Origin: Takakia lepidozioides
Taxonomy: Eukaryota; Plantae; Bryophyta
Reading direction: 5' to 3'
DNA: 64,000 nucleotides
Assembly: GCA_030704615.1 (NCBI GenBank)
Contig: CM060731.1
Location: 61,628,001 to 61,692,000 of the forward strand
Part shown: positions 1 through 64,000 of the stretch, in pieces
How the letters are laid out: every line of letters begins with the position of its first letter
How positions within the stretch are numbered: the stretch's first letter is position 1
The notes under the pieces: generated by a model
The model's input: only the letters and a program-made list of their open reading frames with translations
Databases searched by the model: none
Told to the model about the DNA's origin: nothing
Program-made: the position numbers and the translations under genes

Positions 1-1483
1 CTTAAACCTAGCATTCGTATGCTTCGCTTCTCCTTAGCTGTGCTGGAGGTGGCTTGCTGGTGGCGATGGCGCAGAGTTACCTTCCCCAATCGCTCAAGGT
101 GCTTTTGGTGATTAGGGTCCCTTTTACTTCATGTCTTTCTCTCTTGTTTTTGGGGTTCTTAGTTGACATCGATGACAAGTGTAGGGGTCTGTGATTCACC
201 TGGGGTTCCACAATCCTCACTAACCCATTGGTTTTTGTGGGGGCTTGTGATGGGACCAGGTGAGGATCCCTACCTACTTTGAATTCTCTTGAGCTTGCAG
301 ATAAGGATATGTGCAAAAGGAACATACTGCTGCTGCCTGCAGCCCCGATTTTGGCCCGCTTGCTCCCGGGTTGACATGATGATGCGTGCTTTTGACCTAT
401 CTTTTGATGCTGCTGATGGAGCATTCCGGCCTGGCAGCTTTGTCTCATGCAGCACAACATGTGAATCTTACCCTGTCTTGAATCTTTGACAGCTTTGCCT
501 GTAGATTTTTAGACCATGTTCCTTTTTTGGCCTTAAAAGAGGATTGATGGTGTAAGGGTAAAGTCATCAATGGCTGTTTGGCCCTAAGGATGAGGAGGTC
601 TGGTTTTTGTTAAAGAAGACAGCCTGATAAGGCAATGACAGGCCGTTTTCAGACCTGGATTTGTTGTGGAATGGAGCATAGTGAGGTTCTATTTGCAAAA
701 GATGGCATTTGCCTCCTGTGAAACAGTGACGGTAAGCTCTAAAGGACTCTGGCCAATGATTAGTTACTTTATTTTGCCATATGAATAGCCACCTACATTG
801 TATGATGTATCTTGGCCAAGAGGACTTGGTCTTGGGCACTCAAATTGTATGTGTGTCCATATCTGGATGCTGTGACAGGGCAGACCTTTCTTCCATGCCA
901 AAATGCCTTACATGATGCATATCTTGGGGCAACTGTACATGATATAGAATGAAGTCGCAGTCACTCTTGTCATGCCCAAAGTTTTCACTTGGTTGCATGT
1001 TTGGAGTCTGATTTACTGCAGGCTCGGCCAGCAACAGTCCTATGTGCACAGGTCTTGAATATGTACAATGACAGGCTGTTCTTACATGCCTAGAAGGCCT
1101 TGCATGATGCATGCTTTGGGGTGCTTACATTTGGCCAAATGTGAAGCTGCAATATGGCTTGCCATGCCCAAGAAGTGTACTTGGTGGCAGGCCCGAAGTG
1201 TAATTAATTGCAGGTTGGTCCTTCCTGCTGCCGGGGTGAACACTCCTTGAATATGTTGTAGGGCAGGCTGTTCTTACCTACTTTGCATAATGCTTGTCTT
1301 GGATCACCTCAAGGTACTTGTGTATACATATCTTGGATCGGTAATGTGGCAAGATGTTCTTATATGCCCATGATATCTTGGATGGTGCATATCTTATGGA
1401 TAACTATGGATGATGCTACAATCTGACTTACATTGTGCAAAAAGGTCACTTTGGTACATGACAGGAATCTGATCATGAACATA

Positions 1484-1659
1484 CCTCGCCCTCCCACCCT
1501 GTTTTATCATGACTGAATGGGTGGCGTCACTTGGTGTGCTATGACAAGACTGGAAATGTTAGATGGTGCCCTGTCATGGGCTATTTATGTCTTTAATTGA
1601 CAATGACCCTACTTGGGTCTTGTCCATGTCTTGACATGACATGAGTATCCTCCCTCTCT
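1484..1659 (+). repeat. ~175-bp dispersed direct repeat, copy 1 (copy 2 at 2805-2980)
   Basis: Both copies share CGCCCTCCCACCCTGTTTT...TGACAAGACTGGAA...TTTATGTCTTTAATTGACAATGACCCT...GGGTCTTGTCCATGTCTTGACATGAC; spacing is ~1320 bp. Confidence 0.9.
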
Positions 1660-1699
1660 ACTGGGAATTGGCAGTTTGCTATCATCGTGGATTTCTTGT

Positions 1700-2005
1700 T
1701 TTTTCATCATCTATCGGCTTTTTCATCCATACCGGATGAGCCACCAGGATGGACATTGAATTACCTCTAAGATGGTTCTTTTGGCTTTTTCATTCCTCCT
1801 TTATTGACTCTCATCCATACCGGATGAGTCACCATGGAATGAAAAAAATTACCTCTACGGAGGTTGCCAACAACATCATGTTTTTCATCCATACCGGTTG
1901 AAAAACTACCAGGATAATAATTTTTTTCATTCCTCTTTCATTGACTCTTTTTATCCATACTGGATGGTCTGGTGAGGAATGATAAAATTACCTAGATGGA
2001 GGTAA
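1700..2005. repeat. Array of palindromic TCATCC-ATACC-GGATGA motifs, probably transposon subterminal-type repeats
   Basis: Copies at 1723, 1811, 1885 and 1951, interleaved with recurring AATTACCT and TTTTTCATTCCTC..ATTGACTCT blocks. Confidence 0.7.
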
Positions 2006-2804
2006 AACGCTGCCACGGATGGGCCTGTGGATTATTGAGCTAGGTTGTAAGTTCTTTCGGCCAAAGAGGATCTGGTTTTAGGTGGTATGTTTTTGGCGGT
2101 TTTGGGTCTCTATGGACATGGTGGCCTTGAATGATATGGCGGCAGCCTGATAATGCACCGACCTGCTCCTTTTCGGGCCTGTTTTTGATGAGTACTGGAT
2201 CATAGTGAGGTGTTCTTTGCATGCTTTAGCATGTAACTCTTGAAGGATGAGGATGGTAAGCTGCAATGGGATCCTACCTATAGTTTTGGCTTTGTCATGA
2301 CATCAGGCCTATGACTTGCAATCTGGTCTTTTTTATATGCAAAAGAGGCTGGATCTCGGTTGTTCAAGTTGCTTGTATGTACAAGTCTTGAACCTGCAAT
2401 TTGACAGGCTGAATTCACATTCCCTTGACACCTTATATGATCACATGTCTCGGGGTGAATATTTCATCATGCCCAAGTAGGACTGCTTGGTGACATATTG
2501 TGATTCTGACAAACTGCAGGCTGGTCCTTATGCCTTGGCTGATGCATGACCTGCCATAATTAATGGCTGAAAAGGTAAGCTGCTGCAACCCGTGGGTCAT
2601 GTCCAAGATGTATGTGTGAAAACGTGTCTTGAAATGGTAATAGGGTAGGCTGGACCATGGTACCTTGCCCTTTGCATGACCTCAGCACTTCTGTGCTCCT
2701 TCAATACATGACCTGCTGGTAAGGTATGTGTGCAGGCTGAACCAAGAGGCCTTGCAGCCTGCACAGGGGCAGCAAAATCTTATCTTGTCCAACACAAGAA
2801 CAAA

Positions 2805-2980
2805 CCCCGCCCTCCCACCCTGTTTTGTCTTGGATGATTGGGTGTTGTCATTTGGGATGATTTGACAAGACTGGAAGTGTGAGATAGTGCCCTATCAAGG
2901 GCTGTTTATGTCTTTAATTGACAATGACCCTTATGGGTCTTGTCCATGTCTTGACATGACGTGAATATCTTCCCACTCTC
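2805..2980 (+). repeat. ~175-bp dispersed direct repeat, copy 2
   Basis: Aligns to 1484-1659. Confidence 0.9.
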
Positions 2981-3664
2981 TTCCTTTTCCAGTGTACTTA
3001 GTGGTGTTTGTACACACTATCTACCATCCTTCCGTTCTTGTTATTTAATTACCAGTCTGACCTACTAACAAGGATTTTTATGGTCTGGCAGTTGGCCAAC
3101 ATATAAGTTCCTGTGTTGGAGGGGTGTACATCAAGTTCGCTTTGGGGCTTCAGTCCCTGGCCTCCACTTTTTCCAGCAATGCAAACTACCACTAGTCACG
3201 GCAAGTGACTTCAAGTACCAATATGCAAAGGTTGGACTCTGGAGTTTTGGAGGATTCTGAGAATCTCAACATACCGGAGGAAGGTTGCAGGCTGATTGAG
3301 ACCCACGCCCATGGCAGGAAATTCATAACTTATGCGGCGAAGCCTACCCCCTTGGGATTCATACATATGCTATACCCAAACCGAGGTATGGAATGGATCA
3401 GCCCTAAGAACCTGATTAAGGAAACTCTGGTGACTCATGCACAACTAGACCTGGCTCTCCTTGTTGATGAGATTATCTTTGGATGGACCTATCATAAACA
3501 ATACAGCACTGAATTTTACCAGCCTGCTGTTGTTTTTCGAGACTTCAACTAATTCATGCAAGATCTGATTATGTCCTCTAGTTGTCCCTCAGGAGGTAAG
3601 ACATCAGACTCCAGAAATGTAAGCAAGTCATCACTAAGAGCTAGAGTACGGAGTTTATCTTGAC

Positions 3665-6600
3665 TGTCCAAGGAAAATGTGGCTCAAACTTTGTGAGCAT
3701 TATGAAGTCAAGTCTATCTCCAGGAAGTTGCTAATCCGAAACCGTCTTGCTAACCTCAAAATGGAAGAAGGAACGACCATGGAATCATTCATGGAAATGG
3801 TGTCTGATCTTGTGAGCCAGCTTGCAGGATGTGGTGAGAAGATTGACGATACAATGCTGGTCGAAATGGTGCTTAACAGCTTACCCGAGAGTTACGACTA
3901 CTATGTGCAAGCAGTGGCAAGCCAAAAGGACCTACCAACCATGGACGAGCTCACTGCCAAACTGCTCCAGGAAGAAAATCGCAGAGAGCTAAGAGGCCGG
4001 CAACAGAAAGACACATAAGCTCTTTTCGTCAAGTTTCAAAAGATGGGGGCTCCCGGCAGACGTTTTGGTAACAAACGAGCTTTTGGACACACATCCCATG
4101 ACAAGAAGACATCAACCTGCAATCGATGTGGAAAGATCGGTCACTGGGCGAAGGATTGTGCAGTTCCATATGACGAAGTACTCAAACTTCGTGCACATCT
4201 GCAAGCCCATCTTGTTGAGGAGAACAGTGATAGTGAGTACAATGATGCAGCCGATGACATTGAAGTAGCTTTAGCGGCAGTAGAAATAGCAGACGAAGAT
4301 GAGGCCCTCTGTGCTGAGATCACCGAAGCAGAGTGGATTGTTAACTCTGGTGCTTCGAGACATATCACTGGAAATCCAGATCTGGTGCATGATGTAAGTA
4401 GCATCAGGAAGCTCACAACACAATGTTAGCTCTGCCGGTGGGCATGCACACACTGTTCTTGGCAAAGGCCATGCCAAGGTAAACATGAACGGATCAATAA
4501 CGAAGATATCTAATGTTCTTTACGTACCGAGTCTGAAGCGGAATCTATTTTCAGTCTGGAGCAATCTGTGATAGTGGTCACCTGGCTATCTTTGACAATA
4601 GAAAATGTTTGTTTGTAGATAAAAATAACACTAAGAGAATAGTAGCACAGGGATCTAGAAATAGGAGAAATGGCTTATATAATTTAGACACCAGCAGCTT
4701 TGTCAATTCTCTAGATTCCAGTAGAAAGATAGAAGCAAATGCATGTGAAGATATGCCTCAAATAGATCATGGTAGAGTCGCTAGACTCTGGCATAGCGAC
4801 TAGGACACTTAAATTTTCAAGGCCTTCACAGAATGTCCACACAACAAAGAGCAATAGGCTTACCTCATCTACCCCTCCTCGTAGAATCTTGCAGAGGCTG
4901 CTTGCTCGGTAAGCACCAACGAAAACAATTTTCGAAGAAAGCAGAACACAAGGCTACTGAAGTCCTTGAGCTGCTGCACATAGACCTTTGTGGACCGCTG
5001 CAAGTCCCATCTCTCTCAGGATCAAAATATTTCATGGCCATAACCGACGATTTTAGTCGATATACGTGGGTATATTTTCTGAGAAGAAATGACGAAGCAC
5101 TGCAGAAGTTCAAGATCTTCCGACAGATGATAGAAAATGCTACAGGGAAGACGATAAAGTGCTTACGCTCAGACCGTGGAGGCGAGTTTTTGTCTCACGA
5201 ATTTAGTGCTTACTTGCAGTCCCATGGGATTACACGACAGCTGACACAGCCTAGAACACCACAACAAAATGGTGTTTCCGAGCGCAAGAACCGCATGTTA
5301 CTAGAGAGAGCAAGAAGTATGGTTCTGGAGGCGGATCTTCCCAAATACTTGTGGTCAGAAGCTGTCAACACAGCTGCATATCTTCTCAATCGAAGTCCAT
5401 CATCTGCCAATGAAGGAATGACACCCTATGAAAAAATTTCAGGTATCAAACCCCGCTTATCTCATCTTAAGATATTTGGCAGCAAATCTTATGTTCGTGT
5501 TGACCAACAATACAGAGGAAAACTAGATGCTAAGTCAATAGTTTGCATGCTAGTGGGTTATGATACAGAAACCGAGGCGTACAGACTGTTCAATCCCACT
5601 ACTAGAAAAGTTTTTGTTAGTAGAGATGTTATATTCATTGAGAGGATTCCTGCACAAAGAGATATCCTTATATCAGAGAGACATTCAGTTTCACTCCAAG
5701 AGCAACATGAAGTAGACGATGTTGTGGTTCCAGACAATGTTGAGGTTCCACCCGTACATGTTGAGGTACCCAAACCCCTATCTCCCCGTGCTATTGATAT
5801 ACATGTTGACCTTGATATCGACTCTGAGAACAATCTGCCGATTGAGAGGGAATTACCTGTAGCTCATGTCAAGCTAGCACCTGAGCTACCAGCTCAACCT
5901 GATCCAGAACAAGAAATTCAACGTCAATAAAGGAGGATTCGACGACGGCCACAACTTCATGATGACTATGTCAACATTGCCGAGATCAATGAACCTGAGA
6001 GCTTCCATGAAGCTTCAGATTGCAGGGTGGCAAGATGCAATGCATTCCGAAATGGATTCAATTGCGAAGAACCAGACCTAGGAGCTGGTTGATTTGCCCT
6101 CTGGGAAAACCCCAATCACTTCGAAATGGGTGTATAAAGTGAAGCAAAAGGCTGATGGCTCACCTGATAAGTTGAAAGCGCGCCTTGTTGCAAGAGGTTT
6201 CCAGTAGAAAGAAGGCATAGACTATGACGAAACATTCGCTCCAGTTGTCAAATGGGCGACTATCCGCTCTCTTGTTGCCCTTGCAGCTCACATGGACTGG
6301 GAAATTGTTCACATGGACGTCAAAACGACATTCTTGAACGGGGATTTGTTCGAAGAGGTTTACATGCGACAGCTTGAGGGCTTCTCCAAGCTTGGCCATG
6401 AGACGAAGGTCTGTAGACTTTTGAAGGCCTTATACGGTCTTAAGTAAGCGCCGAGAGCATGGTATGCTAAAATTGACTCTTTTATCAAGACTCAAGGTCT
6501 TCACAGATCTAATGCTGACTACAACCTCTACTATTTCAAGGAAGATGATAAAATTGTTTTGTTAATTCTTTATGTAGATGACCTCTTGCTGACTGGCAAT

Positions 6601-7563
6601 CACAATGTGAAAATCGCTTGTCTGCGCCAGCAACTCAAGCAAGCATTTGATATGACCAATCTAGGCCTCATCACGCTGTACCTTGGAGCTGAATTTCTTC
6701 ACCTTGAGAAGGCATCATGATCACGCAGAGGGGGTATATTAAAAAAATGCTTGAGGAGTTTGGGTTTTCTGATTGCAATCCTCACATTCTTCCCATGATC
6801 GAGAACCTTAAACTTTCTATGGATATGGGCACTGCACCTTCTGATCAAACTCTATACAGGAGGAAAGTTGGCAAGCTAGTATACTTGACAAACACAAGAC
6901 CTAATCTTGTGTATCCTGTCGGAGCAGTGAGTAGGTACATGGAGTCGCCACAAACAGCTCACATGGATGTTGTTGATCACATTCTTCGATATGTGGCTGG
7001 AATAGTTGACTACGGGCTGTTATACAAGAGAGGAGTGAACATCGCTTTAAGTGGTTTCACAGATGCCGACTGGGCTGGCGATAATGATAGTCGACACTCA
7101 ACCTCAGGTTATGTCTTCAGAATGGGTGATGGTGCAGTAACTTGGAGTTCGAAGAAGCAACCTACCGTTGCATTGTCCTCAACAGAAGTCGAGTATCGTG
7201 CACTCACCAAGGGTGCTAAGGAGACAGTTTGGTTGAGAAGACTCTGTAAAGAACTCGGAATTTTAGAGGATGGTCCTACTGTTATAAGCTGTGACAATTA
7301 GAGTAGCGCAAAAATTGCTCACAACCCAGTATTTCACGCTCGTACGAAACATATCGAGGTTCATTACCATTATATTTGTGAGAAAGTGGAAAGCGAAGAA
7401 GTCGACTTGGTGCATGTTGCGTCACAAGAACAAGTTGCAGATATTATGACTAAACCTCTTGACAGACAGAAATTCGAGAAATTTAGAGCAGCTCTAGGTG
7501 TTTGCAATCTTTCGAAACTGAAGTGCAGAACCCTAGAAGAAAAATGTTGATATTGAGAGGGGG
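3665..7563 (+). mobile_element. Ty1/Copia LTR retrotransposon internal region, 5'-truncated and disrupted (gag-PR-INT-RT-RH)
   Basis: UBN2-type gag (LANLKMEEG, LNSLPESY), zinc knuckle CNRCGKIGHWAKDC, protease WIVNSGASRH (catalytic D to N), integrase HIDLCGP/TDDFSRY/RSDRGGEF/QQNGVSER, RT YVDD (~6570), RNase H GFTDADWAGD and TKHIEV, in Copia domain order; many stops and frameshifts; PPT TGAGAGGGGG at 7554-7563. Confidence 0.95.
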
Positions 7564-7860
7564 TGTTAGATTTAGAAAGCTATATCAACATGGTCCCACT
7601 AGGGTGACACCCTGCTTGCTTTATCTCTTCATTAAGTAAGAGTCATGGAGTTGGTAAGCATTAGCTGAATTCCAGCTAATCGGGTTTAGTGCCACCTACC
7701 GGCAATCAATGCTAGCTCTTAGATAAATAGGGAACCCGTTAAGGGTACTGTATTCCTGATGTTCCTCCTTAGTAAAGTATTCCAGTATGCTGAATCTATC
7801 TTCGTAACTGATTTTTTGGGGTGAACTAGCTCTGGTGAGGGTCCAGAAATCGGCTATCCG
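7564..7860 (+). repeat. Putative 3' LTR of the first Copia element (right boundary uncertain)
   Basis: Begins TGTTAG immediately after the polypurine tract; no 5' LTR is present in the window to define the end. Confidence 0.5.
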
Positions 7861-8064
7861 TGAAATATCCCTAGTTGGATTGTTGGATTGTCATGCTTCT
7901 TGCCAAAGATATTTCTTGGGGATGGATCAAAAGTAGCAGGGTTTCAGACAATGAATAGTAGCCATTAAATTAAAAAAATGAATCCCCAACGTGAACACTC
8001 ATGGGAGCTAGGAAACTATAGAACTTCCTAGTAAATCTTCAAGAGGAAAAGATCCAATCTCAAC

Positions 8065-8369
8065 TTGCCAGCCCACCAAGTTGAGAAGAATAAAAGATCT
8101 CAGGGTATGACCTTGCGGCAAAATCTCGTCCGCGGCCTAAGTATGTACCTCGCCATCGCATTTTCTCTTTCATAACAAAGAGTTGAAAAGAAATCAACGC
8201 CTTGGTATCCTAGTTGGCTTTCCAGTTTTGTACAAAGCAGCCAATTCTTTGATATTCACAGAAACGACGTTGGTGTGAAATCTTTTTGCAGCACTTTGCC
8301 CTATCACTTGAAAGCAGGTTTCTCGACCAGACCTCGGACAACGTCTTTGATTTCATTCTGTGGATCATT
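8065..8369 (-). pseudogene. Decayed paralogue of exon 1 of the NTF2-like gene at 11014-11928
   Basis: Manual minus-strand translation gives NDPQNEIKDVVRGLVEKPAFK**GKVLQKDFT...IKELAALYKTG...GYQGVDF...ENAMA...LRSFILLNLV, versus ENPKKEIKDVVRGLVCNPTLKQQAEVIQKYFT...MKNLTTIYHIG...RYQDVDF...ENAMA...LRIFVLLKLV in the intact gene; stops, frameshifts and a deletion are present. Confidence 0.88.
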
Positions 8370-11013
8370 GTATTGAACATCACCTCTTGTAGATTGCATG
8401 TACCGAGAGAATCTTGACAAAAAGGTCCAAAATTTTATTGACAAATAACCCGATATTGGGTGCCCGTAAGTTGCGGATTGCAAGAACTAGATCTAGATAT
8501 GCTAGAGAGGAGACCACTAAAAAAGTAAAACCACCTTGTAGTCTACGTCACAGACATGCAACAACCTCCCAGAAATCTTAATGTGAAGGAAACCTCCGAC
8601 ACTACGTAGAGAGAGACACACTAGCAAATCAATATTTTAATTTAGATATATGATTAGCATTTGATCCCATTGCCTCCCGCTCATGTAACCATCCTCCTCA
8701 CTTGCATATACCCACTCATTTCTCTTCAGTTATAGGCGAGCAATTAGCTCACATCAGAATTATACTTACCTCTACAGCACTTTATTATATCGACCCTCCA
8801 GGATTCTTGGTAGGAAGTTTAGATCGAAATTGAACTACACTCCAACCGCAACAAATTAATTGCGTTGTACAGGGTGGTATCCGCCAATTTTTACACACCA
8901 ACACGTGTTGTTGGAGCGGGATTCCATGACTTTGTGGATACAAATTTCAGCGAGGGTACAAAAATCATTACATCGCACACGCATTCACAGTGCGGGGTGT
9001 GGTGTGAATTGGAACATGTCAAGTCCCAGATTCTTTATCTAATGTATGCGACGGTGACAAAGGTGTGCAACCAGGTTTACATGCATGTTAGACTAGTCGA
9101 TTGATGTGTTGTCATGTGGATTTTGTAGATCTCGCGCCCCTTGCCATAACTTTCTTGATCTTGGTCCGATTAAAGGGACCACAAAAGGGAAGATTGCAGT
9201 CCAGATTGAGGGCTTTCTAGAACTTTATAGGCCAAAAGGGTGACTCAATGCCCAAAATCTCTGAAGTCTCTGCACACAGACACCCTTGGCAAGTTATAGA
9301 CTCGGTACCCCAAAAGCTTGCCCAAAAATTCTGAACATTTAGGGATCGAGACTGTACATTTCACTTTTGTTATACAAAGGGCTCCTTGACCAGTATGGAG
9401 CTTAATATGTGGTAAGTTTGGCGCAAAATTTTGCTTTCCCAAAATTTGGGGCTTCCTGGTATGTGAATGTTTGTTGAGGATCTCATCTGGTAATTAATTA
9501 AAATATTATTTAAATATCTAAGAGTCAGAGATCATCAGTTTACCCTCACGGACAAGATTTCAGTCTCTTAATGTGGAAGGATAGACAGATTTCGTTGGAT
9601 CGAACCGGCTACTACAAGGCAATGCACAACATGGAAGGTGGATCCTTCGAATATTTCATATTTCTTCTTCCGTGACGAGGCAGCAAGAAGTTTCCTACAT
9701 CATTGTCTTCAAAGGAAAGCAATCTACAGTGAAAATTGGAGTTATTGGTTTGTAGATTCACGTATTATGTTCGACTAATCTTTTTATTATATTACAAGTT
9801 AATATTCCTATTGTATTCTATGTATTCAATGATCTATTTTCTACTATATATTTGTACTACACAGAAAACTATGATATTTTTGGCATAAAATTGGAAACTT
9901 GTTTCATGTTTCTTTTCATTTTTCATACCAGATGTATACTATCATACTATGTCATGTAAGCTCAAACTGTTACCTACCAGATATGTAAGACCAAAGAGTA
10001 GAAACAGACTTGTTTTGAGGGTACAGGTGCAGAAAACATTTGATATTGTTTCTCATTCTCATTATCATCAACTAGGAACAATCAATACTCATCCTCTAAA
10101 ATCTCACCTTTGAAGCACCAAATGAAGAATTGACTCACTTGTGCCTACCCTACTAGTAACTCCAATTATATGACATTTGTGTCTGAGATAGACTAATAGA
10201 CAACAACCTCTGAGTATGATACCCACATAATGTGCGTTACGGATCTGCAAAGAAAGCTGAAGAGAAACTAGAACCTGTGAGGTAGGTCCTTAATTCTAGA
10301 TCAAGTTTGAAGCTTCCTTATGCTCTTTGCCACACCCAATAAACACATAGATATTAATGTGTTGGGTCACTGACTTGAGGGCACCTACTAAGTATTATTT
10401 CATGAAACAAATAACAAAATTTCTATCCCAATATTCATGGCAAAACATATTACATCAATATGCACAACACAGTTTAAAAAAAAAAGAAGAACAGTTTTTT
10501 TAAAACAGTTCTACTTACAAAATAAATAAAATTAGAGTCCCAAATCTTGAGGAGGGTTATTTTTTAAGGTCCAACGAAGAGTGTGTGTGAGCAGCAACTA
10601 CTGGCAGGCTAGAAACTGAGCACCCCGGAGCAGTTGGGTTTTATACATGTGAGATTACTTCTCGCAGTAGTGGCAAGCCCTCAAGAATGGGACACCATGT
10701 ACTGTACCCTCTTCTACTCTGTTTCCTTTCTATCTACATCCATGAATCAGCTCTATCAGGCCGCTGATCCCTGGGAATGGCTGAGCCCTCAAACGTCAAG
10801 GCATGTACAGTCACAGGTCTAGGATCAGTCTCGAGAAAAACTGGTGTTGAGAATTTGTAAGAAATAGCTCCATGACCATCCCTGCCGACTCCAGTGAGCG
10901 GCTCGTCACCACAGTTAGGATCAGTCTCCCGACCCAGAGACTTCCTTTTGAAGTTCACTATCCCGTGACTTGAGAGTGATCGCCAAAGGAGGAGGATGGA
11001 GATCATGCCATAC

Positions 11014-11928
11014 CTAGTCCATTCCCACACCCATAAACGCACTTTTTTTGAGGACGGGGGCGAATGTGTCCAACACTTGACGAATAACCTCAAAACCCGC
11101 TGTCATCACTCTTCCAGCCACATATCGAATTGCATCCGAATCGTAGATCTGGCCAATGACAGGTATCATCTGGAAAACCGGGGCGCGCTCGAAGTAGTCC
11201 CACTGCTCTTTGATTTTCTTCACGGTCCTTCCTCCCTGCCCAACAAACCACATAAAGCTTGAGTAAGCGATGGATCAAGTTTTATGATCGCTACGAGAAA
11301 ATTGAGGTGCAAGTATCTGTCTAGATGTAAAGTACTGTACCAAGGATCAATTCCTTAATCTCAATGCATCTAAGAATGTTTCCATACACTCAGTCACGTA
11401 CCAGTGTCATTTGCTGCTCATGTGCTTCCTTATTTCGCTTCGGATGATTGTAGTCATGGACGATGAGGTACACTTATTACAATGAATTCTCACTTCTTCC
11501 AACCATGACATGAGAAAAAATTTATTGTATCTATGAAGTCATGACAACTACTGATACTTTTCCGGGCAGTGCGAGGGTCAGACCTCTTGGACGTCCACAA
11601 GCTTAAGGAGAACAAAAATTCTCAGAGAAACGATACGCCAGAACTGAAGCACCGGTTTTGTGTGAACAAGCATCTGAAGCGCCATGGCATTTTCTGTCTC
11701 ATCATAAAGGATTGTTAGGAAATCGACGTCCTGGTAACGAAAGAGGATCTCCCCAATGTGGTAGATGGTCGTTAAATTTTTCATACCACCATCGTAGTTG
11801 ATGTAGATATGGCGAAACTGGACGTCTTGCGTGAAGTATTTTTGGATCACTTCGGCCTGTTGCTTTAGAGTGGGATTGCACACCAGCCCCCGAACGACGT
11901 CCTTGATTTCCTTTTTGGGATTCTCCAT
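11014..11928 (-). CDS. NTF2/SnoaL-like fold protein, ~188 aa, two exons: 11928-11584 and 11235-11014
   Basis: GT donor after ...VDVQE (11583) and CAG acceptor before GGRTVKK (11236), phase 0. Motifs KYFTQDVQFRH and KKIKEQWDY are typical NTF2-like strand signatures. The N-terminus MENPKKEI resembles a fungal NTF2-like family (from recall). Confidence 0.8.
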
Positions 11929-13777
11929 TCTCCGACTTCCCGGGTAACGATTTCCTCTCTAGATCGGCCTGTAATGCGGGAGACAAGAGACACGGACAGA
12001 AGGTTTTCAATGAAACAGTTGTCTTGTTGGACGATACTCTCCTCACGGATCTGCTAATTAATCTATATTTTGCTGGAGACGTTCTGTCCCGCAACACTCT
12101 AGTAGGCTTCCACTAGAGAAGTAAGAATGAGAGAGAGAGATGGAGACCATAAGTAGGATAGAATCTCCCAGCTGAGTAGAGACAGGGACAGAAACCCTGC
12201 TGAAGAGGAAAAAACGCGGACCCTTTCTGTTCGGTCTGATCATACGAAGAAAGTCCCAGAAGCCTAGTAACGAGAGGCCGTAGAGAGATGTAACTGAACT
12301 GACAGGGAGTGCGAACGTAACGAGGTGGGCTGCTTGCACTCTGGCGGCGCTACACATGGCCCCAAACATGGCGGCCATGCATCATACTTTCCGTGCTGCT
12401 AGATGCTTTATCCCTCCAAGAATATCCCTCGGAGCTAGCCGTCGTATGGACGACATCCATCCGACTTAGGTTGAGACTAAATGGATGAGCTTTACCGAAG
12501 GTCAGACGTGCGCAAGCGCGGTAAGTAGTCTTACTTGACCGCAGTCAAGAAACGGCGACACAGTGACCCGCGCGGCGTCCGTGCGGCAGACTGCGCGCCA
12601 CAAGGAGCTGGTCCCGGCGCCGCGGCTGTACAACCCGGCCCCTCATATCCTCGCCCTGAGTTTTCTTCCCACAACGAACAGAAATTGTCTCTGTTCGTCG
12701 CCTCAAGCAAGGCACGACAAATGAAAACTCTTAGGTCTTCGCTCCTGGCCGTGACGATTACCTTGTTCGCTCCGGGTCCGACGTCCAGACCCGACAATCA
12801 AAAGGACCCACCGTCCGACCTTGCTTGGACCCGGGCACGCGGCTTAAATGCGCAGAGCAGGGCAGTCGTTTGGGCCCCACCATCATATCACTCGATGTCA
12901 GTCAGCTTTTTGACTCAGTTCTAGTCATCGAGCCCATTTAAAAATCTCACTTCATTTTGTCACTTTGGACACGTCCCGTTCCGTCCCAGATCGATGCGAT
13001 GAAAAGTCTGCCATTGTTGTCATACGGATGAACTCTAAATTACGCGCTTTCTTGGGCACACCTAACTTTGTCAACCCACTCGTTCTTGTGAGACGAACGT
13101 TTCAAGCTTTCCAGGGAAGAATGTTTCAATGCAACTCAGCCTGATCTCACGTCATAACGGCCTCCATTGAGTTATTCCTATTGTTGCATCACCCCATAAC
13201 GTCCGCTAAATCGACAAATTTCAATGAACGACCGTCAAATACAAACATCGGTGTTTGGTGTTGGAGTGGTCCACTCATCCGCCCTGAATTGCGACAGAGT
13301 CCACTCCTTACGAACATGATGAGTTTGGTAGCGAAAGTGGCCCGCCCATCCAACTAATATCACCACACGACGAAGTCATCCGATGAAACAGATCCCTGAA
13401 CGACCCCATGACACAGTAGGACAGACTACGTCCGGCTAGTACCTCGTGGGCCCCAAGGCAGTCGCAAAACCGTCCAACAAAATGACGGCCGAACATGATT
13501 CGTTGGGGCCGGTCGGAGGATTTAGGGAGCACAAAGTTTGCATGACACTTGGCATTCGATAACTAATTATACATGACTCATACTTGGCCAAATGTACGTC
13601 GCTGATTGCGCGCCACCCGGAAAATATCAGTGGACTACAGGACCTGCCAGATATTTCCTTGCACTCCATTTGTTTTCAGTTTATACTTATGCTCACTTTT
13701 ATTCTTAAAAATAATAGAATATAAGATAAATATTTATAAAAGACCGAAATGAGGTGTAAAGCTCTATAAAGACGTCA

Positions 13778-13812
<35 letters not shown>
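13778..13812. repeat. (CT)n microsatellite, followed by a degenerate TA-rich tract (~13905-13980) and (TA)n at ~14106-14121
   Basis: Read directly from the sequence. Confidence 0.9.
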
Positions 13813-14599
13813 ACCTTTCGGCCTTCACGCCCGAAACTCAGATGTCAAATTGAGTTGGTGACTATGTAAGTGGGATTCCAATATGTGGTTTGCACTCAGA
13901 TTAATTTACTATATTATATACAGTATACATACTATACATATAATATATAATATATTATACTATATTATACTATATATTATTCCAGAGTAATGGTTCTTAA
14001 GAGAATAGGAAAAACTTAGACAGCCTCAAAGTGAGAAAGAAATACAATTAAATGGGGCAGTAATGGGGAAGAGGCTCTTATTTACGCTAGCTTCGGCTTG
14101 CCTCATATATATATATATATTAGAACGAATTTCACCATAATTTTGATGAAAATTTAGATAGGCTGCTATCAGAATCCTTGGTCTCAGTCAAAGCAAGTTT
14201 AGAGTATCCAGGTCCAGGAGCCCAAAAATAAGATAGACCAATCACATTTGGCCGTATGATATGAATTGTAACTTTATACTTGGGTGAAAATTTAGGGAGT
14301 TAAGTTCTGACATCACATGTGTGGAAACTGGAAATAACAAGGCCATACCCCAAATTTGGGTGGTGCACCCAAAATAGATGGACCTCCAACGTGCCTTCCA
14401 CTCTATTTCCTGACCCTGTTCTTCCTCCCATACTCTTATTTTTCCTTGTTTTCAAACTTCTAATCTACTTATGGCCCGCCGCCTTTTTCCAAAATAAGAA
14501 AAGGTGTATAGAGGTAGGACCCAAAGTTGTCCCCAAATCACATTATTTGAAGCAGAACTGCAAAATAAATCAGAGTCAATGTAACTGGCCAATTTTTTC

Positions 14600-16120
14600 T
14601 TTTTTATTTATTTTTAAGAAAACGACAGAGCCCCTTGAAAAAGAGCCGGCAGGACAATATAACCTCCAGGAAGGCCTACACAGAGGCAACTTCCAGCTGA
14701 CCAAGGATCACCAAGCAGGAAACCCAAGGACCCGGGAGTCAATAGGAAAGCCCAGATCTACCTTGTATGGCCAAGAGACGTGAAACTAGTAAGGTGGGCC
14801 TGCTTCAACAAGGACTCGCTCCTTTCTGCTGCCGACGACGCCAATCATCGTCAACATCTTCGGGGCCTCCGCTTTACGAACTGCAGGGATGCTGTTGTTG
14901 GTGTTTTACGGGTATCAATAGCAAGAGTTTTTATAAATCGATACCAGGGTAATATCAATACTGGTCTGGTATCAAAAAAACCCATAATATGTTAAATACT
15001 GAAAGGCCCACTTCTCACATAAATGTGTAGAAGCATGCTACTTATTGATTTTATTCCTCAAAGTATTCCTCAAGTTCCTCAAAGTATTGATACCAGGTTT
15101 TCCTCACAAAGGTACCAGATTTTCAACCACCTACCGGACTGGTAGGGTATCGTCCATAGTATTAGGAAGCATATACCAGGCCAATACGGGTATATGCCAA
15201 TGTTGGTCTGGTATCGTTTGGAGATACCAGGAGGGTCTTGGTAGTATAAAAATTTAGAGATGTCCCAAACACGGGTATGCAATAATAATAATAAACCCAG
15301 ATTTTGTTACTTGTAGGGTATCGATAATGCCAGCATTTCACTTTTGCAGACTTGGTATCAACAAGTGTATGAAAACCTTGATACCTGCTCATGTCAACTT
15401 CGAGTAAAGTATCAAAAATTTGCATTTTAGAGAGAAGCACACATTTTTTTTTAATAATTTGGCCTTGCATTTATAACCATTTTCAGTGCCACTGTTTTTC
15501 TTTCCAGCCACAAAGACTAATGCTGAATGCATCAGAGCACTAATACAAATAGAAACAAAACCATCTTCCGCCATCTCTAGGCTACGCGCATTGATACCTG
15601 AACGGCGATACCAACAACAGAGTTCCAGCGAAAAAAACTAGTAACAACATCAACAATGGTGAGCCGAGACCAGTCGGCTAGGGTATCGGCCTCTTCGAGA
15701 TCCTAATCATACCCTACATGTAGGTTACTCTACACATTTCCTTCCTATCTGGAACCGGCTGGTAGGGGCTTCCATACCTGGGTGCATAACCGGGTTGATA
15801 CCCGTATTTTTGTACATACCAGACCAAAATTGGTATATGCTAGGTAGTGGCCTGAGATGATTCCAGACTGGTCTGGTACTTCATACCAGTATACATACTA
15901 GTATTGATACCAGTTTCTTATTGGTATACCAGTCCAACACTGCTGCAGACGTGGTGCAGAGAGTGTCATCAAGTCATAGTGATCGTTGAACAGCTCCATT
16001 TCAAAATCAACAGCTATACATGATGTTGGCAACCCTCAGCTAGAGAGTCCTAATCTTGGCAGAAGCCATTACTGTCTTGAATTTAGATATGAAACAGATA
16101 TTTTCTGATTTGTCGCCTGC
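14600..16120 (-). mobile_element. Degenerate LINE 3'-end remnant split by an insertion at 14884-15942
   Basis: Flanks rejoin at CTGCAG. Minus-strand LFNDHYDLMT resembles the LINE tail LFNIYFDLMT at ~57450; the T-rich tract at ~14592-14615 is a candidate poly(A) tail. Confidence 0.45.
14884..15942. mobile_element. Non-autonomous DNA transposon, hAT-like
   Basis: Ends CAGGG.../...CCAACACTG fit the hAT-type CAGNG terminus. GATACC/GGTATC/ATACCAG motifs cluster densely toward both ends. CTG(CAG) is duplicated at the junctions, but there is no clean 8-bp TSD. Confidence 0.55.
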
Positions 16121-17801
16121 AAGGGCACGAGGAACATGTTTTTCCAGGGCTTCTTGTCCCCTGTTTGTTAAAGATTAAAAATCAAACATGTTAAAAAATA
16201 AGTTTTCACATTATAGGTAGTAACTATGGAGACCATTGGGATGGTCTATTATAACCTTTCTTTAATTTGATCAATTCTTTCCAAAAACATTTTTAAAAAA
16301 AAGAAAAAAAAAAGACCTCTCCTCTCCATTTAGGATGTTTCTCTGTTTTGAAGGAAACATCCAGGGGGAAATAAGAGCCGTCAGTGAGGCTAATAACAGG
16401 GACATAGCCTTTTGTTTTTTAAAACAAACTACTAATGTTGGATTTTATCTATCCACAGTTCTATAAATTTAGACAGAGCCTTACCCCTAACAAATACAAA
16501 CGTTTGAGGAAGAAAAATCATAAAAAAAGAACCCACTATATATGTCATGAGCCTATAATTTGAAAGTGAATATCTCCCCTTTGGAAGAAAATTTAAAAAA
16601 AAAATATTAAATTATTTTTTGTAACTGCATAGTAGTTGACATGTTTTTATTCCCTAGGGCTAGAAATTAGATGATGTTTGACTGTGCTCTATAAATGCAC
16701 TAGTGCCTCCCTACCAAACTTAGGCTCCAGGGAAAGTGAGTCCAAAGATAATTAATAATATTCTTTTGCGGAAAAGAGATGGGTAATCTACTGGAAAAAT
16801 AAAAATAAAAATAAAAAATCTACTGGACATTGGAAATGAAGAAAGAAGCATGGTACACGTGATTTTATTTTATTTTATTTATTTATTTTACAGAACAGGG
16901 GATAGGGCCCTGGAATTTATTAATTGGATGGATGAAGGTACAAAGAAGTGGAAAAAAACATTTTATTTTTTTTATTTTTATTTTTATTTTTTGAAAGGGA
17001 AGTGATTATCAGTGTAAGCAAAGGTTCACAAAAGCGAAACTTTCCATCTTGGTTTTCGTAATTCGCATCTAAGGCCGGACTGTGCGGAAAACTAATGTAT
17101 GTCATTCATCCAAACAAATTTGTATGGGAGGTAATAGGAGTCGGAGGGTAGAAATGAATAGTCGTATTGCAGTAAGCCTGCGAGGTGACCCACAACTCCA
17201 TTTTAGCACTTGTGCAATACATGTCATAGACATCAAGATCTGTCTACAATGGTCTAGAGAAGTATGGTTGATCAATGACCTCTGTTGCACGAGGCTAAAA
17301 CGGAATGTGCTATCACCGACCAACCTCGTACTCTAAGGACAATACGGATCGTGCTATTTGGATTACTCAAGAAGCCCATTTGTACCCTCTAACTCCTGTG
17401 AAACACACATATGGGAAAAAAAGTTGATGCATGAGGTACATCACTTTAGGGAAATTAACAAAGATCGGCCTTACATACGAATTGCAAAAACCAAGTCAGA
17501 AAGTGATTGCGTTTTGTACACCGACATCTGATAATGTTAGCTCACATTATGCATTTGCTTGAAGACCCAAACTACATACATTGCAACGGGCTTGCACACC
17601 AACGTTATCCATCTCTGTCAACGTGCGCAATTTGCTCATTTTTATGTTGCAAAAAGAAGTCCTACCATAACGGACACAGGCCTAGTTTGGTGTGCATAAA
17701 GTAACATAAATCTGCATTTCCGATGCTCTGCTACTCTCACAACTTGACACATGATGACTTTTGAAACTTGTTTACCTCGCCCGCCTCCAACTTGTACGCG
17801 C

Positions 17802-17919
17802 CCAAACGCATAAGCTTTGGCACATGGAACTGCAAAGCAAATCTCGCCGGCCGCTTCCAACCAAACGCATAAGCTTTCGCACATGAAATGGTAAAGCAAA
17901 TCTTGCCGGCCGCTTCCGA
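17802..17919 (+). repeat. Two tandem 59-bp units upstream of DIS3L2
   Basis: CCAAACGCATAAGCTTT.GCACATG.AA..G.AAAGCAAATCT.GCCGGCCGCTTCC at 17802 and 17861. Confidence 0.9.
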
Positions 17920-18019
17920 CTTACGTAAATAATAACAATAATCGGCCACGCGCAATCAGTCGGGAAGTTGCAGAGCAGCTCCAAACAATGCAACACATTT
18001 TAGAGCAGGGAAACGTGAA

Positions 18020-18520
18020 GGCGGTAACGGCCCAGGCGGCGGCCCCACCCGCCCAATTATCAATCGCCGACCGTCAACCGACGGATCGCCGCCGGGCCTA
18101 CCACCATTCAAACACGGCGGGACACCCCGGGATCACAGCGCGGGCCACGTCACCCGTGCTCGGACGGCCGCGCCGGCCTCGTGCGGCCGGGTTCGGACTA
18201 GGGCTCACGGTAAAGTAATTGCAACGCTAGCCTGGGCGACCGGCCTAGCCGGTGGACAGAAAGTCGGTGCGTGCGAGGGACAGGGTGGGGCGGTGAAGGC
18301 AGGGTGAATAAATACAGGAATTACCGCGGCGACCCAGAGTACTTGTACAGAGCAGCGCAGAGCGACGGAAGGAAGGAAGGCAGGCAGGCGGGCAGGAAGG
18401 AAGGGAGGGGTAGCCAGAAGAGGACAGGAACGGAGCCAAGGTGGAGGCGAGATTGTTGTGGAGGTGGTGGAGGTCTGCGAGAGTGGAAACAAGGAGGAGG
18501 AGGAGGAGGAGGAAGAAGAG
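18020..18520 (+). promoter_or_regulatory. GC/CpG-rich promoter and purine-rich 5' UTR of DIS3L2
   Basis: CpG-dense block at 18020-18300, followed by GGAA/GAG repeats ending at the ATG at 18521. Confidence 0.55.
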
Positions 18521-21500
18521 ATGAAGCTGGGTGAGAGGAAGAAGGAGAAGGTACAGCAACAGTATCAGGCAGTGTCGCCGCCGGGAGCGGGGCTGTATCG
18601 GTCGATGTCATTGTCATCGCCAGGAACAATATCCAACTTTGAGAAGGATCTAGAGAGGAGAGAGGTAGTGGTGGGAGGATATGCGGGCACTCAATCCAAG
18701 TATTATTCTTACCCTGGTATGTCATCGGCCGTGCAATCGCCGGCCATGGGGATGAGTCCTGGATTTCTTGAGAAGGAGGGAGGGGTGAAGGGAAGGAAGC
18801 GTCCGGGGCGCAAGACGCGACGAGCTTCGGATGGCTATGGCTCCTCGCCTGATGGCCATGGCGCTTTGTTTCCACCTTCCTATCAAAATGGTTCGTATCT
18901 CCTTGGCTTCAGCTTTGCCACCTTGTGCAGCTTACACCCTTGAATCGTTTTTATGTGTTGAAGCTCCCCTTTCTTATACCTATCTTTGGTTCTGAGAATT
19001 TATGCTTGACCAATTGGGCCTGGCAAGACGTTGATGATGTCTTGTGCCTCTTCACTCGTCTGTTGGAAAGGTATTGTCATTTTATAGGGTTATCTCTGTC
19101 ATCACTTCATTTGCCCAGATCCTGCTTTGAACTTCTTGCCCTACATTGGAGGAAAACCTCCGAGTTGAGAAGATAGTACTTCCAGATATGTGAAGGTTGC
19201 GTGTTCAGATTATTAGCTCAGCGATCTTGATGCAGTTGTGCCATTTGCAAGATTTTTTTTTCCCTGTGAAAGGACAAGACTATAGTGCAAATCATCAAAG
19301 TTGTTTTCTTTGGCCCGTATCTGCAGCCTTGTTCCTGTAACCCTGCACCATGGACTGCGAGTGCTTCTTTTTCCCGACAGATTGTTTGGACACCTTGGCT
19401 GCATTTCGTTTTGAGAAAATCGTGATGCTGGTGATTTGTGAACTTCAAAGACATGAGGATTGAGAGACAGGGACTGTAAAGCTGGGGAAGAGAATGTCAT
19501 TAGCGGAGGCTTGTATGGTTTGCAACAAGTAAACTGGCCATTTCTCCCATCTGCATGGGAATATTAAGAACTTAGGGAGGAATAGGTGGGGATTAAAATA
19601 TTACCACCGACATGTCAATGTATTCTAACTTCAACCGCTTTTGGTCTTTGTCTGTGCTTGTACAGGAGATTTGAGGGAGGGAGGTTGTAAATTTCAAGCA
19701 GAGCAGGTGGCCAAGGAGGCCCCCCTGCGAGGGACTAACAATTATGCATCCCTGTTGTCTAGCCCCAGTCCTAGCTCCATCCCCAACCCTACCTTCAAAA
19801 CCAAGCTTACTTATGATACTCCTATTAGTTTACCTGCCATATCTGTTCCATCTGTTGGCCAGCTTTCAACAAGATCTGAAGGCAACCCTGTACAATTGTT
19901 TACCCCCCCTCCATCCCCCCACTCTGAGATTCCCCAAAGATCTGATGTGAAATATGTAAAGATGACTTCTTCCCTTACAACTCCAATGCCAGATGTTTCC
20001 CCAATGTTTGATATGATTAGTGCAGAGTCTGTCACCCCATGTGCAGCTACAAGACATGAAGTTCCTTGTGAAATTGCCACCACACCACCTGCAGCCCCAG
20101 TGGCAGAATTTTTCTCGAAATTCTTGTCTAATTCTTTGGAGACCTCTGTTGCAGCAGCTCAACAAGATTCCAGTAGTGAATCCAGTGCCAGCCCATCTGC
20201 TCAAGCAGAGAGTGGTTTTTTCTCAAACTCTAGTCCTGCTGTTGCTCCCAGCTTTGTAAGGACTGACGGCAGATCAGAGGTTACTGGCAAGGTTGACTAT
20301 GTTCCAATTGAGAAATCTAGGATTTCAAGGCCATCTGCAGCCATTGGAATACCAAGGACAAAAGTGAAACAGGTGACCATGACCAACGACATTACTGTTT
20401 TGAGAAGACATGGAGTGCCAGCTATGGGACCTAGGCAACATCCTGCTGAAAAAGGGATGAAGAAAGCATCTCCAGCTTGTGTGTCTGGGTCAGCATGCAG
20501 CCCACCTCGAGTGAATTTCACTCGGTCTACTGAAAGTTCAGGGCAATGGAAGATGGTCCCTGTTATGCCACATAAGGAAACAAATGATATGCTATCTTTG
20601 GAAAGCACAGGAGGTGCTGGCGAAGGACTTCTAGAAAGTCCTTGTTCGTGGCCTGGATCAAGCTTGCTTGGGTATCCTTTGGAGCCTCCCAGAAGCCTTG
20701 AGGTTGAAGGTTCTGGTTGTGCTCAGACTAGTGTTGTTCCTGTTCGATCAAGCCCCCAATCAAAATTGTTTCCTGAGCATTGGTGCTTTGACGAAGTCAG
20801 CAGAGCGATGGAGGTATGAAATCTGCTTAAGTGCATCTGTGTGGACCTATTTACACTCCTTGGCTTAAAAGTAGAAAATGCCTTTGTTCTTTGTGATGAA
20901 AAGGAAGGATTTTCCTTTATGTCATGGAATATGTTTGTGCCTTTTCTTTTCATGGTTAAGCAATTCATGAGTAAAAGTTGCTTGCTTGCCAGGATGGGTG
21001 ACATTTGTGATGGATCTGGAGGTTGGCACATGTTGCTCAACATCCACACAGGGTTTTAAAGAGGGGACCAAAGACCTCTCAAGTGGGTGGGAGTATTTCA
21101 TAGCATCAAGGAAAAAGCTTTAGTAGCATAGATTAGGATAAACAAGTTCTTTCAAGGTCAGTCTAATGCTTACGTATGCACTTGCTGCAGGCAGGGAAAC
21201 TCTTTAGGGCAACTCTTCGGATCAATTCACACAATCGCAGCGAGGTGAATCTCTCTCTCTCTCTCTCTCTCTCTTCAATTGAAATTAAAACTCAGGGTCT
21301 GGAGTCTAGGCTCCTTCGAACAAAAAGCAAATGCAGGGAGGAAAGGGAGAATGTCAAGACTTGATGTGCGGGTGGCTTGAAGACAACATCCATTCTCTGA
21401 CACAAAAGTCCAGGGTATTCTCATCAGAGAGTGACCCTCCTAAGGACCATCGAGAACATTGTCCCTGCACCTCTGTTCACCAGCCTTCAAAATCTTGAGG

Positions 21501-24500
21501 CTGAGCCTAAAGCCCTTGCCCTGTTTGGGCTAGAAAGACACACCAGATTGATGCTTGTGTGAAGGGCTTTCAGAGGAAATCTGGAAAGCCTGAAACAATT
21601 GTTTATATCACAGTCAGTCCTGTGAGCTCCTCTTAAAGGTAGTGTCCATTCCCTCTTGTCCGCCCAAACTCGGCATTGGGTCTGTGGCCACAAGTCTAAG
21701 GTAAAACACCGTCGTAGGAGTTCTTTTCTGTCTCCTTCCTCCTTTAGTCACATTCACCTTCTAAGGCCATGTTGGTTGTTCTGACAACCTGCCTTTGTGT
21801 TTTGTGATGTTCAAGGAGGACTACTTCACTGAAAGCAAAAGTCATGTATGTTCGTGTGTGCAGGCCTACGTGACCATTGAAGGATTGCCACTAGATATCC
21901 TCGTCGATGGGTCGTGTGCCCAAAATCGAGGAGTACGTATGTGTGGGGTCTTAATAACCCTATTGGATTTTGTTGGAAACTTTTTCTCCACCTTCCATGA
22001 AAATGCTGTTTATTTATTCGCTAGAAGAGTACCATCTCCTGAATCCAGTCTCTGTGTTCATTTCTCTTTTTTGTTTGCTGGGATTTTTTCTGATGATGGT
22101 ATTGTTGGGTGGCTGGGTGTTTCTGCAGATGGAAGGAGATGTGGTGGCAATACAGCTAGAGCCATTGTCAGCATGGCCCAGGCTCAAGGGCAGCAACAAT
22201 AAGCAGATGAACAATTGTCCATCCGGGGAGGTAGTCTTGAATTGCCCTGAAGCCCGGAAGGAGACGCAAGTTCAAATACTAAAAGACAGTGTGGAGGATA
22301 TCTTCAATTGCGATGGTAGACAAACAGCAGGATGGAGTGATTTTGGTCACTCTGAAAGTAGGGTTGAAGCAGGACTTGATGATGGGTGGGTAGCACATCT
22401 GCAGCAGAGGAGTGCAGAAACAGACCATTTGGGCATTTCTCAGAAGGATTCTGAAATCAAATGTGGTGGTATTCAGAAAGATACTGGTAACCTTGGCAGT
22501 GTGAAAGCACCGGGTCACCGCAACAGTCAGTTGACGGACAGGCGGATGGAAGTTGCTCGCAACACTGTTCTTCAAATTTTGAAAAGATCTGGAAACGAAC
22601 CTGCTCCAGGGGCTCAGCAGGCTAATGTGTATGCGAAGGTTGTTTCAAAAGCAGAGTTTGGGGGTCAAACAGGTGGGGGCATGGGAAGTATCATAGTATC
22701 AAGCACAGAGAAGGAGAATGAGGGTTTTGCACGACCCAGTGGTGCTGATTCAAATGGCAAGGTTGCAACAACCATAGCCAGACTTGCGTCGCTTATTGCA
22801 TCACTTCCTGGGAAAAGACCGACTGGAAAGGTAGTGGCAATTCTTGAAAAGTCGCCTCGTCGGGAAGCCGTGGTTGGGTTTCTGGAGATGCCACAACGTG
22901 CTGGAAACAGGTTTGGAGGAGGGAGGGGGTCAACCCCTGGACTTGAAGAGTCAGCCCAAAGAAAGAAAAAATTGGGGCCATTGACATTGGTGCCAGTTGA
23001 TGCCGGGTGTCCTAAAATGCTGGTGTTTCCCAATGGCCTTCCAGACAATTTACGTCAGCGTCTTAAGGATGGGGACCCTACAGTAAGTAATGAACTTGTT
23101 GCTGCCCGGGTGGATGTATGGAAGGCTGAAAGCTACCTTCCTGTTGCAGTCATAAAGCAGAGTCTGGGCCAAGGGGCGGAATTGGAGGCCCAAATGGCAG
23201 CTATCTTATTTGAGCATGCAATCCACAGAGTGGATTTTCCTCCAGCTGTGGTGGCATCCCTTCCTAAAGTACCGTGGAAAATACCCGCCTCGGAGATGAA
23301 GAAGAGGAGGGACTTGCGGGGCCTCCGCATCTTCTCAATTGACCCTCCAACTGCACGTGATTTGGATGATGCCCTTTCGATTGAACCGTTGCGTGATGGG
23401 GGACTGAGAATCGGTGTGCATATTGCTGATGTTTCATACTTTGTTCGCCCTGACACTGCTCTGGACAAGGAAGCTCAGACTAGGTCAACAAGTGTGTACC
23501 TCATTCAGCAAGTTTTGCCCATGTTGCCACGCCTCTTATGTGAAGAGCTCTGCTCCCTTAACCCTGGGGTTGATCGCTTGGCCTTCTCTGTCATGTGGGA
23601 CATAAACCCTGCAGGTGATATTATAGATCAATGGATTGGACGTACTGTTATACGGTCATGTGCGAAGCTTACATATGCACATGCGCAAGATATGATTGAT
23701 GGCACCTTTACTGACTATGAGGGTATGGAGGCCCGGAAGGGGTTGCTGGGCTCTGACATTGTGTTGCCTGAGATTCATGGTGACTGCAGCTGGTCAGAAA
23801 TTGTGGCTGATGTCCTCACACTCCATGAATATGCCAAGAAAAGGAGGAAGAGGCGTTTCGAGGGAGGTGCTCTTAAGCTGGATAACTCAAAACTTGTGTT
23901 TGCACTCGATGAAGATGGGTCTCCATATGACAGCATGATGTATAAAACGAAAGACTCAAATTTTGTGGTGGAAGAGTTCATGCTCCTTGCCAACATGACT
24001 GTGGCCTGTGTGATATCAAGTGCATTTCCCAATAGTGCACTTTTGCGACGACATCCTGAACCAAATGTGCGCAAGCTGAAGGAGTTTGAAGAGTTCTGCA
24101 GCAAGAATGGCTTTGACCTAGATGCCTCATCAGCTGGTTCTTTACACATATCCCTGGAGAAGATGCAAGAAAATGTGAAGCATGATCCAGTTCTGTTTAG
24201 CATTTTGATGCTCTATGCCACAAAACCTATGCAGTTGGCAAAGTACTTCTGTACCGGGGAACTGAAAGACAAAGAGGAAGAATGGGCTCATTATGCTCTT
24301 GCGACTCCCCTCTATACGCATTTTACCTCCCCAATTCGGAGATATCCGGACATCATTGTCCATCGCTTGTTAGCAGCAGCACTTGAGGCTGAAGCAATAA
24401 TAGGCACAGGGGAGGGCTTCATGCCACCAGTGAAGGTGAACAAGACAGTGGCATCTCCGGTTCTTGGAGATAGTGAGTTCGTCGACCGTTGCTTCACTGG

Positions 24501-25805
24501 CTCCCTGTCAAGAAAGGGGGGAACACTATCGGCGGATGCCCAGCAGGCACTGGCTTTGGCTGCAACTAAGCATAAGATTCCAGGCAGTTCAGAGCTTGCA
24601 TTAGTTGCAGCACATTGTAATGAGAGGAAAATGGCAAGCCGGAATGTGAAGGAGGCCAGTGATAAGCTCTACCTTTGGGCCATGTTGAAGAAGAAGCAGG
24701 TAGATTCCTGGATCTTGCGTAAAATCTCCCAACTCATACACAGCTTCAATTTAGTTCTTGAGGTAGATCAGCTTGTTGTTTGAATTGGGAAGAGGGATGG
24801 AGTGGCATGAGAACTAGATGAACATCTTTCTGTGGCTTCTTATTTACTTGGTGTTTTGCAGGGCTTGTTGTCAAATGCACGGGTGCTGGCATTGGGACCA
24901 AAATTCATGTCCCTTTATATCTGTAATATTGCGGTATGTTGGGCTTATCCACCCTTATTGTATCCTTGTCTTATGTATGTGTCACTGTTCTGAACGGGAC
25001 TAAGCAGTATGGCAGGTAGATTTTTGGTAGGCTATCAATGCTCAACCCTATATCATGCATGCCACATGTAATCTATTTTAGAGTAACCTGAATTTATGTT
25101 TTTGAAACTGCTGGATTGGCTTCATAACAATGTGTCGACTAATGGAGATGTGTTACTAGCTGAACTGAGTTGTAGGCACCGTTTACACTTTTGCAATTTC
25201 TGAAAACATTACAAGTTTGTATGGTAAATGTCAAGAGCATTTTGACCTCTGTGCATTAGTTTGTTCATGGTGAGTCCATAAAAATATATCTCGAGCTCTG
25301 CTATGACAGAATGTTATTGATGAGTGTGGAAAACTCGCAGATGGAGCGGCGCATATATTATGAGGAAATCGAGGGGGTGAATGCCGAGTGGTTTGAAGCA
25401 ACAGGCACACTTGTTCTTGATATCTCCCCAAAGAAAAGCACTCCTCAAAGACGGCCAAATGTGGGGAGACCCGGAAGGCCACAGCGAACAGTCGCCGATA
25501 TTGCCATGCTTGTTAATCCTGCAGCCGGAACCAGCTCCAACCCAGAGCAAGACAGCTACGACGATATAATCCGTGAAGTGGAGGAAAGGCTGGCAGGAAA
25601 AATATTCACTGATGATGATCCAGAAAATTATCCTGTGGGTGGTGCTGACCAGCTCACAAGTGATATGGAAGTGGAACCTACAGTCTTACCTTTGACCTTA
25701 CGGTTATTCTCAGCAGTACCTGTCTCCTTGCACGCAGTTGGGGGGGACAACCAACCGGTTGATATTGCAGTGCGCCTTTATGTCAGCTCATATGCCACTG
25801 CCTAG
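18521..25805 (+). CDS. DIS3L2: DIS3-like exonuclease 2 (RNase II/RNB family, SOV orthologue); exons 18521-18890, 19666-20813, 21191-21244, 21864-21932, 22129-24699, 24862-24933, 25341-25805
   Basis: All introns are GT-AG with consistent phase. Cold-shock domain [22 protein letters not shown]...QNR.MEGDVVA; intact catalytic [13 protein letters not shown]; GVHIADVS; VEEFMLLAN; [26 protein letters not shown]; S1-like C-terminus; no PIN domain. Confidence 0.95.
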
Positions 25806-28207
25806 CCGTGCCTCTTTCTCACAAGTGGTGGCAAGGAAAACCTCGCTCATCTTCATTACAGCCGTTCACAGTTTTCTCTTTGTTTGCAATTGCTCCAACC
25901 TCAGCTTTCCTGCTGCAAGCTTTTTTAGTACTTTTTATAAATCTGAGTTCTTTAGGAATTTCCTTTTTCTCCTTTTTTCAGTAAGCTGGTCTCTTTACTG
26001 TCATTTTCTTGAAAGTCTCACTCTCTGCGACTGCGTTATGCTTCAATTTTGAGCATTCTAGCTGCACCAAACCTTCTCTTACTCTTCCAGTTGTCACTCT
26101 GATTTTTCGCCACAGACTGTAGTTGTCAACTTTCTTAGTCTCATTGACCTGTCTAGTTTTGTCTGAGAGATGAGGTTAATTATGTCAATTGAAAAGTACC
26201 CTTCCACAATATCCAGTACTCTCTGCTCCTCTGTTTCTCCTTGAATCAGTTCAAAGAAGTCCTGAAGCTCGACCTTCTATTTGGCACATCCAGGTCCTAT
26301 TCGTCGAGTCCCCCTCTTTCTCTTTGAGAGTTTAAACATGTCTACCTCTGTAGTAGCTACTCTGTACATAGATTTAAACTCAATGAGTGGCAAGTCCATT
26401 TTCAGTTATCTTTCATCGAGTGGTTCCTGCCATTTGTGTGCCTTTTGGGGCAACGGTTCAAGCCGGCTCCACTATTGCACTCAGATCCTGGGTCCCTTTT
26501 CTCCTTCTTTTGCATCACTGCTTCCCCCTTCTTCTTTGCCCTCCCCTCTTTTGACAAGCTTGAGGAAATTTCCTTTGGTGCTTGTATCTGCTCTCTCTCT
26601 CTCTTCTCTCTCTCAGTACATTCTCTCTCTCTCCCAATGTCTCAAGAGTAGATTCTCTCACACATACACATAGGTCGGGCAACCATTTTGTAGCCCTTTC
26701 CATCAATGATCTTCGAATTACTGCTTGTGAGAAGTGAATAATTTCTCCTTTACCACTACTTGTCAGATATGGACAATTCTCCAGTCGGCAAGCCAATAGA
26801 GATGTTTTCACATATTCTGGGAGTTGATTGGTATCTCAGATGTGTGACAAGAAAGAAGGCATAGTTTTTGGGCCTATGCTGCTAATTTGAGGGCTGGCCA
26901 TTTGGAAGAAGTTTTAGTTTACATGAGGGACTCTGCACATTGAGTGCAACAAGAGACAGCCCTTTTTTTGATGTGGCTAGTCCTTGGTTGTGTGTCTCTC
27001 TCACTCTCTCTCTCTCTCTCTGACTCTTCAGTATCTTCACCCTCCGTACTCCCTCCTAATAATTCCTCTTTTGCCCCTTGTCTTTCACTCACTCCCCTTC
27101 CCCCCCCTACTTGCTTCTCTGCCCTCCTATTGCTATCTCTCCTCCCCTATACCTTTGCCTGTCTCAATGGAAGTACAGAAGTGGCCCTTATTTTTTAATG
27201 GGCCTCTTTCAAAGTGAAGTGGAGAATGGAGTAACATGCTGCCCAGAGTTGTGGAAGGACCTCGGAGGCTGGGGTAGGCTGATGGTGCTTGTACAAAGGA
27301 GGAGGTATATAAAGCAACCATCAAACCAGTTGTCGGAGGCAGGATATGGTGCAAGGAAGATTCAATAAAGAGTTTCGTGGTCCACTATAGTGTAAGCTTC
27401 TGTACTCGCTCTGGAAGTTTACCGAGATAAATAGAGTGGGATGTTATAAGTGGAATAAAGGTGTTTCTTCAGCTTGCTTTAAATGCAGGGAGGCTGTAAA
27501 TGTGTTTTGTTGTGTTCATGTCATCAATCTCTCTTTTGCCCAATGAGCAGGCCACCTGTTTTACTACTCAAGATATCTGTTCTAGTGTTTTGAGGGTTGA
27601 CTTATCCTCAGAATTGTCCATGTAGTAGAATCCTGTCACAATTGCAATGGTTGGAGTGTGACTGATCAGCAGTTACACCAGCTACTTGGAATTCATGTAT
27701 GGCTCCTTAATTGGAAGAACTCTAGAAAATTGTTTGAGTGTTTCAGACCTATAGTGGTCTAACAGAAGTGTAGCACTCAATAGATGCTTTTCGACTTGGA
27801 AGAACTCTGGAAAGCTTTTGAAACCTCAAAAGAGACATGCCTGTCGGTTTTACGGCGTACTAGCAGTAGACAATTTGTAATATGGTAAGGAAAATGTCTG
27901 ATACCCAACATATGATAGAGGGGAATATGAGTACAGATTAACTAGGCTTCCAGAAGGTGTTCCCTTGAAATTTTCAGGACAAACAAATCCTTAATACCTT
28001 GGGTTGTAGCATGACACAATGTACCTTGTTGCAAATACCTGTGTGACCAAGTCATGATCACCATGACTTGCCAGCTTCAATACACGGTTATAAAGCTGAA
28101 GGTCACCAACACCACAGATTTACTATCCTTGTCCATATTGATGAGTACTAAGACTGCTTAGCATCCAGCACCAGGACCATGGAACTTCATAGAGCTTTTC
28201 TGTCTCA

Positions 28208-31200
28208 TCATGCAGCTGCAACCAAGTTTGAGAGAAAGGGAGAAATTAACTCTTCTATCTCTCTCTTACTCTGGTGTGACCCCCCACCAATGCAGCTGTG
28301 TGCGCAAGCCCGTTGAGGATGTATTGCCACCATGCCTTCAAAGCCACTCCACTTAGATTTAGTCGAATCAGCATCGCTTGCTGGCCTCTCAGATCCTAAT
28401 CTTCTATCCCATGTGTCGTCATCTTCCTCCGGCTTGAAGGCTTCATGCAATGCCTCAATCATCACATCGGGGTGACAGGGTTTGTCCGATGCTGCAAGCA
28501 TGTCTAGTGACCTATCTAGACTACGTTTCCTCTTTCCTGCACCCTCTTTGGGCAGCGAGCTATGGCTAACGACATACTCCAGGAACGTCTCAATTCGGTC
28601 AACCTCGGCTTCGACTAATTCTGCAGCCTCTACAAGTGGTCGAACTGTCTCGTTGTATAATTCTACCGCTCTCGCGGTGGCCTTGTGGGCCTCAAGTTTT
28701 GATTGTAGAATCTTTTCGTGCTTGACTCGCAGTTCTTCACAAAATGCAGCATGATTTACTCGTTCTGCTTCAACATCTTTCTCATATTCAGCCTCAGCTG
28801 CAATGCAAGCCTGCTTCCACTCAACCTTCTTCTTCTTCACGATCTCCTCATTCATCTTCTCCACCACCTCCTTTGCGGCCTATCATCATCCAGACCTCTT
28901 TTCAGTGTTGTTGAAAACTCAAATAGGTTGCTCCAAAGCTTATCATGTATGTAGAGAATCATTTGTATTACTCGTGACATTGCAAAAGGTTATCTCGAAA
29001 AACCAAATTTCTACCTGGAGTGCAACTCGTCGTGCAGCCAAATTTTGATTTTCCTCTTGGACTTGCTTGGTCTTAGCTTCCCACTCTCGGACCATGTTTT
29101 CTGCAGCAGCACGATTCTCGTGTGCAATAGTGACACAAGCTTGCTTCCACAATAACTTAGCTTGCTCCTCGGTCTTTTTGTTCAGCATTGTGATGTTTTG
29201 AATGTTAGCATCATGCTCTGCCACTGCAGCAGCCACTTGTTCTTGGTAAACAGCCTGTGCCGCCTCTTTCAACTGTGTCAAGCCCTCCAACTTTTGCGCA
29301 TACTCCAGCTTCCGCCTCTCGTTCTCAACTCTCACCTAAACATGGTCATTGCAGAGGCAGAGTCACCGGCGGGCTTCAGTACAACCAGCAATCCCTTACA
29401 TTCTTCTTGTTCGATATCTAAGAGAATTGAAGGGATAATTGCACAAAGAAAAGTGCACGGGTCCAAAAACAAACACACCTCTTCAGTCATCCTCGCAAAT
29501 CCATCCTCTACCTCCTTCATGCGACGAGCATTCTCCGCACGCACAACAAAACATTCTGCCTCATAATCAGCTTGCGCTTTCTCTACCATCAGCTCATTCA
29601 GTGCTCTTGTGGCCCCTACATCCTCCTCATACTTGAGATGCGCAGCCTCGTTGGCTGCTGCCACATTTGCTATCCTCTGCTCTTGTTCAATCTGCCTATT
29701 CACCTTTGCAGCTTCATTACTGGCCTTGATTTTCTCTACCTCCGCCTCGTACAATTCGTGCGTGTGCGACAACTTATATGCATTCCGTTCTTCCACACCT
29801 TTCACATCTTGTAAAAATCTCAACCGCCCCTCCCTCTCCTCTTGCTCTTGTTTCTTCTTCACCTCCACCACACCTTCCTCCCAAATCTTGTATACCTCGG
29901 ATGCATTCTCGTTCAATTTGTGGACTTTCTCAACTTCTTGCCTCCAAAGTGCGCGAGCCTCCTCCATTATCATACTATTGCGCTCCGTGATAAGCGTCAC
30001 ATTCTCTTCATACGAAATGCGTGCCTTCACACAACCATACATCAACAAAATCATAACACGATACAAGCACAAATACTTACATTTCTCTAATTCCTTACAA
30101 GCGTTTCATTCCAATATCGGTTTGTGCATTTTTAACAGGAATGTTACCTGCATCAAAAGACGCTCCTTCTCGGCCCGAAAAGAGTCGGACTTGGTCTTGT
30201 ATTCGCCCAATGCCACTTGTTCTTCGCGCAAGTAGGCCGCCAAGCGAGGGGCCCCCCTCTCTTCCTCAAATTGATCCTTCACTCTGTTCAAAATCTCTTG
30301 GATGTCTTCCATCCGACCCTGCTCGGCGTGGCGCCTTTGGTCAGCCTCTATTTTATTTTGGGCCCAAATTCTATCATTTGTGTTATCCGTGGAACTATAT
30401 ACAGGGGGCTTTGCGGGCCATTGGATATCCATTTCTTTAAATTGGCCACCGGTTTCGGTCGCTATTCGCTTTAAGAAGCGTTGCCCGGCTTTGGTAGAGG
30501 CTATCCCGATGGGGTTTATAGAAATCATTCGACCTTTCTCTTTCGCCAACCGCTTTAACATGCTTAATATCTGTCACAAGGACAACAATGAGAATATAAT
30601 AAGAGTGATTTATATATATTTTCAGAAAAGGGGATCGACGTAGGTCCATTGATTTTATGGCACAAGTAAAACCCTTGATGAAGCGGTTGTTTCTGTGTGT
30701 ATGAATAATTGAATCTTCCAATGTTGTTAACCAGCAATTGGTTGTTAATTGTTTCTACAACTAAATATAAGTGACATTTGAAAAACAATAAAATTGGATG
30801 AATTGCCCAAGTAAGCAGTGGTGTCTCTTGTCTTCCGAGTACTCACTATTGCCTTCCTTTGTGACCTCTAACATGTTTTTTGAACCCACAACCACTGATG
30901 AACAGAAGATAATAGGAATAATGTAAGAACTTAACGCACACGTGCAAACCTCTGACAGAGTGGTACGCCACATTCCGGAATGTCAAATCTTCCCCACCCT
31001 CTCTTGAGAGTGACATGGGACTGAAGGAGTGTAAACTCCAGTCAGGGGTACACGACGAGGTATATAACTCCCCTTGGGGTACTCCGCTCGGTGTAACTCA
31101 CACTTGGTCTCTAAATTGGCTAAGTATAAAATGGACTAACCGGAGTTACATGAGAGGGTTGCACAGGGTTACACAAAGTTACATGAGAGACCAGGGTTAC

Positions 31201-34200
31201 AGAGGGTTACATGGGTTACACTACAAGAGCCTCCCATCAAGAATTGAACCCAGAATCTTGCCACCTGCAATGCTATCGCCTTACCGGCACACTACCCACT
31301 ACAACTAAAAACTCAATTGATAGTGAAACCGAGGTAAGAGGGGGTGGGAAGGATTTGACAAGGGCCCAGCCAGGGGAGCCCAGGCTGCCCGGAATCCGGC
31401 GAAAGTACCGTCAGATCGCACACGTCCCTTAAGTTCTTACATTATTCCTATTGTCTTCCCTGATGAACCGGTGCATATACCACTGGGCTAAATTGCTGTT
31501 GATATTGGACACAAATAGTGGCAGGGCTCGCACGCAGGTTTCTTCATAATTCACTAGAAAAATATTTATTCAGGATTTAATTTTAAGATTTTATGTTATT
31601 CTGTTTGACAAGTCTGATCTATAAATGAGTCGAATTTTAAGTAGGATAAATTATTTTACAAATATACATCTCATGGTTGTATGATGGCTGTGATACTTAT
31701 GTAGGATTAACTCATATCATCATACTTATTTACTGCAGTGCAGTCAAAGAGTATGGATCATATATTTTTTTGAGAGTATTTAATAATTTTTAAGTAAATT
31801 TAATTTTTGAAGAGTGTTATATTTATTCCAAAGTTTTGGAATTACCAATACAGGCTTGTCCGGCTTGCCATCAGTAAAAAGATAAATGCAATCGCAATTT
31901 CGTTGCATAGCAACTTCAATCGCTTTATACAAATTGGTGGTTCCCACAGGCCGCCACCTTAGCATCCAGGAGAGCGCGCTTTCCAAATTAAAATGCGTCT
32001 TTCCTTGCATTACCTACCCTAGGTCCCCCTCCAAGTATTTGAAACATTTGGAATCATATGTCTTTAATTTTGACTACAATATAATACTTATCTTAACTTT
32101 TAGTTTTATAATATCTATCACTTGCTTTTCGATGATATTGCAGGATTTTCATATAAATCATGGCAACATTAAGTCTTAAGTAAAAGAGAACAAATAATGC
32201 TCATTTTGAGATTAATGAATTCTTACAATCAAAAGGTATATAAATCGTTATCAGCTATCAGAAAGTTTGTCATATACAAAAGTTCATGATAGACTATATA
32301 CTTCAAGGTGTCAATCATAAAACAAGTGCTTAAAATATGTATAATCTTACGTCAATAGTTTTGGTCCAATAACGCATAGGTTCGCCTCTCAATTGTCGAA
32401 GCCTTTCCCTTTCACGAGTTCCGTAGCTCCATGCATCAAATGAATACATTATGATATCAAAGTGTGTTGCTGCAATCTCAACCTGCAACAATGTGAACCA
32501 CTACGTACTTTCATATATATCTAGAAACTATTCATTTGCTATAAAGTGCTTAATGTATATATGTATGCATATATATCACCCAATACAGCCCACCCCCAAA
32601 AGGGGGCAGTAGCCGCGAGGCGAAGTGGCTCTTAGTTACACCGCTTCGGCCGGAGTCTTCTCTCTCTATATCAAGCAATAGATACTTTATGATAACTACA
32701 TGTAATATTCCCTTTATTACATTTGAAGTCACTGAACATGACATATAGTCCAATTACAAATTAATTTGAGATAATCGTGTGAAAACAAGTAATAGAAGTT
32801 ACAATTCAGCCATAGATAGTAATTAAGTTCCACTCACTTGTCCGCCATGGTTGAAAAGAGCTTGCAAGCAATTGCCGACAACCTTCATGCGCTCACCTGC
32901 CATTGTGCCGCTACAATCAATCAAAAACACCGGCCGTTGTCCTTGCAAATATCCTACAGGCTCCGGGGGCAGTGGAGGAATGAAACGTGGAGTCAGGGGC
33001 TTGGAGGGGGGCTTATACAAAGGTTCCTTGCTCAAAGAAAGTGGTTCAAACACAGGGACTATTTCTAGTGTTGGAGGCTCAAATTTGGGTTCAGCAACAA
33101 ATTCTTGGACTGGATGAGGAGGGAGCAAAATTCGGGGTGGTGGTTTGGCTAAGCATGGCAGAGGCGGTGCATTTTCTGGTTGGAAAATCTTGGGTGGCTG
33201 ACAGGCTCCATCACAAATGACTCCTCCATTGTCTTCGTCCGCGACATAATAGTACGAAGATTCACAAGGCCGGACCTCAAGTACGGGAGGCCGAGACAAA
33301 GGTATGATATCTAACAACGCGGGAGGAAGAATTTCTGGTTCCAAAGGCACGGGCCGCGGGGGAAGAGGCAATAGGGATGGCGACTCAAACACGGGCAAAG
33401 ACAATTGCTCTGGAATCGTAAACACGGGGGCAGACACTTCTTTGTACAAATTGTGGTCAATAGCTTTCTCTTCGTCTGCAAAATTTTGCATTACGGGGAG
33501 CTTCAAAATTGGGGCTTTGATCAATGTGGGTGGGATATACTTGGGTTGTTCTTTGCGCGTGGGTGTGCAAAGGAGAGGCAAGAATGAATCCTCGGGGATT
33601 TCGACATCCGAAATTGTGAGCAATCCTTCGATAGGGTAAAGTTGGAGCAAAGATTTTTGTGGGGGATGGATAAATTCGGGAATCGGTTCCAACTTAGGGA
33701 GCTTCCAAATAGGCGTCTCCTGCAATATTTCGATGAACGAAAAATGTAGTGTATTAAAATTTAACATTTGATTAAAGATCAGATTCTTACAAATCAAAAC
33801 AAATAATAATGAATTCAAATGTTTGGATTGTGGAATATACCTTATATGTGGTGGTGCTCATTTGACCTTGTAACCGATTCAAGAGACCACGTAAATCACT
33901 AATGAGTTGCCGCAAAGAGGCCCGGTATGAGCCATGGATTTGGCGACCGTTGGGAAGCAAAAAATGCCCAAAGAACCCATCGCAATACTTTGCATGCACA
34001 TGTTTGTTGTCTTCCTATACACCACTTGCCCACTCACACAATCACAACAATATGATGCTGCAAAAAGTATATGTCATATATGCTTTTGAATGAAGTAATG
34101 TTCCAATTTTGCATAAAGTTTGTTTTCATCATAGATCTCTCTATATAGATAAATTCATGAAATATGTATTAATCACATTAGTACCTTGTTCTTTGACCCA

Positions 34201-35179
34201 TGACAGTGGTCAAAATATATCCAACTTTGCATCAACACGTCCATCAAACTTTTTGGAAGCTGTTTGTTGCGCTTGCTTTTTCTTCGGACCAGCTATTAAA
34301 AAAATTTGTCACACAACCTAAGCATGCTCAATAAACATTCTTTTTTTCGAACTATATGGGATATACATTTTCCATAATAAAGAACAAAGGTCATAAATTG
34401 AATTGAGTTTCTATAGTAAAGTAGCCCTCAAAATTTTGAAAAAGGAAAGAAGTTATACAAAAACAAAGCTTAACAAAGCTTATAGAATATATTTTAATAT
34501 TTTCTATTGGACAACTTAGCTTCCATATAGTTTATGTTTTTGGCATGGATTTTTTTTTATGGGTGTCTGTGAAAAATATTTTAGGCAAGTTCATTTCAAT
34601 ATTATCATGTGTGAGAATAGGATGTACCTTCATGACAAATGCTCCATCTGCCAATTGTAGAGCAGCACTTGGTATTGCACTACCTTTAGAGGCATCCATG
34701 GAAGAAAATTGAACATCCTTGGAGTTTCTGTCAGGCTTTCCCCACACCGCATGGATCAACTCCAAAGGAAGCTCTCCTTTTCTTGCCTTACGATTTTTTT
34801 TGTCTCCTTGGAGTTCTCGCATCTTGTCGTTCAACCAACTCCATTCTTTTGCTAATTTAGAGAACGCACGTTTGTTTCTAGGGTTTGAAAGATTAAGAAA
34901 TTCTTGTTCTAATTTGTCATTTGGTGGGTTAGAATGTCCTGCTGCATTGTTCTGTACTGCCTCATTCTTTTGTCTTTGATGTGGTTGTTGTTGTGGATGT
35001 CTTCCACGTGGAGTGAAGCCATTGTCATTAGGTTTTTTTGCCTCCACATGGATTCTTGGACTGTGGAGTGGCTTTTGTATCATCCTTTTCTCCTTTGTAA
35101 GCTCAAACTTCTCAATATTGGCGAAGAGGATTTGAGATAGCTCACGCAAAGCATCTTCTTGCCACCCAATTGGTGCCAT
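28208..35179 (-). CDS. ~1320-aa protein: N-terminal region, Pro-rich tract, VWA domain, long Ala/Glu-rich helical repeats; exons 35179-34628, 34292-34185, 34014-33841, 33719-32838, 32482-32351, 32013-31852, 30570-30148, 30024-29479, 29335-29015, 28879-28208
   Basis: Ten exons join by GT-AG into one open frame. VWA/MIDAS motifs VFLIDCSGTM, GTTNLYKAI, CIYLFTDGKP, INPIGI and FLKRIATETGGQF are present. The start codon and the exon-6 acceptor are less certain. Confidence 0.8.
30981..31360. mobile_element. 380-bp intronic insertion with TG...CA ends and ~25-bp terminal inverted repeats (solo LTR or MITE)
   Basis: TGTCAAATCTTCCCCACCCTCTCTT ... AAGAGGGGGTGGGAAGGATTTGACA; internal GGTTAC/GTTACA repeats and a TATATA box. 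Confidence 0.75.
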
Positions 35180-38100
35180 GAGCAAAGTATTATGTTTTAC
35201 TCTTTTTTAGCTTGTTTGTGAATAAGTTTCACAGAAATTATATCACATTTTGTCTCTCTTCCCATATTTGAAATTAGAATAACCACCTCATTGTAACCCA
35301 TTAAAGAGAATATTATCCATCTACATGACCCTCATGCTGGAAGATGCATGTAAGAATCTGTCACTTATGAAACTTCTCTAATTTGGAACCCTAAGAAACA
35401 TCTCATACAAAAAATGTAAGGTTTAATCCTCATTGGCACCAGTACTTTGATGACTTTATCTACATACTTCCTTTTCCATGTAATTTTTTTCTTTCGAAAA
35501 TGTTACATTTGCACAACAAGAATGAGATAATCAAACTGTGTTATTTTATGTTTTATGTTATTTGTACCTCCCCAAATAGCTCTGAGCCCACAATGTAATG
35601 GACCACTAGTTCTTTGCATTTGGTCTTTCATATTTTCCCAATAATTAGGTTATTTGTATATCAACAAGATTAATGTTTGGTGACACATGTTAGGTCAAAG
35701 TTTGTTTTGTATGAGCCAGTTAGATATGATAAGATTGGGTCTTACGAAATATTGATAAGACAACATCTTTCAATTTAAATAATATACTAGGAACATTCAT
35801 TTTATAGTTTGGGTTTGACAAGCCATAATCCTTTTATCTGAAGAAAATAGTATTAATCAGATATTAAGCTTAAGTAGAAATGGAGAAGTAGGGATCATAG
35901 CCACTCAAAGCGGGCCATCAATTCGACAATTTCTTTTATGGAGGAAGGAAGAAAGTTTCATAAAATAAAACACTGTGCTTAGACAAAACTAATTTTGAGA
36001 CAAATTTGTAGCCAACAAGAAATTATGGATCATTGCACAATGTAAGTAATGTCTAAATAAGATAATGTCAATTAAGTTGGAACACTTTAATCTTCTCTCT
36101 CATAAAAGTTATTTTGACAAGTTGACTAGTACTTCTTGACTCAGATCATTGCATCACTACAAGGTGGATATCATCTTTCAATTGAGCATGTATACAACAC
36201 GGAAAATTAAATTACACAAATCTCCATTTCTTCACAATCAAAAGCCATATTAACTTAGCTAGCTTAAAAGCAAGATCCGAAGATTGAATATGGTAATGGA
36301 TTGAGATGAAACTCAAAGTTTATTCCCTCGAGACTCGAGAAAAAGATAAAGGAACAAAGACCACCAGTCAGTAGCGTAGTTGAGTAGAGAACTAAAGGCC
36401 ACCCAAGTTCAAATCTTGTTACATAATTAAATGTTGTGAAATTTTGCTCCAATCCTCTATTTTAATCATATTGATGATTATTTTTGTCAGGTTATTATTT
36501 TATATATAATTCATGCTATAAAATCAATGATATCTACACTATAATTTACATCCTCTAAGATTTAATAGAATTTTCTGAAGAAACATTAAAATTTAAAATA
36601 TTTGTAATATTTGTTCATCTTGTCAATTTTTTAATTATGACGTGGTGGCCCGGTATATAGATATGTGTATATATATATATATATATATATCGAAAGACTT
36701 AAGCTTTTCATCTTAGTACAGTATAATCATCCCCTTTCAACAAAATTGTGACCTAGTCACCAAAGGACCACATTGTTGAAACCACTATAGAAAAAAATTG
36801 TTTAATTTAAATGTAAAAATTGTGAATTTTGAGAGGAAGCATGTTGTCAATCAGCTATATCTTAACCAGGAGTTATATAGCTTAAAGATGGAGGAAGGAA
36901 ACTCAGTGCAAGATCAAGCTCCAAATCATTAGTGATCATTTGTCCAGCATTGGTCATCGAGTTTCAGATGAAGATCTGACATTTATTCTTCTTGGAAGTT
37001 TGTCACCTTCATATCAGACATTGGTAGTATCTCTTGGTACACATACTAGCGGTCTGATTATGGACCTAGTTACAGGACAATTATTGCAAGAAGAGATGTG
37101 TTGCAAACGAGAGAATCATGTCTTCGGTAGAAGTCAGGCTACAATGGCATTGAATATCAAGACTTCAGGAAGTTCAAAGTCTTATAAGGCAATGGTTAAT
37201 TTTGCAAAGAAATGGACTAAAATCAAGAAGAAGAAACATGGAGCCTGTTTCTTTTGTGGCATGAGAGGTCACTATGCACGTGACTACTTCAATAAAAAGC
37301 TAGACGATGAGAAGAAGAAGAGGTTTCAAAATGAGGTTTCAGCATTGGCTGAAAGGACTGAACTTCTTGTTGTAGCTTTGTCAATCTCTACGAGTTGCAG
37401 AGATGCATGGTTCATTGATTCAGGGGCATCTCAGCACATGACATTCCAGAAGGAAGCATTCTCAACCTTCAAAGAACTCTTTGTGGGACACAAGGTGTAT
37501 CTTGGAGACAGCAGTACTAGTCTTGATATCCATGGAAAATGTACTGTTGTGTTTCAATTATCATCTGGAGTGTCGAAGGAGATCGGAGGAGTTCTCTTTG
37601 TTCCTGGATTGACAAAGAACCTATTGTCAGTTAGTCAGCTAACTGAGCAAGGTCTTACGGTTGAATTTTCTACCAATCATTGCTGGATAAAGTTTGACAG
37701 TGAAGTGATAGCTGAGGTAGTGAAAGATGCAAGATTGTACAAGCTAATGGGGGTTGTCCAGGCTTTACATGCGGAGTGTACTACTACGCTCAAGCAGAGT
37801 GACCTCTGGCATCAGAGACTTGGAGATGTCTCAATGCAAAGTTTGGTATACATGTCAGCTAACAATCTGGTTAAGGGCATGGATCTTACAGGAGATCGGA
37901 TCTTGAGTTTTTGTGACGGATGTGTATACGGTAAACACCATCGCAACTCATTTTCAAAGGATGGAGGTTCGCGAACAAATAAGATTCTTGAGCTGGTTCA
38001 TACAAATCTATGCAGTCCTATGTCAACTGAATCTCATGGAGGTGCAAAGTATTTCTTGACCTTCATTGATGATTTTTCCAGGAAAATATTTCTCTACACG

Positions 38101-38388
38101 ATGCAAAACAAGTTTGAAGTTCTTGATAGGTTCAAGGCATTCAAAGCTTTGGTGGAGAATCAAACTGGAGAAAAGATCAAAGCTCTTCGGTGTGATGGTG
38201 GTGGTGAGTACATCTCAAAGAACTTTAACCAGTTATGTAGGGAGAATGGTATTGTGAAACAATCAACCACACCATATATGCCAGAATAGAATGGAGTTGG
38301 AGAGAGGAAGAATCGAACACTTGTTGAGAGTGTGAGGTGTATGTTGCAACACATGAGGTTGGACCACCGTTTCTGGGCAGAAGCAGTG

Positions 38389-39117
38389 TGTCGCGCACCT
38401 CACTTCGGTAAGCTCCCCTTCAAGTCATAGTTACTCGCTTTGATGCGCGCGCCTGACTCCCAACCTGGCCGCCCGGGCCAACTTGGAGCTTCGGCTGTTC
38501 ACCGGGACATAACGGTCCCCCCCTTCGCTTCCCTCTAAACCCTCCACCTAATTGAGACTAGGAGAATTCCCTTTGGTAGATGGCAGGCCGGAACAGCTCC
38601 CCACTCTTTGGTCGCTTTCCGGCTCGCTCGCTTACTCACTAGTTTTTGGTCACCAACGGGCTTGCACCGTTCTCGGGGTTACTACTCCCTATATATACTT
38701 CTGTAGCTATCCGCGGGGGTTCCACAACCAGCCATGCCATTTTATGGCGAACCACCACGAACACCCTCAACTCCCGGTGATGAGTCGCGGTGAGTCTTGG
38801 CCCGCTCACCACAGCCCCTATGGACCGTGATGAGTCCCAAAACTCCCCACGACTCCCACCAGGAGGTCTCCGCCCCCATGGTGAGTCCTATGCCACCCCC
38901 ACTAAGTCCCGCTAAGCTACCACCACCCCTTGTGGAGCCACCCCCACCGCAACCCGGTGTGCGGGGCTTCCACCTAGTGAGCGCCTCCGCTTCCCTGAGT
39001 GCCTTGGGCACTCAAGGGTGCTTCAGCCCCCCATACCTATCGCTGCCGCTGCCCCCACCACAGGGGCAGCCCCTCATGTGTCCTGACCCCCTGCCCTCAA
39101 GGCAAAAGGCCGCGACA
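38389..39117 (-). repeat. 3' LTR of Gypsy copy 1
   Basis: About 10 substitutions and no indels versus 44638-45366 (counted by eye). Confidence 0.95.
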
Positions 39118-40023
39118 CACACCCCTACCAACAGGGAGTCGATGTCCTCATCGACTTGTCCATTTTGTAAAAACGAACATCCAAGTTGTGGCGTCCCACA
39201 TCAAGGAGTTTGTTTCCGCACCATGGCGTCCCATGGCAAAGAACCAAATTCCACACTTGGATCTACTCTCCACTAGCTAGTTCAGCCGACTTCCTCCAAG
39301 TCCCGGCCAAGGGTGGAGCCTCTCCAGCTCCTCCCAGTGCACTCTTCTTGGCCTACTTCAAGGCCAAGGAACGATCCTCCCCGAGGATCGAATCGCCTTA
39401 CTGCAACAACATTGCTTGCGATCGCTCATGATGCCACTTTTGGCATCACCTTGAGCAAGGGTTCACCTGGAACCCTCTTTGACTAGGAAGATAACCTTGA
39501 ACCAACCGTGCGCCCCAATCACTACAATTGGTTCCGCCTTGGAATGCTGGCCTGAGGTACGGGAACACGCCGAAGCCGCACTACGACTTCGTCCCGAGGC
39601 TACACGATTATAGTACGTGAACGGAAGCACGTAGCTTCCGCGTTAGCCCGCACTACAAGGCAACCCCCTCGGTAGCGCAGTTATAGTACGCGCACGCGCC
39701 AGGTGCGCACTAGCACGTGAACTCCCAAAGAAGGCGCAAGTTTCCTTGCCCCTTGGATGGGAGTCACCTGATTTCGGCACTGCGCAAACACACGATTAAC
39801 CCAATTTACCTCTCCCACTTTTGTAAGCTAGCATGCATTCTACACACTAGCCAACCACACCATGCATCACCATTCCAAACACAATAAGACGCACAATATT
39901 TGGAACCCATTTCCTTTATAACAAATTTTTGTACAATGCAAGTTTTTGCAATCGGATTTCTGAGCTAGCTAAACCGGGCTAAGCATGCATTTCCTCCCCC
40001 ACGCTCCAAGGTTGATGTCCCCA

Positions 40024-43000
40024 TCAACGCTTCTTCCGCTTTTGAGGTCGTCCTTCGAAAGCTACAACCGCCTCGGATTCGTTTCCCATTTCTGAGGCAC
40101 GCACCCAAGATGCCTCCACATGATGATAGCCCTTCCATTTGACGAGATACTCCGTTTCTCGGTTCCTGAACCTCCTCGACTTAAGTATTGCCTCCACCTC
40201 GTACTCAGGTTCATTTTCATGATCCAACAGCATAGGTGGCGGACGCAACACTTGATGCCGATTCGGACGCGCTTCATCTTTGAAGTAAGGCTTCAAAAGG
40301 GAGACATGGAATACTGGGTGCACCTTGCTGTTTGCCGGCAGCTCCAATTCATACACATCCTCATTCATAACCTTCCGAATGCGAAAGGGTCCCGCATACG
40401 GAGGTACGAACTTTGGACTCACTTCCGGAGGTAGTCGGAAATTCTTGATGTTCAACCAGACCTCTGTGCCTGCCTCAAACTTCACTTCCCTCCGCTTCCG
40501 ATTCGCCTGCCTTTCATACCGTTTCCTAGCTTTGGCAATATTGTACTTTGCGAGCTTCAACAAACGCTCGCGTTCTTCCAGTACCGCCGCTACTGCCGGT
40601 TCCTCAACGTCCTGGGCGGCCCAACTTGTCGGCACCAGAGGTGCTTTTCCATAGACCAATACGAAAGGGGAAACTCCCGTTGCGGAGTATTCTGTGTTAT
40701 TATAACAGAACTCTGCCGCGTCTAAGTGTTCCATCCAGTCTGATTGGTCTGCCGACACGTAATTCCGCAAGATCTGCTTCACTACGGAATTCACTCTTTC
40801 CGTTTGGCCGTCCGTTGTAGGTCGGAAGGCGGTGCTCATCTTCAGCCTCGTCCCCATCTTCTTCCAAAGTGCTCTCCAGAATTAACTCGTAAACTTTGGA
40901 TCGCGGTCCGAGACAATATCCTTCGGGACTCCATGATGCTTTAAGACGTGGGCGAAGTAAAGTCGTCTTGTCTCCTGCGCCGTTGCCGTCTCCTTGGTGG
41001 GGATGAAATGGCCCATTTTACTGAACCTATCTACCACCACCATGATTGCATCGAATCCTTTTGACAGCGGCATAGCAGTCATGAAATCCATCGAGACGCT
41101 TTCCCAAGTCCCCTCTGGAATCGGCAAGGGTTGTAACTGCCCCGCTTGCTTTTTGTACTCGCTCCGGTTTTGTTGGCATGTGGTGCATGTCTTGACATAC
41201 TCCTCTGCCTCCTCCCTCAATTTGGGCCAGAAATACTCTTTCTTCAAGAGTGCCGCAGTGCGCTTGGCTCCGCCGTGGCCCGCAAGCGGGCTATCATGGC
41301 ATTCTCTCAAGAAACTATTCTTGATCCCTCCCTTCGGCACGTAGAGACGCTTTTGCTTATACTGGAGCAGTCCATTTTGCAAGTGGAACTGCGATTTAAC
41401 CCCCATCCTCAAGTCCTGCAACACGGACTTCGCCAGCTCATCCTTCCGGCAAGCCTTCCGGATCTTCTTTGGAGCGCCGTCTCGCCCTTGTACACCAACA
41501 AGAGCTGCTGCTTTCTACTTAAAGCATCGGCCACCACATTGTCCCGTCCCGGTTTGTACTGGATATCCACGTCGAACACCGCCAAAGTATCTTGCCACCT
41601 AAGTTGTTTTGGGGACAACTTGGGCTGCGTGGCAAAATACTTCACTGTGACATTGTCCGTGAACACCTTCACTGGGTTGGAACCAACATAGTGGCGCCAA
41701 AGCTCAAGGCAATGCACCACCGCCTTCATCTCTTTTTCGTGCGTCGGCCACCGTCGCTCCACTTCATTCAGTTTCTTACTTTCGTAAGCCACTGGACGTC
41801 CATCTTGCATAAGTACTCCCCCAATCGCGAAGTCCGACGCATCTGTATGAATCTCAAATGGACGATCGAACTCCGGGATTTTCAAGACTGGAGCTTCCGC
41901 CATCCGCTGCTTCAATTCAGCAAAAGCTTGGCCACAAAAGGTGTTCCATGCCCAGACTTTAGATTTACACAGAAGGTCTGACAGCGGTCCCGCAATCTTG
42001 GCGAAATTTCTCACATACTTCCGGTAATAGGAGGCGAGTCCTAGGAAGGATCGCACTCCCGGGACCAAAGTCGGAGGCTCCCAGTCCAAGATCGCCCTCA
42101 CCTTTCTGTCATCCATTTTGATCCCATCCTGTGTAATCACATGCCCCAAGAACTCCACTTTCGTGACCCCGAATTCGCACTTTGAAGCTTTGGCATACAG
42201 CTTCCCTTTTCGCAATTTTTGGAACACCCTTTTGAGGTGCTCCAGGTGCTCCTCCTTTGTTTTCGAGTACACCAAGATGTCGTCGATGTACACGATCACA
42301 AAGTCATCCAACCACTTCTGGAAAAGGCTGTTCATCAGCGTGCTAAATGTCGCTGGTGCATTGGTGAGCCCAAAAGGCATCACCAAGAAATCATATGAAC
42401 CATACCTTGTCCTGCACGTGGTCTTCTCCTCATCTCCTTCCGCCACCCGAATTTGGTGATAGCCGGAGCGCAAGTCGATCCGGGTGAAATACTTCGCTCC
42501 TGCCAACCGATCGAAGAGGTCGTCGATCCTTGGCAAAGGGTACCGGTTTTTTATAGTCACCTTATTCAGAGCCCTGTAATCGACACACATCCGCAGCGTC
42601 CCATCCTTCTTGTCTGCAAATAGCACCGGGGCTCCGTAAGGTGACTTACTCGGCCGGATGTACCCCTTTGACATTAGATCCTTGAGCTGAGTCTTCAGCT
42701 CGACCAACTCTCTGTGGCTCAACCGGTAGGGCGCCTTGGCAGGCGGTTCCGATCCTGGTATCACCTCAATCTTGTGGTCAACTCCTCTTCGCGGTAGCAA
42801 GCCGCTTGGTAAATCCTCCGGCATCACATCCTGGTATTTCTCCAAAATCCCTTGATCCAATCTGGGCTCGGCTCCCCATCGCCTTCTCCCTTCACTTCTC
42901 TAATGTAAAGCAAAAACTGGGGCTCGTGTGTCTCCTCCACGGCCCACTCCCTTGCTGACAGAAGGTTTATTCGCACTCCCACGGATTTGGGCATTTCTGA

Positions 43001-44582
43001 CACTCGTAAAACCTCGCCACCATTCCCACATGGCAGCGTGACTACTCTCTTGCGGCCATCTATGACCGCTCCGGATTTGCTCAAAAAGGTCATCCCCAAA
43101 ATGAGATCCACTCCATCGATCTCGCAGATGGTGAAGTTCTCACGTCCCTCCCAACTCCCCAGTTGAAGAGGAACATCAATCGCCAACCTGTCGCCAACTG
43201 TGGTTCTCCTTTGGCAGAACGCACCTCAATAGAGGCCCCCACGTCACTTGTCGGGAGTCCCAGCTTTTGTGCCGTTGCCGGTGTCATGAAGGAGTGCGAC
43301 GCTCCTGTGTCCACCAACAACGACATATTAGTTCCGGATATTATCCCATCCACGAACAATAACTGACTCCCTTTTTTTAAGGCGCCAGTTTCCTGATACA
43401 ACTCACAAGAAAATTTGCCTACCTTGCAAGTCCTGGCGACCACCGCTTCCACCAAGCGGCTGATGGTATCTTCCAGCAGCTCCGTGGTCGCCCGAGTCAT
43501 GTTCAATTGCCGGGGCTTCGTGCACTTCTTGGGCATGTGCCCGGGCTCCCCGCAATTGAAACACACTCCATCAAAGGTCGCCTTTTGTCCGCCATAAGCC
43601 GCTCCACCCGCTTTTCCTTTCGAAGCACCGGGTGCCGGCTTGACGTGTGAAGGCCCTCCCTTCGATTTCCACGTGCCATTTTCGCCACGTGGCCTATCCC
43701 ACTTCTTTTCCGGTCGGAAGGAGTCACCTTCCCGCCGAATCTTCTTGTGGTTTAGCTCCGTACGGCCTTGTCTTTCACCCCTAGGGACATCTGAGAAACA
43801 TTCAGCCCTCTCAATAGCCTCGTTCAAAGTCTTGGGTGGTTTCTCCTCCAACTTCCGTCTGGCCCATGGGGCCAGTCCCGCCACAAAGTTGAAGACCATT
43901 TCTGGTTTTGCCATGTCCGCGACTTCGAGCAACAGCACATTGAAAGTCTGGACATACCCCCGAATGTCATATGTTTGCTTCAAATTCCTCATCTTGTCCC
44001 GGGCAAGCCAGGACGCGTTGAGGGGCACAAACTGTCTCTTCATCAATTCCTTGAACCCACTCCAGTTCAAGGTTTCCGGGCTTGGACCTCGGTCGTGAAG
44101 GCGTTTCTACCACCATTGTTGAGCATAGCCCCTCAAATAGGTGGGAGCCACTTTCACCCGATCCTCGTCACTCAACTTGGCCGCCCGGAAATACTGCTCT
44201 AGCTCCAGGAGCCAGGTATTGAGTGCCTTCCGATTTCGGACGCCCTCGAAGGTGCCGGGTTCCTTAGGCTTCACCTTAAACTTTGCCTTAGTGGAAGTGG
44301 CATTAGCCGCCTTCAACACGTCTTTCAACGTCCCGCCAAACTGCGCCAACAACCCTTCCCAAAGGCTGCCGGCATGGGAGGCATCTCTTGGTTTGTCGGA
44401 GCTCTCAAGGATTCCTCGGGCTCCGACTCCTCGGATTCCTCCCGCTCTTGAGCGGCCTCGTTTTCGGAAACATGCATCGCTTCCTCAAACGGCCGCCTCG
44501 GTGACACGTCGCCCCCATCGGGCTCACCAGGATCATCATCTTTTGGGCCATTCCGCTTTCGCTTCGGCTTGCCCGACCCCAT
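40024..44582 (-). pseudogene. gag-pol polyprotein of Gypsy copy 1 (disrupted)
   Basis: CFNCGEPGHMPKKC; LVDTGASH; [13 protein letters not shown] and YIDDIL; RNase [10 protein letters not shown]; integrase HDSPLAGH...CTTCQ, MDF, SDRD, DGQTERVN; GPF module; chromodomain EYEVEAIL...YLVKWKGY. Two in-frame stops and four 1-nt frameshifts. Confidence 0.95.
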
Positions 44583-44637
44583 GATGAGGCCAATCCCAAG
44601 GACGATCGCGTACTGAACTCTAAGCTCTGATACCAAG

Positions 44638-45366
44638 TGTCGCGCACCTCACTTCGGTAAGCTCCCCTTCAAGTCATAGTTACTCGCTTTGATGCGCGCG
44701 CCTGACTCCCAACCTGGCCGCCCGGGCCAACTTGGAGCTTCGGCTGCTCACCGGGACATAACGGTCCCCCCCTTCGCTTCCCTCTAAACCCTCCACCTAA
44801 TTGAGACTAGGAGAATTCCCTTTGGTAGATGGCAGTCCGGAACAGCTCCCCACTCTTTGGTCGCTTTCCGGCTCGCTCGCTTACTCACTAGTTTTTGGTC
44901 ACCAACGGGCTTGCACCGTTCTCGGGGTTACTACTCCCTATATATACTTCTGTAGCTATCCGCGGGGGTTCCACAACCAGCCATGCCATTTTATGGCGAA
45001 CCACCACGAAAACCCTCGACTCCCGGTGATGAGTCGCGGTGAGTCTTGGCCCGCTCACCACGGCCCCTATGGACCGTGATGAGTCCCAAAACTCCCCACG
45101 ACTCCCACCACGAGGTCTCCGCCCCCATGGTGAGTCCTATGCCACCCCCACTAAGTCCCGCTAAGCTACCATCACCCCTTGTGGAGCCACCCCCACCGCA
45201 ACCCGGTGTGCGGGGCTTCCACCTAGTGAGCGCCTCTGCTTCCCTGAGTGCCTTGGGCACTCAAGGGTGCTTCAGCCCCCCATACCTATCGCTGCCGCTG
45301 CCCCCACCACAGGGGCAGCCCCTCATGTGTCCCGACCCCCTGCCCTCAAGGCAAAGGGCCGCGACA
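44638..45366 (-). repeat. 5' LTR of Gypsy copy 1
   Basis: Followed on the minus strand by a 2-nt spacer and the PBS TGGTATCAGAGC. Confidence 0.95.
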
Positions 45367-46459
45367 CAGTGGCGACTGCAGCATACCTCCAGAATCGACT
45401 TCCTACTAAGGCAATCTCTACAAAGACACCTGAAGAGGTTTGGAAGGGTGAGAAACCTTTAGTTGATCATTTGCGCGTCTTTGGGTGTGTTGCATTTGCC
45501 CATGTTCCAAAAGAAGTAAGGAAGAAATTGGATGCAAAAGCAATCAAGTGTATCTTCATTGATTATTGTGAAGAAACCAAAGGGTATAAGTTGTATAACC
45601 CTGAGAACAAGTATGTGATCATCAGTCATGATGTGATATTCAGTGAGTCCAAGATCATTCATCAGGAAACAATAGTTCCAAGTTTGGACCATGAAAAAGA
45701 GAATTTGGCTCTAACACATAAAGGTAAAATGGAAGAGAAGATTGTTGAAGAGATAGTTGAGGTTCAAATGGAGGAGGTACAATCTACTATGATTGAAAAA
45801 CCCTCAAATGTATCTTCTGCCTATTTCATTGACAGTGATGAACCTCAAAGTGTGTCAGATGCAATGAGGAGTGAGAACTCTTTACACTGGAAGGAAGCTA
45901 TGACATCTGAGTTTAAGTCTCTTCAGGATAATAAGACTTGGAGTCTTGTTCAACTTCCATCTGGACGGCAGACTATTGGCTGCAAATGGATTTTCAAGGT
46001 TAAGTACAATGTAGATGGTTCTGTAGCAAGGTACAAAGCGCGCTTGGTTGCAAAGGGGTTTTCACGGTATTGATTAAAATGAAACCTTCTCCCCTGTTGC
46101 ACGGATGGAGTCAATTCGATTGATTCTAGCGTTTGTTGCTGTTGAAAATCTTGAGGTACATCAGATGGATGTATGTACAACCTTTCTCAATGGAGATCTT
46201 ATGGAAGAAATATACATGGACTAGCCAAAGAATTTTCCTTTAAAAGGGAACGAAAGAATGGTGTGTAAGCTCCTCAAGTCCTTGTATGGTTTGAAGCAAT
46301 CCCTAGGGCATGGAATGCTAAGGTTGATGCATATTTCATGGCTGAAGAGTTTGAGAGGGGCTCTGCTGATTATAGTGTTTACTATAAGAGGGTTCATGGA
46401 AACTCTTTTGTGATCATGACACTGTACGTTGATGATCTGATTTTGGTCTCTAATGACTT

Positions 46460-46699
46460 GGCTCTGTTGAAACACATATAGAGTAATATCTCAAAGGAAT
46501 TTGAGATAGTGGATCTGAAAAAAATCATGTGATCATGTGTTGATCAGGCTTTGTTGAAAAAGACAGAATAATATCTCAAAGAGGTTTGAGATAGTGGATC
46601 TGAAAGAGATCCTGTGATCATGTGTTGATCAGGCTCTGTTGAAAAAGACAAAGAGCGATATTTCGATGAAGTTTGAGATGGTGGATCTGAAAGAGATTC
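46460..46699 (+). repeat. Three diverged ~86-bp tandem units inside the Copia RT
   Basis: GGCT.TGTTGAAA...ATAT.TC.A....TTTGAGAT.GTGGATCTGAAA at 46460, 46547 and 46632, joined by TGTGATCATGTGTTGATCA. Confidence 0.9.
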
Positions 46700-46979
46700 A
46701 GTACTGCTTGGGGGTATCAGTAACTCTTGTTCGACAAGACCGAGCGATTTCCCTGAACCAGCGTAAGTATCTGGAAGATATCTAAAGGCGATTTGGTATG
46801 GCTGAAAGTATGCCGGTAAATACCCCGTTTGTCCCAAATTGCAAACTCTCAAAGGAGATGAGTCCTAAGAATGCTGCAGACTTGGAGGCAATGAGAGATG
46901 TTCCCTATCAGAATGTTGTGGGAAGTCTCATGTATGCAATGGTCTATACTAGGCTAGATATTGCACAAGCAGTGGGGGT

Positions 46980-49900
46980 TGTCGCGCACCTCACTTCGGT
47001 AAGCTCCCCCCTCAAGTCATAGTTACTCGCTTGATGCGCGCGCCTAACTCCCAACCTGGCCGCCGGGCCAACTTGGAGCTCCGGCTGCTCACCGGGGCAT
47101 AACGGTCCCCCTTTGATCGCCCAAAGAACCCTCCAACGATTTGGAACCAGCGGAATTCCCTTTGGTAGTTGGCAGTCCGGAACAGCTCCCCACTCTTTGG
47201 TCGCTTTCCGGCTCGCTCGCTTACTCACTAGTTTTTGGTCACCAACGAGCTTGCACCGTTCTTGGGGTTACTCCTCCCTATATATACTTCTGTAGCTGTC
47301 CGCGGGGGTTTCACAAACAACCACGCCATTTTATGGCGAACCACCACGAACACCCTCGACTCCCGGTGATGAGTCGCGGTGAGTCTTGGCCCACCCACCA
47401 CGGCCCCTATGGACCGTGATGAGTCCCAAGACTCCCCACGACTCCCACCACGAGGTCTCCGCCCCAGGGTGAGTCCTATGCCACCCCCACTAAGTCCTGC
47501 TAAGCTACCACCACCCCTTGTGGAGCCACCCCCACCGCAACCCGGTGTGCGGGGCTCCACCTAGTGAGCGCCTCCGCGTCTTTGAGTGCCTTGGGCACTC
47601 AAGGGTGCTTCAGCCCCCCATATCTATCGCTGCCACTGCCCCCACCACAGGGGCAGCCCCTCTTGTGTCCCGACCCCCTGCCCTCAAGGCAAAGGGCCGC
47701 GACACACACCCCTACCAATAGGGAGTCGATGTCCTCATCGGCTTGTCCATTTTGTGGAAATGAACATCCAAGTTGTGGCGTCCTACATCAAGGAGTTTGA
47801 TCCCATGGCAAAGAACCAAACCCCACACTTGACTCTACTCTCCACTAGCTAGTTCGGCCGACTTCCTCCAAGTCCCGGCCAAGGGTGGAGCCTCTCAAGC
47901 TCCTCCCAGTGCACTCTTCTTGGCCTACTTCAAGGCCAAGGAACGATCCTCTCCGAGGATCGAATCGCCTTACTGCAACAACATTGCTTGCGACCACTCA
48001 TGATGTCGCTTTTGGCATCACCTTGAGCAAGGGTTCACCTCGAACCCTCTTTGACTAGGAAGATAACCTTGAACCAACTGTGCGCCCCAATCACTACAAT
48101 TGGGTCCGCCTTGGAATGCTGGCCTGAGGTACGGGAACACGCCGAAGCCGCACTACAACTTCGTCCCGAGGCTACACGATTATAGTACGTGAACGGAAGC
48201 ACGTAGCTTCTGCGTTAGCCCGCACTACAAAGCAACCCCCTCGATAACGCAGTTATAGTATGCGCCCGCGCCAGGTGCGCACTAGCACGTGAACTCCTAA
48301 AGAAGGCGCAAGTTTCCTTGCCCCTCGGATGGGAGTCACCCGATTTCGGCACTGCGCAAACACACGATTAACCCAATTTACCTCTCCTACTTTTGTAAGC
48401 TAGCATGCATTCTATACACTAGCCAACCACACCATGCATCAACATTCCAAACAAAATAGGACGCACAACATTTGGAACCCATTTCCTTTATAACAAATTT
48501 TTGTACAATACAAGTTTTTGCAAACAGATTCCTAAGCTAGCTAAGCCGGGCTAAGCATGCATTTCCTCCCCCACACTCCAAGGTTGATGTCCCCATCAAC
48601 GCTTCTTCCGCTTTTGAGGTCGCCCTTCGAAAACTGCAACCGCCTCGGATTCGTTTCCCATTTCTGAGGCACGTACCCAAGATGCCTCCACATGATGATA
48701 GCCCTTCCATTTGACGAGATACTCCGTTTCTCGGTTTTTGAACCTCCTCGACTTAAGTACTGCCTCCACCTCGTACTCAGGTTCATTTTCATGATCCAAC
48801 AGCACAGGTGGCAGACGCAACACTTGATGCCGATTCGGACGCGCTTCATCTTTGAAGTAAGACTTCAAAATGGAGACGTGGAATACTGGATGCATCTTGT
48901 TGTTTTCCGGCAGCTCCAATTCATACACATCCTCATTCATAACCTTCCGGATGCGAAAGGGTCCTGCATACGGAGGTACGAACTTTGGACTCACTTCCGG
49001 AGGTAGTCGGAAATTCTTGATGTTCAACCAGACCTCTGTGCCTGCCTCAAACTTCACTTCCTTCCGCTTCCGATTCGCCTGCCTTTCATACCGTTTCCTA
49101 GCTTTGGCAATGTTGTACTTTGCGAGCTTCAACAAACGCTCGCGTTCTTCCAGTACCGCCGCTACTGCCGGTTCCTCAACGTCCTGGGCGGCCCAACTTG
49201 TCGGCACCAGAGGTGCTTTTCCATAGACCAATACGAAAGGGGAAACTCCCGTTGCGGAGTGTTCTGTGTTATTATAACAGAACTCTGCCGCGTCTAAGTG
49301 TTCCACCCAGTATGTTTGGTCTGCCGATACGTAATTCCGCAAGATCTGCTTCACTACGGAATTCACTCTTTCCGTTTGGCCGTCGGTCGTAGGTCGGAAG
49401 GCGGTGCTCATCTTCAGCCTCGTCCCCATCTTCTTCCAAAGTGCCCTCCAAAATTCACTCGTAAACTTTGGATCGCAGTCCGAGACAATATCCTTCGGGA
49501 CTCCATGATGCTTTAAGACGTGGGCAAAGTAAAGTCGCCATGTTTCCTGCGCCATTGCCGTCTCCTTGGTGGGGACGAAATGGCCCATTTACTGAACCTA
49601 TCCACCACCACCATGATTGCATCGAATCCTTTTGACAACGGCATAGCAGTCATGAAATCCATCGAGACGCTTTCCCACGTCCCCTCTGGAATCGGCAAGG
49701 GTTGTAACTGCCCCGCTTGCTTTTTGTACTCGCTCCGGTTTTGTTGGCATGTGGTGCATGTCTTGACATACTCCTCTGCCTCCTCCCTCAGTTTGGGCCA
49801 GAAATACTCTTTCTTCAAGAGTGCCGCAGTGCGCTTGGCTCCGCCGTGGCCCGCAAGCGGGCTATCATGGCATTCTCTCAAGAAACTATTCTTGATCCCT

Positions 49901-52900
49901 CCCTTCGGCACGTAGAGACGCTTTTGCTTATACTGGAGCAGTCCATTTTGCAAGTGGAACTGCGATTTAACCCCCATCCTCAAGTCCTGCAACACGGACT
50001 TCGCCAGCTCATCCTTCCGGCAAGCCTTCCGGATCTTCCTTTGGAGCGCCGTCTCGCCCCTGTACACCAACATGAGCTGCTGCTTTCTACTTAAAGCATC
50101 GGCCACCACATTGTCCCGTCCCGGTTTGTACTGGATATCCACGTCGAACACCGCCAAAGTATCTTGCCACCTAAGTTGTTTTGGGGACAACTTGGGCTGC
50201 GTGGCAAAATACTTCACCGTGACATTGTCCGTGAACACCTTCACTGGGTTGGAACCAACATAGTGGCGCCAAAGCACCACCGCCTTCATCTCTTTCTCGT
50301 GCGTCGGCCACCGTCGCTCCACTTCATTCAGTTTCTTACTTTTGTAAGCCACTGGACGTCCATCTTGCATCAGTACACCCCCAATCGCGAAGTCCGACGC
50401 ATCTGTATGAATCTCAAATAGACGATCGAACTCCGGGATTTTCAAGACTGGAGCTTCCGCCATCCGCTGCTTCAATTCAGCAAAAGCTTGGCCACAAAAG
50501 GTGTTCCATGCCCAGACTTTGGATTTACACAGAAGGTCTGACAGCGGCCCCGCGATCTTGGCGAAATTTCTTACATACTTCCGGTAATAGGATGCGAGTC
50601 ATAGGAAGGATCGCACTCCTGGGACCGAAGTCGGAGGCTCCCAGTCCAAGATCGCCCTCACCTTCCTGTCATCCATTCTGATCCCATCCTGTGTAATCAC
50701 ATGCCCCAGGAACTCCACTTTTGTGACCCCGAATTCGCACTTTGAAGCTTTGGCATACAGCTTCCCTTCCCACAATTTTTGGAACACCCTTTTGAGGTGC
50801 TCCAGGTGCTCCTCTTTTGTTTTCGAATACACCAAGATGTCGTCGATGTTCACGATCACAAAGTCATCCAACCACTTCTGGAAAAGGCTGTTCATCAGCG
50901 TGCTAAAGGTCGCGGGTGCATTGGTGAGCCCAAAAGGCATCACCAAGAACTCATATGAACCATACCTTGTCCTGCACGCGGTCTTCTCCTCATCTCCTTC
51001 CGCCACTCGAATTTGATGATAGCCGGAGCGCAGATCGATCCGGCTGAAATACTTTGCTCCTGCCAACCGATCGAAAAGGTCGTCGATCCTTGGCAAAGGA
51101 TACCGGTTTTTGATAGTCACCTTATTCAAAGCCCTATAATCGACACACATCTGCAGCGTCCCATCCTTCTTGTCTGCGAATAGCACCGGGGCTCCGTAAG
51201 GTGACTTACTCGGCCGGATGTACCCCTTTGACATTAGATCTTTGAGCTGAGTCTTCAGCTCGACCAACTCTCTGTGGCTCAACCGGTAGGGCGCCTTGGC
51301 AGGCGGTTCCGATCCCGGTATCACCTCAATCTTGTGGTCAACTCCTCTTCGCGGTGGCAAGCCGCTTGGTAAATCCTTCGGCATCACATCCTGGTATTCT
51401 CCAAAATCCCCTTGATCCAATCTGGGCTCGGCTCCCCATCGCCTTCTCCCTTCACTTCTCTAATGTAAAGCAAAAACTGGGGCTCGTGTGCCTCCTCCAC
51501 GGCCCACTCCCTTGCTGATAGAAGGTTTATTCGCCCTCCCACGGGTTTGGGCGTTTCCAACACTCGTAAGACTTCGCCACCATCCCCACATGGTAGCGTG
51601 ACTACTCTTTTGCGGCCATCTATGACCGCTCCGGATTTGCTCAAAAAGGTCATCCCCAAAATGAGATCCACTCCATCGATCTCGCAAATGGTGAAGTTCT
51701 CACGTCCTTCCCATTTCCCCAGTTGAAGAGGACATCGAACGCCAACCTCGTCGCCAATTGCGGTTCTCCTTTGGCAGAACGCACCTCAATAGAGGCCCCC
51801 ATGTCACTTGTCGGGAGTCCCAGCTTTTGTGCCGTTGCCGGTGTCATGAAGGAGTGCGACGCTCCTGTGTCCACCAACAATGACACGTTAGTTCCAGATA
51901 TTATCCCATCCACGAACAATAACTGACTCCCTTTACGTAAGGCGCCAGTTTCCTGATACAACTCACAAGAAAATTTGCCTACCTTGCAAGTCCTGGCGAC
52001 CACCGCTTCCACCAAGCGACTGATGGTATCTTCCGACAGCTCTGTGGTCGCCCGAGTCATGTTCAATTGCCGGGGCTTCGTGCACTTCTTGGCCATGTGT
52101 CCGGGCTCCCCGCAATTGAAACACACTCCATCAAAGGTCGCCTTCTGTCCGCCATAAGCCGCTCCACCCGCTTTTCCTTTCGAAGCACCGGGTGCCGCCT
52201 TGACTTGTGAAGGCCCTCCCTTCGGTTTCCACGTGCCATTGTCACCGCGTGGCCTATCCCACTTCTTTTCCGGTCGGAAGGAGTCACTTTCCCGCCGGGT
52301 CTTCTTTGTGGTTCAGCTCCGTACGGCCTTGTCTTTCATCCTTAGGGACATCCGAGAAACATTCAGCCCTCTCAATTGCCTCGTTCAAAGTCTTAGGTGG
52401 CTTCTCCTCCAACTTCCGCCTGGCACATGGGGCCAGTCCCGCCACAAAGTTGAAGACCATTTCTGGTTCTGCCATGTCCGCGACTTCGAGCAACAGCACA
52501 TTGAAAGCCTGGACATATCCCCGAATGTCATCTATTTGCTTCAAATTCCTCATCTTGTCCCGGGTGAGCCAGGACGCGTTGAGGGGCACAAACTGCCTCT
52601 TCATCAATTCCTTGAACCCACTCCAGTTCAAGGTTTCCGAGCTTGGACCTCGGTCGTGAAGGCGTTTCTGCCACCATTGTTGAGCATAGCCCCTCAAATA
52701 GGTGGGAGCCACTTCCACCCGATCCTCGTCACTCAACTTGGCCGCCCGGAAGTACTGCTCTAGCTCCAAGAGCCAGGTGTTGAGTGCCTTCCGATTTCGG
52801 ACGCCCTTGAAGGTGTCGGGTTCCTTAGGTTTCACCTTAAACTTTGCCTTAGTGGAAGTGGCATTAGCCGCCTTCAACATGTCTTTCAACGTCCCGCCAA

Positions 52901-53919
52901 ATTGCGCCAACAACCCTTCCCAAAAGGCTGCCGGCATGGGAGGCATCTGTTGGTCGGTCGGAGCTCTCAGGGATTCCTCAGGCTCCGACTCCTTAGATTC
53001 CTCCCGCTCTTGAGCGGCCTCGTTTTTGGAAACATGCATCGCTTCCTCAAACGGCCGCCCCGGTGACACGTCGCCCCCATCGGGCTCACCAGGATCATCA
53101 TCTTTTGGGCCGTTCCGCTTTCGCTTTGGCTTGCCTGACCCCATAATGAGGCCAATCCCAAGGACGATCGCGTACTGAACTCTAAGCTCTGATACCAAGT
53201 GTCGCGCACCTCACTTCGGTAAGCTCCCCCCTCAAGTCATAGTTACTCGCTTGATGCGCGCGCCTAACTCCCAACCTGGCCGCCGGGCCAACTTGGAGCT
53301 CCGGCTGCTCACCGGGGCATAACGGTCCCCCTTTGATCTCCCAAAGAACCCTCCAACGATTTGGAACCAGCGGAATTCCCTTTGGTAGTCGGCAGTCCGG
53401 AACAGCTTCCCACTCTTTGGTCGCTTTCCGGCTCGCTCGCTTACTCACTAGTTTTTGGTCACCAACGGGCTTGCACCGTTCTTGGGGTTACTACTCCCTA
53501 TATATACTTCTGTAGCTGTCCGCGGGGGTTTCACAAACAACCATGCCATTTTATGGCGAACCACCACGAACACCCTCGACTCCCGGTGATGAGTCGCGGT
53601 GAGTCTTGGCCCACCCCACCACGGCCCCTATGGACCGTGATGAGTCCCAAGACTCCCCACGACTCCCACCACGAGGTCTCCGCCCCAGGGTGAGTCCTAT
53701 GCCACCCCCACTAAGTCCCGCTAAGCTACCACCACCCCTTGTGGAGCCACCCCCACCGCAACCCGGTGTGCGGGGCTCCACTTAGTGAGCGCCTCCGCCT
53801 CCTTGAGTGCCTTGGGCAAGGGTGCTTCAGCCCCCCTACCTATCGCTGCCACTGCCCCCACCACAGGGGCAGCCTCTCTTGTGTCCCGACCCCCTCCCTC
53901 AAGGCAAAGGGCCGCGACA
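46980..53919 (-). mobile_element. Full-length Ty3/Gypsy chromovirus (Galadriel-like), copy 2
   Basis: LTRs at 46980-47704 (725 bp) and 53200-53919 (720 bp); TSD GGGGT at 46975-46979 and 53920-53924; PBS at 53186-53197; same domains as copy 1. Confidence 0.97.
48596..53144 (-). pseudogene. gag-pol polyprotein of Gypsy copy 2 (disrupted)
   Basis: Same motifs as copy 1; RT YIDD is changed to NIDD, there is a TGA at 50599, a 12-bp deletion in RNase H (HCLE lost) and several 1-nt frameshifts. Confidence 0.95.
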
Positions 53920-54389
53920 GGGGTTGTAAGCCAATTTGTGGCTAACCCTGGGCAACTCCATTGGGTTGCAGTAAAGTGGATTTTCCGTTATCTAAGATGC
54001 ACACTAGACTATGGTTTGTGCTTGAGAAAGAACAATGATAATGTTCAATTGGATCAAGTGGGTTCATATGGTATCTCAGATAGTGCTTGCAAAAGCACAG
54101 AGCTATACGGCTATTGTGATGCAGATTGGGCTGATAATGTTGATGACCGCCACTCTACATCTGGCTATGTTTTTATGCTAGCAAATGGAGCTGTAAGCTG
54201 GAGTAGCAAGAAACAATCTACAATTGCTATGTCCTTGACTGAGGTAGAATATTTGGCTGCATCTCAAGCTACAAGGCAAGCATTATGGTTATTATCATTT
54301 CTATATAGTATTGGTCGTCCACAGAGGGATACCATGGTCATATATGATGACAACCAGGGGTGTACTACTCTCTCAGCTTCCAATTGATA

Positions 54390-56545
54390 ATTGATTTGTC
54401 GAATTCAGGGGAAGTGGAAGAGGAGGGATCTATGTTGTTGCCATTGAGGGGGGAATTTCCCTTGGCCACTCACAGGAGTCTGTCCCTATGCATATGCAAA
54501 TGAGGCCGCCCCTTCCCCATGTGGCCCTGAAGGTGCCGAGGAGGACGTGCTGGCATTCGGGGGCCTTAGCATTGCCTGCACATACTTTCCCCCCATGCAA
54601 CTTTAGCCGCGATGGTAAGATCAAAGAATATTTTTGTAAGAGTAACAGTGATAGAAGAGTTGAGTTTATCCAAAGTCTAGGAGCATCTTGCTTTCCACAG
54701 TTGCCAGAGGGTGGCCCCTCTCAAGGCCTCAAAGATTGGCATTTGATTGCAGTTGACGTAGCAGATCTGTCATAGTTTAGGAGCAGAACCACCTTGTCAG
54801 ATGGGAAAGGTTCCCAGGCACTATATATGGTTGCAATGAAGGCCAGATTAGGAGGGGGGCCTGGCAGTGCTCAAGGGTTCCAATCAATCTTGTTTGACAA
54901 CATAAGCAGAGAAGGGCTTCTGGAAAGTTGAGAAAAACCCCCATTTTGAGCACCCTGTTTGCAATCTGCCAAAGGAAGGCACTTGTTTTGGCAGGCTTTG
55001 ATTTCTTCCATACTAGACTCCAAATACATCCCCAGTTCTCTTGATGGAAGCCTTTATGGGACCATTTACCATTCCATTTTGCTGGCAGGGATGTGGCATT
55101 AGCCAGGGCTCTGTATGCCTTCTTAACTGAGTATGAGAAGAAGGTGGAGTGTTTGTTTCCGAATTTCCATCTCCATTCTCCAGGGTCTAGTTGAAGATCC
55201 TGAACTGGTGAACCTCCAATCCATGCAAAAGAGGAAGAGAGAAGCCAAGGTAACAGGGCTGTGTTTTCTGGAACTGTGGGATTGAAGGCTTTAATAGTTG
55301 GCGAGGACCAATGGCACACCCTCATTGGCAAGGCATCCATATTGCTGCTGAGGGATTGGGTGATGTGAGAGAAAAGGGTGAGGAAACTAGAAAAGCTGTC
55401 AGCCTTGCATCCATAGCCAGAGAGAATTCCACGATGAGCCTCAGAAATGTACATGACTGCATAGGGCTTACCAACCGCTGCAATCCAAGAGTGTGGAGTT
55501 GGTGTGAGTCTTCCCTCCCTTAGTATAATCTTCTAGGGATCTGGGATGTTTTCAATGATGGTCTGAATCCCGGATGATAATCTATTTGCCCCCAGAGCAG
55601 CCCGAAGGGAATCTGTGAAGCTGGACCAAAGATGCATGATCTGAGAGTAGCCCCTTGTCTCCCAAACAGCTCCCACCTTACAGCCTGACTACGCTCCAGG
55701 GGGGTAGGAGCCGCTGAATTGAGGAAGAGGTGTTGTCTCAGTGTTTCATAGAAGGTGGTGGGCTCAGATTTAACTAGGAAGGGTCTGAGTTTGTTCCATG
55801 CCGTCCAAATAGAAATCCAAAGGGGCGATCCCACAGCCTTGTGCCTAAAGCCTTGTGTTATCCATCTCATAGAGGGCCTCTATTGTGCGCGCAGAAGGGG
55901 GGAGCTGATGGAAATGGACTGCCCAACCAACAATTTCCCCGAGCCACCTTCTGGCCCAATGAATCTTGGAAGCCATTTCCCTAAAAGGAACTGAATATGA
56001 GTACTCAGGTCTAGCACTCCAAGGCCCCCTTTTTTCTTAGGAAGGCAAATCTGGCTCCATGATATTTGGGCTCTCTCAGTCTGAGTAGATGATTGGGCAC
56101 ACCATATGAAGTTTGTAACACATCTCTTGACTTCATTAATGAAGTCAGAGTCTGGACCCCAGAGGGCTGCAAAATACCAGATGCCCGCTTGAAGAATTTG
56201 ATTTGCCGTTAAGGCCCTATTTGTGATAGATAGGAAGCGGGAACCCAGTATGCGAGTTGCCTCCTAAGAGTTGCCAAAATAGGCCCCATCCTTTGTTCTT
56301 CCGTGAGATTAATCCCGAAGGCATAGCCCAAGAGGGTTGTGGACTCACCTGGTTGTAACCAGACTAGCCCAATTTCATTTCCCCAAGTGGGGGAAGACCC
56401 TATGGAAGAACTGGAAGTATCTCCCACCAAGAGAGCCTTTGTTTTGGTCCAGTTGACCCTGAAGCCCGAAACCTTACAGAATTGCCCTAGCGTCTCTTCA
56501 GCTGCTTCGAGAGTGGAGGGGGTGGCATCAAGCAAAATGACAATG
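54390..56545 (-). mobile_element. L1-clade LINE fragment (RT C-terminus, zf-RVT, C-terminal tail), disrupted
   Basis: FCKVSGFRVNWTKTKAL; ISWSQICLPKKKGGLGVLDL in a broken frame (~56010-56070); YSVKKAY; WKKSKPAKTSAFLWQIANRVL; LWQLWKARC. Confidence 0.88.
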
Positions 56546-56630
56546 TAATAATAATAATAGTCATAGTGTAATAATAATAATCCAAATTACTATTATTACA
56601 ACATTCATAATCAATAATAATAATAATCCA
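56546..56630. repeat. Degenerate (AAT)n tract between the two LINE fragments
   Basis: Read directly from the sequence. Confidence 0.85.
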
Positions 56631-56689
56631 AGTCCAACTCTGCTTGTTGTATAATAAAAAAATCCTCACACAAAATGGAGACCTCACCT

Positions 56690-57700
56690 CGAGATTGGCA
56701 TTCGTTGTGGGGCAATCAGGGATGCTTCAATTCAAAGGACAACAGGATGCCTGTACTCACACCTGGACTCCAATCAAAGTCATCGATTGCAATGGGAATT
56801 GCAACCCCCAGCCCCCAGATGGCAACATCGACCACTGGGTCAGCAATATTCCTTTCTCTGGTTCCTCAAGCACCCTCTCCAGGGTCTGCAGTTCGACCCG
56901 GGAGAATGGGACATGGAAGGACAGGGGCAAGTCACCGTTCTTCGCCTACTCTGTTAAGAAAGGTTACTCCTTACTTGCCCCTCAATGCTCCTTCCTCTCC
57001 AAGTGGAAGAAGAAATGGAGGCATGCCCTGGAGGACTCTACTGACTGGACCAGCATTTGGAAGGGTATCTGGAAAAAAAACAGAGCAGCCAAGGTCTCGG
57101 CATTTCTCTGGAAGGTGGCCCATAGAATTCTACCTGTGCATGCGAATGCTATGGAAGGCCCGCAGCACTGTCCTTTGTGTGCTCAGAGCTTGGAATCTAT
57201 TGAGCATTGCTTAGTGCAATGTCCCCTAATTCAGACCATTTAGGAGATTGGTCGTTCGCTTCTACTCAAATTGGGGGAATCTGCCCTACTCACCAGCTCC
57301 CTCTCTGTTTTTATTAAACCGTCAACCTGGCCAGCCAGCACTAGCTTGCCCAATCTGGGCTTGCATTAGGGCCCATACCCTCTGAAACATTTGGAAAAGC
57401 AGGTGTAAATGTGTATTCCAGGGGAGACCACCCAGCATCAGAGCAACCCTTTTTAACATCTACTTTGACCTGATGACTGAGGGGATGAAGGCTTGGGATG
57501 ACATCAGGACCAGCTCCTCCAAGACTTTGATCTCACCCGGGGCAAGAGTGGCCTGCTCTGCACCCGCGTTTCCGACAGCATTCGATGGAAAGACTCCGTC
57601 CCCGACCAATGGCAAGACCCCCTGCTGAAGGAGACCGCAACTGGCGTCACTTACACGCGAAGGATCCAATGTTCAAAGCCAAGCTCCAATTCTAGCTAGG
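56690..57700 (+). mobile_element. Second L1-clade LINE 3' fragment (zf-RVT), opposite orientation
   Basis: YSVKKGY, IWKKNRAAKVSAFLWKVAHRILP, CPLCAQSLESIEHCLVQCP, IWKSRC. Confidence 0.9.
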
Positions 57701-57798
57701 AGTTGGTTGCAATATTGGTCTACATCTTCTACCTTAGTTCGCTGTGGACTTTCTAGACTGTCCTCCTTGACTAAGTTAGAACTATCCTTTCAGCTTTG

Positions 57799-58700
57799 CA
57801 GGGCTCTGTTAGCGAGAATAACGAGGTGGCAGGGTTAGAAAAGTGACTATGTACTAGGTGGCACATTTTAACAGGTCACACGTAGGCAAGCTCCTGATAC
57901 TCAAATACTGGCACTTTCTGGTGAATTTTTCGATTTCTTACCCCAACTGTCCAGGTCGAATCTGGCCAAAAAACCCACACCGCTGCCGACCCGCCACTCG
58001 TCTTGTTTTTGCAGGTGCCATCTGCCACCAGACCTTTTCGTACTGTGGACTGCTCCGGGTACATGACATTATGCCCCTTATTAGTGACGCACTATGAGCC
58101 AGATTGCGCGTTCTCTAGTACATAAATATCTAAAGGAGATTTCGTCCTGCCTGAAGCGGAAAAAACGGGCAGGCGATTACGCCAGTCAGTGTTTATTTTT
58201 GAAAGGCACCTTAGACTTGCATTTGCAAGTTTCCTAAGAAATCTGCCCTTCATGTTGAAGGGCTGTAATTTCGACAGCCCTTCATTTTTTTTTGGCTGCC
58301 ATTCGGCGAGCATGCATGTAACATAAAAAATAATGTTGCTATACAATACACTTGAAATGCAACCCTTTTCACATTCCAGAAGTCTACATACGATAAAAGT
58401 TATGAGAGAAATTCAATTCGAATCTATTTCCAATGGAACAGCTCTAAGGTTCTTCGTGCCATTCCAAATCTAAAAGATGCAGTCCAATCCATAGCCTCCA
58501 CTTCGAGCCCACATAAAGAAACTCGCATCAATGCATCCAAAGTCCTCAACTTCAATCTGTTTCTGCGGTCACTCTTCACCCAATTTTGGTTTGAGAACTC
58601 CCGCTCGCAAATAGCTGTGCTGGTAGGAATAACCAACACCCGGTGCCAAGGCGTTGAGACTGGGACATGTTTCATGTAGCAGAAATGAACAAAGTTCAAC
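57799..58700 (-). mobile_element. hAT transposon 3' remnant with the transposase C-terminal dimerisation domain (58424-58660)
   Basis: VLVIPTSTAICEREFSNQNWVKSDRRNRL..TLDALMRVSL is the hAT dimerisation motif; CAGGGCTC at 57799 fits a hAT terminus; the other end was not found. Confidence 0.8.
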
Positions 58701-58878
58701 CAACCAATCTTTTGTATATAAAATTGTCACAGGGTTCACCTAGTTTCGTTTGGCAACACGGTCTTCTGCGTCCACTGTCCACTATCTGTCCTTGTTCTTA
58801 AGAACTTAAAGAGTACACCATAGCCATCACTTTACATATTAAATTGACGGCTCCGGGCAACACCATTCTGCTTGCTAT

Positions 58879-59263
58879 GAGCATCCCCACCCTTGAGCCC
58901 GAAAGACTCCCTGTTACGCCAAAGTTACGTGATCGATTTAGGGCATGTTGGGTTCTGTGGCGAGGTAGCCCCTACTCACGCACATCCTTGCCCCTGAATT
59001 GCCCAAGCTATCCCCGCGCACCTAGCCTCCCATTGGCAGGAAGGGGCGTGGTCTCTGCCAAGATGCTGACACGCACGACATGGATTCAGGGTGTATTCGG
59101 GGCCTGAATACGGGGCTCGGGTTGGGGGAACGGAACGATATTCAGTGCCCGATTTTTGTGAGATATAGGGTTCAGTGTTCAGTGCAAGGGTGTGTTCGTT
59201 TTCCGCCCGTATACCCTGAAAGTTCCGTTGGCGTGCTGGGTTCAGTGTAGGGTGGGGATGCTC
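58879..59263. mobile_element. Tourist (PIF/Harbinger)-like MITE, 385 bp
   Basis: Perfect 15-bp TIRs GAGCATCCCCACCCT / AGGGTGGGGATGCTC, flanked by TAT and TAA (a near-TAA TSD). Confidence 0.85.
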
Positions 59264-59932
59264 TAAGCTGCTCGCCCAGAATTGAAGGACGGGCAGCAAA
59301 CCCAGCAGAATACTGCTGCCACGTGCCTTCCTTATAGTACTGTAAGGATCCCACGATGCGCCCTAAACTGCTCTACCGTCGTCTGCATAGGCCATGACCA
59401 TCCAAGCGCCACGTGGACCCATGTCCATTTACAGCGCCACATGCAGCCAAGATGTTCGGCGCAGATCGAGGAGGGAAGCCCGACGGCTGCCTCATTGGAT
59501 CCCAAGTTCCAAACCGATTGTTTCAACGGGACGCTAGTCTTGGATCCTACTTTAATAATAAAGGCAGGTGAGGAGGTGGGGTAGGAGTGACACGTGAAAG
59601 CCCAGGTCGGAGCTTAAGTGTGTTGCCACCATGGGTGAAGAAGGTACAGCTGCCTCTGTATACATAAAGGTGGCGACATTTTATGACTCTTCTCGGGGAA
59701 TGTGTGTTTACAGCTTTCAAAGAATCTACCTTGCGCTGACGATTAGTTTCATCGTCTCGCTGCTTACACCTCACTGCACCCTACACCGCTGGGTCGATTT
59801 CGAGCGCTGGTCTGCATTGCGAGTTTTCGTATGTCTTTCAGCTTGCGAACGGTGACCGGGACTGAGCATTGTCACATAACGCGTACTTCAACTAGAGCAT
59901 AGCCTATCTGTTTGACGCTTTGCTTTGGTCCA

Positions 59933-62783
59933 ATGGCTCTACATTCTTCTCCCCATGTTCTCATGCTGCCGTGTCCGCCCGCTGGACACCATATTCCAGC
60001 CCTACAGACTGCTAAGCGGTTGATTGGGATGGGAGTTACCGTTACCTACGTGAGTATAGACCAGCATATTGCAGAAGTACAGGAAAGCACTTTTGGGCAG
60101 GAACTCAGCTCCCTGGGCATGCGGTTAGTGAAGCTTGGGGACGGGATGTCGATATCCAGCCTCGGTTTCCTGACGGCCTATGTGCACCGGGAAATGGAGG
60201 AAAGATTGTCTCGACTGTTGGAGGCAGTAATAGTAGATCAGTGGACATCTGCCCACAGTGATGCTCCTTGCTGCATTCTTGGGGACTTCTTTCCATTCTG
60301 GGCTCAGGACGTGGCCTACAAGTTCGGCATTCCAAGGCATGTCCTATTCACCTCTGGAGCGCTGACTCTAGCCGTCATGTTCCAAGTAATTTTCCAACCA
60401 ATCCAAGGAAATCGAGAACAGCAGTCAAGTTTCAACATTCTGATTCACCTTGATAGACCGTTCTTCGTGATGTACTGGTTTTGTTTGGTACAACTCGCAA
60501 GGACGAAATCCACACTTGTCGCAACGCAGAGCTAGTTTTGCACTAGTTACCATATTGGCGTTTGCGTAGTGGTCCATGTGCAACAGCTGCTGTTAGACTC
60601 ACACCTGTGCCTATTTATTCCTTGCTTGGCAGCTGGACAGGCTTGTTGCAGAGGGATATCTACCTGTGACCTCTGTGAACGAGTCAAAGCTCATAACATT
60701 CATCTCAGGATTCCCAGTGTTGAAACCGTTAGACCTCCCACCCGATGTCACAAGTCCCAATCAGTACAAGGATGCTATTCGGATGCATAGGCGCGTAAAG
60801 GAGGCATCCATGATCCTGGTCAACACAGCTGATGAGCTGGAAGGGAAAGTTTTGGATGCCCTGAGGACCGAGGTCATTGGCACAGAGGAAGTGGAGGTAT
60901 GTGTTTTGTTCTTTAACTTCCTGCATGTTCCATGATTAGGTTATGCACTGTGAAGACACTTTATTTGCTGTAACATCCTTTCAGCACTCTTTGCAGCCAG
61001 AACTACTCTGGATGACCTCTGGGATCCAGCCTATGGAGTCTACGGCCACCATTCCATGCACTTAACTTGCGACCAAGATACTTCTTGCAGACACAGGCCA
61101 TCTTGGCGATTGGCCCATCGCAAGCAGCGTCTGATGCCGAGTCACCCGATCATATCATACAAAAAGTAGCAGAAGAGCGAGATCCATGCGTGCTATTTCT
61201 GAACACACAAGCTCCTTCATCGGTTATTTTCATTTGTTTTGGAAGCTGGGCCACCCTCTCAGCACCGCAAATCCTGGAGGTGGCACTTGGACTGGAAGCA
61301 AGCATGCAACCTTTCTTGTGGATATTACGGATGCCAAACGCTGCTGCTGCATCTCCTACATTGACACCACCGTCCATCACCGACCTCCTGCCTTCAGGTG
61401 TTTTCTGCAAGAAACATTGGTGGAAGATTGCTTTGCAAAGTGAAATTTCGGTTAGAGTCTGCCGGTGCAACTCAAACTTGCAACAGCTAATCCATCAGTT
61501 CCGGCAACTCAGTTTTTCCTTGTACAGGGATATACTGTGTCTGCTGTACATTTATCACCTAGATTTGTGAGAAGAACAGACTTCATACTTTGAAATGCTG
61601 TAGAATCGTAAGCTAGAAGTCGTACAAGTACTGATGGATTGCAATCCTGAACAAATGTCTGTAGGGCAAAGTGATGGATGGATTTTCCCAGTACGACAAC
61701 GCTTTAATAGACTTCCTACCTCATCTGACGAGAGGGGAGGCAAGGTCCAAGATTAGAAACTCCTCACATAGGAAAAGGATAAGCAAACCTTGATGAGTGA
61801 CCTTGATGAGTGTCGACTGCAAGTAGTTAACAGTCATTTAAGTTCAATTGTCCTTTCGGCATCCATGAGTAGTACTGGCTGGAGTGAAACTCATGTTCAT
61901 GTGTCACCTTTGTGAGCAGGTTTTGAGGAGCGCACAAAAGGACGTGGGTTGTGTTTCTCTGGATGGGCTCCTCAGTTGCGCATTCTGTCCCATGCAGCCA
62001 CTGGTGCTTTCTTGACCCATTGTGGATGGAACTCTATCCAGGAGGGTCTTAGGGCTGGCATCCCCTTCCTTACTTGGCCAGTGCAGGCAGACCAAATGCT
62101 AAACGCCAGGTAAGGATCCTATTGAGAACCCTTTACAGTTTTATTTAATGAGCTTTTGACAAGTCTTTTGAAGGTAGACTTAGCAGGCCACTGTGATGGT
62201 TGTCCACCCAGGACGAGCAGGAAGAAAATGGATATAAGTGTGGGTGTTGGAAAGCTGGCAGAGTCACAAGGTACACAGATAGAAGCAATTTCAGCAGGTG
62301 TTCCGGGTACGGGCCTGTAGTAATCTGCCTAGTTGGAAGTCATCCCTGTTGCAGCATTAGTCTAGCTAATAGCTCTTCCCAACCCACGCAAGTGGAAGGG
62401 GGGAGGGTATTGGCGAGTCTGCATTGTTAGTCGTTGTATTGTGCATTGCTTTTGTGATTGGACACTATTAAGTGGTCAGAGGTGAAAGCTTGGTCAAGAG
62501 TCTCCTAGTTACACACCCACCATGCCTGTGTTGCAGAGTACTACAGGATCTGAAGGTGGCTGTAGAGATGCGAAAGAGACCAGATGGACTGGTGGATAAG
62601 ATGGAGGTTGAGAGGAATGTGAGGCTTTTGATGCAGGAGGAAGAAGGTAAGGCTGTGCGACAGAGGATGATGGAACTGAAGATCTCTGTAGGAAACGCTT
62701 TGGCAGATGGGGGGTCCTCACTGAGGAATCTGGAAGTATATGTTCAACATCTTAGGACACTGAAGCCGCTACAAATTCACTAA
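59933..62783 (+). CDS. Family-1 UDP-glycosyltransferase; exons 59933-60385, 60633-60896, 61091-61397, 61920-62109, 62537-62783
   Basis: [16 protein letters not shown] (catalytic His); CCILGDFF (Asp); SVIFICFGS; PSPG box [44 protein letters not shown]; terminal GGSSLRNL; GT-AG introns in consistent phase. Confidence 0.93.
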
Positions 62784-63456
62784 AGCTTTGATCGCAAGCA
62801 TTCTGGAGAAAATGCTGTTGGATGCAGAGCATACTTTTCAGACATTTTGTTCACACCTCTCCAGAAAAGAAAGCACCATGTTCCCCGGCACTGATTTGGT
62901 AGAATGCTTTGCTGTCTGAACTTTGTACCCTTTGACGGTATCCAAGTGAAGAAATGAGGAATAAAATCTGTTTCCATCAAGATGAAAGATGGATTTTTAA
63001 TCTTAAGTCTGCCAATTTTACCTTGTGTTGGGCATGCAAGTAGTCAAGGCCTACACCATGGATTTTGCCATTGCTACAAATGTAGAGCATACTAGCACTC
63101 TTCAGGCTTCATATTTCAGGAGTAGCAGGGAAATGACAATGTTCATCAACTGCTCCAAATCCAGTGTAGTAACTTGACAATTGTACAATTGAAGTTGATG
63201 TACGTCAATTTCAGATACAAAACCTCCCTTCATGTGCACCCACACCTTTATCTTGTGAGACAACATAAGTACAGTTGTCACGCATCAGAATAATTCACAC
63301 TCCCTAATTGGTTCAAACAATGAAATTCATGAAAGTTCGAACAGATGGGAGTAAGCAAGAACTAGGCCAAAAGGTTAACTACAACTGTGTATCAATTCAA
63401 TCTGTAAAGGTAGGATAAGTGCAGTACAAAAATGAACAGATGTGGATAAATATCCA

Positions 63457-64000
63457 TCACCGTTGAATAAAACCTTCACTATACTCCTCATTTTCCCCAC
63501 TTAAGTCAATGTCTCGTATCAATGACCCCTGCGAAGATGGTCGTCTAGTAGTAAGCTTGGTTGTTTCAAGGGCATCCTCCCCTGTACTACTTCGTCGACT
63601 GTCTTGCTCAGTATTTCGTCGGTTGTCTTGCCCACTCAGCCATCGGCTGTCGTGCTGACTGCGCTCCTGGACTTGTGCACTAGGCATGCGGGGGTTGAAC
63701 TCAACGCTGTCTTTCCGCTGCCCACGAGGTTGAGGGGGCAACCCCATGTCAATGGTCCGATAGTGAGCTCCAGGCACATCAAGTGGTGACATGTCATAAG
63801 GTTGTGCAGACTGTGCATCAAAGAGCAGCGGACCACCCATGACATCACCAGAACCCCCAACTTTCAGCCCCTTCTTCCCTAGCTCAGCTGTGGGGCTTGA
63901 ACCCTCAGATGATGAAACACCTGGAGAGTTGGCCGAATCGTCCAGCTTGTTGGAGAAATATGGATTCTTTGCCTTCCGCAGTGTCTCCATCTCTTGCCCA
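63457..64000 (-). CDS. C-terminal coding exon of an unidentified gene running off the window (Ser/Arg/Asp-rich, probably disordered)
   Basis: Open frame of more than 177 aa reaching the window edge, stop at 63457, followed by AT-richer 3' UTR-like sequence convergent with the UGT. Confidence 0.6.
   Translation of the reverse strand, partial: GQEMETLRKAKNPYFSNKLDDSANSPGVSSSEGSSPTAELGKKGLKVGGSGDVMGGPLLFDAQSAQPYDMSPLDVPGAHYRTIDMGLPPQPRGQRKDSVEFNPRMPSAQVQERSQHDSRWLSGQDNRRNTEQDSRRSSTGEDALETTKLTTRRPSSQGSLIRDIDLSGENEEYSEGFIQR

Follow-up and report, generated by a model that had tools for sequence, protein, structure and literature searches.

The locus analysed here raises the question of whether a plant gene encodes a protein built like the streptococcal antigen I/II adhesins. 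It lies in a 64,000-nucleotide stretch of contig CM060731.1 of Takakia lepidozioides (the window), for which a preliminary description had proposed a layout like that of a mirror-image antigen I/II, with a proline tract, a VWA head and helical repeats following one another along the chain.

An intact gene of an uncharacterised family

The sequence contains an intact gene of 10 exons that is transcribed and encodes a 1,325-aa protein of an uncharacterised family. The gene runs on the minus strand (35179→28208), its ORF is stop-free, and its introns are GT-AG and phase 0 throughout. Seven exons of the model that had been drawn up earlier have exact GT-AG borders in phase 0, and the 10-exon ORF is completed upstream by three more exons; every peptide quoted in the preliminary description was located in minus-strand exons. 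The exons are colinear, without gap or overlap, with full-length proteins of Selaginella, Ginkgo, Adiantum, Ceratopteris, Riccia and others, the 3' border of exon 1 being the least certain point of the gene model. A contig of one public run carries the spliced exon 8/9 junction (29479|29335; 1 junction), with 143 nt removed between GT..AG borders on the minus strand, in agreement with the exon model, for which RNA-seq had been named as a check; only two public runs, both low-depth, contain the locus.

The protein consists of an N-terminal domain, a 260-aa Pro tract with a four-Cys knot, a VWA domain, a 474-aa helix and a C-terminal domain. The N-terminal domain, for which no Pfam family was matched, is encoded by exon 1 (34628..35179, minus strand, as are all features below; 184 aa, ATG at 35179), with the conserved motif KEWSWL...RKGELPLELIHAVWG, by exon 2 (34185..34292; 36 aa), with the motif LMDVLMQSWIYFDHCH, and by exon 3 (33841..34014; 58 aa), with the motif KHVHAKYCDGFFGHFLLPNGRQIHGSY, where the domain ends. 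Exon 10 (28208..28879; 223 aa and the stop codon) continues the helix to about residue 104 and then encodes the conserved C-terminal domain, which displays the motifs YNETVRP.VEA... and IHP.R..H.C and terminates in ...SNLVAAA. No 19-residue segment of any exon has the hydrophobicity of a transmembrane helix or signal peptide (maximum Kyte-Doolittle 1.01), consistent with the earlier reading that a signal peptide is missing. Judged by its sequence, the protein is cytosolic, both a signal peptide and an LPxTG anchor being absent. The family is unnamed: our literature search found no paper naming any orthologue, in line with the earlier remark that no such plant protein was known to have been described.

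The head is a VWA domain

The entire Pro tract and the first VWA strand and helix are encoded by exon 4 (32838..33719; 294 aa). As had been described, the dense proline tract (259 aa, 22% Pro) ends at a MIDAS-containing VWA domain, directly adjoining VFLIDCSGTM, the first VWA strand, at the end of which lies the DxSxT MIDAS motif D-C-S-G-T (32904..32918). The domain continues through exon 5 (32351..32482; 44 aa; VEIAATHFDIIMYSFDAWSY) and exon 6 (31846..32013; 56 aa), the latter supplying the MIDAS Thr (GTTN) and Asp (FTDGKPD), and its final strands are found in exon 7 (30148..30570; 141 aa), where the helical region begins at about residue 65. Single exons of the window are too short for a PF00092 score, and the profile match rests on orthologues, with 28.2 bits on Selaginella residues 520-710 and 26.5 bits on Ginkgo, just above the cut-off of 23.8. 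Furthermore, Foldseek matched the VWA domains of ITIH1, CLCA1 and ANTXR1 (probability 0.96-1.0), VIA matched VWA domains over model residues 116-294 (Z 5.3-6.2), and the Atlas matches fell in VWA_3/VWA clusters. The VWA assignment made earlier is thus upheld by both the Pfam and the Foldseek results. The claim that the protein binds metal holds in part: the MIDAS is complete in the Takakia protein (D-C-S-G-T, GTTN, TDG), which may accordingly be competent for binding, but it is degenerate in three fern sequences (DCGSAM, SEGKAD), in which MIDAS residues have been lost. With the VWA domains of ITIH1, CLCA1, ANTXR1/2, TFIIH p44 and RGLG2 the protein shares a Rossmann-like fold and the DxSxS/T...T...D MIDAS, whereas its flanking domains are unique to the plant family.

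A helix of invariant length with an aromatic/Asn seam

The helical region (28568..30378, exons 7-10, introns included) is invariant in length in all orthologues, with 474 aa and zero indels in the nine compared, despite only 33-41% identity. Hendecad helix is encoded by exon 8 (29479..30024; 182 aa) and exon 9 (29015..29335; 107 aa); both are Pro-free (0%) and consist to 40% of E/K/R/Q. The nearly Pro-free A-x-x-x-[YW]-x(10)-N repeats reported earlier are real, since exon 8 has 4 copies of A-x3-[YWF]-x10-N versus 0.08 expected (0/2000 shuffles reach 4), and the looser [YWF]-x10-N occurs 6 times versus 0.63 expected from shuffles. The hydrophobic period, 3.63-3.64 residues in nine orthologues, is that of a hendecad, near 3.67 rather than 3.5. 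The helix has a straight seam on which aromatic residues and Asn alternate every 11 residues: across the same nine sequences Asn accounts for 43% and aromatics for 33% of position a, hydrophobic or small residues fill 69% of position e and 79% of position h, and the remaining positions are charged. The conserved Asn residues recur at 22-residue steps, each preceded by an aromatic 11 residues ahead, and five such units lie in the first long helix, before a break predicted by AlphaFold2.

Tandem 22-residue units of two 11-mers are also characteristic of apolipoprotein A-I, which is the best PDB profile match of the plant helix (E 0.016), and the units could therefore be apolipoprotein-like amphipathic helices coating lipid or membrane surfaces. 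We consider this very improbable. The match is marginal and reflects only the 11/22-mer periodicity common to both proteins; the apolar face of the plant helix occupies about 3/11 positions, with half of its a positions being Asn; and the Pro punctuations of apolipoprotein A-I are missing from its narrow Asn/aromatic seam, no Pro (0%) being found between units. Homology of the two is not evident.

A parallel, in-register homodimeric (or higher) hendecad coiled coil is a stronger contender, although on balance we find it rather unlikely. Asn-Asn and aromatic layers would form its core, the VWA heads would lie side by side at one end, and the Pro tract would be a separate extended arm binding other proteins via conserved short motifs. 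The observed period with an a/e/h core is typical of right-handed or unsupercoiled coiled coils, and the long-helix matches in the PDB are coiled coils. Moreover, Asn at core position a sets the register in parallel dimeric coiled coils, and the plant helix has this classic register-setting feature. However, the seam is narrow, and with half of the a positions occupied by Asn and about 18 consecutive polar layers it would be weak as a stand-alone coiled coil.

The Pro tract matches the helix in its repeat

The Pro tract (32943..33719; 259 aa) is more strongly conserved than the helix, with 41-51% versus 33-41% identity between lineages, and across 8 orthologues 29 of its columns are invariant. 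Exon 4 is 20% Pro overall, with 10 PxxP and 14 PP. The strongest spectral period of the tract is 5.6 residues in the Takakia protein, and the global spectral maximum falls at 5.4-5.6 residues in 6/7 orthologues (P <= 0.005 in those six, the values per orthologue not being independent, as the sequences tested are homologous). Immediately before the VWA domain, every orthologue has five aromatics spaced exactly 11 residues apart. In Takakia these define five 11-residue repeats (32931..33095), with the aromatics at exon 4 residues 213, 224, 235, 246 and 257 in KFEPP, VFEPL, LYKPP, RFIPP and GYLQG, and we propose that they form the polyproline-II (PPII) arm of a proximal stalk. Regularity is lower in the N-terminal 150 residues of the tract, for which no confident structure prediction was obtained. 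Between the two parts lies the four-Cys knot (33153..33266; C152, C169, C173 and C189 of exon 4; RPCE..YY...CDG.C...PC.AK), a putative zinc knuckle and stalk hinge that is invariant in all orthologues; the only large indel of the Pro tract, a fern-specific 40-aa insertion, falls just after it, at a distance of about 14 residues.

The repeats of the two regions are commensurate, with 11 x 3.1 Å being close to 22 x 1.5 Å and five units on each side: as PPII, the five 11-residue Pro units would measure 170 Å, while the first helix spans 165 Å over its five 22-residue units. The coiled-coil explanation accounts neither for this 11-residue aromatic repeat commensurate with the 22-mer nor for the better conservation and fixed length of the Pro tract.

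Structure prediction, suggested earlier as a check of the hairpin and run on monomers, gave results that differ between constructs. For Selaginella residues 405-900, AlphaFold2 predicted an extended non-helical Pro segment with pLDDT 78-90 facing a helix with 87-93, values for the segment that a coiled coil with a separate arm leaves unexplained. By contrast, the full-length run (1,036 aa, 16 rows) gave long, confident helices and a whole Pro tract with pLDDT <45, that is, disordered, as the coiled-coil explanation would have it. The outcome thus varies with the construct and rests on an alignment of little depth. Among structural matches, VIA-align returned antiparallel hairpins (chemoreceptor 2ch7, PrgA 6z9l, HlyD 5c21 and antifreeze Maxi 4ke2) in which 252-263 residues align over model residues 1-496, exceeding what the helical arm alone supplies; these matches are weak (Z 5-6.4, rmsd about 8 Å). 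From the pLDDT values and the ranges of these weak matches we infer that the Pro segment contacts the helix. Of the α/PPII hairpin suggested in the preliminary description, the commensurate repeats, the conservation of the Pro tract, the sub-construct and the hairpin matches speak in favour, and the full-length run speaks against.

Overall, the Pro arm and the long helix probably zip into a rigid stalk that carries the VWA head. The explanation that we favour, by a modest degree over doubt, is that of a protein of plants with swimming sperm whose Pro strand would lie antiparallel on its helix, forming a rigid stalk tipped by the VWA head. The Pro tract would fold back as a PPII strand, one 11-residue Pro repeat with its single aromatic pairing with one 22-residue helical unit that contributes one aromatic and one Asn to the straight seam. 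The resulting two-stranded stalk would bring the N- and C-terminal domains together at its base, and the four-Cys knot, placed opposite the helix break, could be the hinge that joins a proximal part about 17 nm in length to a longer distal part. Such a rod would set a constant spacing between its anchor and a protein-binding head, probably in developing spermatozoids.

A probable analogue of antigen I/II

A PPII strand folded back on an α-helix, with prolines interdigitating with aromatics, is seen in the PP-fold of avian pancreatic polypeptide and neuropeptide Y. This fold has 36 residues and one contact turn, whereas the plant stalk would repeat the arrangement 5 to about 20 times. On a larger scale, antigen I/II proteins (SpaP/P1, SspB, BspA) resemble the predicted plant stalk in that a head separates a long α-helix from the Pro-rich strand paired with it and the termini meet at the base, with about two helical residues per Pro-tract residue in both. 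In their interface, Tyr residues interlock with PxxP pockets (SpaP) and BspA uses an Asn seam (PMC7732690); the aromatic/Asn seam of the plant helix is similar to both. The differences are nevertheless considerable. The order is Pro-VWA-helix in the plant protein but helix-head-Pro in antigen I/II, the head is a VWA rather than a lectin-like V domain, and repeat lengths of 11 and 22 aa stand against 39 (P-region) and 82 aa (A-region). Furthermore, antigen I/II carries a signal peptide and an LPxTG wall anchor, neither of which the plant protein has; the latter is eukaryotic, its Pro tract is interrupted by the four-Cys knot, and its stalk is predicted rather than solved. No Pfam match to the antigen I/II repeats or V domain was obtained on the exons or orthologue parts, and no antigen I/II chain appeared among the PDB profile, Foldseek, VIA or Atlas matches. 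The plant protein is therefore better described as an analogue than as a mirror-image relative, any likeness being convergent given that neither sequence nor fold matches.

We know of extended α/PPII fibrils only from Gram-positive adhesins, and of no eukaryotic or intracellular example. If real, the plant stalk would be the first of either kind, arisen by convergence, and its simpler 11:22 register would offer a clean model of zipper encoding and possibly a building block for protein design.

Distribution among plants and a possible role in spermatozoids

Orthologues are present in Selaginella, Diphasiastrum, Adiantum (two species), Ceratopteris (two genes), Ginkgo (two genes), Riccia and Calypogeia, and an additional relative is found on a plant contig in a metagenome. 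An exhaustive HMMER search with exon 8 over 1.84 billion representatives returned no angiosperm, conifer, alga or animal match; Marchantia and Physcomitrium were also absent among the matches, and gnetophytes had no family member among the predicted proteins searched. In annotated or predicted proteins and with this one exon query, the family is thus known to date exclusively from land plants with flagellate sperm. This is the outcome of the comparison of flagellate and non-flagellate plants that had been recommended, and the distribution fits the earlier guess of a possible link to the sperm apparatus.

The same pattern would also suit a ruler or cross-linker in which the helix and the Pro tract each dock on an external lattice of the spermatid, such as the microtubule spline, the multilayered structure or a basal-body fibre. 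A length of 474 aa strictly fixed over >400 million years is typical of lattice-fitting rulers, the distribution among taxa suggests structures of the spermatozoid, and many axonemal proteins, though generic, are among the long-helix matches. Arithmetically, however, the 11/22-residue period (1.65/3.3 nm) mismatches the 4/8 nm tubulin lattice, no homologue is found in Chlamydomonas, animals or any solved axoneme, and the agreement between the two internal periods would not be needed for docking on an external lattice. We therefore regard docking on such a lattice as improbable. Returning to the α/PPII stalk, we put forward, as a tentative extension, that land plants may have evolved, independently of bacteria, an 11:22 α/PPII zipper in which the aromatic/Asn seam locks the Pro repeats onto the hendecad units. 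It would be a hinged intracellular rod of <=~70 nm with a VWA tip, serving as a spermatozoid-specific spacer (in the multilayered structure, spline or basal-body linkage) and lost whenever swimming sperm was lost.

To our knowledge, almost no protein components of the multilayered structure and spline have been described, and the list of genes for spermatozoid architecture is very short. The present family adds an unnamed, plant-specific candidate gene for plant spermatozoid architecture, testable in Ceratopteris, liverworts and T. lepidozioides. Its taxon pattern is shared with BLD10 and other genes restricted, among plants, to those that form spermatozoids, and both the family and BLD10 evolve fast. 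BLD10 has been kept in bryophytes, lycophytes, ferns and Ginkgo and is absent from angiosperms and conifers (bioRxiv 10.1101/2021.07.25.453666). The two differ in depth: BLD10 is an old component of the basal body, with orthologues in algae and animals, whereas no relative of the present family is detectable beyond land plants.

Gene structure and domain content

The gene lies on the minus strand of the window (28208–35179), is intact and conserved, and comprises ten exons. Exons were taken from the ORF list and the reverse-complement sequence. Seven of them, each translated separately, have exact GT–AG borders, namely exon 4 (33719–32838), exon 5 (32482–32351), exon 6 (32013–31846), exon 7 (30570–30148), exon 8 (30024–29479), exon 9 (29335–29015) and exon 10 (28879–28208). 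Upstream of these, exon 1 (35179–34628), exon 2 (34292–34185) and exon 3 (34014–33841) contain motifs that match the N-terminal domain of the orthologues in alignments. All ten are stop-free multiples of three, the introns are invariably GT–AG and phase 0, and the total is 1,325 aa. Furthermore, in alignments the window exons tile consecutively on database proteins, free of gaps and overlaps. The RNA evidence consists of low-depth contigs from two public runs of unspecified tissue; in a contig of one run, position 29479 is followed directly by 29335, the 143 nt between them, bounded by GT..AG on the minus strand, being absent, and thus at least the exon 8/9 junction is spliced in RNA. Two contigs extend from exon 10 into the intron before it and look like unspliced RNA or DNA. 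These ten exons correspond to the model of the preliminary description. With nine phase-0 introns between exons of such lengths, skipping any exon would keep the frame. The coding part has no tandem repeats at the DNA level, implying that the protein repeats are old and diverged. All searches were run on single window exons or database orthologues.

The preliminary description is borne out in its observations, all the peptides that it quotes being present in the window. Exon 4 contains 20% Pro overall and 22% across the 259-aa tract, which leads into VFLIDCSGTM; exons 8 and 9 are entirely free of Pro. Exon 8 has four copies of the motif A-x3-[YWF]-x10-N, where shuffling predicts 0.08. Assignment of the VWA domain was upheld by Pfam, with PF00092 above cut-off on the Selaginella and Ginkgo proteins, and by Foldseek, VIA-align and Atlas, all of which returned VWA domains for the corresponding part of the models. 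Individual window exons, too short for Pfam, gave no match there, nor did exons 7 and 8 in phmmer searches of the PDB, and ESM Atlas feature searches with exon 8 and the N-domain provided no usable lead. The N- and C-domains are conserved and match no known family. As proposed earlier, there is no signal peptide: no exon contains a segment hydrophobic enough for one or for a membrane span. The suggested metal binding fits the window protein, as the window species has a full MIDAS, whereas the fern orthologues from Adiantum and Ceratopteris (P0031, P0011 and P0032) have lost its residues, with DCGSAM for DCSGTM and SEGKAD for TDGKPD. Metal binding is hence dispensable for the family.

Taxonomic distribution

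An exhaustive HMMER search with exon 8 against 1.84 billion representative proteins yielded 12 matches (28–44% identity), of which 11 are true relatives. These come from Selaginella, Diphasiastrum, Adiantum, Ginkgo (two genes), Riccia and Calypogeia, together with a protein for which a Logan assembly is the sole source and two short ORFs, one on a metagenome plant contig and the other on Logan contigs only. Further members, from Adiantum capillus-veneris and two Ceratopteris genes, came from word-indexed protein searches, each returning at least 3–6 family members. The protein of the window itself is absent from the databases searched and is about equidistant from all lineages compared. All named source organisms, as judged from predicted proteins rather than genomes, are land plants with swimming sperm. 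The relatives found in these predicted-protein searches include no angiosperm, conifer, gnetophyte, alga or animal, and Marchantia and Physcomitrium were not among the matches. Angiosperms and the conifer/gnetophyte line each lost flagella independently, a pattern that is followed by genes for structures of the spermatozoid (bioRxiv 10.1101/2021.07.25.453666).

The family is uncharacterised: its members are annotated as 'hypothetical' or 'VWFA domain-containing', and a literature search on eleven orthologue identifiers found no paper naming any of them. A second copy or fragment in Selaginella (P0014, XP_024517048.1) was automatically named 'WEB family protein At5g55860-like', which is an artefact of coiled-coil composition. 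The closest relative found is carried by an AT-rich plant contig (L001:2108–9991) of metagenome assembly ERZ12298641, probably from a bryophyte living in the sampled habitat. Its exon layout is similar, with the exon-8 equivalent split by one extra intron, and it adjoins an aquaporin (MIP) gene. In the Riccia gene model (P0005) and an intron-less Logan transcript contig (L006:1–2620) the VWA domain begins at the exon-5 equivalent, without the Pro tract and the first VWA strand; L006 has an in-frame stop two codons upstream of VEVAATHFD. Possible explanations for this form are a short isoform, a 5′ end left unspliced and an error in the model.

Commensurate repeats in the Pro tract and the helix

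The Pro tract is more than a loose linker. With 41–51% identity in comparisons of lycophyte, fern and Ginkgo, it is conserved to the degree of the VWA domain and better than the helix, and 29 columns, including four Cys, are invariant in eight sequences. Its length is 259–264 residues except in ferns, which share a single conserved 40-residue non-Pro insertion ~14 residues past the Cys knot. A Pro period of 5.3 residues was derived from the helical repeat before the spectrum was computed; the observed period of 5.4–5.6 residues gives the highest peak of the whole spectrum in six of the seven orthologues, in each of these with P ≤ 0.005 against shuffles, the P values not being independent since the orthologues are related. 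Moreover, the last 55 residues before the VWA domain contain, in every orthologue, five consecutive aromatics exactly 11 apart, which in the window are F, F, Y, F and Y (in KFEPP, VFEPL, LYKPP, RFIPP and GYLQG).

The helical region after the VWA domain is constant in length in all nine orthologues covering it, with 474 residues (475 in Riccia) and no other indel at an identity of only 33–41%. Its hydrophobic period is 3.63–3.64 residues in every sequence, corresponding to hendecads, not heptads. Position a is Asn in 43% and Tyr, Trp or Phe in 33% of cases, positions e and h are hydrophobic or small in 69% and 79%, respectively, and the remaining positions are mostly charged. A conserved Asn recurs every 22 residues (71, 93, 115, 136, 158, 180, 202, 220, 242, 264, 311, 333, 355, 376, 420 and 442), each preceded by an aromatic 11 residues earlier. 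Together with the hendecad register, this spacing implies a narrow, nearly straight seam of alternating aromatic and Asn residues at intervals of 16.5 Å.

The rise per residue is 3.1 Å in a polyproline II (PPII) helix and 1.5 Å in an α-helix. With these textbook values, an 11-residue Pro repeat spans 34 Å and a 22-residue helical unit 33 Å, while a Pro period of 5.4 residues (16.7 Å) corresponds to one hendecad (16.5 Å). The five VWA-adjacent Pro repeats extend over 170 Å, and the first long helix has five aromatic/Asn units extending over 165 Å; the other 152 residues of the Pro tract (~470 Å) compare with a second helix of 293 residues (~440 Å). This register places the Cys knot across from the predicted helix break, with the fern insertion near this putative hinge. 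Both arms are of fixed length, and their repeats are commensurate. Docking of both arms on an external lattice, with the protein acting as a ruler, is improbable, as a 3.3-nm period does not fit the 4 or 8 nm of tubulin in the microtubule lattice.

Structure prediction

The preliminary description proposed that the Pro tract runs as a PPII helix antiparallel along the α-helix, with the VWA head at the tip. AlphaFold2 was run on the Selaginella orthologue, with window exons as separate alignment rows. For the full construct from the Pro tract to the C-terminus (1,036 aa, 16 rows), it predicted two very long helices of 144 and 293 residues (pLDDT 70–88), broken after the fifth aromatic/Asn unit, and left the Pro tract unstructured with pLDDT below 45; VIA matched this model to generic long helices only (rmsd > 40 Å). 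In a possible but rather unlikely alternative, the helices form a parallel coiled coil of hendecads containing Asn layers, and the Pro arm is independent.

A sub-construct starting at the Cys knot and including the first 190 residues of the helix (Selaginella 405–900; 21 rows, with a separate row for each window or metagenome exon) yielded five similar models with mean pLDDT of 67–70. Here the Pro repeats (residues 51–110) reach pLDDT 78–90 without helix or strand by DSSP, and helix residues 351–440 reach 87–93. An extended segment of 60 residues scores so high only if its packing is defined, and nothing but the long helix is long enough to be its partner. The best whole-model matches in VIA-align, all weak (Z 5–6.4), are hairpins of two antiparallel arms: chemoreceptor 2ch7 (252 residues aligned across model positions 1–480), PrgA 6z9l (263 residues across 1–496), and HlyD, Tsr and the antifreeze protein Maxi over 57–427. 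In these matches the aligned residues exceed the content of the helical arm. As contact between the Pro tract and the helix was judged from pLDDT and from the model ranges of weak matches, the hairpin is regarded as the best-supported reading rather than as established. The original proposal is supported in part and sharpened by the 11:22 register.

Comparison with antigen I/II

The hairpin was first proposed by likeness to streptococcal antigen I/II, in which the A-region helix intertwines with a PPII strand of the P-region; Tyr residues lock into PxxP pockets in SpaP, whereas BspA bonds via an Asn seam (PMC7732690). The plant helix unites both kinds of seam residue, the aromatic of SpaP and the Asn of BspA. 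However, the order of parts is reversed in the plant protein, its head is a VWA domain, its repeats measure 11 and 22 residues in place of 39 and 82, and it is cytosolic. With these differences and no homology, membership in the antigen I/II family was rejected. Indeed, a profile of the plant helix retrieved no antigen I/II chain from the PDB even at E 10, and Foldseek, VIA and Atlas returned VWA domains and hairpin shapes for the sub-construct, never antigen I/II. The best PDB match of the profile was apolipoprotein A-I (E 0.016), explained by the 22-mer rhythm common to both; apolipoprotein-like lipid binding is very improbable, the apolar face being narrow and Asn-rich. By analogy, the plant protein may work like antigen I/II. 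The eukaryotic precedent for PPII/helix contact is the small PP-fold of pancreatic polypeptide.

We infer that such a hinged rod, with the two terminal domains as its base, would keep the VWA head at a set distance from that base and act in spermatid or spermatozoid architecture, consistent with the restriction of the gene to sperm-bearing plants in the databases searched.

Neighbouring and intronic elements

A 449-aa ORF on the plus strand (36940–38289), ~1.8 kb upstream of the start codon, looks from its sequence like a Ty1/copia-type gag-integrase and limits the possible promoter region. Two short stretches, in intron 4 (32588–32667) and intron 6 (30909–31053), match many unrelated contigs at depths of up to 225, against 3–9 on exons. 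As these contigs continue into unlike sequence, the stretches are dispersed repeats (MITE- or SINE-like); ARAGORN found no tRNA-like part in them, and a search of the large intron yielded no tRNA-derived element. Intron 6 contains, in its G+C-rich middle, seven copies of a degenerate 10-bp tandem repeat, AGGGTTACAC (31155–31221).
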